From assembly GCA_002348605.1 (NCBI GenBank), contig DEBQ01000006.1, positions 78,715 through 142,714 on the forward strand: a stretch of 64,000 bases of DNA, in the 5' to 3' direction. The notes beneath the pieces were generated by a model, which saw nothing but the letters and a program-made list of their open reading frames with translations, did not search any database and had not been told where the DNA came from. Of this stretch, positions 1 through 64,000 are shown piece by piece. The DNA comes from Candidatus Saccharibacteria bacterium UBA2952 (GTDB taxonomy: Bacteria; Patescibacteriota; Saccharimonadia; Saccharimonadales; Saccharimonadaceae). Within the stretch, counting starts at the first letter, position 1. Each line of letters begins with the position of its first letter. Both the position numbers and the translations under genes were made by a program.

Positions 1-139
1 CCGTACTGCTTATCGGTGGTGCTGGCGTTAGCACCTACATAGTACAATCCGAGCCGCATTGGTTTTGGCCTGGCTTTGGACAAGCAAGTCAGGCGATATT
101 TAAAAGCGTGCTGAGTGCGATTATATTACCTTTTAGGTT

Positions 140-1918
140 CTAGTCGCGCTTCAGCATAACGGTAAACGCCTCGGACGGGATATCAACTTTACCGAACCGT
201 TTCATGCGCTTTTTACCTTTGGCTTGTTTGGCAAGGACTTTCTTTTTTCGTGATACGTCGCCGCCGTATAGGCCGGTAGTGACGTCTTTTCGGTAAGCGC
301 TGACGTCTTCGCGGGCAATAAATTTACCACCAATCGCCGCCTGTAAACTTACCTGAAAATTCTGGCGTGGGATGACTTCTTTGAGTTTTTTGACCGTTTC
401 GCGGCCCAGACTTTGGCTTTCGGAACGGTGCGCCATAACAGACAGAGCGTCGACAATCTCCCCGGCTACGTAAAAATCTACTTTTACCAAGTCTTCAGCC
501 CGGTATTCGCTTAGTTCGTAGTTAAAACTACCGTAGCCTGAAGTAACACTCTTTAGCTGGTCATAAAAATCGGTCAGCAGGTTTGCCAGTGGCGCTTCAA
601 AGCTAATGAGTGCACGCTCATCTATATAGCTGAGGTTCTTTTGCCTGCCACGCTTACTGACAATGAGCTGAATGACGGAGCCAATGTATTGTTCGGGAAC
701 GACGATTTCGCCGTTAATCCATGGCTCACGGATTTCAGTAATCTTCGTAACTAGCGGAAGGTCGGCAGCCGATTTTATGTCGACCTGTTCACCGTCGGTC
801 ATTGTCACTTGGTAATCTGTGCTTGGGTTGGTGACAACTAAGTCAAGGTTATATTCGCGCTCCAGCCGCTCGCGCACGATGTCCATATGAAGTAGCCCAA
901 GGAATCCAATGCGGACACCGAACCCAAGCACCGGTGAGTTTTCTGGCTCGAACTGCAACGCCGAATCGCTCATACTCAGCTTTTCAATCGCTTCTTTGAG
1001 TTCGACATAATCTTCGTTGGAAACTGGAAAGAAGCCGGCGTACACAAACGGCTTGACGTTCTTGTAGCCTGGCAGTGGCTGGTCAGCGTGAGAACGCTTG
1101 ACTGTTATCGTGTCGCCGACCCGCGCATCGCGCGTCGTCTTCAAGTTCGTCACAATATAGCCAATTTCGCCCGTGCCAAGAGAATCACTGGGCCGCATAG
1201 TCGGCGAAAGTGACCCAACTTCAAGTGCTAGACCGCTCGCGCCAGTCGCAAGCATTTCAATCGTATCGCCTTTTTTGATTTGGCCGTCGAACAGACGTGT
1301 GTACAAAATGACACCGCGGTAGTCGTCGTAGTAACTGTCAAATATCAATGCGCGCGTCGCGCTGTCCTTCGCGCCACTTGGCGGCGCGACATTTTCAATC
1401 ACGGCATCGAGCAGCGCCGGTACGCCCTCGCCCGTCTTGGCACTAATTTTTAAAATGTCATCTTCATTGCAACCCAAAAGATTAATAACCTGCGCGCTGA
1501 CTTTTTCGACGTCTGCAGCCGGAAGGTCAACTTTATTAAGCACCGGAATGATTGTCAGTTCGGCCGCCATTGCCAAATATACGTTAGCGAGTGTTTGGGC
1601 TTGGATTCCTTGTGACGCGTCGACGACCAATATCGCACCTTCGCAGGCTTCAAGGCTACGGCTAACTTCGTACGAAAAGTCGACGTGTCCTGGCGTGTCG
1701 ATGAGGTTCAGCTCGTACCCCTGGTATTCCATACGAACCGGCGCTAGTTTAATAGTAATACCTTTTTCGCGCTCTAAATCCATGCTGTCGAGCAGCTGGC
1801 TTTTCATATCACGTTTATTGACCGTGCCGGTGATTTCAAGTAGCCGGTCTGCAAGCGTCGACTTACCATGGTCAATGTGCGCGATAATACAGAAGTTCCT
1901 GATATGTGACTGATCCAT
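140..1918 (-). CDS. lepA: Translation elongation factor 4 (LepA GTPase)
   Basis: 592 aa ORF with GTPase motifs AHIDHGKST, DTPGHVDF, NKVD and a LepA-type basic C-terminal tail. Confidence 0.95.
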   Translation of the reverse strand: MDQSHIRNFCIIAHIDHGKSTLADRLLEITGTVNKRDMKSQLLDSMDLEREKGITIKLAPVRMEYQGYELNLIDTPGHVDFSYEVSRSLEACEGAILVVDASQGIQAQTLANVYLAMAAELTIIPVLNKVDLPAADVEKVSAQVINLLGCNEDDILKISAKTGEGVPALLDAVIENVAPPSGAKDSATRALIFDSYYDDYRGVILYTRLFDGQIKKGDTIEMLATGASGLALEVGSLSPTMRPSDSLGTGEIGYIVTNLKTTRDARVGDTITVKRSHADQPLPGYKNVKPFVYAGFFPVSNEDYVELKEAIEKLSMSDSALQFEPENSPVLGFGVRIGFLGLLHMDIVRERLEREYNLDLVVTNPSTDYQVTMTDGEQVDIKSAADLPLVTKITEIREPWINGEIVVPEQYIGSVIQLIVSKRGRQKNLSYIDERALISFEAPLANLLTDFYDQLKSVTSGYGSFNYELSEYRAEDLVKVDFYVAGEIVDALSVMAHRSESQSLGRETVKKLKEVIPRQNFQVSLQAAIGGKFIAREDVSAYRKDVTTGLYGGDVSRKKKVLAKQAKGKKRMKRFGKVDIPSEAFTVMLKRD

Positions 1919-1922
1919 AAAG

Positions 1923-3551
1923 TTAGCTGCGCACGCTTCCAGTCGTAAAACGCTTCACCGTCTTTATAATCGGATTTACTTCTTGCAACTTCAGCAGCCG
2001 GCTGAACACTACGTACGCCACAATACTGACTCCTACGATGAGAACGAACTTCGGGAAGGTAAAGTAAAAACTACTGCTCGCCCCGGCTTGGAGCGGGAAA
2101 ATAAGCACCATACAGTAGCTAACTATCGCCATAAAGCCAGTAGCACTCATCATACGCCAAACACCACTCCAGAATGTCCGGTCGAACAGCCCGCCCAGTC
2201 GTACTGACATAACAATGAACAGAATGACGACTTCGACCGCGGCCATAATCGACTGCGCCCATGCTAAACCATACGCGCCCATGTTCAGTACGGCCGTGAA
2301 CGTGACAGCCAGAACGATATTAAGGCCGATTGAAAAGAATGAAATATAAAGCGGCGTCCTGGTGTCTTGCTGGGCGTAAAACGTCCGGGCAGCAATATAG
2401 TAAATAGACCTAAATAGTATCACCGTCGTGAGCGCTCCCAAAAGTCCGGCCATCAACGGGTCACCTTCGTTCTTAATGAAGCTAATGACATACCCACGGG
2501 TAAAGAACGTGATGATTGCGACCGGTAAGCTAAGCCATATGATCACCCGCAGAACCGTACGAAGTTCTGACTTAAAAAGTTCTGTCTTACCTTCGCTCAG
2601 CCGCTCAGTCATTTGTGGGAATGCGGCGGTTGAAATCGCAACTCCGATTAAGTTGATTGGGGCCATCATTAGCGTCGTCGCATAGTTGTAGGCCGTCAGC
2701 GTTCCTGCCGCCATGCGCGACGCCAAGTTGGTTTCAACAATTCCGACGACATAGTCCATGCCTTGGTCGAGCGACCGGGCAGGAAGCAGGCTAAGCACTT
2801 TACGAAAGCCTTTGTTTTTCCAGTAAATCTTAAACCTGTAGTCAAAGCCCAGGCCAATCAACCCAATACTACTCACGATAAGCTGCATGATCGAACCGAA
2901 CACGACACCAAGCGCTACACCCATGATGCCGCCATCGAACACTTGCCAGCCGAATATGTTAATACCGTTGGTAAAGAACAATATCCCCGTTATGATACCC
3001 AGGTTATAAATAATCGGCGCCAGTGCATAAAACGTAAACCGGCCGACCGCCTGTTGGATACTGGCAATCACCGTTGCGACAGCGAACAGGAATGGGTTGA
3101 CTGCAATAACCCGCATCATGCTAACAGCCAATGCCGTACCGGATTCGCTAAGGCCAGGAGCAATGACGAACCGAATGAGTGGCTCGGCAAAAATGATAAT
3201 AAGTATGCTCGCAACGAGTGTCGCGAGTGCCATTAAATTGACCAAGCTTGTCGAAAGCCGCCAGGCGGATTTTTTGTTACCACTCGCCATACGCTGGTTA
3301 AATACCGGTATAAATGTGACGCTCAGCGCTCCCGACACCAAGATGAAATACATGAAGTCCGGTAGTAAGAATGCAGCGTTATAGGCGTCTAGTCCAACAG
3401 GGTAGGTGTCGTAGTAAAAGTTGGTCAGCAGACGGATTCGAATAATACCGAACACCATCGACGCCAGCAATGCGCTTGAAAGCAGAATAGCCGCAAACTG
3501 TACAGTCAGTTTGCGGTTTGCTCTGGCGACGACGCTTTGGACACGGCCCAT
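1923..3551 (-). CDS. murJ: Lipid II flippase MurJ/MviN family
   Basis: 542 aa polytopic membrane protein with MviN/MurJ-like N-terminus and about 14 hydrophobic segments; 4 nt from lepA start. Confidence 0.85.
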   Translation of the reverse strand: MGRVQSVVARANRKLTVQFAAILLSSALLASMVFGIIRIRLLTNFYYDTYPVGLDAYNAAFLLPDFMYFILVSGALSVTFIPVFNQRMASGNKKSAWRLSTSLVNLMALATLVASILIIIFAEPLIRFVIAPGLSESGTALAVSMMRVIAVNPFLFAVATVIASIQQAVGRFTFYALAPIIYNLGIITGILFFTNGINIFGWQVFDGGIMGVALGVVFGSIMQLIVSSIGLIGLGFDYRFKIYWKNKGFRKVLSLLPARSLDQGMDYVVGIVETNLASRMAAGTLTAYNYATTLMMAPINLIGVAISTAAFPQMTERLSEGKTELFKSELRTVLRVIIWLSLPVAIITFFTRGYVISFIKNEGDPLMAGLLGALTTVILFRSIYYIAARTFYAQQDTRTPLYISFFSIGLNIVLAVTFTAVLNMGAYGLAWAQSIMAAVEVVILFIVMSVRLGGLFDRTFWSGVWRMMSATGFMAIVSYCMVLIFPLQAGASSSFYFTFPKFVLIVGVSIVAYVVFSRLLKLQEVNPIIKTVKRFTTGSVRS

Positions 3552-3561
3552 CAGTTGTTCC

Positions 3562-5433
3562 CTATGCTGCCGGGTGGAGCATTACTTCCTTTGGTAGCAC
3601 CGTATCTTTCAAAATGGTGTTCACGATATCTTCTTCAAGCGTTTCTTCCTTCAGAAGTGCCGCGGCCAACGTTTCAAGGCTGGCCATGTTGTGTGTCAGC
3701 ACTACCTCGGCCCGGTGAGCAGCTTCTTTTATAAGACTCTCGACTTCGCGGTCAATCTCACGTGCCGTGTCATCGCTATACGGACGTTCGTGGGTAATCT
3801 TGTCGAATACCATGCCGCCGTTGTCGTCGTGGAACACCTGGTCACGAAGCCCCTTGCCCATACCTTGTTCGATAATCATATCGCGGGCAATTTCGGTGGC
3901 CTTTCGCAGGTCGCTACCTGCACCGGTCGTAATGCCGTCACTGCCGTACTTAATCTTTTCGGCCACACGTCCACCCATTGCCCGGGCCAAGATATCCTTG
4001 AACTCATATACGTTCGTATAGCTTTTGTCCTCTGGTGGCAAGAACCATGTCACGCCGCCTGTACCACCGCGCGGAATGATTGTCACCTTATGTACCGGGT
4101 CGCTGTCTGGCAGCACGTGGCCAACAATAGCGTGCCCGGCTTCATGGTAGGCGGTCAGCTCTTTTTCTTTGTCGTTCATAACCTTGGCTTTACGTTCTGG
4201 TCCGATGGCGACTTTTTCAAACGCTTCGGTAAGATCCTTGTTCGAAATCATCTTCGAGTTACGACGCGCTGCGATAATGGCAGCTTCGTTGGCAATGTTG
4301 GCCAGGTCGGCACCACTTGAACCGGCTGTCTTAGCGGCAAGTTTGTCCAGGTTGACGGTTGGGTCGGTTGGCTTGTTCTTAAAGTGGACTTTCAAAATCG
4401 CCTCGCGGTCACGTCGCTCTGGCAGCATGATGTTGGTGCGGCGGTCGAACCGTCCCGGACGAAGCAGGGCAGGGTCAAGTACGTCGGCCCGGTTGGTGGC
4501 CGCAAGCACAATGACGTTCGTGCCGGTTTCGAATCCATCCATTTCTACTAGAATCTGGTTCAGGGTCTGTTCGCGTTCGTCGTGTCCGCCACCCATACCG
4601 CTGCCTCGCTTACGACCAACGGCATCGATTTCGTCGATAAAAATAATGGCCGGTGCATTCTTTTTAGCCTTGGCGAACAGGTCGCGCACTCGGCTAGCTC
4701 CGACACCCACGAACATTTCAACGAATTCGGAACCCGAAATACTAAAGAACGGCACATTGGCTTCACCGGCGACAGCGCGGGCCAGCATGGTCTTACCAGT
4801 ACCTGGGCTTCCAACAAGCAGTACGCCCTTTGGAATCTTGGCGCCAAGCTGCTGGTACTTCTTCGGGTGCTTCAAAAAGTCCACGACTTCTTCAAGGTCT
4901 TGCTTGGCGGCATCGTTACCTGCGATATCAGCAAACACCACCTTTTCTTTGTCGAGTCCGTACAGCTTTGCCTTGCTTTTACCAAACCCAAGCGCCTGGT
5001 TGTTCTGGCCCTGCGCCTGACGCATCATGAACAGGAACAGCAGACCGATTAGCACAACTGGCAGCAGAATGCTGGTTGCCGCCCAAATAGCATTACCAGT
5101 CTCGGACGGCTTCTTAATATTAACGTCGACATTGGCGTCTTTGTTTAGCCCCTGCTCGTAAATGCTTGAGTTTGGTTCTTTAGTCGACTTTTCTGTCGCT
5201 TTGTCTTGACCTTTTGGCGTGACTTTCACGTCGTCGCCTTCAATCTCGATTTTTGAAATTTCACCCTTGTTCGCCCGTTCGGTTACGCTCTTGAGCGATA
5301 CCTGCTTCAGGCTTTCCTGTGGAGACGTAAGAGCAATAACAGCAAGCGTCGAAGCGACGAGCACTAGCCAAAACAAGCCAAGCCGCACCATGTTGCTCAT
5401 ACGTTTGCCAGATGAAGGTTTCTTTGCAGCCAT
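3562..5433 (-). CDS. ftsH: ATP-dependent zinc metalloprotease FtsH
   Basis: N-terminal TM segments, Walker A GSPGTGKT, Walker B IIFIDEID, zinc site HEAGHA. Confidence 0.95.
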
Positions 5434-5511
5434 AAAGTTAAATTATCGTCCTTTCTTGTTCAGTCAGAATGCTCAAGTTACTCCTTGAAATCACTCCTAT
5501 AAATATAGCAG

Positions 5512-6342
5512 TCATAAGGGGTGTTTGACAATGAACTCGCGTTTCGTGAACTCGACAAGCGTGTGGCCACCTGGTTCAAACGTACTGCCAGCCTTGGCTG
5601 TCTTGACAGCATGGAGCAACCGTTGTCGTCTCGGACGGTCAAGTGAGAGTGCTTGGCCAGCTAGTGTGGCGCGGAGTAGCTCTAATGCTGACGCGTCATC
5701 AATCATCGTCAAAAAGTAGCGCGACGACGTGGCCAGTCGCTCCGCTTCGCCGTCAATATCGGACGCAAGTCGGGTTTGCCGCTGCCACATATCAATCAGT
5801 TTTTTCTTTGCTTGGTCATCGAGCAAATTCAATCGTTTTCGAACCCGGTTACGAAGGTATTTGTCCGAAGTATTTGTAGCATCTTCGACCCACTCCAGTC
5901 CGTTTGCCACGGCATAGTCGTATAGCTGCTTTTTTGTGCGGTCAAGTAACAGTCTGTCGATTGTAGGGTCGTTCATTACTGCCAGTCCGCGCCACCCTGT
6001 GCCCCGCACCTGATTAATCACGATCGTTTCGAGCACGTCATCCATATGATGCGCTGTCGCAAGTCGCGCGCCGTGTTTTGTGGCCATGCGCCGCAAAAAG
6101 TCGTATCGGGCACTCCGCGCCGTATCTTCATTGGCGCTCGCGCCAAGTTCACCCTGTTCCAGCTCGAATGGAAGGCCGTACCGTTTTGCCAACCCACCCA
6201 CAAAATGGGCGTCGTCATCCGATTCCTGCCGTATACCGTGGTCAAAATGCGCGACCACTAGTTCGTGCTCACCGGAACGCACCAACATATCCAGCAGTGC
6301 CACCGAGTCCACCCCTCCGCTAACCGCAACCACATACTTCAC
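5512..6342 (-). CDS. tilS: tRNA(Ile)-lysidine synthase TilS
   Basis: PP-loop VAVSGGVDS near N-terminus. ORF track extends to 6381, but an in-frame GTG at 6342 sits 7 nt downstream of TATACT (6350-6355), which removes the overlap with the polymerase gene. Confidence 0.85.
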   Translation of the reverse strand: MKYVVAVSGGVDSVALLDMLVRSGEHELVVAHFDHGIRQESDDDAHFVGGLAKRYGLPFELEQGELGASANEDTARSARYDFLRRMATKHGARLATAHHMDDVLETIVINQVRGTGWRGLAVMNDPTIDRLLLDRTKKQLYDYAVANGLEWVEDATNTSDKYLRNRVRKRLNLLDDQAKKKLIDMWQRQTRLASDIDGEAERLATSSRYFLTMIDDASALELLRATLAGQALSLDRPRRQRLLHAVKTAKAGSTFEPGGHTLVEFTKREFIVKHPL

Positions 6343-6358
6343 GCATCTTAGTATACCG

Positions 6359-7609
6359 CTACAGATAGCGAGTGCTGCCAAAAGGTATTTTTTCTTTCAC
6401 CATCCTAGTAGTCAACGTGTCGGCAGAATGAATGACCCGTTTACCGTAGCGACCATTAATTTGGTCGACCGCGTTTGTCAGCGACTTGTCGCGTGCCAGC
6501 TCATCGCCGAACAAATGTAGTTGTGACTCGTCGGGTTCGCTCAATTCGTAACACGACACGCCGATTTCCTTCACGAACATCGGCGCGCCTTCAAATAACT
6601 TCTTGGCCTGTTCAAAGATCGCTTGGTTCGAAAAGAACGGCACGGCTGCCATGTGCCGAGCATGCCAATACGAACCACGCCACCCCCGACCGGTATCGCT
6701 ATAGCTCCGCGCATGGACCGACACGCCACGCGCCACCAACCCCTGCGACCGGACTTTCGCCCCGGTTTCTTCACACAAATGGTGCAGGCGTTTCAGTACT
6801 TCAGCTCGCGGCATTTTATAGCCGTCCAGCACGTATTGTCGCCCGGCCGTGCGTATAGGGAAGTCACGTTTGTCGACTTCCCAACCGCGCAGACGTTGGT
6901 GCCATTCCAGCCCAACAATGCTCTTAAACACCATCTTTTGTAGCAGCACCGGGTCAGCATCCAAAAACTGCAGGGGCGTAAAAATCCCAACCGCATTCAA
7001 CCGCTTTTCAAATTGCTCGGCAATACCAGTCAGGTCGGTCAGTTCAAGTGTGCCAAATACCTCGCGCAGGTTGTCGGCCGTAATGACATCCAGCCCGTTC
7101 GGTTTATGCAGACTGGCGGCCGTCTTCGCCAAAAACCGATTAGTAGCAATGCCAACGTTGCAGTTCATTGCACTACCAACCTCGTTCCATAACCGCTGCT
7201 TTATTTCCCAGCCTATATCCACCAAGTCACGATTCTGCATGGCCAGCGTCGAATCCGAAAAATCAATCACGCCTTCGTCAATGCTCTTCATGCGTACGTG
7301 CGCCGAATAATCCTGCATAATCCGCATCAGCTGGTGGTACACATAACGATATTTCGGTGGGTCGCTCTCGAGTCCAATTAGGTCCGGGCACAGCTTCTTA
7401 GCGTCACGCAGCCGCATACCCAACTTCACTCCCATCGCCTTGGCTTCGTAACTGGCGGTCACGATCATAGTGGTGTCGGTGCGGCGGTTCACGATCGCCA
7501 CCGGCCGGCCGCGCAGTCGTGGCCGTGCTTGCTGTTCAACTGTGGCGAAGCAGCTGTTAAGGTCAATGTGGATTACCGTCGGCCGAGCGGCGTTATAGTC
7601 GTTCCTCAT
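6359..7609 (-). CDS. dinB: Y-family DNA polymerase (Pol IV/DinB-like)
   Basis: 416 aa; N-terminal IHIDLNSCFATVE catalytic motif and overall UmuC/DinB layout. Confidence 0.85.
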   Translation of the reverse strand: MRNDYNAARPTVIHIDLNSCFATVEQQARPRLRGRPVAIVNRRTDTTMIVTASYEAKAMGVKLGMRLRDAKKLCPDLIGLESDPPKYRYVYHQLMRIMQDYSAHVRMKSIDEGVIDFSDSTLAMQNRDLVDIGWEIKQRLWNEVGSAMNCNVGIATNRFLAKTAASLHKPNGLDVITADNLREVFGTLELTDLTGIAEQFEKRLNAVGIFTPLQFLDADPVLLQKMVFKSIVGLEWHQRLRGWEVDKRDFPIRTAGRQYVLDGYKMPRAEVLKRLHHLCEETGAKVRSQGLVARGVSVHARSYSDTGRGWRGSYWHARHMAAVPFFSNQAIFEQAKKLFEGAPMFVKEIGVSCYELSEPDESQLHLFGDELARDKSLTNAVDQINGRYGKRVIHSADTLTTRMVKEKIPFGSTRYL

Positions 7610-7869
7610 GAGTGGTCGGCCTCCATAGCGAGCGTCCAGGTCAGCCGTTCGGCGTCGAACTCCAGCCTGTAGTCGGCTCCTCCGTCAGTCACGTCGAACA
7701 TATGCACCATGCGATTGCCCTGCATGGTAGGGTGCCGCAAGCCAATTTCGCTGATTTCTATCACTCGGCCGTTGCGGCGGCGGAATTTAATCGGCACACA
7801 GGGGTTCAGGCCAGTACCGAACGTCGCCACTACGTCCACCCGTTCGTTTATAAAAGTCTCGTCATCCAT
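7606..7869 (-). CDS. Small hypothetical protein translationally coupled to the Y-family polymerase
   Basis: 87 aa ORF; stop overlaps polymerase ATG (ATGA, 7606-7609); GGAG 9-12 nt upstream of ATG. Confidence 0.6.
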   Translation of the reverse strand: MDDETFINERVDVVATFGTGLNPCVPIKFRRRNGRVIEISEIGLRHPTMQGNRMVHMFDVTDGGADYRLEFDAERLTWTLAMEADHS

Positions 7870-8125
7870 AGTAGAGTCTCCGGGAGGGGCTCACCCCTCC
7901 ACTTCATCTTTGGAGTGAATCCAAAGATTCGCTCCTCCCCCTAAAGCTCGGCTACGCCTTGTGCTTTCAGCGGGTTGATATTGTAGAGAAACGTTACTGG
8001 TCGTTCGTCCGTTTTTTCACCCGTTTCTTAGCGAAAATCCGAAGACGATGAATGGATGACAAATCGTAAGGGACGCTTTGCCCCTTCAAAAGGGAAGGGC
8101 TAGTGTGTATTACGTGTCAGTACTT

Positions 8126-8155
8126 ATTATAAGTCCTCTTGCCTTGCGGTGTCAA
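8126..8155 (-). promoter_or_regulatory. Putative sigma70-type promoter (TTGACA-N18-TATAAT) for the small-ORF/polymerase operon
   Basis: rc of 8150-8155 is TTGACA and rc of 8126-8131 is TATAAT; lies about 255 nt upstream of the 7869 start. Confidence 0.5.
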
Positions 8156-8197
8156 AATGTCATTAAACTATTTGGTTAAATGACTTATCGACACCGC
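8146..8197 (-). promoter_or_regulatory. Imperfect 52-bp inverted repeat just downstream of maf, overlapping the -35 box
   Basis: Outer arms GCGGTGTC / GACACCGC plus inner AATGTCATT / AAATGACTT pairing; no U-run after it on the minus strand, so terminator versus operator is unresolved. Confidence 0.4.
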
Positions 8198-8215
8198 ATT
8201 TAATTTTCAATATCT

Positions 8216-8830
8216 TTAGGCCGTAGCATGCTCAACTTGTTCGTCAGCCGTGAGCGCTGTCGCTGTTATGCCACACTTCTCAAGTAGTTCCGCCAGTACA
8301 CCGGTTGGCAGCCCGATGACTGTATCAAAGTTGCCATCGTACTTTTCAATAAGTGGCCCAGCACCACTTTGAATTCCATAAGCACCAGCTTTGTCCATCG
8401 GATCGCCTGTGGCTACATACGCCGCAACCGCCGCTTCGTCGTACGGTTTAAAGTGAACGGCTGTTGTATCCGCCTCGCTCAATCGTATATTGCCGTTCAT
8501 ACACACCAACGCTACGGCCGTCGTTACATGGTTTGTCTTACCTGCCAAATCCTTCAACATTTCGTGGGCATTTTCTGGCGATATTGGTTTTTCAAGCTGG
8601 CGACCTTCAATAGTCACTATCGTGTCACTGCCAATCACATATGCGTCAGGGTAGTTTTTTGCCACGTCAATTGCTTTTCCTAGTGCCAGTTCTTTGGCAA
8701 CAACGACTGGGTCCCGAGTGTTATCAAGCTTTTCGTCAAACCGGCTCGGAATCGTATCAAACGTCACGCCCATCGCACGTAGTAGGGCACTGCGGCGCGA
8801 AGATTGACTGGCAAGAATAACCTGTTTCAT
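8216..8830 (-). CDS. maf: Maf-like nucleoside triphosphate pyrophosphatase (septum formation protein)
   Basis: 204 aa; N-terminal ILASQSSRRSALL and C-terminal AGAYGIQ motifs typical of Maf. Confidence 0.9.
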   Translation of the reverse strand: MKQVILASQSSRRSALLRAMGVTFDTIPSRFDEKLDNTRDPVVVAKELALGKAIDVAKNYPDAYVIGSDTIVTIEGRQLEKPISPENAHEMLKDLAGKTNHVTTAVALVCMNGNIRLSEADTTAVHFKPYDEAAVAAYVATGDPMDKAGAYGIQSGAGPLIEKYDGNFDTVIGLPTGVLAELLEKCGITATALTADEQVEHATA

Positions 8831-8883
8831 GTTCTCAGTATAAAAGAATCTCGGAATAGTCCGAGGTTCTCTTGATATTCACG

Positions 8884-8960
8884 TGGTAGCAGCGGCTGGG
8901 ATTGAACCAGCGACCTTAGGCTTATGAGTCCTACGCTCTAACCAACTGAGCTACGCTGCC
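8884..8960 (-). tRNA. tRNA with CAU anticodon (elongator Met or lysidine-modified Ile2), CCA encoded
   Basis: Cloverleaf GGCAGCG-TA-GCTC..GAGC-..CTCATAA..-GCTGGTTCAATCCCAGC-CGCTGCT-A-CCA. The T-arm resembles E. coli tRNA-Ile2 as I recall it. G1-U72 and A31-G39 are irregular. Confidence 0.85.
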
Positions 8961-9173
8961 AAATGGCTACCTGGAAGATTGTAGCAAATATCTAGCTTAC
9001 TTTCCAGGGGTGAGGAAGGGAAGTTGCCCGACGCGGCAGCGATTAAAGTCCTATCCTTCTATATACCATTCATGCCGCTTTATTAAACCAAACAGTTAAA
9101 TGTAATTTTTTTCATTATTAATTTTTTTCACCGGCGCTATACTTACTGCACCACTAAGCAGGAGGTCAGCTGT

Positions 9174-9545
9174 ATGCAAGAAGAACAAACTACTACTAGG
9201 ACGGTTGCCGACGAACCATCCGAAGCTCGTCGAACGACTACTCGTACATCTGTTTCCGGTGCGGTTGTTGCCCGACGTGCCGTGTATTGGATTGGCGGCT
9301 TTATTATCGCGCTAATTGCCCTTCGGTTCATATTCCTACTGCTCGGGGCTAACCGTGGCAGCGGATTTGTGGACTTTATTTATGATTTAACGACCGTACT
9401 CGTAGCGCCATTCTCAGGAATTTTCGGGGAACCGACATTCGGGGTAGCGTACTTTGAAACAAGTGCGCTTGTGGCGATTATTATTTATGGTTTGATTACG
9501 ATTGGAATCGGTAAGCTATTCACACTTAACCGTTCGGTTAATTAA
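9174..9545 (+). CDS. YggT-family-like small membrane protein
   Basis: 123 aa; polar N-terminus then two hydrophobic helices (VYWIGGFIIALIALRFIFLLLGAN); AGGAGG 7 nt upstream of ATG. Confidence 0.6.
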   Translation: MQEEQTTTRTVADEPSEARRTTTRTSVSGAVVARRAVYWIGGFIIALIALRFIFLLLGANRGSGFVDFIYDLTTVLVAPFSGIFGEPTFGVAYFETSALVAIIIYGLITIGIGKLFTLNRSVN

Positions 9546-9872
9546 TTATTTCTTACTTCTACCGTTTGTTTTCGTATCGTTCTGATTTTCTATAGTTCGA
9601 TATCAGTAAGAGAGGCTAATTTAGAGGCAACAAATCCGCGTAGCTGTTCTGTGCTTCGTGCTTGATTCCAGCTGGCGCTTTCTGGGTTGAATGTTGTTGT
9701 TTCCATCGTGGTGGATTCCTTTACATTTGTTGGTTTTGTTTGGTTGTAATATTATTTAAGCATAAACGTTGAAAAAAAGCAATACCTTTTTGACACTTTC
9801 TTCGTGTTTTTTGCGTTTACAGATACGCTTATGGTATAAATAACGTAGGATTATACCTAAAAACCAAACAGT

Positions 9873-10598
9873 ATGAACACATTTGACTCGCTTGTGATCG
9901 TCGCGGTCGCAGCCCTTATCCACGCCAGCTTCCAGCTTAGTGTCAGCATGTTGACGCTTCTGTCGAGCCATACCATCGGTGCTAAGCGTTCACACGCGCG
10001 TCTACTGGGCCTTACCAACGCCTTTACGCTTGGCGTTATGGTTATGACCGTCTTGTTGCTGTCGACGGCGGCCTTATTCGTGCAGGTCAAGTCTGCGTTT
10101 GTTGACCTTTCCGTTATGTGGGTCGCAGTCTGCGGACTGTTGTTCGGCCTTGGTATTGCCGTATGGATTTTTTACTACAGAAAAGAGCAGGGGACTTCCC
10201 TATGGCTTCCACGGGGAATGGCGCGCTATCTGTCAGACCGCACCAAAGCGACCAAGCAGGCACCCGAAGCGTTTGGACTAGGGCTTTCGAGCGTTATTGC
10301 CGAACTACTGTTCATATTTGCACCCGTCCTGGTGAGCGCCCTGGTGCTCGTCAAGCTTGACCCAGGCATGCAACTGCTTGGAATTCTGCTCTACACTGCC
10401 CTTTCGCTCTTTCCTCTTCTTGTGGTCAACGGATTAATTGGCAGTGGCCACAAAATTAGCCGGATTCAACGCTGGCGCGAAGAAAACAAAACATTCATGC
10501 AGTTTATCGCCGGCGGCGCTCTTATCGTGCTTGGCTTTTACGTCTATGTCGACCAAGTATTGCAGCCGACGGTGCTTGCCGCGGCGGGGAGTATTTAG
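9873..10598 (+). CDS. Polytopic membrane protein, function unknown
   Basis: 241 aa with about 6 hydrophobic segments; first gene of an apparent 3-gene unit. Confidence 0.6.
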   Translation: MNTFDSLVIVAVAALIHASFQLSVSMLTLLSSHTIGAKRSHARLLGLTNAFTLGVMVMTVLLLSTAALFVQVKSAFVDLSVMWVAVCGLLFGLGIAVWIFYYRKEQGTSLWLPRGMARYLSDRTKATKQAPEAFGLGLSSVIAELLFIFAPVLVSALVLVKLDPGMQLLGILLYTALSLFPLLVVNGLIGSGHKISRIQRWREENKTFMQFIAGGALIVLGFYVYVDQVLQPTVLAAAGSI

Positions 10599-10599
10599 C

Positions 10600-10887
10600 A
10601 TGCAAAAACCGCTTATTGACGTAGTGAAGCGCGGCGGTGCACGCGCAACCGAACGGTTCGACCGTGAAAAGCTGCACGCCAGCGTGCTCGCGGCTTGTCT
10701 AAGCGTCCGCAGTCCCCACGGCATGGCTGAAACAGCGGCATCGTCAGTGTGCAGCGTGGTACTTGGCTGGTGTGAGACACGCCCTGAAATCACATCAGAT
10801 GACCTTAGACGAGTTGCTTCGCGGCACCTTGAACTGATTCATCCCGAAGCCGCGTACCTATACAAACATCACCGGCTTGTGCTGTAA
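10600..10887 (+). CDS. Stand-alone ATP-cone domain protein
   Basis: 95 aa from ATG at 10600 (the track ORF from 10438 overlaps the preceding gene); VVKRGGARATERFDREKLHASV matches the ATP-cone pattern; no zinc ribbon. Confidence 0.7.
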   Translation: MQKPLIDVVKRGGARATERFDREKLHASVLAACLSVRSPHGMAETAASSVCSVVLGWCETRPEITSDDLRRVASRHLELIHPEAAYLYKHHRLVL

Positions 10888-10898
10888 GGAGTAATTTT

Positions 10899-12275
10899 AT
10901 GGCTAAGAAAGTACGATTCGACTTCGACCTCATCGTCATTGGCAGCGGCGCTGGTGGTAGCGCGGCAGCAAGCATCGCTGCTCGGCGCGGTCTTCGCGTA
11001 GCTATTGTCGAAGCCGACACGTTCGGTGGCGATTCGCCAAATTGGAGCGACGTTCCAACCAAGTCATTGCTGCACGCGGCACATCTGTACGACGAAGCCC
11101 GCGAAGGTTCACGGTTCGGGCTGCGTTCGGGCACACTTGGTTACAATTACCCCAGCTTACGCGCTTGGAAAGATCTGGCTGTTAAGCGTACGGGTGCCGG
11201 CGGTAACCGCAAGTTCTACGAAAACGAAGGTATTGCCACGTTCAACTCCCCTGCCCACTTTTTGAGCCCGAATGAAATCAGCGTTAACCGGCGGCACCTA
11301 TCGGCCGAATACTTTGTCATTGCTACTGGTTCACACTGGGTCATGCCCGACGTTCCAGGTCTCATGGACGCCGGCTACCTAACACCGCGCACTTTGCTTG
11401 AATCAATTCGGCCACCCAAAAGCCTGTTTATCATTGGCGGTGGCACGAACGGTGTCGAGATCGCGCAGATGATGGCGATCTTTGGCACGAAGGTTTACTT
11501 GTCCGAAGTGGCCGCCCGCCTGCTTCCGAAAGAAGACGAAGAAGTCGGCATACTCATGGAACGGCTGCTTAGCGAAGACAAAGGTGTTAGCGTACTCACC
11601 CAGACGCGTATTTTGAGCGTGCAGCGTCAAGCGCTTCGTAAAAAAGTAACTTTTACCCGCGGGGGTGTTGAACGGACCGTACAGGTCGACGAGATTTTAA
11701 TCGCAACTGGGCGTCGTCCGAATGTCGACCTTGGACTTGAAAACGCCAGTGTTGCGTACACCCCTAAAGGTATCGAGGTCAATTCGCATCTGCAAACCAG
11801 CTCTCGTCATATTTATGCCGCCGGTGACGTATTGGGTCACAGCAGCCACACGCACACCGCTCTGCTTGAAAGCCGCGTGGCCGCGCATAACATTTTGAAC
11901 AAACAAAAGATCTCGCCGGACTACACTGCTACCCCTCGACTTACGTTCAGTTACCCTGGCGTCGCATCAGTCGGGCTTTCCGAAGACGACTGTATTAAGC
12001 GTGATTTGACCATCAAAAAATCAATCGCACCGCTTAATATGATTGCCCGCAGCAATACCAGCGACTTCCGTGACGGGTTCGTAAAAGTCATTACCGACAA
12101 GAACGGCGTACTGCTTGGCGCGACGGTCGTTGCACCACATGCTGCCGAAATCATTCATGAGCTGGCGCTTGCCGTTAAATACAAGCTGACAGCCGCCCAG
12201 GTGTCAGCCACCCCTCATGCCTTCCTTAGCTGGAGCGAAGCGGTACGTGTTGCCACCGGCCGCATCAGTTCGTAA
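10899..12275 (+). CDS. FAD/NAD(P)-binding pyridine nucleotide-disulfide oxidoreductase family protein lacking the redox cysteine pair
   Basis: 458 aa; GSGAGG and GGGTNGVE dinucleotide folds plus a dimerisation domain. The segment aligned to GGTCLNVGCIPSK reads GGDSPNWSDVPTK. Confidence 0.85.
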   Translation: MAKKVRFDFDLIVIGSGAGGSAAASIAARRGLRVAIVEADTFGGDSPNWSDVPTKSLLHAAHLYDEAREGSRFGLRSGTLGYNYPSLRAWKDLAVKRTGAGGNRKFYENEGIATFNSPAHFLSPNEISVNRRHLSAEYFVIATGSHWVMPDVPGLMDAGYLTPRTLLESIRPPKSLFIIGGGTNGVEIAQMMAIFGTKVYLSEVAARLLPKEDEEVGILMERLLSEDKGVSVLTQTRILSVQRQALRKKVTFTRGGVERTVQVDEILIATGRRPNVDLGLENASVAYTPKGIEVNSHLQTSSRHIYAAGDVLGHSSHTHTALLESRVAAHNILNKQKISPDYTATPRLTFSYPGVASVGLSEDDCIKRDLTIKKSIAPLNMIARSNTSDFRDGFVKVITDKNGVLLGATVVAPHAAEIIHELALAVKYKLTAAQVSATPHAFLSWSEAVRVATGRISS

Positions 12276-12356
12276 TCTTTTATCCTGCTGTTTCTTGCCA
12301 TAATCGCACTGCCCTATTACAATGGTTACTATACAAGTTATAGTAACGGAGGGACC

Positions 12357-13295
12357 ATGAAGGCAGCACGGATTAACGAATATGGAAACGCAGACGTCGT
12401 ACAAATCGCAGAAATTGATACGCCAATCGCAGGCGATGGCCAGCTGTTGGTAGAGGTCCGTGCGTCAAGCATTAACCCATTCGACAAAACTATCCGCGAA
12501 GGCTACATGAAAGACGCGATTCCGCTTGAACTACCGGTCACACTAGGCGGCGACATTGCTGGCGACGTGGTCGAGATTGGCGACGGCGTCGATGGCTTCG
12601 CCATCGGCGACAAAGTATACGGCCAAGCCAATGTGGTCGCTGGAAACAGCGGCGCATTCGCCGAATTCACAGCTGCTAAGGCCGGTGGACTTGCAGCCAT
12701 GCCGTCTAACTTAGACTACCTGGAAGCCGCTTCCCTGCCGCTCGTAGGAGTCAGCGCGCTGCAAGCTCTAACCGAACACATTAACCTGCAGCCAAGTCAA
12801 AAGCTGTTCATTCACGGCGGTGGTGGTGGGATTGGCTCAATCGCTATTCAGGTCGCTAAAAACATTGGCGCATACGTGGCAACCACCGCAACCGGCGAAC
12901 AAATCGACATGGTGAAAAAACTTGGTGCCGACGAAGTCATCGACTTTACGTCCGAAGATTTTTCTACTAAGTTGTCTGGTTTCGATGCCGTGTTCGACAC
13001 AGTCGGTGGTGACGAGTTTGCAAAAACTTTCACCATTCTAAAAAGTGGTGGCACTGCCGTTTCAATGATCGCTGCACCAGACGAAGCCAAAGCGACCGAG
13101 CTCGGCATTACCGCCCTTATGCAACAAACCCACGTCAACACCGACCGGCTGAACAAGCTACGAAGCCTGATTGAAGACGGCGTAGTTGCCCCGCAAGTCG
13201 ATAAAGTCTTTTCGCTCGACGAAATTCAAGCCGCCTTCAAGGCAAAAGAAGAGGGCTTGGTGCGCGGCAAGATTGTGCTAAAAATCAAAGACTAG
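12357..13295 (+). CDS. Medium-chain dehydrogenase/reductase, NADPH:quinone oxidoreductase-like
   Basis: 312 aa; GGGGGIGS nucleotide-binding loop and typical MDR N- and C-terminal layout; GGAGGG SD. Confidence 0.85.
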   Translation: MKAARINEYGNADVVQIAEIDTPIAGDGQLLVEVRASSINPFDKTIREGYMKDAIPLELPVTLGGDIAGDVVEIGDGVDGFAIGDKVYGQANVVAGNSGAFAEFTAAKAGGLAAMPSNLDYLEAASLPLVGVSALQALTEHINLQPSQKLFIHGGGGGIGSIAIQVAKNIGAYVATTATGEQIDMVKKLGADEVIDFTSEDFSTKLSGFDAVFDTVGGDEFAKTFTILKSGGTAVSMIAAPDEAKATELGITALMQQTHVNTDRLNKLRSLIEDGVVAPQVDKVFSLDEIQAAFKAKEEGLVRGKIVLKIKD

Positions 13296-13876
13296 TTTGT
13301 TCCGAACTTGATAACCATCATGGCGATAATGGCCAGCGCCCATGCGACTGCAACGACCGTATCGCCACCGGCTTTCACGAATGCACCAAGCTTGCGACGA
13401 GTCCGGTCACCTACCGGTAGCTTGTCGTACTGCAAACGGAACCATGCCCAGTTCATCGCGATGACCGCTGCGTAGCAGAACAAACAGAAAATGCAGATGT
13501 ATCCGATAACGTAGGTGCTTTGCCATAAATACCAGGCACCAAACCCCAAAAAGAATACGGCAAAAAAGTGGAACGTATGACGCAGGGTTTTATGTAGGCC
13601 CGTGCCGTTAGCTGCTGCTAAAGCAACCCCGGCCGTCAGCGCGAAGAACATCATACAAATTAGCGAATTCGAAAACCCGAAGACCGATGATTGCCACGCG
13701 GCAAATACGTTGCTACAGCTAAAAATTGCGTTAATGTCACACGTTAATCTGGTAACGGGATGCTCAGCGTACTGTATGCGCTCTATCGTTTGTATTAATG
13801 AAGCCGCGAGCCCTACCAAAGACGCCCCAGCAATTGTCCACCACATATATCTTTCTGTTCGTTTCATGGTTACCAT
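13292..13876 (-). CDS. Vitamin K epoxide reductase (VKOR) family protein
   Basis: 4-TM protein with a loop cysteine pair (CDINAIFSC) and CIFC (CxxC) in a TM helix. Start moved to ATG 13876, which has AGGAG 5 nt upstream. Confidence 0.8.
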   Translation of the reverse strand: MVTMKRTERYMWWTIAGASLVGLAASLIQTIERIQYAEHPVTRLTCDINAIFSCSNVFAAWQSSVFGFSNSLICMMFFALTAGVALAAANGTGLHKTLRHTFHFFAVFFLGFGAWYLWQSTYVIGYICIFCLFCYAAVIAMNWAWFRLQYDKLPVGDRTRRKLGAFVKAGGDTVVAVAWALAIIAMMVIKFGTN

Positions 13877-13990
13877 TTTACTCCTGCCACATGGTATCGT
13901 GTGTGATTTTTGACGACGGCTGTTCATTTAGACCAAAGCCTTAGATAAAACCAAAGAAATAACGGCCACCAAATGGTGACCGTGATTTCT

Positions 13991-14068
13991 TGGTTGCGGG
14001 GAGAGGATTTGAACCTCTGACCTCGTGGTTATGAGCCACGCGAGCTGACCAGACTGCTCCACCCCGCG
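13991..14068 (-). tRNA. Initiator tRNA-fMet (CAU), CCA encoded
   Basis: 5' CGCGGGGTGGAGCAG.. and 3' ..CCCCGCAACCA give a C1-A72 mismatch. Near-identical ends to E. coli tRNA-fMet. Only two (29-41, 30-40) of the usual three consecutive G-C pairs next to the anticodon loop are kept. Confidence 0.9.
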
Positions 14069-14098
14069 GCAATGCTTAGCTATTCTAACAGAGATGGC

Positions 14099-14542
14099 TT
14101 ACCGGTGCAAGCTGCGGTACGCGCCGCCGAACAGGAAGTTCACCCATGCCTGGAAATTGCTTTCCTGCACTGGCCGTGGCGCTGTGTCTGCTGCTTGGGT
14201 TTCATTGGCCGACGCGGCTGCGGTATTCGGCGGCAAAATCAATACTTTTTCGCCGGGACTGACCAGCCCAAGTTTTTCACGAACGGCAAGTTCCCTGTAT
14301 TCATCACTTTTATAATAGTTGCGTTCGTACTGAAGTTTTTGTGTCTCCAATTTTGCAAGTTGCAATAGCCGCTGCTTGTAATCGACTTCTTTTTGAAGCG
14401 CATAGTTACGCTCCATTGCCTGCACCGACCCCCATGCCCAGCTGGCCGCAACCAATAGACCAATCACCACGACAAGGTTATTCGTGGTGAAGTAATGGTG
14501 GCGTACATGGTAGTACAGTCGGTTGAGGTTTCTATTTTGCAT
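14099..14542 (-). CDS. FtsB/DivIC-like septum formation initiator
   Basis: Single N-terminal TM followed by a coiled coil (ALQKEVDYKQRLLQLAKLETQKLQYE..EKLGLVSPGEKV). Start taken at MQNRN; the track ORF extends to 14572. Confidence 0.6.
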   Translation of the reverse strand: MQNRNLNRLYYHVRHHYFTTNNLVVVIGLLVAASWAWGSVQAMERNYALQKEVDYKQRLLQLAKLETQKLQYERNYYKSDEYRELAVREKLGLVSPGEKVLILPPNTAAASANETQAADTAPRPVQESNFQAWVNFLFGGAYRSLHR

Positions 14543-14597
14543 GGTGGCTTTAGCGCCTTCTCTTGGACGCATTATAGCCCACCTCGGTTAATTACGC

Positions 14598-14603
14598 TAT
14601 AAT
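14598..14603 (+). promoter_or_regulatory. TATAAT -10 box 15 nt upstream of a tRNA gene
   Basis: cgcTATAATagc directly precedes the tRNA 5' end at 14618. Confidence 0.5.
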
Positions 14604-14617
14604 AGCTCGGTAGCCTC

Positions 14618-14693
14618 GGGGGTGTAGCTCAGGGGTTAGAGCAGCGGGCTCATAACCTGTTGGTCGATGGTTCGATCCCATCCACCCCCACCA
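14618..14693 (+). tRNA. tRNA with CAU anticodon (elongator Met or Ile2), CCA encoded
   Basis: GGGGGTG-TA-GCTC-AGGGGTTA-GAGC-A-GCGGG-CTCATAA-CCTGT-TGGTC-GATGG-TTCGATC-CCATC-CACCCCC-A-CCA. Confidence 0.9.
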
Positions 14694-14700
14694 AATTGAT

Positions 14701-15345
14701 TTATTTGCTTGCGTATTCGGCAAGCTTTTTTCGTAGGTATCGGCGGCGAGCCTGCCGCAGGCGGTCTTTTTCAGGGCTACCGTAGTAACGGTTGCGGTAA
14801 GCATTTAACATCATGGTTCGGGCGTCGAACTCGATTTCTTCTTTGTCGCCAATACCGGCTTCAATAAGCTCTCTGGCATGATAGACATCAAGCGAGTCAC
14901 GGTTCACCATACGACGGTGATTGCGACGTGCGCCTTCGGCGACGTTCGGCAGCTGCGGACCATAACGGTCAAGTATTTCTGGGTGGGTACGGTGAGCAAC
15001 TTCAAAGCCGCCTGGAACACCGCGCTTTTTGCCACCACGTTGGTTAGCGCCACTAATAAGATTCATTAGGTCGAGTTCGTCCTGGTATCGCTGCTCAAGC
15101 GTCACGTACACACCAGGGGCACGCATACCATCGTTAATGACGGCCTGTTCGCGAGCACGCTTGGCGTCAGCTTGGAATTCGGCCGAGTTTTCGATTTCTT
15201 GCATGCGTCGAGCATGCGCTAAGTTGTCCATACCCTGAACGATCGATTCGTTCGCGACTGGAAGGTCTGAGTAATCCTCAACAGGAACAATTTCGCCTTC
15301 GTTGTCGACGCCGAAATTATGAGACCGTTCGTTGAGGTGGTTCAT
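14701..15345 (-). CDS. Hypothetical protein with arginine-rich C-terminus
   Basis: 214 aa ORF with coding-like composition and its own full promoter; no motif recognised. Confidence 0.6.
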   Translation of the reverse strand: MNHLNERSHNFGVDNEGEIVPVEDYSDLPVANESIVQGMDNLAHARRMQEIENSAEFQADAKRAREQAVINDGMRAPGVYVTLEQRYQDELDLMNLISGANQRGGKKRGVPGGFEVAHRTHPEILDRYGPQLPNVAEGARRNHRRMVNRDSLDVYHARELIEAGIGDKEEIEFDARTMMLNAYRNRYYGSPEKDRLRQARRRYLRKKLAEYASK

Positions 15346-15351
15346 ACCTCA

Positions 15352-15380
15352 ATATTACCATAAACGGTATAAATTGTCAA
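15352..15380 (-). promoter_or_regulatory. Consensus promoter TTGACA-N17-TAATAT placed 6 nt from the ATG (leaderless arrangement)
   Basis: rc 15375-15380 is TTGACA, rc 15352-15357 is TAATAT with TGG upstream; ATG at 15345. Confidence 0.7.
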
Positions 15381-16487
15381 CTACTCCCAGCGGAAGACCT
15401 TGAAGGCAATGACATAGATAACTACCAGCCAAAGAGCTGTAAGTCCGAGTTCTGGTCCAATTTCGACTAGGTTTCGGCCTTCGGTAACGACGAACCGCAG
15501 TGCATCGACGATGGGCGTAAGCGGCAATACACCTGAGATACCCTGCAGCCATTCCGGCATTAGGAAACGTGGGAAGAACGTGCCCGACAGGAACATCATT
15601 GGGAAAGTGATCAGATTGCCGAGCGGTGCTGCCTGGTTTTCGTTCTTAGCCCATCCGCCAATTGCCAGACCGACACCGAACATGGTAGCCGTGCCCAGAA
15701 GTACCACTACCAGGATAGTAAAGTAATCGCCGCGCATATTGAGGTCGAAGAACGTCAGTGCCACTGCGAACATGAGTGCCACCGAAAGTACCCCAATGAA
15801 CATTTGGCTAAGAACGTTGGCTAAGAAATACTGCCACACACGCAGGGTCGTTGTGTGGTACCGTCGCAGAATTCCCTGTTGTTTCATGCGGGGGAACACG
15901 CTGGTCGGCCCGAAGATACCAAGGCTTAGGATGGTGAAACCAAGTAATCCTGAGAACGTGTAGTCAAACTGGTTCAACCCCTGCTCCTTTGATACCGTCA
16001 GTTTGGCCGTGAAAGGTGACGGAGCTTTGGTGAGGTCTTGGTTAACCCCATTGAAGATGGCGTCGAAGATTGATTTTAAGGTCGCCCCTGCCTGGGCAGA
16101 GTTTTGGTCAACAACAATTTCAGCCTGCCCGCTTGGGTATTGCTGGTTAGCTTTTACCGTGCCGAACGATTCGGGCAGTTTAATAATCGCGTCGACTTCG
16201 CCGCGTTTCATTTTTTCGCGTGCATCCGCCTCCGTTTTGATGTCTTTATTTACTTTGATCAGGTCGTCTTTTTGGGCGTTTTTTACAAATTCTTTGGAAA
16301 ATGAGTTGTCTGACTTGTTAAGTAGTGCCACGTTGAACGATGGGCCGTTTGAACCGCCGAATATGCCGCCGAATACGAACAAAAAGATAAGTGGAAATAC
16401 GAAAACGAAGAACAGTGCCGTCTTGTCACGGAACGAACGCTTAATATCGATAAGGGCGAATACCAGAATAGGACGGAGTTGTTTCAT
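15381..16487 (-). CDS. ABC-2 type transporter permease
   Basis: 368 aa; N-terminal TM, large extracytoplasmic loop, then a 5-TM C-terminal bundle; adjacent to the ATPase gene. Confidence 0.8.
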   Translation of the reverse strand: MKQLRPILVFALIDIKRSFRDKTALFFVFVFPLIFLFVFGGIFGGSNGPSFNVALLNKSDNSFSKEFVKNAQKDDLIKVNKDIKTEADAREKMKRGEVDAIIKLPESFGTVKANQQYPSGQAEIVVDQNSAQAGATLKSIFDAIFNGVNQDLTKAPSPFTAKLTVSKEQGLNQFDYTFSGLLGFTILSLGIFGPTSVFPRMKQQGILRRYHTTTLRVWQYFLANVLSQMFIGVLSVALMFAVALTFFDLNMRGDYFTILVVVLLGTATMFGVGLAIGGWAKNENQAAPLGNLITFPMMFLSGTFFPRFLMPEWLQGISGVLPLTPIVDALRFVVTEGRNLVEIGPELGLTALWLVVIYVIAFKVFRWE

Positions 16488-16488
16488 A

Positions 16489-17235
16489 TTAGTCCCGTAG
16501 CGCCTTTCCGGTTAAATCAATAAAGACGTCTTCTAGGTTAGCCTGCTGAACTGTCTGCTCCTTTTTGAAGCCTTTTTTAAGTAGGTTTTTGACCAAATTC
16601 TTAGGGCTGTCGAGTGCGATAATCTTGCCATTGTCCATAACGGCAATCCGGTCACAAAGCAGTTCAGCTTCGTCCATGTAGTGGGTGGTAATGACAACCG
16701 TGACACCATGTTTTTGAATTTGTCGCACTAGATCCCACAGGTTGCGGCGCGCTTGCGGGTCGAGGCCCGTGGTCGGTTCGTCTAAAAAGAAAACCTTTGG
16801 CTCATGGACCAGCGCAGCAGCGATTGAAAAGCGTTGTCGCTGACCACCCGAGAGTTGCTCGACATAGCTGTTTGCTTTGTCTTCAAGCTGCACGGACGCT
16901 AGGTGCTTATGAGTATCGACACTCAGGCCGTAGGCGGCCGCGAATAACTGCAAAAGCTCTGTCAGCTTAGTTTTGTCTTGAAAACTAGGACTTTGCGGCT
17001 GCACACCGATAATCGAGCGAATGTCGTATGGTCGCTTTGCGACATCAATACCAGCTATTGTGGCGGTGCCGCCGTCAATGGGACGCAGCGCTTCGAGCAT
17101 TTCGAGCGTCGTGGTTTTACCTGCCCCATTCGGTCCTAAGATTCCGAATACCTCGCCGGGTTTCACGTCAAAACTAATATTGTCGACGACATTGCGACCG
17201 CTATACGTTTTGACCAACCCCTCAACCTTTACCAT
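16489..17235 (-). CDS. ABC transporter ATP-binding protein
   Basis: Walker A GPNGAGKTT, signature LSGGQRQR, Walker B FFLDEP. Start taken at MVKVEGL, downstream of TGcTACAAT (17252-17260); the track ORF runs to 17295. Confidence 0.9.
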   Translation of the reverse strand: MVKVEGLVKTYSGRNVVDNISFDVKPGEVFGILGPNGAGKTTTLEMLEALRPIDGGTATIAGIDVAKRPYDIRSIIGVQPQSPSFQDKTKLTELLQLFAAAYGLSVDTHKHLASVQLEDKANSYVEQLSGGQRQRFSIAAALVHEPKVFFLDEPTTGLDPQARRNLWDLVRQIQKHGVTVVITTHYMDEAELLCDRIAVMDNGKIIALDSPKNLVKNLLKKGFKKEQTVQQANLEDVFIDLTGKALRD

Positions 17236-17474
17236 CGGTTCCACACTGTACATTGTAGCACTCGGCCCTGGGGCGTAAATGACAAAGATCAACAAAAAAG
17301 CCCCGCCGAGAGGGATGGGCTACTGCGGGCCACAACCCTCGTCGTACTGCGAGGCATTTTTGGCACCTGTTTGTTTGATACTACTGTAGCATTATTGCCG
17401 CTTATGTTTCAATGGTAATTTTTACCAGTTGAAACACAGAATGTTTTCAACAAGGTTTACCCTTATCTACCAAA

Positions 17475-17496
17475 GAAAAACCGCCCAAACGGGCGG
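17475..17496 (-). terminator. Rho-independent terminator of the 68-aa gene
   Basis: Minus-strand CCGCCC-GTTT-GGGCGG followed by TTTTT. Confidence 0.8.
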
Positions 17497-17516
17497 CATC
17501 TTATACATTTCAAATA

Positions 17517-17723
17517 CTATTTCTTTTTAGAAACAGTCAGGAAACCGTTGCGTGGGTTTTCCTTGACAACGCGGTCTTCAGGTAGGTCTACTGGGGTACC
17601 TTTAGCGTTCTTCTCTACCTTGGCAAAGAAGTAGATTGTTTGTGGCTTTCCACCGCGAAGGGTTACTTCGGTTTTGTGCAAGTAGTATGTGATGCCCTTC
17701 GAGTTTGTGTGCTTGTAAGCCAT
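17517..17723 (-). CDS. Small basic hypothetical protein
   Basis: 68 aa; TAGGAGGT SD upstream and a clean terminator downstream. Confidence 0.65.
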   Translation of the reverse strand: MAYKHTNSKGITYYLHKTEVTLRGGKPQTIYFFAKVEKNAKGTPVDLPEDRVVKENPRNGFLTVSKKK

Positions 17724-17791
17724 TGGTCTTATACCTCCTATTAGTTCTTACAAGAGTAAGCGTACGCCTAAGGGGTGGCCTCTGTCAACAC

Positions 17792-18418
17792 CTAAACGCG
17801 GGCATAGTGACGGTGGAGCAATGCCCGAAGCAGCGCCAAGGCCAGCAGACGCGCCACAATAACAATGGTCAGAAGTACGCAGATAAGCAGGCTGAAGCCG
17901 GCAAAATCAGGGGACCACGCCGGGCTTGAGAAGTCGTGACGGTAAAGCGCAGGGTTCGGCAAATTCGCTTTGTCAGGTTCGTTTGCACCGGCTGGATACT
18001 TGGCCAGCTCACTGGCGAAACACTGTACGTAGGCCTGAGAATAACCGCCAAACTGGGCTTTGCAGGCTTGGTCTGCCTTTTGGTTGATATTGTTGCCCGA
18101 ATCCCTGGCGCTCGCTGCTTCAATAGCAGCCTGGGTGTCGCGGCGGTACTGGGCTTCGAGGTAGATCGTGCCGCTATCGGCGTTCATATGGCCTGCCGTA
18201 TAGCGCTGTAGGTCGAACAAACGGGCCCGAATAGTTTCTTGGTCGCCGGTTTTGTCAGCACTGAACACGGCGGTACGACGTTCGATCATGCCGATATTAT
18301 TAAGGCGCAGGAACGTGGCGGTAATCAAGGCAAGCACCACCAATATCAGCACTAGCTGCCACGTCCGTACGCGTTGCAACCAGCCGATCCCGCGCCTGAT
18401 GTTCCGTTTGTCTGCCAC
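17792..18418 (-). CDS. Membrane-anchored hypothetical protein
   Basis: 208 aa with N- and C-terminal hydrophobic helices; GTG start. Confidence 0.55.
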   Translation of the reverse strand: MADKRNIRRGIGWLQRVRTWQLVLILVVLALITATFLRLNNIGMIERRTAVFSADKTGDQETIRARLFDLQRYTAGHMNADSGTIYLEAQYRRDTQAAIEAASARDSGNNINQKADQACKAQFGGYSQAYVQCFASELAKYPAGANEPDKANLPNPALYRHDFSSPAWSPDFAGFSLLICVLLTIVIVARLLALALLRALLHRHYARV

Positions 18419-18510
18419 CTGTTTAAAGCGTTACCTCACCCTATATAAACTGGCTTTAGTATAGCATGAGCGTCTTTGGTTCTTTAGGGTTGATTCTATA
18501 TACTTACGGT

Positions 18511-19770
18511 ATGAACATTTTCTTCTCGGGCATTGGCGGCGTTGGTCTTGGCCCCTTGGCCCAACTGGCCTATGACGCCGGCCATACTGTCAGCGGGAGC
18601 GACGCGGCAGCCGGTATGACGACCGAGGCGCTTACCAGCCAAGGTATTCCGGTGCATATCGGTCAAGGCGACGGATTCTTTGAGCAGTCACACCAAAAGC
18701 AGCCGATTGACCTGCTCGTTTACACGGCTGCCCTGCCACCAACCCATCCCGAATTGGTAAAGGCACATGAACTTGGCATTAGGGCAGTCAAGCGCGACGA
18801 ACTGTTGGCGCAAATCATTCAAGAAAAAAATCTGAAACTAGTCGCGGTCAGCGGCACACACGGCAAGACCACCACAACAGGCATGCTGGTGTGGGCACTC
18901 AAGCAGCTTGGAATACCCGTTAGTTACTCGATTGGCACGACTATCAGTTTTGGTCCAAGTGGCCACTACGAACCGGACAGCGAATACTTCGTGTACGAAT
19001 GCGACGAGTTTGACCGCAACTTTTTGCACTTTTCGCCGGAACTCGCGCTCGTTACGTCGCTAGGTTACGACCATAGCGATACTTACCCGACAAAAGAAAA
19101 TTACCGACAAGCGTTCAGCCAATTCCTGAAGCAATCGAAGCATGGCATTGGCTGGCGGCATGACTTGAAGCAGCTGCCTGATGTGCCGAGCGACACGTTA
19201 TGGCAGCTGCAGGACAATGAAGTCGCGCCAGTTAAGTTAGCTGGTGAGCATTACCGACTGAACGCAACCTTAGTATTGAAAGCGTTGGAATATTTGGGCT
19301 TCGACCACGATGCATCCCTGCTGGAATCTTTCCCCGGCACCAACAGGCGGTTTGAAAAACTAGGCGACAACCTGTACAGCGACTACGGTCATCACCCGAC
19401 CGAGATTGCGGCTACGTTACAGATGGCCCGCGAAGTATCTAATCGGGTCGTTCTGGTCTACCAGCCACACCAAAATATCCGTCAGTACGAAATTAAAGGG
19501 TTGTATCGTAACTGCTTCAAAGACGCCGAAAAAGTGTACTGGCTTCCGACCTACCTTAGCCGCGAAGACCCTGACCTGACCGTCCTAACTCCGCAGGAGC
19601 TGACGGCAGATATTAGCAACAAAGACGCCGTTCTCATCGCCGACATGGACGATGAGCTATGGACCATGCTTGAACTTCACCGAGCAAACGGCGACCTTGT
19701 GCTGGTCATGGGTGCCGGATCGGTTGACGGCTGGGTCCGGTCACGCCTGCAAAAACAACTGACCGATTAG
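18511..19770 (+). CDS. murC: Mur ligase family, UDP-N-acetylmuramate--L-alanine ligase-like
   Basis: IFFSGIGGVGLGPLA Rossmann N-terminus and the GTHGKTTTT P-loop. Start at ATG 18511, 6 nt after TATACT. Confidence 0.75.
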   Translation: MNIFFSGIGGVGLGPLAQLAYDAGHTVSGSDAAAGMTTEALTSQGIPVHIGQGDGFFEQSHQKQPIDLLVYTAALPPTHPELVKAHELGIRAVKRDELLAQIIQEKNLKLVAVSGTHGKTTTTGMLVWALKQLGIPVSYSIGTTISFGPSGHYEPDSEYFVYECDEFDRNFLHFSPELALVTSLGYDHSDTYPTKENYRQAFSQFLKQSKHGIGWRHDLKQLPDVPSDTLWQLQDNEVAPVKLAGEHYRLNATLVLKALEYLGFDHDASLLESFPGTNRRFEKLGDNLYSDYGHHPTEIAATLQMAREVSNRVVLVYQPHQNIRQYEIKGLYRNCFKDAEKVYWLPTYLSREDPDLTVLTPQELTADISNKDAVLIADMDDELWTMLELHRANGDLVLVMGAGSVDGWVRSRLQKQLTD

Positions 19771-20111
19771 CGGTTGTCGCCGCTGCCCTTTGTGAGGCCG
19801 CGTTCTTTGCGACTAAGGACCTTGTCCAAATTAGTCTGGGCGATTTCTTCAAGCGAGTAGCCGAGGTAAATGCCGACCGAATTGACATACCATAGCACGT
19901 CACCCAGCTCTTTCATGAGCTCTTTTTTGTCTTCATCGGTGGCGACTCCGTCTTTGTCGCGCAGGATTTTTTTGAACTTTTCAGCCACCTCACCTGCCTC
20001 GCCAACCAGTCCGAAGACTTTTTCGAGCATAGCGTGCGAATCGATTGGCTGGCCTTCTTTGTCGTATAGGTCAGTTGATATTGCTTGTGATGAGTAGTCT
20101 GAAATTTGCAT
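19767..20111 (-). CDS. MazG-like nucleotide pyrophosphohydrolase
   Basis: 114 aa; EAGEVAEKFKK and ELGDVLWY helices typical of the all-alpha NTP-PPase fold. Confidence 0.75.
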   Translation of the reverse strand: MQISDYSSQAISTDLYDKEGQPIDSHAMLEKVFGLVGEAGEVAEKFKKILRDKDGVATDEDKKELMKELGDVLWYVNSVGIYLGYSLEEIAQTNLDKVLSRKERGLTKGSGDNR

Positions 20112-20126
20112 TATGTTTGTCCTTTC

Positions 20127-21041
20127 TTATTGATGCCGTAAGCTAATGTGGTGCTTAGCATGCGGGTGTTTATGATGTTCAACGATATAAACTCCGAACA
20201 AAATCAGCACGCCACCGATAACCATTTCGGGCGACAGTTTTTCGTTCAGCACGACGACCGGAATCAAAATAGCGACGAATGTTTCGAGGTAGCCAAGCGC
20301 GCTCATAACAGCACCGCCCACGCGCTCGTACGACCAGACGTTCAGTGCCCTGCCGATCAGGGCTACAACAATACCGGAATAGCCGACAGCCAACCAATAT
20401 GGCATATCCGTCGGCGTATCAGCTTTGTTGCCAAACAGCAGGAACAGTACCAAGCTGACCGCAACCGCAAACCAGGCGCTTGTACCTATGACATCAGACA
20501 TGGTAACGCCACGCTCGTTTGCCCGGCGCATAAAAATAATAGCAATGGTATACGTGACGCAATTGATTAGCGCCAGTGCCGTCGCCAGCGGGTAAAAAGC
20601 CGTACCGTTCTGACTTAAAGCGATTGGCAGTATGACTAATGTCATAGCTCCGATCATGGCCAACGTTATACCGGCTGCCATGCGACGGTTGAAATTTTCG
20701 TGAAATACTTTGGTTGAAAGCGCGATGAAGATGATTGGCGTAGCCAATGTGACAATCGACACGTAGCTTGCCTGGCTGTGTAGGATGGCTAGCGCATATG
20801 CAATAAGAGCAACGCTAAGCGCAATACTAGTAATCAAGACATCACGCCGGGCCTTTGCCGCAAGCAGTGCTTTTCGGCCTCGAATCATGAACGGCAGACA
20901 AACGAGCCCGATTAAAATGAAGCGACACATCGTGAAATAGTACGGGTCAGCATGTAGCACCGTACTGCGTATGATCGTCGCGTTCGGGGCAGCCAACATG
21001 ACGGCGACAAGCGCCACTAAGAACCATTTGGAAGCTTTCAT
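20127..21041 (-). CDS. EamA/DMT family transporter
   Basis: 304 aa with 10 TM segments in a duplicated 5+5 layout. Confidence 0.8.
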   Translation of the reverse strand: MKASKWFLVALVAVMLAAPNATIIRSTVLHADPYYFTMCRFILIGLVCLPFMIRGRKALLAAKARRDVLITSIALSVALIAYALAILHSQASYVSIVTLATPIIFIALSTKVFHENFNRRMAAGITLAMIGAMTLVILPIALSQNGTAFYPLATALALINCVTYTIAIIFMRRANERGVTMSDVIGTSAWFAVAVSLVLFLLFGNKADTPTDMPYWLAVGYSGIVVALIGRALNVWSYERVGGAVMSALGYLETFVAILIPVVVLNEKLSPEMVIGGVLILFGVYIVEHHKHPHAKHHISLRHQ

Positions 21042-21047
21042 TCAGTC

Positions 21048-21692
21048 TTATTGTATCATCGGGGTCGCTCGTACCAGGTTTGTGGTCCGTCCTTCGTCGG
21101 TCCAACGCGCCTCGTAGGTCGTCATGATTTTGTAGTCGGAAGCAAGTTCGGAATCGTGAAGATCGAATGTGAGTTCTTGAATAAGCCACTGTTCGTGTAC
21201 CAGCTGTTCTAAGCTCCACAAAAAGAAGTCGCGTGAATCGTGCTTAAGTATGAACGAACCGTCACTAACGAGCAGGGTTCGGTAAATATTCAAGAAAGTC
21301 GGATGCGTCATTCGCCGACCGCTTGAACGCTTACGCGGGAATGGGTCTGGGAATGTAAGCCAGATTGTCTGGGCTGAGTGTTCGATAAAACAATCGGCCA
21401 GCTGGTCGGCCCGGGCGCGAAGAAACCTGATATTGGTTAGGCCTCGGGCCGCAGCCTCATACGCACCTTTTTGCAGCCTGTCGGCTTTGACATCGACTGC
21501 CACGAATTGCTTATTCGGGTAACGCTCGGCCAGTTCGACACTGAATAAGCCTGTGCCTGCACCGACTTCAATCACATCGACGGATGTCTTTTCCCACTCA
21601 TCTAGTTCGAAACAAAGCGGCGAGTTGGCGAATTTTGCGAATTTGTACTTTTTTCGTCGGCGAGTAATAACAAAATCGTTTGGATTGATCAT
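21048..21692 (-). CDS. trmB: tRNA (guanine-N7)-methyltransferase TrmB
   Basis: VIEVGAGTGLF SAM motif and the FPDPFPRKR signature. Confidence 0.85.
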   Translation of the reverse strand: MINPNDFVITRRRKKYKFAKFANSPLCFELDEWEKTSVDVIEVGAGTGLFSVELAERYPNKQFVAVDVKADRLQKGAYEAAARGLTNIRFLRARADQLADCFIEHSAQTIWLTFPDPFPRKRSSGRRMTHPTFLNIYRTLLVSDGSFILKHDSRDFFLWSLEQLVHEQWLIQELTFDLHDSELASDYKIMTTYEARWTDEGRTTNLVRATPMIQ

Positions 21693-22243
21693 CGAAGTCG
21701 TTCCGTATGCCCATCCGGCGCGACCCGTATAAGCTGCGACGGCGTGCTGTCAGTCACCGTACCGCCGTCGACATAAAAATCTACACCGCTACCAAAGTAC
21801 GCCGCTGCCTGATGAATATCCATTGCCGGCTCCTCGCCTTCGGGGTTGGCGCTTGGCGCGACGAGTGGCCCGGTATTTCTAAGTAGCTGCCGCAATGCCA
21901 CATCGTCCGGCAGCCGATAAGCTACCGAAGCGTTGTCGCGGCGAATCCATTCCGGCGCGTTTTCAGACGGTAAAATAATGCTAATTTTACCAGGCCATGA
22001 ACCGGCTATGACGTGCTTCGCTTGTTCGGTCGGTTCATCATATACCTGATCGGTCAGGCCAATGAGCACAATGGGAGATTTAGCTTCGTCTCGGTGCTTC
22101 AGGTCATAAATCCGCTGCACGGCTACCTCATCGTCGGCCCGACCAACCAAGCCATAAAGCGTATCAGTCCGAATAACACCAATACCGCCCGACTTAAGTA
22201 AGCGGATGATCTCGGGGTCATTGAGCGATGAGAACACTTTCAT
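21689..22243 (-). CDS. tsaC: L-threonylcarbamoyladenylate synthase (TsaC/YrdC/Sua5 family)
   Basis: 184 aa; RTDTLYGLVG and PSANPEGE motifs; 4-nt overlap with trmB. Confidence 0.8.
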   Translation of the reverse strand: MKVFSSLNDPEIIRLLKSGGIGVIRTDTLYGLVGRADDEVAVQRIYDLKHRDEAKSPIVLIGLTDQVYDEPTEQAKHVIAGSWPGKISIILPSENAPEWIRRDNASVAYRLPDDVALRQLLRNTGPLVAPSANPEGEEPAMDIHQAAAYFGSGVDFYVDGGTVTDSTPSQLIRVAPDGHTERLR

Positions 22244-22343
22244 ATGGCGTGCAGTTCTATGGACTTATCATTTCGCATTCGGACAAAAAAATGAGCCCTG
22301 CTCATTTTTCCTGCCACCTATTGCTAGTGCTATACTACCACAT

Positions 22344-23222
22344 ATGGACCCCTTCAAAAACCAACAGCTACTCTCGACACTCGGCACCTGGCTACAGGAT
22401 AATTGGTTCGAACTCGTCGTCATTTTTGCCGCAGCATTAATCGCCTACTTCGCCGGTACGCGGATTGTCGCCTTTATCGTTAAACGCGCCGTCAAAGGCG
22501 CCCGTCACCGGGCTTGGCACAAAAAAGATATCGAGAAACGACAAAAGACGTTGGTCGGGTTGTTCGTTAGCGTTTGGCGGATCGTCATTTTCTTCACGGT
22601 GTTATATGCCCTGCTGGCCGTCTTTTTCCCAAATATCGGTACGGCTATGGCTCCGCTGTTCGCGAGTGCTGGTATTATAGGCGTGGCTTTGGGGTTTGGC
22701 GCGCAGTCGCTGATAAAAGACTTTTTGTCAGGCATATTCATTATTTCTGAAAACCAGTACCGCGTTGGTGACGTCATTGACATCGAAGGGTTTTCGGGCA
22801 CAGTCGAGCGGATTGGCACCAGAAGCACGGTACTGCGCGATGTAGACGGCAACGTGCATTATTTCCCGAACGGCATGGTACAGCACGTCATTAACAAGAC
22901 CATGGGGTATAGCATGGCCCGGTTCACCATGCTACTTCACCCCGACACGGATATTGATATGGCTTCTGAGCTAATCGATACTGTCGGCAAGGCACTCAGC
23001 GAGGAAGAAACCTGGAAGGATAAGATTCTAAGTGCGCCTGCATTCGTTTCAGTCGGCGAAATCACTGGCAGTTCGGTCGAAATTATTGTTGCCGGTAAAA
23101 CACAACCGAGCGATCAGTGGAGCGTCGTATCAGAAATGCGCCGCCGTCTGTTAGAAGAATTTGAAAGCAAGCAAATCCGTCTTGCGGTCACCCCCTTCCC
23201 TGCCGCTGGGCTTAAAAAGTAA
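22344..23222 (+). CDS. Mechanosensitive ion channel MscS family
   Basis: 3 TM segments followed by QYRVGDVIDIEGFSGTVERIGTRSTVLR. Start at ATG 22344, 7 nt after TGcTATACT. Confidence 0.85.
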   Translation: MDPFKNQQLLSTLGTWLQDNWFELVVIFAAALIAYFAGTRIVAFIVKRAVKGARHRAWHKKDIEKRQKTLVGLFVSVWRIVIFFTVLYALLAVFFPNIGTAMAPLFASAGIIGVALGFGAQSLIKDFLSGIFIISENQYRVGDVIDIEGFSGTVERIGTRSTVLRDVDGNVHYFPNGMVQHVINKTMGYSMARFTMLLHPDTDIDMASELIDTVGKALSEEETWKDKILSAPAFVSVGEITGSSVEIIVAGKTQPSDQWSVVSEMRRRLLEEFESKQIRLAVTPFPAAGLKK

Positions 23223-23600
23223 CTAGTCTTGATCAAGCGCTAGAGCGCTATCGCTCAGCGCGTCGCCTGAAAAGGCGTCGATGTCAATCAGGGCTTCGGC
23301 GGCTTTTTTCTTATAGAGGGTGTCGAACTCATTCAAAGCCTCTTTCGTAATTGGTCCGTCGCCGGAAAAACCGTTAAAGACTTCTTTGTCTTTGGTCGCT
23401 TCTTGCCGGGCGCTGTCGTAGCCCGGTCGCGACAGATCAAGCTGGAGCGTCCCACTGCTCTGGTACAAGCTCAGCGCAACATACACCAAGAATAACGAAA
23501 TCAGAATGACCAAAATTACCATGCTGAAAAACTGGTGGGTGCGTACTGTGCGAATGGCAACGGTGTCGCGGCTCTCGGCAAAATGCGGGTGATCGCTCAT
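23223..23600 (-). CDS. Hypothetical membrane-anchored protein
   Basis: 125 aa with a single TM; 4-nt overlap with the upstream gene. Confidence 0.5.
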   Translation of the reverse strand: MSDHPHFAESRDTVAIRTVRTHQFFSMVILVILISLFLVYVALSLYQSSGTLQLDLSRPGYDSARQEATKDKEVFNGFSGDGPITKEALNEFDTLYKKKAAEALIDIDAFSGDALSDSALALDQD

Positions 23601-24127
23601 GAATGCTCCTTGTCATAGGCGGTCTTGAAGTCGGTGAACGTCGTGCCATACTGCCGCACAAGATTCTTGATAGTCTGGTTCGTCTTGGACAACTCGTTAC
23701 GCTTTTCACGTGCGGTCAAAAGTGCGTTATAAAAGGCTACCGGTTCGCGGGTGCAGTCGATTTCAAGTACCTTTGTCAGGGCGTTGTCGTATTGGATGTA
23801 TTGGTCGTAGAATTTGGTGTAGGCTTCGTTATAGTCAGCCGTTATGGTAAGTAGCGCGCCACCATCAAGCTGGTTCGATGCCAACCGGCGGTTCAAAGGG
23901 ACCATTAGTTTGTCACTGATCGTTCGGTACAGGTTGCCGCGGTCGTTGCGAAGAAACGCGTCGGTTTGATGTAACCGGTTCAGCGCTGCTTGGTTCTCAA
24001 CACAGCGGCTACGGATACGCGCCATCTTCTCCGGCGTAATGGTCGCGGCCGCTTCTGCCTGTCCTGCCGACACAAATAAACCAGCACCGAGCAGCAGTGC
24101 AGCCACCATTAAAAGACGAAATTTCAT
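23597..24127 (-). CDS. Hypothetical secreted protein
   Basis: 176 aa with an N-terminal signal-peptide-like MKFRLLMVAALLLGAGLFVSAGQAEA. Confidence 0.55.
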   Translation of the reverse strand: MKFRLLMVAALLLGAGLFVSAGQAEAAATITPEKMARIRSRCVENQAALNRLHQTDAFLRNDRGNLYRTISDKLMVPLNRRLASNQLDGGALLTITADYNEAYTKFYDQYIQYDNALTKVLEIDCTREPVAFYNALLTAREKRNELSKTNQTIKNLVRQYGTTFTDFKTAYDKEHS

Positions 24128-24152
24128 GCTTATTAGTATGCGACGTCCGCCC

Positions 24153-24953
24153 CTATTTGGTCAAATGAAGCCGACCGGCCGTAACCCTCACTAACCCGTC
24201 ACTCAAAAGACCGGAAAGCGCTAACTCAAATCGTCCGTCGGCTGATAGCTCACGACGCAGAGTCTGCTCGTCGCAATCACTAACTACCAACCGGCGCACG
24301 ATTTGTCCGCGTACTTGGCGGATACTTCCTTCGAGTGGCGACTGCTTTTTGTAGTGTTTGCTTGAAGTGTTATTCCGGACTCCTTGCGCTTTCAGCCAAC
24401 TGCCGTAGTCCATGAGCGACCAGTAAAATTCGCGAGGGTGCTCGCGGTCGAGCGTTTCGTTCAGTTTCTTTAAAATCTGCGTATCATCAACGGTTTCGGT
24501 GTCATTAAAGAAATGGTGAATGTAAACGGTACGGATATTCGTTTCTACAAAAATTGCAGGGGTGTTGAATGCGTAAGCCAAAATCGCTCCGGCAGTGTTC
24601 GTACCGACGCCAGGAAGGCTCAGTAATTCTGGTGCTGATTCCGGAAACCGCCCCTCAAACTCATTGACGACGCGTTTTGCCGCCTCGTGTAAAAATTTGG
24701 CGCGGCGATTATAGCCAAGACCTTGCCAGGCCATTAGGACATGGGCCAAACTGGCACTTGCTAGCGTTTGTTCGTCCGGAAAGGCGGCAATAAACGCTTC
24801 GAACTTTGGAATCACGCGGGGCACCTGCGTCTGCTGCAACATAAGTTCACTTACCAGTACGTAATACGGTCTGGTGTCATTGCGCCAAGGCATGTCGCGG
24901 TAGAGTTCTTTTCCCTTTTGCCATAACAGCACTTTAAACTCAGCGTTTTGCAC
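24153..24953 (-). CDS. HhH-GPD DNA glycosylase, MutY-like, without an Fe-S cluster loop
   Basis: SELMLQQTQV and LPGVGTNTAGAI helix-hairpin-helix motifs. The region where MutY/Nth carry Cx6Cx2Cx5C has no cysteines. Confidence 0.7.
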   Translation of the reverse strand: MQNAEFKVLLWQKGKELYRDMPWRNDTRPYYVLVSELMLQQTQVPRVIPKFEAFIAAFPDEQTLASASLAHVLMAWQGLGYNRRAKFLHEAAKRVVNEFEGRFPESAPELLSLPGVGTNTAGAILAYAFNTPAIFVETNIRTVYIHHFFNDTETVDDTQILKKLNETLDREHPREFYWSLMDYGSWLKAQGVRNNTSSKHYKKQSPLEGSIRQVRGQIVRRLVVSDCDEQTLRRELSADGRFELALSGLLSDGLVRVTAGRLHLTK

Positions 24954-24983
24954 CCCCTTATTGTACAGGGGTATACTAATAGA

Positions 24984-25514
24984 ATGACGACATACGTTCT
25001 AGCAGGAGGATGTTTTTGGTGCTTAGACGCCGTATTTAGGCGGCTTAATGGCGTTACTCAATCTACCTGCGGATATGCGGGCGGAACGAAAGAAGAAGCC
25101 GATTACTACCGTGTCGCAAGCGGTCAAACCGGACATGCCGAAAGCGTACGGGTAACCTTTGACGAATCAACGCTTCCCAAAGAAGACCTTCTGGACATTT
25201 TCTTCCTGATTCATAATCCCACGACCATAAACCGCCAAGGTGCGGATACCGGGCCGCAGTACCGTAGCGCGATGTTTTATGCCGACGACACGCAAAAAGC
25301 CGATTTCGAAGCCGCCGCCAACCGGTCCGCGCAAAACTGGGACGACCCGATTGTGACCGAACTGGCACCACTCGACGCGTTTTACGAAGCCGAACCTGAG
25401 CATCAGGATTACTTTACGAACAATCCCGCCAATCCATATTGCTCGGTCGTCATTAACCCCAAGGTCGTAAAAGCCAAAAAAGAATACGCTAAGTACTTCA
25501 AGGAGGTAGTATGA
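24984..25514 (+). CDS. msrA: Peptide methionine (S)-sulfoxide reductase MsrA
   Basis: GGCFWC active site at the N-terminus. Start at ATG 24984, 6 nt after TATACT. Confidence 0.9.
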   Translation: MTTYVLAGGCFWCLDAVFRRLNGVTQSTCGYAGGTKEEADYYRVASGQTGHAESVRVTFDESTLPKEDLLDIFFLIHNPTTINRQGADTGPQYRSAMFYADDTQKADFEAAANRSAQNWDDPIVTELAPLDAFYEAEPEHQDYFTNNPANPYCSVVINPKVVKAKKEYAKYFKEVV

Positions 25515-26149
25515 AACTAACCAAATATGAACACGCGTGTTTCACGGTAGAAAAAGATGGCAAGCTGCTTGTCGTCGACCCGGGTGGATGGACGACAGAC
25601 CTGCCGGCTCTTGAAAGCGTGGTCGCGGTCGTCGTGACGCACGAGCATCCGGATCACTTTGACGTGAATGCACTCGGCGCGATTATTAGCCATAATCCTG
25701 ATGCCCGTATTTATGCGCACGAAAATATTACCCGCCAGTTTGGTGACACGCTGCCGGCGACTGCCGTGGTTGCGGGTGAAGGTATTGAAGCCGGCCCGTT
25801 CAAATTGGAATTCTACGGCGGCGAGCACGCCACCATTCACCCTGACCTGGCGGTTGTTGCGAATCTTGGCGTCATGATAAATGGCAAAATTTATTACCCG
25901 GGCGATTCGTTCGTGCAGCCAGACCGCCCGGTTGACGTGCTTGCGCTTCCGACTACCGCACCATGGCTCAAAATCAGCGAAGTGTTTGACTTTTTGACAG
26001 CAGTCAAGCCGCGCCTAGCCTTCCCCACGCACGACGCCATATCGTCTGATGTCGGCAAACAGCTGCCGGACCGTATGGTCCCAATGTTCGCCGAAAAGGC
26101 TGGAACGACCTACCAGCGACTACACGAGCCGATTGAAATTAATGAATGA
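25511..26149 (+). CDS. MBL-fold metallo-hydrolase
   Basis: 212 aa with the THEHPDH metal-binding motif; overlaps msrA stop. Confidence 0.8.
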   Translation: MKLTKYEHACFTVEKDGKLLVVDPGGWTTDLPALESVVAVVVTHEHPDHFDVNALGAIISHNPDARIYAHENITRQFGDTLPATAVVAGEGIEAGPFKLEFYGGEHATIHPDLAVVANLGVMINGKIYYPGDSFVQPDRPVDVLALPTTAPWLKISEVFDFLTAVKPRLAFPTHDAISSDVGKQLPDRMVPMFAEKAGTTYQRLHEPIEINE

Positions 26150-26762
26150 GGCCCTAGAACATCTGCGAGCGAATGATCCCGTCATCGCACGGTTAATTAA
26201 TGATTACCCGGTCCCAACGCTCAAGAAACATGGGAATTATTACCAGGAACTGGTCGACAGTATTATTTCGCAGCAACTGAGCGTTCATGCTGCGCGGGCA
26301 ATCGAAGGCCGGTTCAAAGACCTGTTCGGCGGTCGCTTCCCGGAGCCGGAAGAAATCCTCACCAAAGACATCGAAGAGCTTCGGGCTATTGGATTCAGCC
26401 ATCCGAAAGCACGCTACGTCCAGGACCTGGCTCAGAAGATCATCGATGGTGAAGTCACATTCGAGGGAATCGATGACCTTACGAATGACGATATTATCAC
26501 CGAACTTACCAAGGTCAAAGGTATCGGCGAATGGACGGTACACATGTTTTTAATGTTTTGCATGGGCCGGCTCAATGTGCTGCCGGTCGGCGACCTTGGC
26601 ATCCGAAACGGCATAACCAAGCTGTACGAATTTGAAACGACTGTCACACCGGATGATGTACGGAATGTCGCCGAAAAAAATAACTGGCGACCGTATGAAT
26701 CGGTCGCCAGTTGGTACGTTTGGCAAAGTTTAGATAACGTGCCTGCTACTTCGTCGTCTTAG
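26142..26762 (+). CDS. HhH-GPD DNA-3-methyladenine glycosylase II (AlkA-like)
   Basis: QQLSVHAA, KVKGIGEWT hairpin and VGDLG(I) catalytic Asp region. ATG 26142 overlaps the preceding stop. Confidence 0.75.
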   Translation: MNEALEHLRANDPVIARLINDYPVPTLKKHGNYYQELVDSIISQQLSVHAARAIEGRFKDLFGGRFPEPEEILTKDIEELRAIGFSHPKARYVQDLAQKIIDGEVTFEGIDDLTNDDIITELTKVKGIGEWTVHMFLMFCMGRLNVLPVGDLGIRNGITKLYEFETTVTPDDVRNVAEKNNWRPYESVASWYVWQSLDNVPATSSS

Positions 26763-27144
26763 CTTTTGGCTTGACGTTAGCACGGACATCGCGTTCAACC
26801 GCCTTGGCGGTAGCTTTAGCATCTTTAGCGACACGTTCGCCGCGCACCTTAGCTTCTTGCGCTAAGCGCTCGGCTTCGTCGCGCATGACGACAGCTGAAT
26901 TACGAGCGCTCTCGGCCATACCCTTGGCTTCTTTGCCTACTTTGCCGGCACCGGTCTTGACCGATTCGCTAGCAGCAGCCGCAGCGGCTTTTGCCTGCTC
27001 GGCCCTTAGCTTGGCTTCGCCTTTAGCTTCTTCAGCTTTGTTTTTCAGGTCTTCGCGGGTTTCCTTACCGCTCTTCGGTGCGACCAAAATCCCGGCCACA
27101 AACCCGGCTAGGCTAGCGAATAATACTTTTAGTAAACGACTCAT
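26746..27144 (-). CDS. YtxH domain protein
   Basis: N-terminal TM plus APKSGKETREDLK, then an Ala/Lys-rich helical region. Confidence 0.7.
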   Translation of the reverse strand: MSRLLKVLFASLAGFVAGILVAPKSGKETREDLKNKAEEAKGEAKLRAEQAKAAAAAASESVKTGAGKVGKEAKGMAESARNSAVVMRDEAERLAQEAKVRGERVAKDAKATAKAVERDVRANVKPKAKTTK

Positions 27145-27152
27145 ATTTCCTC

Positions 27153-27371
27153 CTATTTCTTACGAAACGCTTTGACGGCTTCGGCGAACACCCTTGCAGG
27201 ATTCAGCCAGTTCGTTGCCGATGATATATTGTGCGTGATCGCATCGACGTTCTTCGCGATACTGTTCACCTTAATAATAACCAGTGTCACTGCCGCAAGC
27301 AACGCTATTATGACGACCGAAAGCAGTACGACTGCGATTGTGAGAAGCGTGACGATAAGATTTGTATCCAT
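27153..27371 (-). CDS. Small membrane protein (DUF948-like)
   Basis: 72 aa with a single TM, directly upstream of the YtxH gene as is usual for this pair. Confidence 0.55.
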   Translation of the reverse strand: MDTNLIVTLLTIAVVLLSVVIIALLAAVTLVIIKVNSIAKNVDAITHNISSATNWLNPARVFAEAVKAFRKK

Positions 27372-27416
27372 AGAGCACTGCCTTTCTTATGTTAGGAAGT
27401 TAGTATTATTAGTATA

Positions 27417-27974
27417 TCACTTTTCTTGTTGTTTTGCAATATGCACCATGTACGGCGCGAGGACTGTCAAACATAGAACAATGGTTATAAGGTGGCCTAC
27501 CGACCATATGACGTGCCGTTTCGAACCGATGACGCTCGAATATCTATGCCGTACCACGTTGTCGACCGCCGCCCGGACACTATGAATATCGACGTCAAAA
27601 TGTTCCGGCAGCGTATTGACGGCCTGGTCGAGCGCTGGGACTTTACGCCTAAGCATGGCAGAGATCGGTGTGTCGGGTCGGGCAACGCCGCAGAGTGTAA
27701 TAACGCGCGCGACCCGCTTGTCATTCACAGCCGTATGGAGCACTAGAGTAGCGCCGGCACTTTCGCCAACCAACACAATCCGTGATTTCGGAGGTGCTTT
27801 GTCGATGGCTGCTTTGATTACACTCATTTTTTGATCCATGTCCCGGCCGTCATACCAATCAAGTTTGGCTGGCGTGACCTTCGCGCCCCATAGCTTCCAC
27901 CAAAAAAGGGCTATCAACCGCAATCGATGATAGCCATCGCCAAGCCCTGGAACATATACGATATGGGTCGTCAT
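27417..27974 (-). CDS. Alpha/beta hydrolase-like protein
   Basis: 185 aa with the nucleophile-elbow-like VGESAGA; TATACT lies 7 nt upstream of the ATG. Confidence 0.6.
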   Translation of the reverse strand: MTTHIVYVPGLGDGYHRLRLIALFWWKLWGAKVTPAKLDWYDGRDMDQKMSVIKAAIDKAPPKSRIVLVGESAGATLVLHTAVNDKRVARVITLCGVARPDTPISAMLRRKVPALDQAVNTLPEHFDVDIHSVRAAVDNVVRHRYSSVIGSKRHVIWSVGHLITIVLCLTVLAPYMVHIAKQQEK

Positions 27975-28008
27975 GTCCTCAAGTATATCAGCGTGCTACA
28001 GTGGAACT

Positions 28009-28458
28009 ATGAGCAGAATTACAGTAGCCAGGGCTTTGACGGCACGATTTGCACGGCGCTTTGTCCGGCTGGCCGACATTCTTGTTGCTGTAATCACGAT
28101 TATTTTAGTTGCCGGAGTATGGGCACTCACCTACTTTTTCAGCGCCTGGTGGTGGCTGCTTGTTCTGCCACTATTGTTCCTGCTCGGGTTATATGTCATC
28201 GTCCGGCTTATCGTTGCGGTTATCATTTCACATGTACATGTTGGCCAACTAAGTAAAGGGCAGCGAACAGCGCTCGATGATTTTATCGATAAAGTTCAGC
28301 AAGCCATCGAAGCCCGCGCCACTCCCTTGCCGCTCATCGCTCTAATCTGTATAAAGGATATCGTTGTCCACCGCGACCTTACGACGGTACGAAAAATCAT
28401 CAGCGAAACCGCTGGCCTGCGCCGTGATTACCAAGACTTAGAAAAGTTATTTACCTAA
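28009..28458 (+). CDS. Hypothetical membrane protein
   Basis: Start moved from 27973 to ATG 28009, 6 nt after TGcTACAGT; two TM helices. Confidence 0.5.
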   Translation: MSRITVARALTARFARRFVRLADILVAVITIILVAGVWALTYFFSAWWWLLVLPLLFLLGLYVIVRLIVAVIISHVHVGQLSKGQRTALDDFIDKVQQAIEARATPLPLIALICIKDIVVHRDLTTVRKIISETAGLRRDYQDLEKLFT

Positions 28459-29249
28459 GAGTGCTTTCGCACCCAGGTCGTCATTTCAGTTTCGACTTTG
28501 GCTAACCCATCATCGATTTGATCGGTCTTCGCATTTCGATAGCTATGTTGCAGCCCATCAACAACAATGAGTTCTTTTTCTCCTGGAATTTTCTGCATGA
28601 GTAACTCTTGGTGGGCTGGTGGACACGGCTCATCTTGACTGCCTACAATATCGAGAACTGGCATGGTAAGGTTGTGAGCAAGTGGTAGTAGATCGAACTT
28701 TTTCAAACTCTCTTGGCATGCCCAACCGATCTTATGGACGACACCCGGTCGGGAGGAACTTGGTGATTCTTTATACCCCCTTTGCTTATATAGCTCAAAC
28801 TCGTTAGGGTCCATGGTTGAGCTAAGAAGCTCGTAGTTAATAACCGGCGCCATTGTAGCCAGAAGAGATACTTCTTCAGGGTGATGTTCAGCATACCAGG
28901 CGGTCGATTGGGCTCCCATACTATGTCCACTGAGTGCAAAAGGCTGCTTGAACCAATCTTGAGTTCGCGCCCATTCAATTACATCTTCAAGGTCGCTTAT
29001 GTAGGTGTCGTAGGTGACATCGAACAGATCACCTTCACTTTCGCCTACTGAATGGGTAGCATCAAATCGAACCACTATATATCCGTTATCCAGGAAAGCC
29101 CGTGCGAATGCCTGTATGTGCGGTTGATCTTTTGAGCCTTTTTGTCCGTGCGCAACGAATGCAAGCTTGTCTGCAGTATCGTCCTGAGACTCTATTACCA
29201 TGACGATCTTGAGCCCAGCTCTATTAGTAATCGTCTGCTTGGTATTCAT
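28455..29249 (-). CDS. Alpha/beta hydrolase
   Basis: 264 aa with the GHSMG nucleophile elbow; start overlaps aspS stop (TAATG). Confidence 0.75.
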   Translation of the reverse strand: MNTKQTITNRAGLKIVMVIESQDDTADKLAFVAHGQKGSKDQPHIQAFARAFLDNGYIVVRFDATHSVGESEGDLFDVTYDTYISDLEDVIEWARTQDWFKQPFALSGHSMGAQSTAWYAEHHPEEVSLLATMAPVINYELLSSTMDPNEFELYKQRGYKESPSSSRPGVVHKIGWACQESLKKFDLLPLAHNLTMPVLDIVGSQDEPCPPAHQELLMQKIPGEKELIVVDGLQHSYRNAKTDQIDDGLAKVETEMTTWVRKHS

Positions 29250-30553
29250 TACGGCGCTAGTCGGTTGATGTCGCGTGGGAAGAGCGTGGCTTCTTTGACG
29301 TTATGCAGGCCAATGGTCTTTTGAACCAGGCGGTCGATACCGAAGCCGCAACCGCCATGTTGTGGCAAGCCGAACTTGAAGGCTGAAAGGTAGTACCTAA
29401 AGCCGTCTGCGTTCACGTCGAGTCCGGCGGCAGTCATTTGCTCGACCATTTTTTCGTAGTTGTTTTCACGAAGCGGCACGGTGGCAATTTCGAGGCCACG
29501 GAATAGTAGGTCGGCCCAAGCAACGGTGTCTTCTTTGAACTTATGGTAGAACTTGCCAGCTTCTTTTGGAAAGTCTGTGGCGTACACTAAATCGCTACCC
29601 AATTCTTTTCGGGCATAGTCAGCAATCCAGCGCTCTTCGTCCGGAATCAGGTCCTTTTCGTTCGTGGTATCGGTGCCAGTGGCTTTGGTGTACATATCGT
29701 GAATTTCGGCGATGGTGAATTTTGGTACATCGTCTGCCAACTTCAATTCGGGGGCGTTCAACGACTTTAGGTCGTCGGCATGTTTGTCGTATACGGCTCG
29801 AAGCGCGTGCTTGGTCATGTTGGCTACCATGTCCATGACTTCTTGGTGACTTTCAACAAAGCCCATTTCGAGGTCGAGCATAGTAAGTTCTGTCAGGTGG
29901 CGTGTAGTTGCCGAAGGTTCGGCCCGGTAGCTGTGCCCGATTTCATAGACTCGTTCGAACACACCAACCATGATCTGCTTATAAAACTGCGGGCTTTGAG
30001 CGAGCGTAGCGGTCTGGCCAAAGTAGTCTAGTTTAAATACTTCGGCGCCGCCTTCGGTCGGCTCGCCAAGTAGTTTCGGCGTGTCGATTTCTACGAACTC
30101 GTTTTCGTCGAGAAACTGCCTGAGTGAACGCGTCAATGCACCTCGAATCTTGAAGATCTTTTGTTCCTGCATGTTGCGCAGGTTTAACACGCGGTGCTCG
30201 AACAACGTGTCTAGGTTTTCAGATTTATGTGAAATAGGCTTGTCGATTTCAATCGGCGGTTCTTCGGTGACTGGACTTAACACCTCGACCGACACGTCGT
30301 GCAGTTCTGCTCCGCCTGGTGCACGCTCATCGGCAACAACAGTCCCAGTAAAGCTGACGACCGTTCCAACCTGCATGCCGCGTAGTTTTTCAAGTTCGTC
30401 TTTGCTGTCTATCAGATTCTGCGCCAGGCCACTACGGTCGCGTACGGTCAAAAAGTTCAGTCCACCAAGTAGGCGCTTTTTGTGCAGCCAACCTTGAATA
30501 GTAATTTGTTCACCGATGTGTGCGGGAATATCCCGAATAAGTGTTCTTGCCAT
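29249..30553 (-). CDS. aspS: Aspartate--tRNA ligase, compact archaeal/type-2 form (possibly non-discriminating)
   Basis: 434 aa; N-terminal OB fold, QSPQFYKQ, class II motif 2 FRAEPS..TRHLTE, motif 3 GGCGFGIDRL. Confidence 0.85.
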   Translation of the reverse strand: MARTLIRDIPAHIGEQITIQGWLHKKRLLGGLNFLTVRDRSGLAQNLIDSKDELEKLRGMQVGTVVSFTGTVVADERAPGGAELHDVSVEVLSPVTEEPPIEIDKPISHKSENLDTLFEHRVLNLRNMQEQKIFKIRGALTRSLRQFLDENEFVEIDTPKLLGEPTEGGAEVFKLDYFGQTATLAQSPQFYKQIMVGVFERVYEIGHSYRAEPSATTRHLTELTMLDLEMGFVESHQEVMDMVANMTKHALRAVYDKHADDLKSLNAPELKLADDVPKFTIAEIHDMYTKATGTDTTNEKDLIPDEERWIADYARKELGSDLVYATDFPKEAGKFYHKFKEDTVAWADLLFRGLEIATVPLRENNYEKMVEQMTAAGLDVNADGFRYYLSAFKFGLPQHGGCGFGIDRLVQKTIGLHNVKEATLFPRDINRLAP

Positions 30554-30643
30554 ATCTTGGCCATTATACCTTATTACCAGAGGTGATTGCCAGTGAGACG
30601 CGTTGCTGTCATACTATAGCTAAACCGTAAGCGTTATATAAAC

Positions 30644-32335
30644 ATGCATCATAACCAAGAAATATTTACCGAACTGAGCCTTGTCCTCGTTATCGTCGCG
30701 GGTATTTCTGTCGTTATGCGCCTGCTTCGGCAGCCGTTGATTCTTGGATATATATTGTCGGGAATTATTGTTGGGCCTCTACTGCTTGACCTAATTCATG
30801 CCAAAGAAGCGTTCGACGGCTTCAGCCAAATTGGTATCGCGCTACTACTGTTCATTATTGGCCTCGGGATGAATGCCGGAGTCATTAGAAGCCTAGGAAA
30901 AGTCTCAATTACGACCGCGGCGATCATTCTTACACTAGTCGGCGGGTCGGGAGTGGTTGCAACTTACCTGCTTGGGTTCGATATACGAACGGCGCTTGTT
31001 ATGGGAATAGCTCTGTTCTTTTCTAGCACCATCCTGATTTTGAAGGTACTTTCCGACAAGCGCGAGATTAGCCGACTGCATGGGCAAATCGCTATCGGTG
31101 TGATTCTGGTCGACGACATCGTAGCCACGCTCGCCATCGTGCTGGTGACTGCCGCGTCATCGGGTGGAGCGCAGGCCGGCGACCTATTGTCGCTGTTCGC
31201 CAAAGCGGGTGGCTTAGGGCTATTGCTGTACCTCGCTGGTGCTTATGTCATACCAAAGTTTTCAAAGGCATTAGCTAAGAATCAGGAATTACTGTTTGTT
31301 TTTGCCATTGCTTGGGGCTTCGGTATTGCCAGCCTGTTTGGACTTGCCGGGTTCTCCCATGAAGTCGGCGCCCTTTTTGCCGGCGTGTCACTCGCCGGAC
31401 TTCCTTATGCCATGGAAATGGGCACTCGGTTAAAACCGCTCCGAGATTTCTTTGTTGTACTATTCTTTGTAACACTTGGCGAACGGTTCTTGTTTGATGA
31501 TTTTGCCGCCACGTTGATTCCGGCATTGGTTCTTTCGGCTATCGTACTAATCGGCAAACCATTATTTACCATGGCCTCGCTTGGCGCACTTGGATATACG
31601 AAATTGACCAGCTTTAAAGCCGGCATTCACCTTAGCCAGATTAGTGAGTTCTCGATTGTGTTAGTCGTCCTTGCGACCCAGATCGGGCTCATAAGTGCGC
31701 GGGCCGCCAGCGTCATGACGCTGGTTGCGCTTATTACCATCGCCGCCAGTTCTTACCTTATGAAGTATGACGACCCACTTTACCGTCGCTTCCACAAGGT
31801 ACTGGGAATATTCGAACGACGCAACCCGACGGAACGAAAACAAAAACGCGGCCTGTACACCGCAATCCTATTTGGTTATCACCACGGCGGCCACGAATTC
31901 CTAAACCTGTTTCGCGACATGAAGCAGCGGTACCTGGTAGTAGACTATAACCCTGAAGTCATTGAGCACTTGGAGTCGCAAGGTATTCGCCACGCGTATG
32001 GCGACGCGACCGACACCGAGTTTCTAGAAGAAATTAACGCCGGCCATGCAAACTTCATAGCCAGCACCATTATTGACCGCCGGGTCAATATGCAACTCCT
32101 GACGTATCTTCACCGTTACTCAGAAGACATCACGTTCATTTGCCACGCCCGTACGTACGAAGACGCTTTGGAGCTGTACGAACACGGCGCCGCCTATGTT
32201 ATTCTGCCGCGCTTCTTAGGGTCCGAATATATTACCAGCCATATAAAACGTTACGGCATGGATAAAAAGGCTTTCGAAGGCTTCCGCGCCCGTCACATTG
32301 TAAGTATTGGTAAGGCTGCAGTCGAAAACGGTTAA
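30644..32335 (+). CDS. Cation:proton antiporter (CPA2/Kef-type) with C-terminal RCK/TrkA-N domain
   Basis: 563 aa with about 12 TM segments followed by a soluble Rossmann-like domain. Confidence 0.85.
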   Translation: MHHNQEIFTELSLVLVIVAGISVVMRLLRQPLILGYILSGIIVGPLLLDLIHAKEAFDGFSQIGIALLLFIIGLGMNAGVIRSLGKVSITTAAIILTLVGGSGVVATYLLGFDIRTALVMGIALFFSSTILILKVLSDKREISRLHGQIAIGVILVDDIVATLAIVLVTAASSGGAQAGDLLSLFAKAGGLGLLLYLAGAYVIPKFSKALAKNQELLFVFAIAWGFGIASLFGLAGFSHEVGALFAGVSLAGLPYAMEMGTRLKPLRDFFVVLFFVTLGERFLFDDFAATLIPALVLSAIVLIGKPLFTMASLGALGYTKLTSFKAGIHLSQISEFSIVLVVLATQIGLISARAASVMTLVALITIAASSYLMKYDDPLYRRFHKVLGIFERRNPTERKQKRGLYTAILFGYHHGGHEFLNLFRDMKQRYLVVDYNPEVIEHLESQGIRHAYGDATDTEFLEEINAGHANFIASTIIDRRVNMQLLTYLHRYSEDITFICHARTYEDALELYEHGAAYVILPRFLGSEYITSHIKRYGMDKKAFEGFRARHIVSIGKAAVENG

Positions 32336-33258
32336 CGGCGTTTGCCAAACAATGTCTTAATGATGTCACTGAGCGTGACAAGCCCCACCGTATCGCGTCC
32401 ATCGGTCACAATAAGCATATGGTGCTGAGAATTAAGCAGCAGGTTCATAGCAGTCGTAAGAGATTCTTCCGAATCGATCGACCTAACATCCGGATCCATG
32501 GCCGTTTCCACTTTGGCGGTGTGTTTGCGGGTCGTGTCGAGTGTCTGTACGTCGCGTAGCCGAAGAATGCCGACTATATCATCTGCTCCGCCACCGTTCA
32601 GCACCGGAAAGCTTTCGTGACCGGACCTGTGCAGGTCGTCAAGTACTAACGGGCCGAGTATCTCGTGCTTGCCTATGGTAAACATATCTTTCTTGTGTGT
32701 CATAACCTCTGACACTCGTCGGTCTTCAAAACGAAGACTACCAATAAGAAGGTGCCTTTCGTCGTCGCTTAACACGTGCCCACCGCGTTCAATTAGGTGT
32801 TCAAGCTCAGCTTTTGAGTCAAAGCCGTGGGCAGCACTAGTCATTCCGCCATGGCGTAACCAAACGAATACCTTTTTATACCGCTGCACGAAACCGAGTA
32901 GATTTACTTCTTGCTCGTTATATATCCGCTGACTAAAGCGGCGCAGTGGCCTTAGTCGAGACATGCTGCCAAACAGAACAGCAATGAACGCCGCGGCTAT
33001 GATTCCCCATGCCATGCCCAGCAGCCCAATCAATACCGGCACGGTAAGTACCAACAGAAGCGCCTGAACGATACGCAGAAATGACATGGCGTCGGCAAAA
33101 TACGAATCACGCAGCTCGTCGAGCACCGTATTTTCGCCGAGCTCACGCCGGCGCTTTAGTTCGAATGCGCTATGCCGTGGTCGGTTCGGCGTTACGGCCG
33201 CAAAAAACAACAGACCCACCAGAAGGATCACGAGTAACAGTGTGAGTGCCGTCGTCAT
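32332..33258 (-). CDS. CNNM/DUF21-like membrane protein with CBS pair
   Basis: 308 aa with TM segments followed by two CBS-like repeats; TACAAT 7 nt upstream of the ATG. Confidence 0.7.
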   Translation of the reverse strand: MTTALTLLLVILLVGLLFFAAVTPNRPRHSAFELKRRRELGENTVLDELRDSYFADAMSFLRIVQALLLVLTVPVLIGLLGMAWGIIAAAFIAVLFGSMSRLRPLRRFSQRIYNEQEVNLLGFVQRYKKVFVWLRHGGMTSAAHGFDSKAELEHLIERGGHVLSDDERHLLIGSLRFEDRRVSEVMTHKKDMFTIGKHEILGPLVLDDLHRSGHESFPVLNGGGADDIVGILRLRDVQTLDTTRKHTAKVETAMDPDVRSIDSEESLTTAMNLLLNSQHHMLIVTDGRDTVGLVTLSDIIKTLFGKRR

Positions 33259-33345
33259 CCACTTTATTGTACCCGAACGCGAACTATTGTTTCAAAGTGA
33301 ACTTTAGTACAATAGGAAGGACTTAATAAGGAGACTTACTGACAT

Positions 33346-34056
33346 ATGAGTGGACGTGGCTGGATAATTTTCGGAGTAATTTGCGTTGTGCTGTTCGGGG
33401 GGCTGATTTTTTGGTCGGGGCGCGACCGAATTGATGTCTCTAAAGTCGACACGAACAAAGTTCTGAGCGGGTCGGCGGCGTCTGGCAATATTGCTGACCG
33501 AACATTCGGCGATAAGGATGCCAAGGTCGTGCTTATCGAATACGGCGATTTTCAGTGCCCAGGTTGTGCTAGCGCGCACTCAGCCGTAAAAGCCATGAGC
33601 GAAAAGTACAAAGACAACCTCGCGTTCGTATTCCGTAACTTCCCGCTTACCAACATTCATCCGAACGCGCGTGCGGCATCTGCTGCTGCCGAAACTGCTG
33701 GCCAGCTTGGTAAGTACTGGGAAATGCATAACATGCTATACGAAAATCAAGACGAATGGTCGAGTGCATCGACTGAAGATCGCACCGGAATCTTTGCCGG
33801 CTACGCTGAGCGGATTGGCCTTGATAAAAAGACATTCACCGCCAAGCTTAACGACACCGCGAGCGTCAGCAAAAAGATCAACTTCGACTTAGCCCTGGGA
33901 CGCAAACTAAACGTCAGCGGCACGCCGACCTTTTACCTGAACGGAAAGAAGCTGGCCGAGAACCAATATAGCGGCGAAGAAGCGCTTGAAAAGACGCTGC
34001 TCGAAGAGTTCAAGAAACAAAACATCACCGTTACACAAACGACCGAAAACCAATAA
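33346..34056 (+). CDS. DsbA-family thiol:disulfide oxidoreductase, membrane-anchored
   Basis: N-terminal TM and a CPGC active site in a thioredoxin fold; AAGGAG SD. Confidence 0.8.
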   Translation: MSGRGWIIFGVICVVLFGGLIFWSGRDRIDVSKVDTNKVLSGSAASGNIADRTFGDKDAKVVLIEYGDFQCPGCASAHSAVKAMSEKYKDNLAFVFRNFPLTNIHPNARAASAAAETAGQLGKYWEMHNMLYENQDEWSSASTEDRTGIFAGYAERIGLDKKTFTAKLNDTASVSKKINFDLALGRKLNVSGTPTFYLNGKKLAENQYSGEEALEKTLLEEFKKQNITVTQTTENQ

Positions 34057-34111
34057 GCAACCATCGTGGCCACGCTTGCTCCCCGCAGGGTGGACAGTAT
34101 AGAGTAGGTAT

Positions 34112-34762
34112 ATGAATAAGCCCGTCAAAGACATTGTAAAAACGTTTTTCGATGGGCACCCTCTCGTGCGCTACAGCAAGGGAGAAATCCTGCTTCGCCC
34201 TGACGAAACTCTCACCAATGTCTTTTATCTCGTCGAGGGTCAAGTCGTCGAATACGATATTTCGACCGCCGGTAACGAAGTGGTCATAAACGCGTTCAAG
34301 CCCGGGGCATTCTTTCCGATGTCACTGGCAATGAACAACGTACATAATGATTATTTCTTTGAAGCAGCCACGAAATTGTCGGTACGGGAGGCACCTGCTG
34401 ACGAAGTTGTCCAATTTATCCGCGAAAATCCTGACGTGTGTTATGACCTGCTGCGCCGCGTATATCTTGGCACCGACGGACTGCTTCGGCGCATGGCCCA
34501 CTTAATGGGAGGCAAAGCCCGCAGTCGTCTGGTTTTCGAACTTCTTAACGGCGCGGCCCGATTCGGCGAAAAGCGCTCCGGTAACGCCGTTCATATTCCT
34601 ATGACCGAAAAAGATATCGCTAAACGTTCAGGCCTCTCACGAGAAACAGTCAGCCGCACTATGCACGCATTAAAAGATGAAGGCCTTGTGTCTGTCCGCG
34701 CTAACGGACTATACATACCAGACACCAAAAAGCTCGAAGCCGTTATTGGCAACCAACTCTAG
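34112..34762 (+). CDS. Crp/Fnr family transcriptional regulator
   Basis: 216 aa with a cNMP-binding-like beta-roll and a C-terminal HTH (RSGLSRETVSRTMHALKDEG). Confidence 0.8.
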   Translation: MNKPVKDIVKTFFDGHPLVRYSKGEILLRPDETLTNVFYLVEGQVVEYDISTAGNEVVINAFKPGAFFPMSLAMNNVHNDYFFEAATKLSVREAPADEVVQFIRENPDVCYDLLRRVYLGTDGLLRRMAHLMGGKARSRLVFELLNGAARFGEKRSGNAVHIPMTEKDIAKRSGLSRETVSRTMHALKDEGLVSVRANGLYIPDTKKLEAVIGNQL

Positions 34763-36188
34763 TTACCGAACAAAGTCTTAGCGCGTACGAGCCTACCGTA
34801 AAAACATGTCGTATGGCTTGTATGATGCTTGCGATGGCGACCAGTAGTTTTTTCACCATCAAACGCGCGCTTCCATCTTCACTATCTACCACGCCACATT
34901 CTGCTTCGTCCAATCGCTCAATCTCATCGATCAGATTCCACTCGACGGTCAGCGCCGACAACGATTCAATAAGCTCGGGCGTGTACGCCACTCCGGCTGC
35001 TTCGAATATTTCCACGTACAGTAAAGCCCGCTCTTCTTTGGTTTCGACATCAAGCGTGGTCGTCGCCTCCAAAATCTCATGTACGATTTCCTCTACGCTC
35101 CCGCCGTCTTCAGGCATGTCGGACACGATTAGCTCAGCAAGCTGTATGAGCTCGTTTTCAACTTCTTCCGCCACTACGCCGAGGGGTTCAACCTGAGTAG
35201 GCTCAAGTATGTCTATGTGTTCAGGCTCGTCTATTTCGGGACCAAAGTCAGACGAAAGTTCGATCAAATCCTCGTCGGCAATCGCCAAGTCGGGTTCTTC
35301 AGTCGATGTTGTTTGCGCGTTTTCGACAATCTTTGGATCTTCGACAAACTCATAGTCCGAAACTTCAACATAGCTCTCTGCTTCGTACTGCACGGTCAGC
35401 TGTTCGTCGTCTATTACCGCGTCGTTTTCTTCACGTACAAAGTCGGTTGCTTCAGTTGTCGCCATGTTCGGTATTTCAATTGCTACGTGCGCGTCCGGCC
35501 AGGATTCAAGAATCTGTGGTTCGTTGACATCGGCGAGCTGCGTGGTGTCTACGATTTGTTCTTCTTCGGTGTGTTCATTCGTTTCGCTTCTTTGAGTTAC
35601 AACATCCGGAGTTATTCCATCTTCTTCATTTTTATCAATAATCTTGCGTTCAATCGGGTCGCTTCTTAACCTACCAATGTCTTTTGCGGCGACATCGACA
35701 AATGTACTGGGGATCGTTTCCGCGGGAACAGGCGGGATGATAATCTGCGCAGGTGCCTCCTTTTTTTGCCGCGTATCAGGCTGTTCGAGATCCTTCTCAA
35801 CTTGAGTTTGTTCTACGACGCTGCGTATAGGCTGGTCTTCTGGCTGCAGCGGCACAAAGGTTGGCACGTTCTCGCTTTCTTCCGGTGAATCTTCTTCGAG
35901 TTCCATGGGTTCGATTGACGCGCGCGCCAGCAAACCTTCCGCATAGGCAATCAGATTCGATTCATTTTCGGGAGTCCACGGGCCGGGATGTCTGTTCATA
36001 GCTGCACTCAGTGTCAATGTCTCGCCTTCAATATCGACAAGCACATCCTGGTACGTGAATATCAGGCTATACAGCGTTTCGTCGTCCCATGCCGGATTAA
36101 TGTATTCCGGAACCAGGTCGTCAGATTCCATGACAAGCGACTCTGGTGCTAGTTCGTACGCCGACTCATAATAAAGTGTTTCGCTCAC
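34743..36188 (-). CDS. Extremely acidic hypothetical protein with hydrophobic C-terminal segment
   Basis: 481 aa, very rich in Glu/Asp throughout; GTG start with GAGG SD; 30 nt downstream of nrdJ on the same strand. Confidence 0.6.
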   Translation of the reverse strand: MSETLYYESAYELAPESLVMESDDLVPEYINPAWDDETLYSLIFTYQDVLVDIEGETLTLSAAMNRHPGPWTPENESNLIAYAEGLLARASIEPMELEEDSPEESENVPTFVPLQPEDQPIRSVVEQTQVEKDLEQPDTRQKKEAPAQIIIPPVPAETIPSTFVDVAAKDIGRLRSDPIERKIIDKNEEDGITPDVVTQRSETNEHTEEEQIVDTTQLADVNEPQILESWPDAHVAIEIPNMATTEATDFVREENDAVIDDEQLTVQYEAESYVEVSDYEFVEDPKIVENAQTTSTEEPDLAIADEDLIELSSDFGPEIDEPEHIDILEPTQVEPLGVVAEEVENELIQLAELIVSDMPEDGGSVEEIVHEILEATTTLDVETKEERALLYVEIFEAAGVAYTPELIESLSALTVEWNLIDEIERLDEAECGVVDSEDGSARLMVKKLLVAIASIIQAIRHVFTVGSYALRLCSVTRVGCQ

Positions 36189-36218
36189 CTATCTTTCGCC
36201 TCAATTAATTATTCGTGC

Positions 36219-38507
36219 CTAGACTTCGCAGACACCGCCGGCACAAGCTAGTTCTTTAGCACCTGTCGTCTGGTCGTTCCGCTCGTAAATCACCAGTTTC
36301 GAAAAGTCCAATGTACCCAACGCGGCCGCACGCTTATCGTATTCCGCTTCAGTTATTTCTTCGTACGGCGCCAGTTGGTAAACATGGTCGTTGCGCGGCA
36401 GGAATGATAGTCCCCCTACTATATCCCAGTTCTCGTATACGAAATTGGCAATGCCAAGCCATTCGTCATCACTCGCATAAATCGTGACTGACGGGTTGTG
36501 TTCAGTAAAGTGGGTTTTAAGCCGTTTCCATTCTTCCAGCATAGTTAAGGCTGACACATCCTTGGCTACAATGGCGCCTTCAGGTGCCTTAACCGGAAAC
36601 TCCAGGACCATCGTCGTAGCAGTTGCGGTCGAGTATCCAACTTCAGGAAACATCGGCACGCCTTGGTCTTTGGCCAGTTTCAAGAGCGGATCGTTAACGC
36701 TGATACGAACACGGCGGATATAGTGCTTGGCGAACCATGGGTGCATACCCGACCCGACACCTAATAGCTGGCCGGAGTTTCCATGTGGCTTAACGCAGGT
36801 AATCGCTTTGGATTCGTTGGTGCCAAGTTTTTTAGCGTAGACTTTATTCGCTTTTATGGCTTCAGCGCGGAGCGCTTCTAAGTTATCGTCATCACGGACG
36901 ATTTCATTATCGTAGTAACCAGTAATCGATACGCCCAGCAGTTGTTCTGCTTCACAATTATCACGCCACGCTTTATCTAGGTAACCAAAATCAAGTAGCG
37001 TCGCTTGGTATGTTCCAACGAGTGTCGCGAGCCGCATTTTGCGCTTCAAATTCTCCATGTCGTCGTCAGGCCGAACAACGATTGAAGTTAAGTTACAAAA
37101 CTGCTTTGGTCGCAGGTAAATCTCACCGCAAGGGTTTACACCGACTTGTGGAATGTCTTTGATTTCGGCCCAGCGTCGTGCCGGTACTTGTTTTTCTAGA
37201 CCTCCACGGTTGAAGATTCCGCGCTCACCGGTACCCGATGTAACCAGAGCAGACCATTCTTCAAGGAACTCTGCAGCCGTAGGTTTGACTTCATAGACGG
37301 CTGAGTTGTTGGCCATTGAACGTTGGCCTTCAGTGGTCCAAAACGTTCCTTTTTTCGAGTCGCGCATTGCTTGGTCGTCAAACGACGACAGTGAGATAAG
37401 CGCTGAACGCCGAACGCCGCCAGCCACGACAATTAAGCCAATCTGACAAATAATGTCGTGAAGATCCAACGTACTCAGTCGTCGTCCTTGGCGTGACAGC
37501 ATTTTGCCGCGGGTAAATTCCATTAGGTCGCGTAGCGGTGCCGGGCCAGAGGATCGTCCGCCCATGGTAGTAAGCCGCGCACCAGCCGGTCGTAGTTTTG
37601 AATAATCAATCTCAACATCGTAGCCACTTGACCATAATTCACACGCCTTGGTGTAGGCTTCGCACCAACCTTCTTTGCTGTCTTCAACCACAATCGCCGG
37701 TTTGGTTTTGCCAGTTTGTTTTTTGATTTGTGGGAACTGCTCGACGTTTTCCGGCTCGACCGTAAATCCGCACCCGGCCCCACACATCGACACGTACATT
37801 ATTTCTGACAGGTCACGCCAATTGGTCGGAGCGATGTAGGCACAGTTGTAAGCGCAGACATTCGTGGCGCGGCAGGCGTCACCAGCAGACCAAAGCAGCC
37901 GCATGGACGGGCAAATTTCGCGGTTAATAATTGCTTCGCGAACTTCTTTGTATTCGGATTCTTTTAGCGACGAACCAAGCCGTTCATGCATGTAGTCCAT
38001 AAACCGGTCGATCGCTTCGACCCATGTTTCACGGCGACCTAGGTCGTCACGCCAACGGGCATAGAACTGATAAAAAATAAATTCTTGGTAGGTCGACGCG
38101 AAATATTTGCCGCTTTCGGCCACCTTTTCGCGGACTTCGTTCGGGACTGAAAGTTCCATCTCACGCCGTCGCGCGTGCTCCTCACGATACAAAATAAATG
38201 CTTTTGCCGTTACCATGTAGCCCGACTTCATGAGCTGACGTTCAACTTCGTCCTGAATCGATTCAACGTCGGGAACGAACCCTTCATGCTTCCTAGCCAC
38301 CGCCCTCAGTTTGGTCGCCACATCGTGGGCTACTACAGCAGCCTCGTCGAACGACCCCTCGCCAGTTTCTTCGAGTGCTTTGGTAATTGCGCTGACGATC
38401 TTACCGAGTTCGAACGGCACCAGCCGGTCGTCTCGCTTACGGACAACAGGTAGCAGCTCCCTTCTTTTTGCAGTATTGTCCTTTTTGGTTGAGGTTTGTG
38501 TTTCCAT
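36219..38507 (-). CDS. nrdJ: Adenosylcobalamin-dependent (class II) ribonucleotide reductase with N-terminal ATP-cone
   Basis: ATP-cone VVRKRDDRLVPFELGKI, then VNPCGEI and CNLTSI active-site motifs. ATG at 38507 preferred over the TTG at 38609 used by the track. Confidence 0.9.
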   Translation of the reverse strand: METQTSTKKDNTAKRRELLPVVRKRDDRLVPFELGKIVSAITKALEETGEGSFDEAAVVAHDVATKLRAVARKHEGFVPDVESIQDEVERQLMKSGYMVTAKAFILYREEHARRREMELSVPNEVREKVAESGKYFASTYQEFIFYQFYARWRDDLGRRETWVEAIDRFMDYMHERLGSSLKESEYKEVREAIINREICPSMRLLWSAGDACRATNVCAYNCAYIAPTNWRDLSEIMYVSMCGAGCGFTVEPENVEQFPQIKKQTGKTKPAIVVEDSKEGWCEAYTKACELWSSGYDVEIDYSKLRPAGARLTTMGGRSSGPAPLRDLMEFTRGKMLSRQGRRLSTLDLHDIICQIGLIVVAGGVRRSALISLSSFDDQAMRDSKKGTFWTTEGQRSMANNSAVYEVKPTAAEFLEEWSALVTSGTGERGIFNRGGLEKQVPARRWAEIKDIPQVGVNPCGEIYLRPKQFCNLTSIVVRPDDDMENLKRKMRLATLVGTYQATLLDFGYLDKAWRDNCEAEQLLGVSITGYYDNEIVRDDDNLEALRAEAIKANKVYAKKLGTNESKAITCVKPHGNSGQLLGVGSGMHPWFAKHYIRRVRISVNDPLLKLAKDQGVPMFPEVGYSTATATTMVLEFPVKAPEGAIVAKDVSALTMLEEWKRLKTHFTEHNPSVTIYASDDEWLGIANFVYENWDIVGGLSFLPRNDHVYQLAPYEEITEAEYDKRAAALGTLDFSKLVIYERNDQTTGAKELACAGGVCEV

Positions 38508-38639
38508 GCGTAAAAAGCCCCTTTCACGGTGTCTTAGATTTAGATTATGTCCGCCTCCACGCTGCGTAGCGTCATTGTAATGGCTCACGACACTAGGTAC
38601 GTGTGACAATAGTCATTCCGACTGATTTTACAACGAATC

Positions 38640-38668
38640 AAAAATCGCCCCGGTGCCTTGGGACGATT
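38640..38668 (-). terminator. Intrinsic terminator-like hairpin inside the corA-nrdJ intergenic region
   Basis: Minus strand AAUCGUCCC-aaggcacc-GGGGCGAUU followed by UUUU, about 135 nt upstream of the nrdJ ATG. Confidence 0.6.
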
Positions 38669-38916
38669 CTATTTTTACGGGATGTGCGCGGAACTAGGTT
38701 CTGCACACGAGTCGAACATTACTGTTCAATATACTTTTGCCATTCGGCAGGCACCACATCCACTGCGATCCGTTTGCTCCTTGACGGTGCAAACTCGATT
38801 GCGATTGGCATGTAGTTTATGCTCCATGTACGTGCTTAAAGGACGTACTTGTTCTTCTAAAGCGCATTCGACCTTTATATTAAATTTCGTTTTTGGCGCC
38901 GAAGAACACAACGATA

Positions 38917-38945
38917 ATAGTACCAAATAGTGCAAGCTGCGTCAA
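38917..38945 (-). promoter_or_regulatory. Putative promoter TTGACG-N17-TACTAT
   Basis: rc 38940-38945 is TTGACG, rc 38917-38922 is TACTAT; about 55 nt downstream of the corA stop. Confidence 0.5.
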
Positions 38946-38999
38946 CCCGTAGCATGTGCAACAAGCTTATTCTTACCCCTGTTAATGGTCATGTTTTGG

Positions 39000-39935
39000 C
39001 TAGAAGATGCGCAGCCGTCTGCCGACCAGATAAACAAGCAGAATTAGTAGCGCAGTGAACGATGCGATGGCTGGAAACACCCAAGGCTGATTGGTCGGAA
39101 ACGGCAACAATATATTCATTCCAAGCATGCCATAAAGGACATTTGGCAGTGTAATGAGTACGGTAAAAACGGTGAGCGTTTTCATTCGTTGGTTCAGTCC
39201 GTTGTTCGCAATTGTGCTATAGGCGTTTCGGATACTTTCGACACGGCTTTGGTAGCTTTTTATGGCTACAAGTAATTGCTGAATATGCAGGCCAATGTCG
39301 TCGAGCGCTTCGAGACTCTGCGTGCCCAGCGTGTCGTGGGTATTTTCGCGCAGGCGTTTAGTCATAGCAAGCATACTGTCCAGGTTCATGTGGCAGTGTG
39401 TCAGGTTATCTTCGACCGTCACAAAATGTATGAAATCGTGGTTCGTAATTTCGTGTGTCTTCAAACGGTTAGCTGTATCGGTAATAGAACGAGACGTATG
39501 AGAAATCATGTCTTCGAACGCCGCTACAGCAGAAGCCATCACGCCGATAAGTAGCGTTTCGGTGTGCTCCGTCGTTATTGGCAAGGTGGACAATGCAACC
39601 GTTTGTGGTTGGATACCTTCGCCAATGCTGACCGTTATGAACGTCGTTGGCTTAACGACACAAAGAAGTGGCAGCGTCGTAACATGGGAAGACTTGGTCA
39701 GCCGAGGTAGGCGCAGGAATACATAGGCAGTGCCGTTAGAATACTCGACGCGTGGCAGCTCGCCACGGTCACGAACATCGTACACGACGTTAGTGTCAAG
39801 GTCGTGTGCCTTTATAATCGAATCGATTTCGCTGTCAGAAGCCGTTTGCGCGTCAATCCACACACCGTGTTCAATCGGCTGACTAATCTGTTCAAAGTCC
39901 TCACCCGGAGAGCGCTTGGCATAATACGCTAACAT
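39000..39935 (-). CDS. corA: CorA-family magnesium/cobalt transporter
   Basis: 311 aa with two C-terminal TM segments and YGMLGMN (GMN motif). Confidence 0.8.
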   Translation of the reverse strand: MLAYYAKRSPGEDFEQISQPIEHGVWIDAQTASDSEIDSIIKAHDLDTNVVYDVRDRGELPRVEYSNGTAYVFLRLPRLTKSSHVTTLPLLCVVKPTTFITVSIGEGIQPQTVALSTLPITTEHTETLLIGVMASAVAAFEDMISHTSRSITDTANRLKTHEITNHDFIHFVTVEDNLTHCHMNLDSMLAMTKRLRENTHDTLGTQSLEALDDIGLHIQQLLVAIKSYQSRVESIRNAYSTIANNGLNQRMKTLTVFTVLITLPNVLYGMLGMNILLPFPTNQPWVFPAIASFTALLILLVYLVGRRLRIF

Positions 39936-39970
39936 ACTACCGGTAGTATATAGCGTTTATGCTTATGTCG

Positions 39971-41659
39971 CTAGGCTTCGCCTGGTGTGACGCTTGGGTC
40001 AGCGTGTTTAAGCTCGCGTTCCTTGAGTGTAAAGACAAAGAACGAAGCAAGTCCCATGGTAACGGCCGAGATAATAAACAGCTGCCGTAACGAATCACTA
40101 AAGGCATGGGTAATCTTGTCGGAATACTCGGCTTGATTTTTGTCGAACATTTTAGTTGCTTGCTCTTTCACTGGTGCCGGAAGGTTGGCTGTCGCGGATG
40201 TAAAACCGTCATTAATTTTTTCTTTGACATCAGGCGTGTTGAGTGTCAGCAATGTGTTGGAATCAGTCAGGTCGCCGATTTTTTTAACTTCTTCGCTCCC
40301 AGCTAGCGACTTCACATACGCGTTGTCCTGAATGTTCGTCAGGTGCGAGGCTATGCCATTGGTAAGTAATGCGCCGAATACCGCGATGCCAATGGTAGAG
40401 CCAAGGCCACGGAATAACTGCACCGAGCTAGTCGCAACACCAAGTTCAGATTGCTTGAACTCGCTTTGAACCGCTATGTTTAGTACCGGCATAACCAGCC
40501 CTAGCCCAAGTCCGACACCAAACATCATAATAGCTTCGTGCCAGTATGGGGATTCCGGGGTAAGCGTGGCAAGGAGCGCAATCATAACGGTAGCAAGGAC
40601 GATTCCGATTTGCATGAATATCTTGTACCGACCAACCCGTGAGATTATCTGCCCAGAACCTATTGCCGCACTCATAATTCCAGCCATCATTGGCAGTAAC
40701 ATCAAGCCGCTTTCAGTTGGAGAAGCACCAAATACTTGCTGATTAAACTGGGTTAGATACAAAATCGAGCCCATGAAACCGACACCGAATAGAATGGAAA
40801 CGCCAACGATGCGCAAAAAGTTCATGTTCTTAAAGGTCTTCAGTGGAAGCGTCGGCTGCTCTGCTCGGCGTTCAACCGCAACAAGTGCAACAAGTCCAGC
40901 CGCAATGATTCCCGCCATAATAATACGCAGTGTCAGCAGCGAAATGTTAGCCCAGTCCATAAGGCCTGCGAATGTCGTGGCGGTGTTATCTACCGCTAGT
41001 ACGATTGTTGCAAGTACAAGCGCAAGCAGCGCGGCACCGGCGTAGTCAATCTTAGGCTTTTTCTCATGGCGTAGACTTGGCGTAAACACGGCAATCAAGG
41101 TAAATGCGACGGCCGCGATTGGCACGTTAATAAAGAACGTCCATCGCCAATCGGTAACAGCACCAAATAGGTGCTGGCCGTCTGTCAGCCAGCCCCCAAG
41201 CAGAGGCCCAATCACCGACGCGATACCGAATACCGCACCAAACAATCCCTGCCAGCGTCCACGTTCGCGGGCAGCAAACAGGTCGCCAATAATGGTAAAC
41301 GCATTGGCCGTAATAATACCGCCGCCGATTCCCTGGAACGCACGCGCCCATATCAATTGGTTCACATCTGCGGCCATGCCGCTAAACAGCGAACCCAGCG
41401 CGAAGACGGCCACGCCGGTAAGTAGTACCGTACGTCGGCCGAACAAGTCGGATAGCTTACCTGCGATTGGTGTCGTTACGGTCGTCGTAAGTAAGTACGC
41501 GGTGAAGATCCAACTTAAAGAATCAAACGCGTTAAAGTCTTCGACGATTTTGCCGAGTGCGGTCGAAATAATCGTCTGGTCAAGCGCAACCAAAAACAGG
41601 CTGGCCATGACCGAAAGCATAATGATTAATTTGCCCCGAAGGCTCAAATGATGGTGCAT
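39971..41659 (-). CDS. MFS transporter, DHA2 (14-TM drug:H+ antiporter) type
   Basis: 562 aa; GKLSDLFGRR motif A and 14 predicted TM segments with a long C-terminal soluble insert. Confidence 0.85.
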   Translation of the reverse strand: MHHHLSLRGKLIIMLSVMASLFLVALDQTIISTALGKIVEDFNAFDSLSWIFTAYLLTTTVTTPIAGKLSDLFGRRTVLLTGVAVFALGSLFSGMAADVNQLIWARAFQGIGGGIITANAFTIIGDLFAARERGRWQGLFGAVFGIASVIGPLLGGWLTDGQHLFGAVTDWRWTFFINVPIAAVAFTLIAVFTPSLRHEKKPKIDYAGAALLALVLATIVLAVDNTATTFAGLMDWANISLLTLRIIMAGIIAAGLVALVAVERRAEQPTLPLKTFKNMNFLRIVGVSILFGVGFMGSILYLTQFNQQVFGASPTESGLMLLPMMAGIMSAAIGSGQIISRVGRYKIFMQIGIVLATVMIALLATLTPESPYWHEAIMMFGVGLGLGLVMPVLNIAVQSEFKQSELGVATSSVQLFRGLGSTIGIAVFGALLTNGIASHLTNIQDNAYVKSLAGSEEVKKIGDLTDSNTLLTLNTPDVKEKINDGFTSATANLPAPVKEQATKMFDKNQAEYSDKITHAFSDSLRQLFIISAVTMGLASFFVFTLKERELKHADPSVTPGEA

Positions 41660-41666
41660 ATGGTGA

Positions 41667-41906
41667 CTACTCCTGGTCCAGTTTTTCTTTTATGCTGCGT
41701 ACTTCGTCGGCATGCTCCGTTATGCGGTCCAGCATTTCGCGAAATTGATCTTCTTTTAGCATTCCCACAAAATGGTCCGAACCGAACACATACAATTTGT
41801 CACCAGTTTTAATTCCCATTGCCTCGCGGGCTTCGGCAGGAATCACCACCTGACCTTTCGTGCCAACGGTAGCAGTACCGTACAGCTTTTTATTGTGTAT
41901 GCCCAT
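41667..41906 (-). CDS. AbrB/MazE/SpoVT-type DNA-binding domain protein
   Basis: 79 aa; TVGTKGQVVIPAEAREAMGIKTGDKL swapped-hairpin motif; 7 nt upstream of the MFS gene. Confidence 0.75.
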   Translation of the reverse strand: MGIHNKKLYGTATVGTKGQVVIPAEAREAMGIKTGDKLYVFGSDHFVGMLKEDQFREMLDRITEHADEVRSIKEKLDQE

Positions 41907-41981
41907 TCATACCTTCCTTTTTTAAGATTTATCTTAGATTATCTTTAGTGTAGAAAAGTATGAAATGTATGTCAAGTATAA

Positions 41982-42542
41982 CTATGGCTTGCTGATGTAG
42001 GAGTTGTGCGTTATATAAAAACGCCACGGCTCGTCAGCGGCCTTAGAAATTCCAACGCGCGTTGCCGTCGTAATATCTTTGTCCACGAGTTGGGGTTTTA
42101 GCTCAAGCTTCAGTGGACTCTTTGCCAGGTCATGCCCATTCATGCGCTTATCGACTCCGAGTGCTTGGCACAATTTGGCTGGTCCGTTTGTTAGGTCGAT
42201 TCCTTGCTTTGGTCGCCTTTCGCTAAGTAATTCTTCGCCTTCAATCGGCTCGACTGCGCGAATCAACACCGCCGCACCGTAATGCTCTGGCCCGACCACG
42301 ACGTTCATGCAGTAATGCATGCCATACGTAAAGTACACATACAAATGCCCGGCCGGGCCGAACATTACATCGGTGCGCTGAGTACGACCATTATAGCTGT
42401 GGCTGGCGGCGTCGGTTTGGTCGTAGGCTTCGGTTTCAACTATCCGCACCCTTGCTTGACCGTCACCAAAAGTCCGAATAAGTTCACAGCCGAGTAGGCG
42501 TTTCGCCGCGTCAACTGCTGATAAACGAGATAAAATCTCCAT
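41982..42542 (-). CDS. mpg: DNA-3-methylpurine glycosylase (Mpg/AAG family)
   Basis: ETEAY, GPAGHLYVYFTYGMHYCMNVV motifs. Confidence 0.9.
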   Translation of the reverse strand: MEILSRLSAVDAAKRLLGCELIRTFGDGQARVRIVETEAYDQTDAASHSYNGRTQRTDVMFGPAGHLYVYFTYGMHYCMNVVVGPEHYGAAVLIRAVEPIEGEELLSERRPKQGIDLTNGPAKLCQALGVDKRMNGHDLAKSPLKLELKPQLVDKDITTATRVGISKAADEPWRFYITHNSYISKP

Positions 42543-42584
42543 TTACATAATTATAGACTCGTTCGACTACGCTTTGTACTTATG

Positions 42585-43097
42585 TTATGCCGCTTCAATC
42601 GTATCTATTTCAAAATGGCGAGAAATAGCAGCGCCGAGCACGGCGTATTCAGCCATCGAAGTGCCAAGCCTGCTTGCGCTTCTTACTACCTCAGCCGCAA
42701 CGGGGGTTTCATTTTTAAAGCATTCATAAGAATCTAAAAAGTAGTCCCGCACCCAAGTATCGTCGAACGCCCCGTCAAGCGCTGCGCCAATGTCCCGGAG
42801 CTTAAACGCACTGCTTGCGGAGGGCGTTGTGTTAACCATTGCCGACATTGCTTCGAACATTGCCGCACCTTTGTCTATAGCCTCACCGCGCGAACCATCA
42901 TAATCGAGTCGAAGTCCGGCACGTAAAATACTTTGGTGACCAATTTTAAATACCGGCCGCACTTCTTCGGCAGCTATGTGCCCACGTGATACAAGCTCGC
43001 CGTTCGCAAGAATTAGTTGAAGCAATTCCGCATTTTCCTCAGTAAGGTCATCGTAAGGAAAATGTGGTTGTGGTTCTAGGTGAAGCAATGCTCCCAT
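42585..43097 (-). CDS. Hypothetical protein
   Basis: 170 aa; GGGAG SD and TATAAT upstream; no motif recognised. Confidence 0.55.
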   Translation of the reverse strand: MGALLHLEPQPHFPYDDLTEENAELLQLILANGELVSRGHIAAEEVRPVFKIGHQSILRAGLRLDYDGSRGEAIDKGAAMFEAMSAMVNTTPSASSAFKLRDIGAALDGAFDDTWVRDYFLDSYECFKNETPVAAEVVRSASRLGTSMAEYAVLGAAISRHFEIDTIEAA

Positions 43098-43138
43098 GCT
43101 GTGTGTCTCCCGTTTTGATTGTTCGGATTATACGCCCG

Positions 43139-44110
43139 CTACGATTCCCATGCAAATCCCTTGTGTCCGTAGTGCCCGTATTCGGCGGTCTGCTCGTAAA
43201 TCGGCCGACGAAGGTCGAGGAATTTTATGATTCCGTTCGGCGTCAGGTCGTAGCCTTCAATCACTTCTTCTTGGCCGTCAATTATCACGCTGGCTTCGAG
43301 CGGTTGGTCGTAACCAATCGCATACGCCAAATACACGTATACTTCTTTAGCACCGCGTTTTTTCAAATAATCCACGGCGACTTTTCGCGCCATGTAGGCA
43401 GCCGAACGATCAACTTTGCTGGGGTCTTTGCCGCTGAACGCTCCGCCGCCTAACGGAACATGCGGGCCGTAATTGTCGACTGCCAGCTTACGGCCAGTCA
43501 GGCCAGCATCGGCGTCAAACCCGCCTTGGTTCCAGTCGCCAGCCGGATTGACATGGTACTCCACTTCGTCGAACGTCGCACCGGACTCGTCCGTTAACCA
43601 CTGCTCAACGGCAGCCTTTAGTTCGGCCTGCGGAGCGTGCTGGAAACTCGCCACCACGCTGGTTACGCGGCCGTCCTTGGTCGTAATCTGTGTTTTACCG
43701 TCGTGCGGCCAAGTCTTATATAAGTACTGGTTCAAGCTGCGCGCCAGTACGTATTCGAGCGGTAACAGTTCGGAGGTTTCGCTAGTTGCATACCCTACCA
43801 TAATTCCCTGGTCACCTGCCCCGCCGGTGTCGACACCATGCGCGATTTCCGGACTTTGGGCAGCAATATGAACGATTACGTCAATGTCACCGGCGACTCG
43901 TTTAACGATAGCTTCAACATCAATATCTTTGGCTTTCGATGTCACTTCACCGGTAACGAACACCTTGCCGTGTCCGCCGGCGACATCGATTGCCACGCGT
44001 GCCAGTGGGTCCTGCGCCAAGTGCGCGTCCAAAAGTGCGTCCGAAATACGGTCGCAAATTTTGTCTGGGTGTTTTGGCGAAACGCTTTCAGCGGTCCTAA
44101 AAGTTGGCAT
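43139..44110 (-). CDS. metK: S-adenosylmethionine synthetase, compact form (~323 aa)
   Basis: ESVSPKHPDKICD, GAGDQGIM, GGGAFSGKDPSKVDRSAAY motifs. ATG 44110 has an AAAGGAG SD; the track ORF extends to 44146. Confidence 0.9.
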   Translation of the reverse strand: MPTFRTAESVSPKHPDKICDRISDALLDAHLAQDPLARVAIDVAGGHGKVFVTGEVTSKAKDIDVEAIVKRVAGDIDVIVHIAAQSPEIAHGVDTGGAGDQGIMVGYATSETSELLPLEYVLARSLNQYLYKTWPHDGKTQITTKDGRVTSVVASFQHAPQAELKAAVEQWLTDESGATFDEVEYHVNPAGDWNQGGFDADAGLTGRKLAVDNYGPHVPLGGGAFSGKDPSKVDRSAAYMARKVAVDYLKKRGAKEVYVYLAYAIGYDQPLEASVIIDGQEEVIEGYDLTPNGIIKFLDLRRPIYEQTAEYGHYGHKGFAWES

Positions 44111-44177
44111 AAAAATAACTCCTTTATTACGTATCTTTCCGCCCATAATGCGTTCGATAAAAGGAGTCTAAAGCTTT

Positions 44178-44273
44178 CTTATCTTTCCGCAAGGGCTAGA
44201 AGGGGCACCTGACGCGTACGCGCTGGTTGCCGGCAGGTCGTCGAGCTAGTTCTCTCGCTGCACTCTGGATACG
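44178..44273 (-). promoter_or_regulatory. SAM-I (S-box) riboswitch in the metK leader
   Basis: Minus strand UAUCCAGAG..GAGAGA..GACGA..GCCGGCAACC..(GCGUACGC hairpin)..AGGUGCC..AAAGAUAAG, with a P1 UAUC/GAUA closing helix. A downstream CUCCUUU is complementary to the metK SD AAAGGAG. Confidence 0.75.
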
Positions 44274-44311
44274 TCTGATTGTTAGTGTACATATACGAGT
44301 ATAATAAAAGT

Positions 44312-44569
44312 ATGAGCGAGAGTAAATCCAACAAAGAAGAATTCAGGGTTAGCGGCGAAGAGCTACTTGCCAAGGTTAAAGAAATTATTCGCGAAGGCAA
44401 CGTTCGGCGACTTATTATCAAAGACAAAGACGGCAAGACCATGGTAGAAATCCCGTTGACCGTCGGAGTGGTTGGCATCGTACTCGCACCGGTATTGGCT
44501 GCCGTTGGTGCAATCGCCGCCTTGGTCACGGAATGTACGATCTTAGTTGAGCGTACTGACGCTAAATAA
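44312..44569 (+). CDS. DUF4342-like small protein
   Basis: 85 aa; EEFRVSGEELLAKVKEIIREGNVRRLIIKDKDGKTMVEIPLTVGVVG. ATG is 6 nt after TATAAT. Confidence 0.65.
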   Translation: MSESKSNKEEFRVSGEELLAKVKEIIREGNVRRLIIKDKDGKTMVEIPLTVGVVGIVLAPVLAAVGAIAALVTECTILVERTDAK

Positions 44570-45274
44570 CTTCACCCATTCTTCAAGCGTTAGCTGCGAC
44601 GGAATTTTTTCAGGCGACAGACCTGCTTTTTCGCGTGGGGTTTTAGCAAAGAACTTCTGCTCGGCAAAGCAGCGTTCAATGAATGTCCGGTACTTCGGCA
44701 TCGCTTCAATCAGCAACAGCGGTTCTTCCCGCAACTTTAGTTCCAACAGCACCGTGTCGACACCCGGCGGCGGTGTAAAGTCAGTCCGTTTTAAGGGCTT
44801 ACGGATACGCGCTGCAAATAGTGGCCCGATCTGTGCGCCGAGCTGCGACGTAAAATGGTCACTGCCCGGTTCTAATTTTCGGGCGAACTGGCGCTGGGCA
44901 ATCAGGTAGATCGCTTTCGGTGGCCGCGGACTTTCGGTAAACTTACGAACAATCGCCGCACTTAGATTGAATGGGATGTTCGAGAATATCTTGTAGGGAA
45001 CTTCTGGCGGGTCAAGCGTTAGAATGTCTTGTTCAAGAATATTTACATTCAATACATTGCCCAAATTAGTTCGGAGCTTTTTGACCGCGCCGGGCTCAAT
45101 TTCTACCGCGATTACTTTTTTGCAGCGGTTTGCCAGTACGCTCGCAATCACGCCGCTGCCGGCGCCAAGATCGTATACCAGATCGTTCTTGCGGATATTA
45201 GAATGACCAATCAGTTCCGCAACAATGTGCGGACTACGTAAAAAGTGCTGGGCGTATTCATGCTCACGGGCCAT
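44543..45274 (-). CDS. rRNA adenine N6-dimethyltransferase family, Erm-like by size and C-terminus
   Basis: 243 aa; AQHFL (QNFL-like), DLGAGSGV SAM loop, NIPFNLS, FTPPPGVDT. The short C-terminal domain fits Erm better than KsgA, but this is not decisive. Confidence 0.7.
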   Translation of the reverse strand: MAREHEYAQHFLRSPHIVAELIGHSNIRKNDLVYDLGAGSGVIASVLANRCKKVIAVEIEPGAVKKLRTNLGNVLNVNILEQDILTLDPPEVPYKIFSNIPFNLSAAIVRKFTESPRPPKAIYLIAQRQFARKLEPGSDHFTSQLGAQIGPLFAARIRKPLKRTDFTPPPGVDTVLLELKLREEPLLLIEAMPKYRTFIERCFAEQKFFAKTPREKAGLSPEKIPSQLTLEEWVKLFSVSTLN

Positions 45275-45309
45275 ATGGTGTCATTATACCTTGTTTTAAG
45301 AGTGATGTA

Positions 45310-45338
45310 TTGACTTTTTATACATTTTGTAGTATAAT
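45310..45338 (+). promoter_or_regulatory. Perfect consensus promoter TTGACT-N17-TATAAT
   Basis: TTGACT 45310-45315 and TATAAT 45333-45338 in an AT-rich stretch immediately upstream of the GC-rich gene. Confidence 0.75.
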
Positions 45339-45381
45339 TATATATTGTAGGTAATTGTCCTTCTCACTCTTAGGAGTTTCG

Positions 45382-45765
45382 TTGCACAAGCTGCAAGAGC
45401 TTCGCGAAGACGCCGGTTTCACCGTCGCCGAGCTTGCTGAGTACACCGGCCTGTCCACCTCGACCATTTATGGCATCGAGAATGGCACGTCCGAGTTCAA
45501 AACGCATGTCGGTGTCGCGCAGATCCTGGCCGAAACGTTCGACTGCGACGTGAACGACATCTTCACATCCGAGGAGCTGTCGCACCGCGGTCGGCCGCCG
45601 CTCACCGGCAAGCCGATTGGTCACGTCACCAGCATGCTCGAAGTCAGCGTCACGAAGAACGGTCAGACTGAGACCTTCCGGCTCTTCCACGAGCTTGAAG
45701 GTAGCGCCTGCGAGCGCTGTCACATCGTCATGCCGCTCACAGGCAAGTGCCCGTTCTGTGACTAA
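45382..45765 (+). CDS. XRE-family HTH regulator with C-terminal CxxC..CxxC zinc-ribbon-like tail
   Basis: TVAELAEYTGLSTSTIYGIENG HTH; C-terminal ACERCH..GKCPFC. TTG start 5 nt after GGAG; strongly G/C-ending codons. Confidence 0.7.
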   Translation: MHKLQELREDAGFTVAELAEYTGLSTSTIYGIENGTSEFKTHVGVAQILAETFDCDVNDIFTSEELSHRGRPPLTGKPIGHVTSMLEVSVTKNGQTETFRLFHELEGSACERCHIVMPLTGKCPFCD

Positions 45766-45795
45766 CCTACTACCCCCGAAAGGAGTTTTCAACCT

Positions 45796-45818
45796 GAGAA
45801 CCCCTTCGGGGGTTTCTC
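45796..45818. terminator. Bidirectional stem-loop terminator between convergent genes
   Basis: GAGAACCCC-TTCG-GGGGTTTCTC followed by ATTT. Confidence 0.75.
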
Positions 45819-45820
45819 AT

Positions 45821-46603
45821 TTAAGCTTCTCGCCGAAGCGCCTCTTGCCCTGCGGTGGCTGCCTCGCTGACGAGCGTAGAATATACGGTCTGACTTAGTT
45901 CCTTTGGGTTGTTGGCAAAATGCTGCATAAGCGGCGAACGCTCATCGGCAAACTGTGCCATCGTTGGGCGTACGCCCAACGCATCAGTCAGATCAAGCGC
46001 TGCCTCGTACTCGGTATGGGCTGCTTGCATGGCAGCTTCTTGCATCTCTACTCTATCCATCCTCATGTTAGCTACGTTATGTTTAATGACGGCCAATGTA
46101 ACCGCGCTGGTAGCGAGTGCCCGGCCTAATTGAATGTCTTTTCGGGCGATCATATTCGGACTTCGGTCTTTAAATACCATTTCCTCGACGACACTTGCCA
46201 GTTCCGCGGTTCGCGACAAGTCAATCTTGGCTTTTTCAATTAGATTTTCTGGGCTTAGGCGTTCGTCCGTTTCAGGGTCTATCATAATAGGCAGTTTTGC
46301 ACGCCTGAACATTACTTCGTCACCAAAATGCTGCGCATAGGTATGGTATGCGCTGCCCATCCCCGTGACGGCAAGTAGTGATGCGGCTTCTTCAATGTCG
46401 CTGTCACTTCCAGCGTCTGCGATATGCCTGAATGTTCGTTCGGCAGTCGCCGTGCCCACCTTTTGTAACCATGGAATCACAACCCCTTGCCTACCTTTAA
46501 ACATGGCTAGGCGTTCGTTGTCCCGGGTCGGTGCTGGAACATAATCCAGACCCTCGGCTGTTTGTACGGTGTTAAATACATATTCTCTTCGCTCTCTACT
46601 CAT
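45821..46603 (-). CDS. Hypothetical protein
   Basis: 260 aa, helical-looking; TATAGT 7 nt upstream of the ATG; no motif recognised. Confidence 0.6.
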   Translation of the reverse strand: MSRERREYVFNTVQTAEGLDYVPAPTRDNERLAMFKGRQGVVIPWLQKVGTATAERTFRHIADAGSDSDIEEAASLLAVTGMGSAYHTYAQHFGDEVMFRRAKLPIMIDPETDERLSPENLIEKAKIDLSRTAELASVVEEMVFKDRSPNMIARKDIQLGRALATSAVTLAVIKHNVANMRMDRVEMQEAAMQAAHTEYEAALDLTDALGVRPTMAQFADERSPLMQHFANNPKELSQTVYSTLVSEAATAGQEALRREA

Positions 46604-46687
46604 ATAAACTACTATACGCTGCTTATTGCATGATGTATAGAAATATTACATCGTATATAAGCATAAGCTTCCTGCTATACTATGGCT

Positions 46688-47071
46688 ATGGATAACGCCG
46701 AACTACTTAACCAGTTGAACCAGCAACAGCAGAATGGCAGCGGTGACCAAACTACCCTGCTGCAAAGCCTGCTTGGCGGAACGGATGGTGGCAGTTTGAT
46801 TCCCGAATCGTTGGTACAAACACTGACCATCAGTCTTATCGCGCTGAACGTGGTCGGTGTACTGTTTCTTATCGCGTATATATTAAGCGGTATTCGCAAA
46901 TGGAAGGTGCAATCGGCCGTGCTTCACATGCGAAAAGACCTAGAAGAAATCAAAGCCCACATGTCGCCTCCCGCTCCTGCCTCACAGCCCGAACCGGTGG
47001 CTACGCAAACCGAAACGCCCGACAAACCGGCTCCAGGCGAACAGTCGAGCAATACCTCTACTACGGTGTGA
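46688..47071 (+). CDS. Hypothetical single-pass membrane protein with Gln-rich N-terminus and Pro-rich C-terminus
   Basis: Second ATG (46688) is 6 nt after TGcTATACT; the track ORF starts at 46682. Confidence 0.55.
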   Translation: MDNAELLNQLNQQQQNGSGDQTTLLQSLLGGTDGGSLIPESLVQTLTISLIALNVVGVLFLIAYILSGIRKWKVQSAVLHMRKDLEEIKAHMSPPAPASQPEPVATQTETPDKPAPGEQSSNTSTTV

Positions 47072-47181
47072 CCCAAGTCATTGCATTGACCTACCCTAAA
47101 GTCGTATAACATAGGTATCCCCAACCACGATTGGGAGTGCTGTACCTACGAGGGTACTGCCAATCTTTAAGGAGGTGCCAT

Positions 47182-47685
47182 ATGAGCGTACCTAACACTT
47201 ACACCACCATTAACGAAACAGGGTGCTGTGCTGTTCCCGATGTCAGTGCTTGGGACAAGCAAGAAGTCACCTTTAAGAACAAACTGTTCATCCGCGGTCA
47301 TACGCGCAGTATCATGTACGTACCGCTGAATATGAGCAAAACTATGACTCTGCTGCAACAGCAGGCATCTGATGCGAACGCCGAAATGCCGCCGCAAGAA
47401 GCCATGATCCTAAGCCGCGAACTGTCGCCGTGGAAGGGCGAGCACCTGTACGCCGTTAGCCACACGGTAGACGGCGCCGACAATGTCGTACTCAGCGGCA
47501 CGTACCTTACGAAAGTATTCGAAGGTCCGTTCAAAGACGCTGGTAAGTGGCACAAGCAGCTAATCGACTATGTGAACGAGCACCGAAAAGCCGTAAAGAA
47601 TACCTACTTCTTTTACACCACGTGCCCGAACTGCGCTAAGCACTACGGTAAAAACTATGTCATTGGCCTTGCGCAAATTGCCTGA
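47182..47685 (+). CDS. Hypothetical protein
   Basis: 167 aa from ATG 47182 with a GGAGG SD; C-terminal CPNC motif. Confidence 0.6.
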   Translation: MSVPNTYTTINETGCCAVPDVSAWDKQEVTFKNKLFIRGHTRSIMYVPLNMSKTMTLLQQQASDANAEMPPQEAMILSRELSPWKGEHLYAVSHTVDGADNVVLSGTYLTKVFEGPFKDAGKWHKQLIDYVNEHRKAVKNTYFFYTTCPNCAKHYGKNYVIGLAQIA

Positions 47686-47698
47686 CAAGGAGGGTGCT

Positions 47699-48229
47699 AT
47701 GAAAACTTTTTGGGAAGTATTAATCACAGTCGTATTGGTATCAGTGGCTGCCACAGGTATGTATTTTTTCCAGCAAAGTACGATCGACGATTTGACTGCC
47801 AAAAACAAATCCCTTACTAGCAATATTCAAAAGCTGAAGGCAGACAGCAATACCAAAAGTACCTCAGGCGGCAACAAGCAAACCGCAACTACGACGTACA
47901 AGTCCGAAAAAGGCGTAAAGGTCACGGTAAATGCACCGACAAGTGGCGCCAAGGTCACTAGCCCGCTCACCGTTACCGGCAGCGTGCCAGGTTCGTGGTC
48001 ATTCGAAGCCCAGTTCACGGTCAGGCTCATAGATGCCCAGGGCAATCTGCTCGCCGACTCACCTGCCAAACTGCAGGGTGACTGGATGACCGATAAACTA
48101 GTGCCGTTTACTGCGAACCTGTCATTCGGCCAAGGTGCTAGCAAGAACGGCACATTAGTATTGCTCAAAGCCAACCCATCGGGTCTGGATGAAAACAACG
48201 ACAGCGTCGTTATTCCTGTTACGTTCTAG
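47699..48229 (+). CDS. Membrane-anchored protein with Gmad2-like Ig domain
   Basis: AAGGAGGG SD; N-terminal TM; VTSPLTVTGSVPGSWSFEAQFTVRLIDAQGNLL pattern. Confidence 0.6.
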   Translation: MKTFWEVLITVVLVSVAATGMYFFQQSTIDDLTAKNKSLTSNIQKLKADSNTKSTSGGNKQTATTTYKSEKGVKVTVNAPTSGAKVTSPLTVTGSVPGSWSFEAQFTVRLIDAQGNLLADSPAKLQGDWMTDKLVPFTANLSFGQGASKNGTLVLLKANPSGLDENNDSVVIPVTF

Positions 48230-48297
48230 CCGGATTTTTCTATTGCATTTGCGCTAAACCGGCGTATAGTTGCATATGTCTCAGGAGAAACTTTAAT

Positions 48298-48537
48298 ATG
48301 TGTAACGAACAAAGCCACCAAACCCTTACCCAACCAGAACACTTCGTACGCCATACCATGGAGGTTGAGCGTGCCTGCGCGTTGACGCGCCGTGGGCTGG
48401 GCTGCGTGTCGCTTGAACAAGCCATGCAAGACGCCCAAGAAGCCCTATCGCTTGCCGATAAAGACGTAGCGCGCGAATGTACCCATATGCTGCAACTTGT
48501 CGTGTCGGGCAACCTACCTGCTGCTGCCAAGTTATAA
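48298..48537 (+). CDS. Hypothetical small protein
   Basis: 79 aa with AGGAG 10 nt upstream of the ATG; competing antisense ORFs look less protein-like. Confidence 0.35.
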   Translation: MCNEQSHQTLTQPEHFVRHTMEVERACALTRRGLGCVSLEQAMQDAQEALSLADKDVARECTHMLQLVVSGNLPAAAKL

Positions 48538-48558
48538 CTCTTCACAAAATTACAGAAA

Positions 48559-48585
48559 TTAGCACTCTTGACATGAGAGTGCTAA
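48559..48585 (+). promoter_or_regulatory. CIRCE operator (HrcA binding site) overlapping the hsp20 promoter
   Basis: Perfect TTAGCACTC-N9-GAGTGCTAA. The N9 spacer contains TTGACA (48568-48573), and TATAAT at 48592-48597 lies 18 nt downstream. Confidence 0.85.
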
Positions 48586-48652
48586 TTTTTCTATAATTAT
48601 AAATAGAAAAGGTTTACCCTTTTCGCTAACAATCAAATGAAAGGAGGTTACT

Positions 48653-49075
48653 ATGAGTAACTTAATCAAGTTTGATCCGTTTGCGGAAATCCAAGCCTTA
48701 CAGAAGCAATTCTTCTCGGACGATTGGTTTTCGCCGATCAAAACAATGCAAATGCCAACTACAGATGTATACACATCTAAGGACGACAAAGAGCTTACCG
48801 TCGAAGCTCACCTGCCAAACTTCGACCAAAAAGACGTCAATATAAGTATCGACAAAGGCAATCTTGTCATCCGCGCCGAGCGTCACGAGCAAGAAAAAGA
48901 CAAGGACAAAAAGTACATCGTACGCGAAAGCTCTTCAAGCTTCTACCGCAGCATTCGCCTGCCCGAAGCCGCCGACGAAAACTCAATAAAGGCCAAAATG
49001 AAAGATGGCGTACTTAAGGTGACTGTGCAATTCAAAGAGTTGCCGAAGCCGAAGCAAATCGCGATTGAAGCGTAA
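48653..49075 (+). CDS. Hsp20/alpha-crystallin small heat-shock protein
   Basis: 140 aa; alpha-crystallin domain with the C-terminal GVLKVTV motif; AAAGGAGG SD. Confidence 0.9.
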   Translation: MSNLIKFDPFAEIQALQKQFFSDDWFSPIKTMQMPTTDVYTSKDDKELTVEAHLPNFDQKDVNISIDKGNLVIRAERHEQEKDKDKKYIVRESSSSFYRSIRLPEAADENSIKAKMKDGVLKVTVQFKELPKPKQIAIEA

Positions 49076-49084
49076 GCTCAAACT

Positions 49085-49109
49085 AAAAACGCCACATGCT
49101 GGCGTTTTT
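49085..49109. terminator. Bidirectional rho-independent terminator
   Basis: AAAAACGCCA-CATGC-TGGCGTTTTT. Confidence 0.85.
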
Positions 49110-49122
49110 AGTTTATGAATAA

Positions 49123-49524
49123 TTACCGAAAAAAGAATTTATCAATAAGAAGGTAAATGTTTGTTAAGGCTAAGAAAAGAACGACTGTTATTACTTCCCA
49201 TTGGTCTTTTACATACACCCATCCGAATCTCTGAATATACTCATCTTCATCGCGTAGGTCACCACCTCGAACATTGTTTAACCCGCGCTCTTTCATCAGT
49301 AATCGAGTTACCTTATTCTCGTATTTTTCAGCATGCTCTTTGCTGATAATTCCCAAATCTTCGGTAAGTTCAATTTCAATAGGCTTATGCCGCATCGTCC
49401 AGTAGGCTCCACGTTTTTTGAGCAAATGTTCTTGAAATCTTTCTTCAGGCGTTTTTGATGTTATGCCAACATAACACTTGCCGTGTTCAAGCTTTAAAAT
49501 ATATAGCCACCACCTCATATTCAT
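49123..49524 (-). CDS. GIY-YIG domain protein with C-terminal hydrophobic helix
   Basis: 133 aa; WWLYILKLEHGKCYVGITSKTPEERFQEH matches the GIY..YIG core; later RGG and an Asn; C-terminal TVVLFLALTNIYLLI. Confidence 0.65.
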   Translation of the reverse strand: MNMRWWLYILKLEHGKCYVGITSKTPEERFQEHLLKKRGAYWTMRHKPIEIELTEDLGIISKEHAEKYENKVTRLLMKERGLNNVRGGDLRDEDEYIQRFGWVYVKDQWEVITVVLFLALTNIYLLIDKFFFR

Positions 49525-49543
49525 TTCTCGCTCTCTATTTATC

Positions 49544-51397
49544 TTATCGTTGCATGCGTTTAAGGTATTTCAGTGTTTCCGGGTTAGTGCAATATATATA
49601 GCAACCTTTCATGCCACGTGTCATTAACACCTTATATATATTGCGCACCAAACGATTAAGTTCCTTCGGGTTGTCTTTCAGCCCTTTCTTCCCAACCTTA
49701 TCGTAATACTTCGAATAGTCTGTATAGAATGTCGATGTTTGGTCATTATACCCAAGGTCATCACCAATTATTACTCCAACGTAGTCAAATTCTAAACCTT
49801 GCGAAGTGTGAATACATCCAACCTGGTTGACCCCCTCAGAATCTATCGCCCATGTAGAGCCAACCTTACGCGAATTCCAGGGCATTGCGAATTCGTATTC
49901 GGGAACAAGTACATCGCTGACTTGCGCGTCAGCATTTCCCTCTTTTTGAGATGTCCACTCCCATGCATAGCCTGCTAAGATACGCGCACTATGACCCTCT
50001 GCATCTTTGCGCTTGATGGCTTTACGCATTTCATTTGGGTCATCAAAGATCTTGAATTCAAAGTCGCCGTCTTCCCAGCCGTCGTAATTGGCTGTTTCGC
50101 GTAGCTGCAATATGTCATCAAGCCAGTTCACGTAGCCTTCTGCTCCTGAACAACGGAATTGGGCAGACAGTTCCATTTCATGGACATCTGCGCCATAAAG
50201 ATTTGCGTAGTATTTGATTTCTTGTACCGAGCCAACGTCGTCAGGCCGGACCATTTGATTATCATCAATAAAAAAGATGGTTGTACGCGCAGCTTTGACG
50301 ACGTCATCAACCTGGTTGAGACCCTGATACATATAAGCGCCGCGCTGCTTGAGTCGGTGCGCCTCGTCCACAATAAGCGCATCGAATTCGTTTGGATTAC
50401 TTTCAACAAAGTTCGATGAGCCCATGAAAAGATTCTTTAGTCGCATGAGAGGCATAGTACCCGCTAGTTTTTTTACGAGTGTTTCGCGAAATGATGCATT
50501 TGGGGCAACGAAGACGGCATTTAGCTCATCGTTAAGGAGCGAATTGAGCAGGTTCAGTGATACGACCGATTTGCCTGTGCCCGGACCGCCTTTGATGATG
50601 ACGACTGACTTGCCTGTCTTTGTATGATTAGCGATGTAGCGAGCTCGCTCGAATGCGACCTTTTGCGCATCGAGAAGTCTATATTCCTCATTGCCTTCGA
50701 ACATTCCCGAGACGTAGTCGACAAGCTTTTTTGACGGTTTGATTTTGCCCGACTCAATCTCATAGAGAATGTCCATACCCTTACCGTATTTGACATATTT
50801 TTTCAGAAATTCTTCAAGCTTTTGTTGGTCGTCGCGCAGAAATAGCGGAGAGCGCTCGACGAGCTGCGCGTAGCGAGAATCCTTAAGTGGCTCGGGTTGC
50901 TTCTCGACATAATTGTGAAGATAAGCGCAAGAGTAAGCAGCTACAGAATCGTTCGCTACGTTTTCGTTGAAATCAGAAATAAAGTCTTTATAGCTTAATG
51001 CTTGATAGCTGGGGTGTGGGACGATGCGGTTTGCACCACCTGTAAACGTCTCGACGACAAGCTCATCACCATCAGCTGCGAGCGCTTCAGACCATTGCTT
51101 CAATTCGACTATGATGAAGTTCTTACCTCCTTGCTCATCCTCGCCAGATACAATGAAATCTACCCGGTAATTCGTGAGAGGGATTTTGTACTCAATCATG
51201 ATGCCGCAATCGTCCGCGATTTCTGCACGCCGGACTACGCGCTCCATCTGAGGTAAAGAATTGGTATACGCACCACGTTCGGCTGGTGGAATTCCTCGTC
51301 CTAGCTTCGAACGAAAAGCTGCTTCAATAGCAGGCAGGATTTTACCTGCATCTACAGTGTCTCGAAATTCTTTTGCCGTAGATTGATAAATTATCAC
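49544..51397 (-). CDS. DUF2075-type P-loop NTPase (SF1 helicase-like) with N-terminal PD-(D/E)xK-like module
   Basis: 617 aa; N-terminal YRVDFIV..IIVELKQW; Walker A GGPGTGKS; Walker B LIVDEAHRL; C-terminal HTSQGLEFDYVGVI and MTRGMKG. Confidence 0.75.
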   Translation of the reverse strand: MIIYQSTAKEFRDTVDAGKILPAIEAAFRSKLGRGIPPAERGAYTNSLPQMERVVRRAEIADDCGIMIEYKIPLTNYRVDFIVSGEDEQGGKNFIIVELKQWSEALAADGDELVVETFTGGANRIVPHPSYQALSYKDFISDFNENVANDSVAAYSCAYLHNYVEKQPEPLKDSRYAQLVERSPLFLRDDQQKLEEFLKKYVKYGKGMDILYEIESGKIKPSKKLVDYVSGMFEGNEEYRLLDAQKVAFERARYIANHTKTGKSVVIIKGGPGTGKSVVSLNLLNSLLNDELNAVFVAPNASFRETLVKKLAGTMPLMRLKNLFMGSSNFVESNPNEFDALIVDEAHRLKQRGAYMYQGLNQVDDVVKAARTTIFFIDDNQMVRPDDVGSVQEIKYYANLYGADVHEMELSAQFRCSGAEGYVNWLDDILQLRETANYDGWEDGDFEFKIFDDPNEMRKAIKRKDAEGHSARILAGYAWEWTSQKEGNADAQVSDVLVPEYEFAMPWNSRKVGSTWAIDSEGVNQVGCIHTSQGLEFDYVGVIIGDDLGYNDQTSTFYTDYSKYYDKVGKKGLKDNPKELNRLVRNIYKVLMTRGMKGCYIYCTNPETLKYLKRMQR

Positions 51398-51756
51398 TCA
51401 GCGAGCTCCGTATACTTTTTATGATTTCCTTTTGATTTTTCTACGGGATACTTAGCAGCGTTTTTTACCATCTTTTTTTCAAATGCATCCACTAAATCGA
51501 TGTCCATTTTATTTGCGAGTAATAACACCCAATAAAAAACATCTGCAAGCTCTTCACCAACTTCATTTTTTTTATTTTTTGCGTGCTCTTCCATTTCTTC
51601 AGTATTTTTCCATTGAAAATGCTCCATAACTTCAGCGGCTTCAAGCGCGAGCGAAATTGATAGGTCTTTTGGATTATGAAACTGATCCCAGTCACGATCA
51701 TCAACATGCTTTCGAATCATTAGTTGTAGGTCTTGCAAAGACTGTGACTGGCTCAT
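51394..51756 (-). CDS. MazG-like nucleotide pyrophosphohydrolase
   Basis: 120 aa; LALEAAEVMEHFQW and EVGEELADVFYWVLLLA metal-binding helices; 4-nt overlap with the DUF2075 gene. Confidence 0.8.
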   Translation of the reverse strand: MSQSQSLQDLQLMIRKHVDDRDWDQFHNPKDLSISLALEAAEVMEHFQWKNTEEMEEHAKNKKNEVGEELADVFYWVLLLANKMDIDLVDAFEKKMVKNAAKYPVEKSKGNHKKYTELAE

Positions 51757-52033
51757 ACGTATCTCCGAGTAAGTTGCGTTATGTATGTAATTATACTCTG
51801 TAATAATTAATCCTCGCAGTTCTGCTGCGTGAAAACATTACCGTTATAAATCCCGCAACACATTTTCGCCTCAGTTAATACGAAAAACATACCGTGAAAA
51901 CTTGGTATGATGCCGCTCGTGTTATATGCTCGTACTTGTGTGTCTGGCGCCTTTGACGGCACTAGATAACACGAATCGCACCAATTAAACACAAACATCC
52001 GACATTATTAATCGGTGCGATATAGGAGAGAAA

Positions 52034-52753
52034 ATGCAATCTAAAATCGGTCTTGTGACGCTTGGCGTCATTACTCCGTTAGTGCTTTTGAACGGTACAA
52101 CCGTGCAAGCAAAGAGCGAATCAACAGATACGAAAAAGGCATCGGCCCAAACAAAGCCGGCCGAAAAGGCACCTGAAAAACCAGCACCCGTGTACGTAGA
52201 AGTGCAGCTAGGCGACACTCTAAGTGCGATCGCCGACCGGTACCAAACATCGTACGTGCGTATTTTTAATGCGAACGAGCAAATCGTGAACCCGGACGTC
52301 ATTGACGTGGGACAGAAGTTCCGTATTCCTGACCCAAGCGAAGACTTACCGGACCGAGTACTGCCAGCTGCGCCTGCAGTGCAAGCAGCCGTGCAGAGTG
52401 CCGTGGCATCGAGCCCTGTGCAAGCTCGCCTTTCGCAGAGCGCCCGTGGTTCGAGTGCCGGAAATACTTATGGGTACGGCTGGTGTACTTGGTACGCCAA
52501 GCAAATGCGCCCTGACCTACCAAACAACTTAGGTAACGGTGGCCAATGGGTAGCGAATGCCCGCGCCCAGGGTATTCCAACCGGTACGACTCCCCGCGTA
52601 GGAGCAATCGCCGAACAAAGCGGCCATGTTGCCTACGTAGAAGCCGTGAACGGTAGTATGGTGACCGTTAGTGAAATGGGTTGGAACTACCAGCAAGGTC
52701 AGTACAACCGCCGAACGGTACCTGCAAGCACGTTCTGGGGCTACATTTACTAA
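52034..52753 (+). CDS. Secreted LysM + CHAP peptidoglycan hydrolase
   Basis: Signal-like N-terminus; LysM VQLGDTLSAIADRY..GQKFRIP; CHAP GWCTWYA (Cys) .. GHVAYVE (His). Confidence 0.85.
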   Translation: MQSKIGLVTLGVITPLVLLNGTTVQAKSESTDTKKASAQTKPAEKAPEKPAPVYVEVQLGDTLSAIADRYQTSYVRIFNANEQIVNPDVIDVGQKFRIPDPSEDLPDRVLPAAPAVQAAVQSAVASSPVQARLSQSARGSSAGNTYGYGWCTWYAKQMRPDLPNNLGNGGQWVANARAQGIPTGTTPRVGAIAEQSGHVAYVEAVNGSMVTVSEMGWNYQQGQYNRRTVPASTFWGYIY

Positions 52754-52892
52754 TACCTCGCTTGTTGCCAAAGCCCCAGACATTAAAGAACGCCGGCCCT
52801 ACCCCGCCGGCGTTCTTATATATATGTCGGACTACCGGTACCACTGTAAGGCGTGCTACCATTAATCTATAGCCGGAAAATATGGGAATACG

Positions 52893-54443
52893 ATGTTTGC
52901 TCAGGTAAAACGGCACTGGTTCGGGCTTTATTCGTTTGCCCAAAGCTTTGTTGCCAGGTCGTTTAAAAATGAGCTACAGCCGATTCGCTTATTCCAGAAA
53001 CTTTTACCCACACTTGTCGTAATTACACTGACCGAAATAATATTCAGAAACACTGGCAGCGGGTACAGCGTAATTATTATTGTGCTGTTAAGTCTCATGC
53101 TTTATTCGGCATACCAGTTTGGGGCACTCGTAGGCATGATTAGTGCGCTACTTACCGTTTTATATAACTTTTACCTGATTGCTGCCACGCTAAATATCCC
53201 GCTGCTGTCGGAAAGGACACTCGAAAGCGGCATCGTAATCGCGCTAGTGTTCCCTATGCTGGCACTGCTAATCGGCGTGCTGAAAGAGCGCAACAACATA
53301 CTGTTTGAAGGCGAGCAAGCCGCCCGTATGCGCGCTGAAGATATTGCCGAACGGTTGCGATTCATGTCGGAATCCATGCCGCAAAAAATCTTTACCATGC
53401 TGCCGAACGGTAAGAATGACTACATGAACCCTCAGTGGAAAGAATATACCGGCAATGTAGCAAGGCCGGACTTTGCGAAAATAGTACACCCACAGGACTA
53501 CAAAGAAAACATGGCGGCCTGGAAGCACTCGCTTGAAACCGGCGAACCGTTTCAGTTTGAACACCGCCTGCGGCGAACCGACGGTCAATACGTGTGGCAT
53601 CTGACCCGTGCAACAGCCATGCACGACAAAAAAGGCAAAATAACATTGTGGATTGGGTCGAGCACCGACATTGAAAGCGTACGAAAGGCCAAGCGGCTTG
53701 AAGCCAACACTGCTCGCCTTATTAAGCAGCGCACGCAACTAATGGAGCTTAACAAAGCCAAAGACGAGTTTATTTCGCTGGCGTCGCACCAACTACGTAC
53801 GCCAGCCACCAGCGTGAAGCAGTACATAAATATGATTCTAGACGGCTACGGCGGCAAAATATCGCCGAAGGTCAAAAAGCTACTTGCTACAGCTAATGCC
53901 AGTAATGAACGACAACTTTCGGTCATTAATGACCTACTGCAGGTAGCACAGGTAGACGCCGGCAAAGTGGTACTACGCAAAGAACCGGTGAATATTGACG
54001 ACCTACTGGCGAGTATTATTCGTGACGACACGTCGACGTTCAAAGACCGCGGGCAAAAAGCGAAGTACGTGCACCGGCGCCGCAAAGTCACCGTGAACGC
54101 CGACCCGACCAAACTGCGCATGGCAATTGAAAACGTCATAGACAACGCCAGCAAATACTCCCCACCCAACACTACCGTAACCGTGCGCCTGACTGCCGTA
54201 AGCGGCAAAGTGCGCATAAGCATAAAAGACGAAGGCGTAGGCATTCCAAAGTCGGACCTAAAAAAGATATTCGACAAATTCACACGCATAGACAATCCTC
54301 TGTCGAACGTGGTTGGTGGTAACGGATTGGGGTTGTACTGGGTACAGAAAGTGATTGAACTGCATGGTGGGGACATTTCGGCCACTTCGGTGCTTGGAAA
54401 AGGTTCGACGTTTACTATAACCCTGCCGTCAGTAGGTAAATAA
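52893..54443 (+). CDS. Membrane PAS-domain sensor histidine kinase
   Basis: 4 N-terminal TM segments, a PAS-like segment, H-box SLASHQLRTPAT and a G-box GGNGLGL. Confidence 0.85.
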   Translation: MFAQVKRHWFGLYSFAQSFVARSFKNELQPIRLFQKLLPTLVVITLTEIIFRNTGSGYSVIIIVLLSLMLYSAYQFGALVGMISALLTVLYNFYLIAATLNIPLLSERTLESGIVIALVFPMLALLIGVLKERNNILFEGEQAARMRAEDIAERLRFMSESMPQKIFTMLPNGKNDYMNPQWKEYTGNVARPDFAKIVHPQDYKENMAAWKHSLETGEPFQFEHRLRRTDGQYVWHLTRATAMHDKKGKITLWIGSSTDIESVRKAKRLEANTARLIKQRTQLMELNKAKDEFISLASHQLRTPATSVKQYINMILDGYGGKISPKVKKLLATANASNERQLSVINDLLQVAQVDAGKVVLRKEPVNIDDLLASIIRDDTSTFKDRGQKAKYVHRRRKVTVNADPTKLRMAIENVIDNASKYSPPNTTVTVRLTAVSGKVRISIKDEGVGIPKSDLKKIFDKFTRIDNPLSNVVGGNGLGLYWVQKVIELHGGDISATSVLGKGSTFTITLPSVGK

Positions 54444-54445
54444 CC

Positions 54446-55114
54446 ATGCTAGACCACCATATTCAAAAGTCGATCGTATACGACCTGGCGTTCGCCGAAA
54501 GCCTGCGCTTTAGCGACCTAAAGCCGGATGACATGGAAAACAAGGCCTTCACCTACCACCTGAAGAAAGTCATGAAAGCCGGCCTAGTGGAAAAGTTGGA
54601 CGACGGCCGCTACACGCTAACCATGAAAGGCCGCCGGGTTGGGAAAGGTGCGTTAAAAAAAGAGAGCCGGTTATTAGACAGGGCGTATTCAATCCTTCTG
54701 CTCGCAGTCAGAAACATTGAAGACGATACCTGGCTACTGTATAAACGGCAGACCCAACCCCTGCTTGGACTGGTCGGGTTTATGCAAGCCCAGCCGGTCG
54801 CCGAAACCGACGCATGCAGTACGGCCGAGAAGACGTGTTTCGAGGAGACTGGAATCAAGGCCGAATTCGCAGTTCAGGGCCATGGGTATTTTAGGGTGTA
54901 CCGTAAAGGCGAGCTTGAAAGCTTCATTCATTTCACGCTCCTTATTGGGCAAGATCCTCAGGGCGAACTGCTTGAAACAGCGGAATCGGCCGGTTACTTT
55001 TGGCAACGAACGCCGAACTTCGCGCACCCTGATATGCTACCGAACATGCAAACACTTCACAAAATGTGCTTAGATCTACCTGGTTCTTTTGTTGAAGCGA
55101 CATTTGAGTTGTAG
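54446..55114 (+). CDS. Winged-HTH protein fused to a Nudix-like domain with a degenerate Nudix box
   Basis: N-terminal wHTH (FTYHLKKVMKAGLVEKLDDGRYTLT). The C-terminal segment carries KTCFEETGI in place of REx2EExGU. Starts 2 nt after the kinase stop. Confidence 0.5.
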   Translation: MLDHHIQKSIVYDLAFAESLRFSDLKPDDMENKAFTYHLKKVMKAGLVEKLDDGRYTLTMKGRRVGKGALKKESRLLDRAYSILLLAVRNIEDDTWLLYKRQTQPLLGLVGFMQAQPVAETDACSTAEKTCFEETGIKAEFAVQGHGYFRVYRKGELESFIHFTLLIGQDPQGELLETAESAGYFWQRTPNFAHPDMLPNMQTLHKMCLDLPGSFVEATFEL

Positions 55115-55255
55115 TCTTCATATTATTTGTCCTTTCGTTACTTGCTATACATAACTATGGACTTTGGCCGCTTAAGAAGCAGTGAAGACTTTTTCACCAA
55201 CTAGTTTGAATACTTCCATGTTTACTTATTTGTTAAAATATTATATAATAAAAGT

Positions 55256-55738
55256 ATGAATACCATAGAGCGTCTTCGAATAAATCCCGAAGACCCCTCC
55301 ATACAGCAGATGCTTGCTAGGCAGGCGATGGAAGCGATACGCGCTGAAGTGTATATCAACTACTTACACGCTGTCGACCAGTACCATGGCGGCTGCGATA
55401 CCAATCATCCAGCTGCTATTGAATTGCAAAACGAAAAAAGTGCTTTTGCCCGCTCAGAATATCCTCTAATTCCATATTTTTGGCTACTACACAACGATGA
55501 CGGGTCGATATTCCAGGAAATGCTTGAGCTTAATAAGATAGACCCGAACACCGCCGAGCATCCACTCATTACCCATCGCACCCACCTGAATGGTCTGCAC
55601 ATAACAGACGGCAAGTTACTCGTAGCTATTTTTAACAACACGTCAGAAGAAGTATGGCGTAATGCTCACTTCACCCACAAACAATCCAGCCTATTGTTCG
55701 GACACGCCCGTGAGATTGAAGCCATAGCCAGAGACTAA
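55256..55738 (+). CDS. Hypothetical protein
   Basis: 160 aa; ATG 6 nt after TATAAT; 3' end overlaps the convergent kinase gene by 48 nt. Confidence 0.5.
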   Translation: MNTIERLRINPEDPSIQQMLARQAMEAIRAEVYINYLHAVDQYHGGCDTNHPAAIELQNEKSAFARSEYPLIPYFWLLHNDDGSIFQEMLELNKIDPNTAEHPLITHRTHLNGLHITDGKLLVAIFNNTSEEVWRNAHFTHKQSSLLFGHAREIEAIARD

Positions 55739-56641
55739 CTTCTCAAGGTAATCTTGGATGTATATATGCGAATCCGAGCCGAAGCCAGCGGTCAGCAGCT
55801 TGCCGTGCAAGTCTAGCCAGCCTCTGATAATTATCATATCTCTTAGAGTGCTCGACTCAAGCGCCGAGAGTGAACGCTCCTTCTTATAGTCTGCTAAATA
55901 TTTTTCCGCTTCACCAATACCTGTTGACGTAAAAATATCCCACAATGTTCCAGCTAAGCAAAATATATATGGTGCCGTCGCCACGTCTTCGAAGTCGATC
56001 ACTGCGGCTACGTTATCATCGGAAACAAGAACATTACTGCGTGTAATATCATGGTGTGAAACACCTGACGGAAGGTAAGGCCAAGCACCGACAACGTTTC
56101 GCAGGTGAACCGCAACGACCTCGGATATATCACTGAGGCCCGTATGAACAGAGGGGTTAATTGGAAAATACTTGTAGTCGTTAGTGAGATTGATAGCACT
56201 GTTGGTCGTTACCCCACTAGTGTCCATATTATGTAAACGGGCCTGATAACGAGCAAGCTCGCTCACCCATGCACCTCGATATACGTCCGGATGATGACCG
56301 TCAACCTTATTCATCGAAACCACATACCACTCGTAACCTTGGGCTAGGTGCCTAAATACTTGATGGTTACTTTCCGAAGCGTCTAGGCTCGGAAGTGGTA
56401 TAGAGCATTCTTCAGCCACCCCCATAATCGTTAATTCAAGCGAGATACGTGCCAATTCGTGGTTTCGGTTATAGTGCTTCTGCACCTTTTCGCTCCCATC
56501 AGACAAAGAAACAGAAATGACTGTGTTTTCGATACCGCCGGGAAGTTCGTGCCAAGTTGAGACATCATAATTGAAGAATTGGCCTACCTTCGCGACAAGT
56601 TCGTCACTGATAACCGATTGTGACTCAGCGCTCAGCTTCAT
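55691..56641 (-). CDS. APH/choline-kinase family phosphotransferase
   Basis: 316 aa; catalytic loop SHHDITRSNVLV and the metal-binding IDFED. Confidence 0.75.
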   Translation of the reverse strand: MKLSAESQSVISDELVAKVGQFFNYDVSTWHELPGGIENTVISVSLSDGSEKVQKHYNRNHELARISLELTIMGVAEECSIPLPSLDASESNHQVFRHLAQGYEWYVVSMNKVDGHHPDVYRGAWVSELARYQARLHNMDTSGVTTNSAINLTNDYKYFPINPSVHTGLSDISEVVAVHLRNVVGAWPYLPSGVSHHDITRSNVLVSDDNVAAVIDFEDVATAPYIFCLAGTLWDIFTSTGIGEAEKYLADYKKERSLSALESSTLRDMIIIRGWLDLHGKLLTAGFGSDSHIYIQDYLEKLVSGYGFNLTGVSEQ

Positions 56642-56644
56642 ATA

Positions 56645-57175
56645 CTAGAGGGGCTTGTAGCCGAACCGCTCTAAATCAGGTTCGATATCTGAATAAGACT
56701 TACCTGCTAGATTTCCGCCTGCTATGAAATCCTCGGTTGTAACATCTGCCAGGCAACTTTCTGGCGGATTAAATGCATCTTTTTCTTCCGGTGTATCGAA
56801 TTCAAAGTCGATTAAGACAAGTCCAGCTAAAACACCTTTGAAGACATCAACTTCAGCAGTACGTCCAGCGAGCGGAACCACGTAGCGATCTTTTTCGATA
56901 CGCTTCTGACTTGCAACAGCCAGTGCTTCAAACTCATCCTTCTCCAGGGTTATTGAGTGTTCAGTATGAACCGAGGCATCCTCGCCCTCGACTGGAAGTT
57001 TCTTTGTGATTTGATGCTGATCGCCGTTGCGACGCAGGCGAAGCCTTGAGTGAACAAGGGGGTCTTCTGGAACATAAATATCCAACATTGATGTCGAAGG
57101 TGTGGTTTCAGGGTCAAATGGAATTTTTGAAGCAAGGTAAGTTAATTCAAGTTCCATTTCTTGATTTGCAGCCAT
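56645..57175 (-). CDS. CYTH domain protein
   Basis: N-terminal ELELTYL (ExExK-like, Lys replaced by Thr), RLRLRR, and a C-terminal LIDFEF acidic strand. AAAGGAG SD fits the ATG at 57175. Confidence 0.65.
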   Translation of the reverse strand: MAANQEMELELTYLASKIPFDPETTPSTSMLDIYVPEDPLVHSRLRLRRNGDQHQITKKLPVEGEDASVHTEHSITLEKDEFEALAVASQKRIEKDRYVVPLAGRTAEVDVFKGVLAGLVLIDFEFDTPEEKDAFNPPESCLADVTTEDFIAGGNLAGKSYSDIEPDLERFGYKPL

Positions 57176-57242
57176 ATGATACACTCTCCTTTACATCAAT
57201 AATAATTAATAATATAATATCATACTATTAACATATAATCAA

Positions 57243-58298
57243 ATGAGGCACATGCACCAATTACGCACTATTGTTATAGGGTTAGGAAAGCAAAGTACAG
57301 AGGACCACCTTCCCGCGCTCGGTGAAAGTGAAATGTTCGATCTTAAGGCTGTGGTCGATGTCAATGAACCGATCGCCGAGCAGATTGGAAAACGATATAA
57401 TGTCCCCCACTATACGACAGTCGATGCAGCCCTAAAACATCACGAAAAAGAACTCGATCTTGCAATAATTGCAGTGCCGCATGATGAATATTTGCCAATC
57501 ATTCGTAAGGTCGCAGTACTAGGTATCGATGTCGTCAAGGAAAAACCTTTCGCTACTTCTGTAGATGAAGCGAATGAGCTAAGAAAGCTTTCCAAGCAGC
57601 ATGGCATCATGATTTATGTAACTTTGCAGCGTCGGTTTAACCCGATATTTCTTACATTTAAGCAGTTAGTAAAACGAATCGGGAAAATATATTCCATCGA
57701 AGCGCGCTACACCATGAATATTGGACGATTAGATGAAGGGTGGCGAGCAAAAAAAGAAGTTGCTCATGGCGGCGCACTCATGGATATGGGATACCACTTA
57801 ATAGACCTCCTGGTATGGTATTTTGGCTTGCCTGATACTGTTACATGTCGGTTCTCAAGCGGAAACCGAGAGAATCAAGCATACGACGTAGAAGACACCG
57901 CTCTGATGAATTTTGTTTATAATGATCTTGGTAACGATAATGATCGTGTGCTTGGGAATGCGCTGATATCACGAGTCTACCCTGAAAAAGATGAATCTCT
58001 GGTTGTTTATGGCTCTCGAGGTAGTGTTCGTGTCGAACGAGGACGTGTTAGTCGCCGTGCTATCAGTGGAGAAGAAATTGAAATACTGGAACGTCAAGGT
58101 GCATGGCCATCTGCAGCAATTGACCAGTTAGAGGAATTCGGCAGCCGGATTTTACGCAAACGTAACGGCGATCCAAGTGAAGCAATCGAACACTACGAAC
58201 AAATGGCGCTAGTGCAAGCTGCGTACGACTCAAACCGCGACCACGACACAAAAAACCCGAAAGAATATTTAGAAAGGATGATGCCGAGTGAAAAATAG
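57243..58298 (+). CDS. Gfo/Idh/MocA family NAD(P)-dependent oxidoreductase
   Basis: 351 aa; N-terminal Rossmann fold (IGLGKQS), EKP motif (VVKEKPFA) and a C-terminal alpha/beta domain. Confidence 0.85.
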   Translation: MRHMHQLRTIVIGLGKQSTEDHLPALGESEMFDLKAVVDVNEPIAEQIGKRYNVPHYTTVDAALKHHEKELDLAIIAVPHDEYLPIIRKVAVLGIDVVKEKPFATSVDEANELRKLSKQHGIMIYVTLQRRFNPIFLTFKQLVKRIGKIYSIEARYTMNIGRLDEGWRAKKEVAHGGALMDMGYHLIDLLVWYFGLPDTVTCRFSSGNRENQAYDVEDTALMNFVYNDLGNDNDRVLGNALISRVYPEKDESLVVYGSRGSVRVERGRVSRRAISGEEIEILERQGAWPSAAIDQLEEFGSRILRKRNGDPSEAIEHYEQMALVQAAYDSNRDHDTKNPKEYLERMMPSEK

Positions 58299-59550
58299 TT
58301 TGGCAATACACGGTGGTGAACCAGTACTGACCGAAGGGGGAACATTCGATTGGCCAATTCTTGATAAAGAATCTGAAAAAGCGATACTTGATCAATTGCA
58401 CACATCGATTTCAATTTACGATCGCTCAGGTGTAATCGAAGAATTCGAAGATAAGTTCAAAAACTATCATTCCAGACAATATGGCCTATTGTCCAACTCG
58501 GGGACTTCGGCGATCTTTTCAATGTTTGAGGCTATAAATCTGATTCCTGGCGATGAAGTCGTATGCCCTGTATATACATTCCATGCATCAGTCAGCCCTA
58601 TGATGTACACTGGTGCAATTCCCGTGTTTGCAGACTGTGATGATGAAGGCAATGTCTCGCTTGAATCGATTACAGCAAAGCTTACAGACAAGACAAAAGC
58701 GGTTGTCGTCACGCACATGTGGGGAGTGCCTGCTCGTGATATAGCTAAGATCCGCGAGCTATGTGACGAGCGAGGTCTTTGGCTACTAGAAGACTGTTCG
58801 CATGCTCACGGTGCAAGCATCGATGGAAAAAAGGTCGGATCGTTTGGTCACGCAGCAAGTTGGAGCTTACAAGGACAGAAGATTATTACAGGTGGCGAGG
58901 GCGGCATTATGCTTACCGACGACAGAAAACTGTACCAACGCGCACTTTTACAAGGTCATTACAACAAGCGTCCAAAGCAAGAACTAGATCAAGATGATGA
59001 ACTGCATGAATTTTATCTTACAGGAATGGGCCTTAAGTTACGTGCACACCCAATCGCTACTGCGCTTGCTCTACAGCAATTTAATCATCTTGATGAGTTT
59101 ATTGCGCAAAAGCAGAAGTTTGCGGAACGGCTGAATCAAGAACTTAAAGATATACCTTTTCTTCATCTACCTACTATGTCTAAATCCACACAACATAGCT
59201 GGTACGCATATAACCTTATGTATAATCGTGAAGCAGCGTTCGGCGTAAGTCGTGAAGAATTTGTCGATGCTCTCCTGGCAGAGGGACTCAAAGAAGCCGA
59301 TATTCCGGGCTCGACTGGATTAATAAACAATCTCCCATTATTCACAAACCCTCAAAAAATTCTTCCACGCATGTACACCTCTTCCTTGCCTGCTCAGATG
59401 GATTTTCCTGGTGCTGATTCAATTTACAATGGGATTATAAAGTTTCCGGTGTGGGTTCGTGCAGAAGATGAAGACATCGTTGAGTCATATATAGCCGGCA
59501 TCCGTAAAGTATCACAATATCTATTAAGCAATCACACCCTTAACGCCTAA
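58288..59550 (+). CDS. DegT/DnrJ/EryC1/StrS family PLP-dependent aminotransferase
   Basis: 420 aa; GTSAI, VVVTHMWG and the SLQGQKIITGGEGG Lys region; GTG start overlapping the preceding gene. Confidence 0.85.
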   Translation: MKNSLAIHGGEPVLTEGGTFDWPILDKESEKAILDQLHTSISIYDRSGVIEEFEDKFKNYHSRQYGLLSNSGTSAIFSMFEAINLIPGDEVVCPVYTFHASVSPMMYTGAIPVFADCDDEGNVSLESITAKLTDKTKAVVVTHMWGVPARDIAKIRELCDERGLWLLEDCSHAHGASIDGKKVGSFGHAASWSLQGQKIITGGEGGIMLTDDRKLYQRALLQGHYNKRPKQELDQDDELHEFYLTGMGLKLRAHPIATALALQQFNHLDEFIAQKQKFAERLNQELKDIPFLHLPTMSKSTQHSWYAYNLMYNREAAFGVSREEFVDALLAEGLKEADIPGSTGLINNLPLFTNPQKILPRMYTSSLPAQMDFPGADSIYNGIIKFPVWVRAEDEDIVESYIAGIRKVSQYLLSNHTLNA

Positions 59551-59551
59551 T

Positions 59552-60061
59552 ATGATGTCCCATCCAGATAGCGAAGCACCTGCCGTTGGTCAGCAAGTAA
59601 TAACTGCGTGTGCGTTTATTCATCAGCGCGTCGATGGAATTCCTAAAGTCTTTATGGCACGACGCTCTATGAACAAAAAGTTTCTCCCTGGAGTGTATGA
59701 ACTACCAGGAGGACATGTGGAATTTGGCGAAGATCCAATTGTCGGTCTAAAGCGCGAGGTCCGCGAGGAACTGGCACTGGATATAAACGTCGGCGACCCG
59801 TTCGCTGCATTTACCTACACGAACGAATTGAAAGGCTCGCACTCGATTGAGGTTATCTATTTTGCCACTCTTCCAAATGATACTAACGATATAATTCTTA
59901 ATTTACAGGATCACAGTGAATATGGATGGTTTGCCGAAGACGAGCTTGCTAGTGCCACGACACTAGATAAGAGTCTAGAAGACGACGAGTTCACTGCGAT
60001 CAAGACAGGTTTCAGAATTCTAGCTGGCAGATACGATGTCGCCGAAACAGAATCTGAATAA
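59552..60061 (+). CDS. NUDIX hydrolase
   Basis: Canonical Nudix box GGHVEFGEDPIVGLKREVREELAL. Confidence 0.85.
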   Translation: MMSHPDSEAPAVGQQVITACAFIHQRVDGIPKVFMARRSMNKKFLPGVYELPGGHVEFGEDPIVGLKREVREELALDINVGDPFAAFTYTNELKGSHSIEVIYFATLPNDTNDIILNLQDHSEYGWFAEDELASATTLDKSLEDDEFTAIKTGFRILAGRYDVAETESE

Positions 60062-60083
60062 TCTTGTCCTGACGTGTGTAATA

Positions 60084-60112
60084 TTGACAACTTAGCATAA
60101 ATAGAATATAAT
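60084..60112 (+). promoter_or_regulatory. Perfect consensus promoter TTGACA-N17-TATAAT
   Basis: TTGACA 60084-60089 and TATAAT 60107-60112, AT-rich, immediately upstream of the GC-rich two-gene cassette. Confidence 0.75.
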
Positions 60113-60197
60113 AATATATAGGAAGGCGTGAAAGCGCCTTTTGTTCTTCCCTATGAGCGGCTAAATGGCCGTCCCCGGACTTCGAGAGGAGAAAGCT

Positions 60198-60398
60198 ATG
60201 CCAACGGACGGCTGCGGAACGCCTGCGAACCCGTTCGCCTGCGCCAACCTGCACCTGCCCTACTACGGGAGCGGCAAGGATGGCTGGCACGTGAGTCTCG
60301 GGTGGTTGACCGACCGCCCGATTGTGACCCTGCTGGTCCTAGCGATCGTGCTGACGATCGCGAAGTCGGTGACCCAGTACAAGATTGAAGGGAGATGA
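60198..60398 (+). CDS. Small single-pass membrane protein, high-GC codon usage
   Basis: 66 aa from ATG 60198 with a GAGGAG SD; third codon positions are almost all G/C in this frame; TM IVTLLVLAIVLTIA. Confidence 0.6.
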   Translation: MPTDGCGTPANPFACANLHLPYYGSGKDGWHVSLGWLTDRPIVTLLVLAIVLTIAKSVTQYKIEGR

Positions 60399-60404
60399 CG
60401 GCAC

Positions 60405-60662
60405 ATGCTGTCGATGGAAACCTGCAGAATGCCCGATGGAACTCGGGTGGTGTACGACCAGTCGTGTGCCAGCATGGACTTGTCCGAGTACCACTGGTAT
60501 ACCGAGCCTTGGCACTTGGTCACGCAGGCCTTGGCCGACACCTGGCACGCTGTGGTATTCCTGCTGAGCGACCCGTTCGCCTGGCTCATCACGTTCATGG
60601 CCACCGCCATCCTGTTCGGCTACATCAAGATCAGGAACGCCATGGACAGCACACCGAGGTGA
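60405..60662 (+). CDS. Small membrane protein, high-GC codon usage
   Basis: 85 aa with a GAAGGGAG SD; high GC3 in this frame only; hydrophobic C-terminal half. Confidence 0.6.
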   Translation: MLSMETCRMPDGTRVVYDQSCASMDLSEYHWYTEPWHLVTQALADTWHAVVFLLSDPFAWLITFMATAILFGYIKIRNAMDSTPR

Positions 60663-60685
60663 CTCGAACAAGCCTGTGACTCAAG

Positions 60686-60719
60686 GGAAGAGACCCCGCC
60701 TAACCAGCGGGGTCTTTCC
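60686..60719. terminator. Bidirectional stem-loop terminator
   Basis: AGACCCCGC-CTAACCA-GCGGGGTCT flanked by GGAAG/CTTTCC and followed by ATTT. Confidence 0.75.
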
Positions 60720-60724
60720 ATTTA

Positions 60725-61642
60725 TTAGCGTTTTCGTAAAAAATACATGCCGAGCGTGGCCGACGCCAGCAAGCTGACTCCGATGATAAGCCAGAATGTA
60801 AGCGGCGAGTCAGAACCCGGCGGCAGCGTGACGTTCATACCAAACAATCCGGCAACCATGGTTGGAATAGTAAGCGCCAACGTAATGACAGTAAGTAGTC
60901 GGATTGTTTCGTTTAGGCGCGTGTCCATAACGGCACGGTAGCTGTCACGCAAGTTAGTAATGGTACGAAGCAAAGATTTACAGCGGGCAATTAACTGCTC
61001 GAAGTCGATTGAAAGGTCTTCGACTAAATCCCGGTCGTCTTCGGTGAGTTTGAGCATGCGGCCACCAAGCAGCTTTTCAGTGGCAGTGTTGGTAGGAATA
61101 AGCGCGTCTAAGTAGTCGTTAAGTTTGCGTTCGTATTCGGTAAGTGTGGCAATGTCACGGGCACGCAATGTGCGGACGTCGGACGTGGCGGCGCGCATTT
61201 GGCGGTTTATGGTTGCGACGCGGCGCTGGTACTGCACGGTAATTGCTTCCATCATGAGCATAAATAAACGCGTACGTTCTGCCGTTGGTACATTCGCCGA
61301 GTCGATGAACGGTTGCCATAAACGGCCCAACGAATCACGACTAACCGTGAACAAATGCTCGCCTGAAATAGCGAACAAAATGGGTGTCGTAAAGTCGTTA
61401 AAGTCGTCGTCGGTGTCAGGCAGGCGCGTAATAAAGTAGGTCCAGCCATCTTCAAGTTCGACGCGCGGGACTTCGTGTGGGTCGAGCGCGTCGTTCAAAA
61501 TGTTTTCGTCGACGCCAAGGTTAATAAGGGCCGTTTTTTCGTCGTCACTCGGGCGTTCGGAACGCACCCATGTGCCCGCTAGCAGGTTCTCTTTTTGCTC
61601 GATAATCAGGTTTGAAGCCGTGGCGCGGAGGTATTGCAGCAT
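60725..61642 (-). CDS. CorA-family divalent cation transporter (second copy)
   Basis: 305 aa with two C-terminal TM segments and GLFGMNV (GMN motif). Confidence 0.8.
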   Translation of the reverse strand: MLQYLRATASNLIIEQKENLLAGTWVRSERPSDDEKTALINLGVDENILNDALDPHEVPRVELEDGWTYFITRLPDTDDDFNDFTTPILFAISGEHLFTVSRDSLGRLWQPFIDSANVPTAERTRLFMLMMEAITVQYQRRVATINRQMRAATSDVRTLRARDIATLTEYERKLNDYLDALIPTNTATEKLLGGRMLKLTEDDRDLVEDLSIDFEQLIARCKSLLRTITNLRDSYRAVMDTRLNETIRLLTVITLALTIPTMVAGLFGMNVTLPPGSDSPLTFWLIIGVSLLASATLGMYFLRKR

Positions 61643-61661
61643 ACCCCCATGATACCAGTCC

Positions 61662-62672
61662 CTACGCAGGAATGGTCAGCGAGAAAGTCGAGCCCTTGCC
61701 TACTTTGCTAGTAAGAGCAAGGTCGTACCCGTGTCGGTCGGCGATTGATTTTGCGATAGAAAGCCCCAGTCCACTACCTTCGGCGTGGCGCGACGAACGG
61801 GATTCGTCGACGCGGAAGAAACGGTCGAACACATTAGTGTGGTGTTCGGGCGCGATACCTACGCCTTCGTCGGCGACCGAAATAGTGAAACCATGGCTGG
61901 TCGCAACCGACATCGTGACCGTTGAGTGTTCCGGTGAATATTTAATTGCATTGTCGAGCAGTATACGTAAAATCTGCGTAACGGCCGACTGGTTTGCCAT
62001 GACACTCGCAGCCGGAATGTCGTGACCAATGGTTATATGTTTGCTTTCGGCCAATGGCGCGAGCGTTTGCACGACGTCCAATACAACTTCGGCTACGTTT
62101 AGCTTAGCCTTAGACCTTTCGGCGTTCGCCTGGCTAGCCAACCCAAGTAGTGCGTCGGATAGCGTATGCAGCTTAACTGTTTCGGCTAGATTATGACCGA
62201 TCAGGTCTTTCGCTTCAGCAAGTGTCAGTTTTTTCTTACGAAGAGCGACTTCGTTGGTAACCTGAAGCGCTGTCAGCGGCGTGCGAAGTTCATGCGAGGC
62301 ATCGGACACGAACCGACTTTGTGATTCCATGGCGGTTTCGATAGGCTCAAGGGTCTTTCGGGCCAAGTAGTAACTGAAGAACGCTCCGCCAATGAGCACG
62401 GCGAGGTTCATGACAACGAGTGACACTAGAAGATCAGCCCGGGCCTGGTCGGCTCGATCGTTGAATAATTCCTGTACTCCGCTCCGAATCGAATCGTTCA
62501 TGTAGTACATACCGCCTATTTGGGTGCGCGGAGGTAGCGGACGGTCAAACCGCGCCGAACTAATGCTATATATGACAGCCGAAAAAACAATCGTCAAACC
62601 AAAAATAATTGCCAGGTAGGTTGCAGCTAACCGGCCGGTGTCGCCTTTTAGGTGTTTCATAATGTCGTCCAT
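61662..62672 (-). CDS. Two-component sensor histidine kinase
   Basis: 2 TM segments, H-box SDASHELRTPLTAL, G-boxes; 4 nt downstream of the response regulator. Confidence 0.85.
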   Translation of the reverse strand: MDDIMKHLKGDTGRLAATYLAIIFGLTIVFSAVIYSISSARFDRPLPPRTQIGGMYYMNDSIRSGVQELFNDRADQARADLLVSLVVMNLAVLIGGAFFSYYLARKTLEPIETAMESQSRFVSDASHELRTPLTALQVTNEVALRKKKLTLAEAKDLIGHNLAETVKLHTLSDALLGLASQANAERSKAKLNVAEVVLDVVQTLAPLAESKHITIGHDIPAASVMANQSAVTQILRILLDNAIKYSPEHSTVTMSVATSHGFTISVADEGVGIAPEHHTNVFDRFFRVDESRSSRHAEGSGLGLSIAKSIADRHGYDLALTSKVGKGSTFSLTIPA

Positions 62673-62676
62673 GTGC

Positions 62677-63354
62677 CTAACCTTCCGCGCTTAACTTGTA
62701 GCCGAACCCGCGCACCGTGTGAAGGAGCGGTTTTTTAAACGGCTTGTCAATTTTGGCCCGCAGGAAAGTTATAAAGACTTCGACGTTGTTCGGCAACACG
62801 TCAGCATCGAAATCCCAGACATGCGAAATAATGCTGTCTTTGGACAGCACACGGCCAGGGTTACGCATGAAGTATTCCAAAATGGCGAATTCTTTTGACG
62901 TCAGCCGAATGTCTTTGCCGCCTCGTTCGACCTGTTTTTTGGCCGGGTCGAGCATAAGGTCGCCGACGTTCAGCGTTTCGCCTAAAGATTGGTGCGGCCG
63001 GCGAAGCAGCGCCCGAATACGCGCCAGCAATACGTCAAAGCTGAATGGTTTAGCCAGGTAATCATCGGCGCCAGTGTCGAGTCCTTTTACGATGTCACGC
63101 TCTTGGTCTTTGGCCGTCAGCATAAGAATTGGCGTGTGGTTACCGTCACCGCGCAGTTTGTCGGCGACTTCGTAGCCGTTTAGACCCGGCATCATGACGT
63201 CGAGGATGATGAGGTCGTAGTCGCTTGACGCCGAAGCGGCATTGTAACCACTTTCGCCGTCGTGCTCGACATCTACCGCGTAACCCTCCTCTTCAAGTCC
63301 CTCGCGGATACCCTGAGCGATACGGTGTTCATCTTCGACGACAAGTATTTTCAT
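62677..63354 (-). CDS. OmpR/PhoB-family response regulator
   Basis: MKILVVEDE receiver with the phospho-acceptor DLIILDVMMPG and a C-terminal winged helix (RGFGYKL); GAAGG SD before ATG 63354. Confidence 0.9.
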   Translation of the reverse strand: MKILVVEDEHRIAQGIREGLEEEGYAVDVEHDGESGYNAASASSDYDLIILDVMMPGLNGYEVADKLRGDGNHTPILMLTAKDQERDIVKGLDTGADDYLAKPFSFDVLLARIRALLRRPHQSLGETLNVGDLMLDPAKKQVERGGKDIRLTSKEFAILEYFMRNPGRVLSKDSIISHVWDFDADVLPNNVEVFITFLRAKIDKPFKKPLLHTVRGFGYKLSAEG

Positions 63355-63404
63355 AGCTACCTTCAAGTATAGGTGTTGTAGCTTAATTTTACCTTAAATA
63401 TAAG

Positions 63405-63935
63405 TTATCGATTGGGGTTGATGACGATAGTGTCGGCAGCCGTGTCGTTGATAGCGCTCGTGCCGCGCACCGATACGTTGTCACCTACCTTGATGTCACT
63501 GACTTTGGCATTGTCACCGTTCTTGTCGTTGACGTCGGTGTTGCCGTCGATCTTGAACGTCACCGATCCGCCTGAACGGTCGTCGGTCAGCGTAATGCTG
63601 GAATCTGACACACTGGTAACCTTGCCAATGGTACCGCCCATCATGTGCCGATGCATTCCGCCGAATCGTTCACCGACTGTGATACCTTCCCCGTCGCCGC
63701 GCATACCGGATTGCATGAACCCGACGCGGGTGCCACGGTCGTCGCGGTCGAACACCTTGCCTGCTACGAAGCCGGCTGCGGTACCACCCAGAAGCAATAA
63801 CGCTCCAGCCGCCACGGCAATACCGATCGTCGCACCGCTAAAACGCGGCGAGTTGGTTTTAGAATCGGTGGTAGTAGTCGTAACCACTTCGTCTTTATTT
63901 TCAGTTTTGGTAGGTTCTTTATCGCTCGCTGCCAT
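63405..63935 (-). CDS. Membrane-anchored hypothetical protein (beta-rich ectodomain)
   Basis: AAGGAG SD before ATG 63935; Thr-rich N-terminus, a single TM, then Gly/Asp-rich beta-strand repeats. Confidence 0.55.
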   Translation of the reverse strand: MAASDKEPTKTENKDEVVTTTTTDSKTNSPRFSGATIGIAVAAGALLLLGGTAAGFVAGKVFDRDDRGTRVGFMQSGMRGDGEGITVGERFGGMHRHMMGGTIGKVTSVSDSSITLTDDRSGGSVTFKIDGNTDVNDKNGDNAKVSDIKVGDNVSVRGTSAINDTAADTIVINPNR

Positions 63936-64000
63936 ATGATTCTCCTTTAAGATAATTCTAAAGAGAGTATCGATCAGCACCCTTAAAAGGGACTTAAGAC

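What the first reader, a model, noticed from the sequence alone, without database searches (positions are those of the whole stretch)
60084..60719. Second GC-rich cassette: two tiny membrane proteins under a perfect TTGACA-N17-TATAAT promoter
- Two tandem ORFs of 66 and 85 aa have about 60%+ GC.
- Third codon positions are almost all G/C in one frame only, which singles these two out from the many overlapping ORFs in the track.
- Each has a good SD and predicted TM helices. The first also has a Cys/Gly/Pro-rich N-terminal segment.
- The cassette begins with an AT-rich textbook promoter plus a small AAGGCG-TGAAAG-CGCCTT hairpin in the leader.
- It ends with a strong terminator whose 3' flank (GGGGTCTTTCCATTTA) resembles that of the first cassette (GGGGTTTCTCATTTA).
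- This gives two compositionally foreign, self-contained expression cassettes about 14.3 kb apart.
- Small membrane-protein pairs of this kind could be holin-like, toxin/immunity or entry-exclusion functions, possibly derived from a high-GC (actinobacterial) host or its phages. All of that is inference.
Basis: partly seen in the sequence, partly recalled or inferred. Interest (0 to 1): 0.65.

Follow-up and report, generated by a model that had tools for sequence, protein, structure and literature searches.

The report
GC-rich two-gene small membrane operon
This is a real, conserved two-gene operon for two tiny single-pass membrane proteins, found only in a narrow group of Saccharibacteria; it has unusually G/C-ending codons and an almost invariant control region, but no actinobacterial or phage source could be found and its function is still unknown.

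Summary
A 12/12 TTGACA-N17-TATAAT promoter sits at 60084-60112. It is followed by an ~80-nt leader, ORF A (60198-60398, 66 aa), ORF B (60405-60662, 85 aa) and an 11-bp-stem terminator (60689-60717), which faces convergent corA.

GC3 is 0.84 and 0.86, against 0.55±0.06 for the window's long ORFs. Only this cassette and the HTH cassette at 45.3-45.8 kb show that bias.

The + frame is the only frame open in five lineages, with dN/dS about 0.3, so both ORFs are coding. Each protein has an acidic N-terminal domain with two conserved Cys, one C-terminal TM helix and a basic tail.

The operon lies next to corA in at least five related ~0.83-Mb Saccharibacteria genomes. All of them keep the high GC3.

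Promoter plus leader is far more conserved than neutral sites (20/125 against 102/142 variable, p≈8e-21).

No homologue turned up outside this clade. An exhaustive HMM search of 1.84 billion proteins with ORF B found only its own family. Phage, plasmid and viral-contig collections and Pfam, PHROGs, PADLOC, NCBIfam and PDB gave nothing.

The "foreign cassette" description is partly right. An actinobacterial or phage donor is unsupported, and recent transfer is contradicted. Function remains inferred: a strongly transcribed, leader-gated, fast-evolving envelope protein pair.

The parts
60075..60112 (+). Conserved promoter block: -35 TTGACA at 60084-60089, 17-nt spacer, -10 TATAAT at 60107-60112. 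Conservation among lineages starts at about 60075.
   Evidence: 12/12 consensus match. Nearly invariant in 5 lineages.
60119..60197 (+). 5' leader of about 80 nt; the transcription start near 60119 is inferred. It contains hairpin 1 (60121-60142, 9 pairs, GNRA loop), a pyrimidine tract UUCUUCCCU (60144-60152), hairpin 2 (about 60157-60172) and the SD GAGAGGAGAA (60184-60193).
   Evidence: Promoter plus leader has 20/125 variable columns, against 102/142 variable four-fold sites in corA (Fisher p = 8e-21). Consensus fold. SD about 2/3 paired in the ensemble. No Rfam family matches.
60198..60398 (+). ORF A, 66 aa. N-terminal domain DGCGTPxNPxxCANLxLPYYGSGxxGWH with 2 invariant Cys; one TM helix (residues 41-59, nt 60318-60374); basic tail.
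   Evidence: Only frame open in all 5 lineages, mean dN/dS 0.31. Alignment. Hydropathy. AF2 helix 41-64. GC3 0.84.
60405..60662 (+). ORF B, 85 aa. N-terminal domain MLSMETCxxPDGTxxYDxxCASMxxxxYHWxxEP with 2 invariant Cys; amphipathic helix; one TM helix (residues 58-76, nt 60576-60632); basic tail. Its SD, GGGAG, overlaps the end of ORF A.
   Evidence: dN/dS 0.26-0.30 among type-1 alleles. Alignment. Hydropathy. AF2 helices 35-55 and 57-81. GC3 0.86.
60689..60717 (+). Intrinsic terminator (11-bp stem, 7-nt loop, T-rich tail) lying between the operon and convergent corA.
   Evidence: Relatives keep a G+C-rich stem-loop with a T-tail although the stem sequence differs.
60725..61642 (-). Convergent corA (Mg2+/Co2+ channel family). 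It is the constant neighbour of the operon in every locus recovered.
   Evidence: Pfam CorA, 9e-41. Synteny.
45310..45823 (+). Companion cassette (context only): 11/12 promoter, a 127-aa XRE-type HTH with an RGRP motif and a C-terminal CxxC...CxxC, then a terminator. It is the only other GC3 outlier in the window.
   Evidence: Syntenic copy in L006 with GC3 0.79.

Best explanation
This is an autonomous bicistronic operon in a Saccharibacteria chromosome.

Proposed steps:
1. A consensus sigma-70-type promoter drives strong transcription.
2. The transcript starts with a stable GNRA-capped hairpin at its 5' end. It carries an almost invariant ~80-nt leader in which the ribosome-binding site of ORF A is mostly base-paired. 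Translation is therefore probably gated, or the mRNA stabilised, by the leader.
3. An intrinsic terminator in the short gap before convergent corA ends the transcript.
4. The products are two clade-specific bitopic membrane proteins. Each has an acidic N-terminal domain of 40-55 residues with two invariant cysteines. The positive-inside rule places this domain outside the cell. A single C-terminal TM helix and a short basic cytoplasmic tail follow.
5. The two proteins most likely act together as an abundant envelope or surface module at the interface with the host, with phages or with the medium.
6. They evolve about ten times less constrained than neighbouring housekeeping genes, and alleles are reshuffled between lineages by recombination.
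7. The G/C-ending codons are not the native expression-linked bias. They reflect either an old acquisition from an unidentified high-GC source that was then put under a native promoter, or active maintenance.

Shown: the anatomy, coding status, conservation, narrow distribution, compositional deviation, constraint on the leader, and mosaic alleles.

Inferred: the transcription start, the gating role of the leader, the membrane topology, interaction between the two proteins, and the envelope-interface function.
For: - Promoter, Shine-Dalgarno sites, hairpin and terminator are present.
- The sense frame is the only one open in five lineages and has the lowest dN/dS, 0.28-0.38. For corA dN/dS is 0.01-0.03.
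- Each protein has one hydrophobic segment, an acidic N-terminal domain and a basic tail. Only the C-terminal helices are confidently modelled.
- Two Cys are invariant in each protein.
- The operon is syntenic next to corA in L001/L005/L014, L002/L013, L003, L004 and L018-L020.
- The control region is much more conserved than neutral sites, p = 8e-21.
- The consensus leader fold has a GNRA hairpin, and loop changes in hairpin 2 leave the stem intact. The SD core is 0.34 unpaired at 37 C.
- All four combinations of ORF A type 1/2 with ORF B type 1/2 occur.
- GC3 is 0.79-0.87 in every lineage.
- Codon choices such as AAG, GAG, GTG, GGG and ATC differ from the preferences of the ATP synthase genes, which favour GAA, AAA, GGT and CGT.
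- Hsp20, which has a 12/12 promoter, has GC3 of only 0.57.
Against: - There are no expression data, and no homologue of known function.
- AlphaFold confidence for the N-terminal domains is below 50, so no fold can be assigned.
- The leader pairs are invariant, so there is no covariation support. The leader alone does not fold better than shuffles, z = -0.5.
- Topology rests only on the positive-inside rule. A tail-anchored, N-in orientation with metal-binding cysteines is not excluded.
- The lower dS of the ORFs relative to corA is only a trend at four-fold sites, p = 0.07.
Confidence: 0.5

Rival explanations
1. One reading: the cassette was acquired from a high-GC actinobacterial host, or from one of its phages or plasmids, and functions as a moron-like accessory gene such as a holin, an immunity protein or an exclusion protein.
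For: - The shift to G/C-ending codons is general across codon families, as mutation bias in a high-GC genome would produce, and is not the native expression-linked pattern.
- Other small GC3-rich genes sit at variable spots in relatives.
- A distant homologue of the cassette-1 HTH lies next to a weak Mu-Gam-like gene with GC3 of 0.96.
- The upstream flank of the cassette is a variable region.
- With cassette dS of only 0.3-0.5 between lineages, an old import with GC3 near 0.95 could still stand near 0.8-0.85 (inference).
Against: - No homologue in any high-GC taxon, phage or plasmid was found in an exhaustive search of 1.84 billion proteins with ORF B, nor in the phage, plasmid and IMG/VR collections for either ORF.
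- GC1 is below the genome mean, and AGA/AGG are used for Arg.
- The cassette occupies the same locus beside corA in at least five lineages, with divergence proportional to the neighbours, so it is not recent.
- There are no flanking repeats or mobility genes.
- HTH homologues at only 42-45% identity in other genomes are still GC3-elevated, which slow amelioration alone cannot explain.
Confidence: 0.25
2. The cassette encodes membrane-damaging small proteins, like a type I toxin or a holin, which are kept silent by the SD-sequestering leader and released under stress.
For: - The proteins are small and hydrophobic.
- A strong promoter is combined with a highly conserved leader that pairs the SD.
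- The distribution is narrow and the sequence evolves rapidly.
Against: - No antisense promoter or antisense RNA is evident.
- No endolysin gene is adjacent; the LysM-CHAP gene lies 8 kb away.
- The conserved part is the 40-55-residue soluble Cys-containing domain, not the TM helix. The TM helix was swapped in type-2 ORF B.
- No PHROG or PADLOC match.
Confidence: 0.12
3. The two proteins are small regulatory membrane proteins that modulate a neighbouring transporter or sensor, in the way MgrB, a 47-aa bitopic protein with two essential periplasmic cysteines, modulates PhoQ. Here the target would be CorA or a histidine kinase.
For: - corA is the invariant neighbour in every locus.
- Histidine kinases lie nearby: an HK-RR pair at 61662-63366 in the window and L003, and a PAS-HK upstream in L001, L002 and the window.
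- The proteins are bitopic with a conserved extracytoplasmic Cys pair.
- The MgrB facts come from general knowledge, not from a test made here.
Against: - The arrangement is convergent, not co-transcribed.
- The HK-RR pair is not a conserved neighbour; L001, L002 and L004 have ATP synthase genes there instead.
- corA is under very strong constraint while ORF A and ORF B evolve fast.
- Adjacency may simply be ancestral.
Confidence: 0.1
4. The region is not protein-coding on the + strand. The GC-rich stretch would instead be a structured RNA or an antisense gene.
For: - The whole transcript folds better than dinucleotide shuffles, z = -4.2 from 20 shuffles.
- Long antisense ORFs exist, and one antisense frame shares the third codon positions.
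Against: - Only the sense frame is open in all lineages; the antisense frames carry stops.
- The coding region folds no better than synonymous-codon shuffles, z = -0.74.
- There are no Rfam hits.
- Start codons and SD sites are conserved.
Confidence: 0.03

Closest known systems
Phage 'morons': autonomous promoter-gene-terminator modules of deviant base composition, first described in lambdoid prophages (general knowledge)
   Same: The unit has its own consensus promoter and its own intrinsic terminator. Its composition differs sharply from its neighbours. Its small membrane-protein products are typical of moron cargo, and it lies next to a variable region.
   Different: It is not inside a prophage, and no phage genes are nearby. 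It has been fixed at one chromosomal locus across at least five diverged lineages. It has no phage homologue. The deviation is towards higher GC and is confined to third codon positions.
Small bitopic regulatory membrane proteins of enterobacteria (MgrB, MgtS, MgtR; general knowledge)
   Same: Size of 47-85 aa, one TM helix, and conserved extracytoplasmic cysteines as in MgrB. A Mg2+ transporter gene and sensor kinases are in the genomic neighbourhood.
   Different: No sequence similarity. The predicted orientation is the opposite one (N-out, C-in). There are two co-transcribed proteins with larger ectodomains. No link to Mg2+ has been shown.
Type I toxin and holin-like small hydrophobic proteins with structured 5' UTRs
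   Same: The proteins are short and contain a TM helix. The leader is conserved and pairs the SD. The taxonomic range is narrow.
   Different: No antisense RNA and no lysis partner. The conserved part is a soluble Cys-containing domain. The proteins are longer than typical type I toxins. No family model matches.
SD-sequestering cis-regulatory leaders (RNA thermometers and riboswitch expression platforms)
   Same: A pyrimidine tract or a local CUUC pairs with the SD. The sequence is invariant across species, and the leader begins with a 5' hairpin.
   Different: No Rfam family matches; the best is the ylbH leader at 15.9 bits against a gathering score of 50. No ligand pocket is evident. There is no covariation. 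The predicted melting between 20 and 45 C is only gradual, 0.23 to 0.43 unpaired.

Membership tests
Horizontally acquired gene from Actinomycetota or their phages/plasmids | Detectable homologues in the proposed donor group | tested here: not met
   The ORF B profile against 1.84 billion representatives returned only its own family. ORF A and ORF B word-index searches of 5.8 billion proteins gave only syntenic Saccharibacteria copies. Phage, plasmid and IMG/VR searches were empty. ORF A was not searched exhaustively.
Horizontally acquired gene from Actinomycetota or their phages/plasmids | Donor-like composition at all codon positions and donor-like codon choice | tested here: inconclusive
   GC3 is 0.84-0.86 and there is a general shift to G/C endings. 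However, GC1 is 0.45-0.55 and AGA/AGG supply 4 of 6 Arg codons. Counts are small.
Horizontally acquired gene from Actinomycetota or their phages/plasmids | Patchy presence or recent insertion relative to close relatives | tested here: not met
   The cassette is present at the same place beside corA in all five lineages recovered, with divergence scaling with the neighbours. There are no flanking repeats.
Phage moron | Own promoter and terminator around a gene of deviant composition | tested here: met
Phage moron | Located within a prophage or phage genome | tested here: not met
   The neighbours are corA, a two-component system, NUDIX and sugar-modification genes. No phage homologues were found.
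Holin or type I toxin | Match to a known holin or toxin family, or an adjacent endolysin or antisense RNA | tested here: not met
   There are no significant Pfam, PHROG, PADLOC or NCBIfam hits; the only hit is phrog_30864 at E = 0.096. No adjacent lysin gene and no convincing antisense promoter.
Holin or type I toxin | Membrane permeabilisation or toxicity on expression | not testable with these tools
   Requires an experiment.
Known cis-regulatory RNA (Rfam) | Score at or above a family's gathering threshold | tested here: not met
   The gathering-threshold search found only three tRNAs in the window. The permissive search of 60060-60740 found nothing near any threshold.
Small bitopic membrane protein (generic class) | A single hydrophobic TM-length segment in a protein under 100 aa, conserved as coding | tested here: met
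   Kyte-Doolittle 19-residue maxima are 2.14 for ORF A and 1.76 for ORF B, and there is no second segment above 1.1. AF2 helices are. dN/dS and open-frame tests are.

The most novel reading that the evidence does not exclude
The operon is one member of a dispersed class of small Saccharibacteria genes whose G/C-ending, actinobacterial-host-like codon usage is actively maintained rather than inherited passively. Other members would be the divergent TM plus coiled-coil gene, the HTH/RGRP/zinc-ribbon regulator of cassette 1 and a Gam-like gene. On this reading the genes keep being exchanged with a hidden high-GC gene pool at the epibiont-host interface. The polymorphic, recombining Cys-containing ectodomains of ORF A and ORF B would serve as host-recognition, kin-recognition or exclusion determinants, and the invariant leader would be a new riboregulator.
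Probability: 0.1. Interest if true: 0.7.

Novelty: new member of a known kind. Interest (0 to 1): 0.35.

Why it matters
Saccharibacteria are obligate epibionts with genomes of roughly 0.8 Mb, so every retained, strongly promoted gene is likely to matter. Surface-exposed, fast-evolving small proteins are plausible players in attachment to the host, in exclusion of competitors or in phage resistance.

The finding adds two protein families with no known relatives. It also adds an unusually conserved leader that could be tested as a regulatory RNA.

The persistent GC3 anomaly in several small genes raises a tractable evolutionary question: is it an old import from a high-GC partner, or is it selection on synonymous sites? 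None of this changes a major paradigm unless the host-interface reading is confirmed.

Tried and rejected
**Family and structure searches**
- Pfam, PHROGs, PADLOC and NCBIfam scans of ORF A and ORF B gave no significant hit.
- PDB profile searches with the ORF B (A1) and ORF A (A2) alignments found nothing.
- AlphaFold2 models were too poor for a fold search, with pLDDT of 65 and 57 and N-terminal domains below 50.
- A test of whether ORF A and ORF B are paralogues gave hhalign probability 1.8%, which is not supported.

**RNA searches**
- Rfam at gathering thresholds and at permissive E-values gave nothing.
- The structured-RNA idea for the GC-rich coding region was rejected. The region folds no better than synonymous-codon shuffles, z = -0.74. 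A first script for this test timed out.

**Searches for other copies or a donor**
- The leader pattern found only UBA2951 among the GTDB species representatives. In metagenome contigs it found only two ~830-kb contigs, one of them the L002 contig and the other apparently the L001/UBA2951-type genome. The leader therefore does not precede other genes elsewhere.
- The leader has no second copy in the window, allowing up to 3 mismatches.
- IMG/VR scans and tblastn of phages and plasmids with ORF A and ORF B were empty. The same was true of the phage collection for the HTH and the Gam-like protein.
- Flanking direct or inverted repeats that might mark mobile-element ends were not found.

**Composition and selection**
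- Translational selection as the cause of high GC3 was rejected on two grounds: codon preferences differ from those of the ATP synthase genes, and Hsp20, under a 12/12 promoter, has GC3 of only 0.57.
- Polarised third-position changes were S>W 9 against W>S 2 in the cassette and 66 against 20 in corA. This does not discriminate between the hypotheses.

**Literature**
- Searches for GC-rich genes in Saccharibacteria and for UBA2951 found nothing relevant.
Full report
**1. What is in the sequence**

The region contains a perfect sigma-70-type promoter: TTGACA at 60084-60089, a 17-nt spacer and TATAAT at 60107-60112. In the whole 64-kb window only five sites reach at least 11/12 matches, against 0.7 expected from shuffles. 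Such promoters are therefore a native and rare feature of this genome.

Downstream of the promoter lie, in order:
- a leader of about 80 nt;
- ORF A (60198-60398, 66 aa), preceded by GAGAGGAG;
- ORF B (60405-60662, 85 aa), preceded by GGGAG;
- an 11-bp-stem terminator (60689-60717), which stands 8 nt from the stop codon of a convergent corA gene (60725-61642; Pfam CorA 9e-41).

**2. Composition**

- The window is 50% GC.
- The long (>=200 aa) ORFs of the window have GC3 of 0.55 +/- 0.056, with a maximum of 0.65.
- ORF A has GC3 of 0.84 and ORF B 0.86.
- Sixty-codon windows with GC3 >= 0.8 occur, apart from one borderline window near 6.1 kb, only here and in the cassette at 45403-45764.

The compositional observation is correct and well beyond chance.

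**3. Are the ORFs genes?**

Close relatives of both proteins exist, but only three clusters each among 5.8 billion proteins. All of them lie in the same genomic position, convergent with corA, in related contigs:
- L001/L005/L014, which is Candidatus Saccharibacteria bacterium UBA2951 and an ~830-kb single contig;
- L002/L013, an 829-kb contig;
- L003;
- L004, which is nearly identical to the window;
- L018-L020.

The evidence for coding is as follows.
- Across five lineages, the annotated + frame is the only one of six frames without stops.
- That frame has the lowest dN/dS, 0.28-0.38.
- The antisense frame that shares third positions has a similar ratio, as expected, but carries stops in every lineage.
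- The 77-aa upstream start of ORF A is thrown out of frame by leader indels in three lineages, so the 66-aa form is the conserved one.

Both ORFs are therefore real genes under purifying selection. That selection is roughly ten times laxer than on corA, where dN/dS is 0.01-0.03.

**4. The proteins**

- Each has a single strong hydrophobic segment near the C-terminus (ORF A residues 41-59, ORF B residues 58-76).
- Each has an acidic N-terminal domain (net charge -1 and -6) and a short basic tail. By the positive-inside rule this predicts an N-out, C-in topology.
- AlphaFold2 is confident only about the C-terminal helices.
- The conserved parts are the N-terminal domains, each with two invariant cysteines. 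ORF A has DGCGTPxNPxxCANLxLPYYGSGxxGWH. ORF B has MLSMETCxxPDGTxxYDxxCASMxxxxYHWxxEP.
- In a second allele type of ORF B (L002, L018, P0018) the membrane-proximal half and the TM helix have been replaced, while the N-terminal domain is kept.
- ORF A also has two TM-region haplotypes. All four combinations of ORF A type with ORF B type occur among the five lineages. This points to recombination inside the operon.
- No Pfam, PHROG, PADLOC, NCBIfam or PDB relative exists.

**5. The control region**

From about 60075 to the ATG, only 20 of 125 alignment columns vary among four independent lineages. In corA, 102 of 142 four-fold degenerate sites vary (Fisher p = 8e-21).

RNAalifold predicts three elements:
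- a 9-pair hairpin at the predicted 5' end, with a GNRA loop that is GAAA in most lineages and GAGA in L003;
- a second hairpin whose loop varies (AAAU, AAAUU, AAACU) and whose stem changes only through G-U wobble;
- pairing of the pyrimidine tract UUCUUCCCU with the SD region.

In the single-sequence ensemble the SD core pairs mostly with a local CUUC. It is about one-third accessible at 37 C.

All of these pairs are invariant, so there is no covariation evidence. The leader alone does not fold better than shuffles, and it matches no Rfam family. It occurs nowhere else in the window. It was not found upstream of other genes in the public collections that were scanned.

My reading is that this is a 5' stabiliser hairpin combined with an SD-sequestering, translation-gating leader. 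That reading is inference.

**6. Origin of the composition**

Three explanations were tested.

(a) Native translational selection. This is not supported.
- The ATP synthase genes of the same genome type prefer C over T at the third position, but also prefer GAA, AAA, GGT/GGC and CGT/CGC.
- The cassettes instead use AAG, GAG, GTG, GGG and ATC.
- Hsp20, which has a 12/12 promoter, has GC3 of 0.57.

(b) A structured RNA. The coding region folds no better than synonymous-codon shuffles, z = -0.74. The low z-score of the whole transcript (-4.2) probably owes much to the terminator and the 5' hairpin; this was not decomposed.

(c) Import from a high-GC donor. There is evidence on both sides.
- In favour: the codon shift is general, as a mutational origin would predict. 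Other small GC3-rich genes sit at variable spots in relatives. One is a divergent 99-129-aa TM plus coiled-coil gene immediately upstream of the pair in L001, L002 and L018. Another is a 61-aa ORF in L002. A Mu-Gam-like gene with GC3 of 0.96 lies next to a homologue of the cassette-1 HTH in L017.
- Against: no donor was found. The exhaustive profile search of 1.84 billion representative proteins with ORF B returned only its own family and three spurious repeat proteins. Phage, plasmid and IMG/VR searches were empty.
- Also against: GC1 is below the genome mean, and AGA/AGG are used for Arg.
- The cassette is not recent. GC3 stays at 0.79-0.87 in all five lineages, whose neighbouring genes differ by dS of 0.5-1.2. 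Synonymous divergence of ORF A and ORF B (0.26-0.53) is about half that of corA, although the four-fold-site comparison is only a trend, p = 0.07.
- Homologues of the cassette-1 HTH at only 42-55% identity, in other genomic contexts, also have raised GC3, 0.69-0.81 against local values of 0.35-0.66. Slow amelioration alone cannot explain that.

The cause of the bias is therefore unresolved. It could be an old import from an unknown source, ongoing exchange with a hidden high-GC pool, or selection on synonymous sites.

**7. Surroundings**

The upstream flank is variable.
- In the window and L004, a low-GC block at about 55.2-60.06 kb ends about 15 bp before the conserved promoter block. It carries APH, a GFO/IDH/MocA oxidoreductase, a DegT aminotransferase and NUDIX.
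- In L001, L002 and L018 the divergent GC3-rich TM plus coiled-coil gene occupies that place.
- Downstream of corA, the window and L003 have a histidine kinase and response regulator pair. L001, L002 and L004 have ATP synthase genes.

Only the promoter-operon-terminator-corA block is constant. No repeats flank it.

**8. Verdict**

This is a self-contained, compositionally deviant expression cassette for two small membrane proteins. The proposed actinobacterial or phage origin has no support, recent transfer is contradicted, and the suggested functions are untested.

The most likely mechanism is a strongly transcribed, leader-gated operon that makes a pair of N-out bitopic envelope proteins, which evolve fast and recombine between lineages. 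This fits a role at the cell surface, but it is inference.

The proteins are new families. The system is not demonstrably a new kind. Interest is moderate to low, 0.35, and rests mainly on the invariant leader and the persistent GC3 anomaly.

Noticed in passing
window 45310-45823 (+); L006 2894-3445; L009, L010, L015, L017: Cassette 1 consists of an 11/12 promoter, a 127-aa XRE-type HTH with a conserved SHRGRPPLTGKPIG motif (AT-hook-like) and a C-terminal CxxC...CxxC, and a terminator. GC3 is about 0.8. It is syntenic in a relative. Homologues at 42-55% identity in other contexts also have raised GC3. In L017 the neighbouring gene is a weak Mu-Gam-like gene with GC3 of 0.96.
   Followed up: partly
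L001 5270-5569 (-), L002 5465-5854 (-), L018 53-352 (-): A third GC3-rich small gene (GC3 0.76-0.87) encodes an N-terminal TM helix plus a coiled coil. Its FtsL resemblance is very weak, E = 0.056. It is transcribed divergently from the ORF A/ORF B promoter region. It is absent from the window and L004, where a low-GC island takes its place.
   Followed up: partly
window about 55200-60061: A low-GC block (0.41-0.48) encodes an APH-family kinase, a GFO/IDH/MocA oxidoreductase (with an 11/12 promoter at 57190), a DegT/EryC1 aminotransferase and a NUDIX hydrolase. It is absent from L001 and L002, so it is probably a variable sugar-modification islet. It ends about 15 bp before the conserved promoter block.
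   Followed up: partly
window 48559-48585 and 48568-49075: A CIRCE-like inverted repeat, TTAGCACTC-N9-GAGTGCTAA, overlaps a 12/12 promoter upstream of an Hsp20 gene (48653-49075). This looks like an HrcA-type heat-shock operator.
   Followed up: no
window 8155 to 7870 (- strand): A 12/12 consensus promoter is followed by about 250 nt without a start codon before an 87-aa ORF and a DinB/IMS-family polymerase gene. No Rfam family matches this stretch. It could be a long leader or an unannotated RNA.
   Followed up: no
window 49123-51397 (-): A low-GC pair (0.39-0.46) encodes a 133-aa GIY-YIG domain protein and a 617-aa Schlafen-group-3/DUF2075-type helicase. This may be a defence or foreign islet.
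   Followed up: no
window 8884-8960 (-), 13991-14068 (-), 14618-14693 (+): Three tRNA-Met (CAT anticodon) genes lie within 6 kb. They are the only tRNAs in the window.
   Followed up: no
L002 2619-2804 (-): A 61-aa Arg/Pro/Trp-rich ORF has high GC at all codon positions (GC1 0.65, GC2 0.55, GC3 0.79). It sits where L001 carries a NUDIX gene and may be another small GC-rich insertion.
   Followed up: no
ORF A/ORF B in window, L001, L002, L003, L018: The alleles are mosaic. The two ORF A TM-region haplotypes and the two ORF B types occur in all four combinations. ORF B type 2 keeps the N-terminal Cys domain but has a different TM helix. This indicates recombination within the operon between lineages.
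   Followed up: partly
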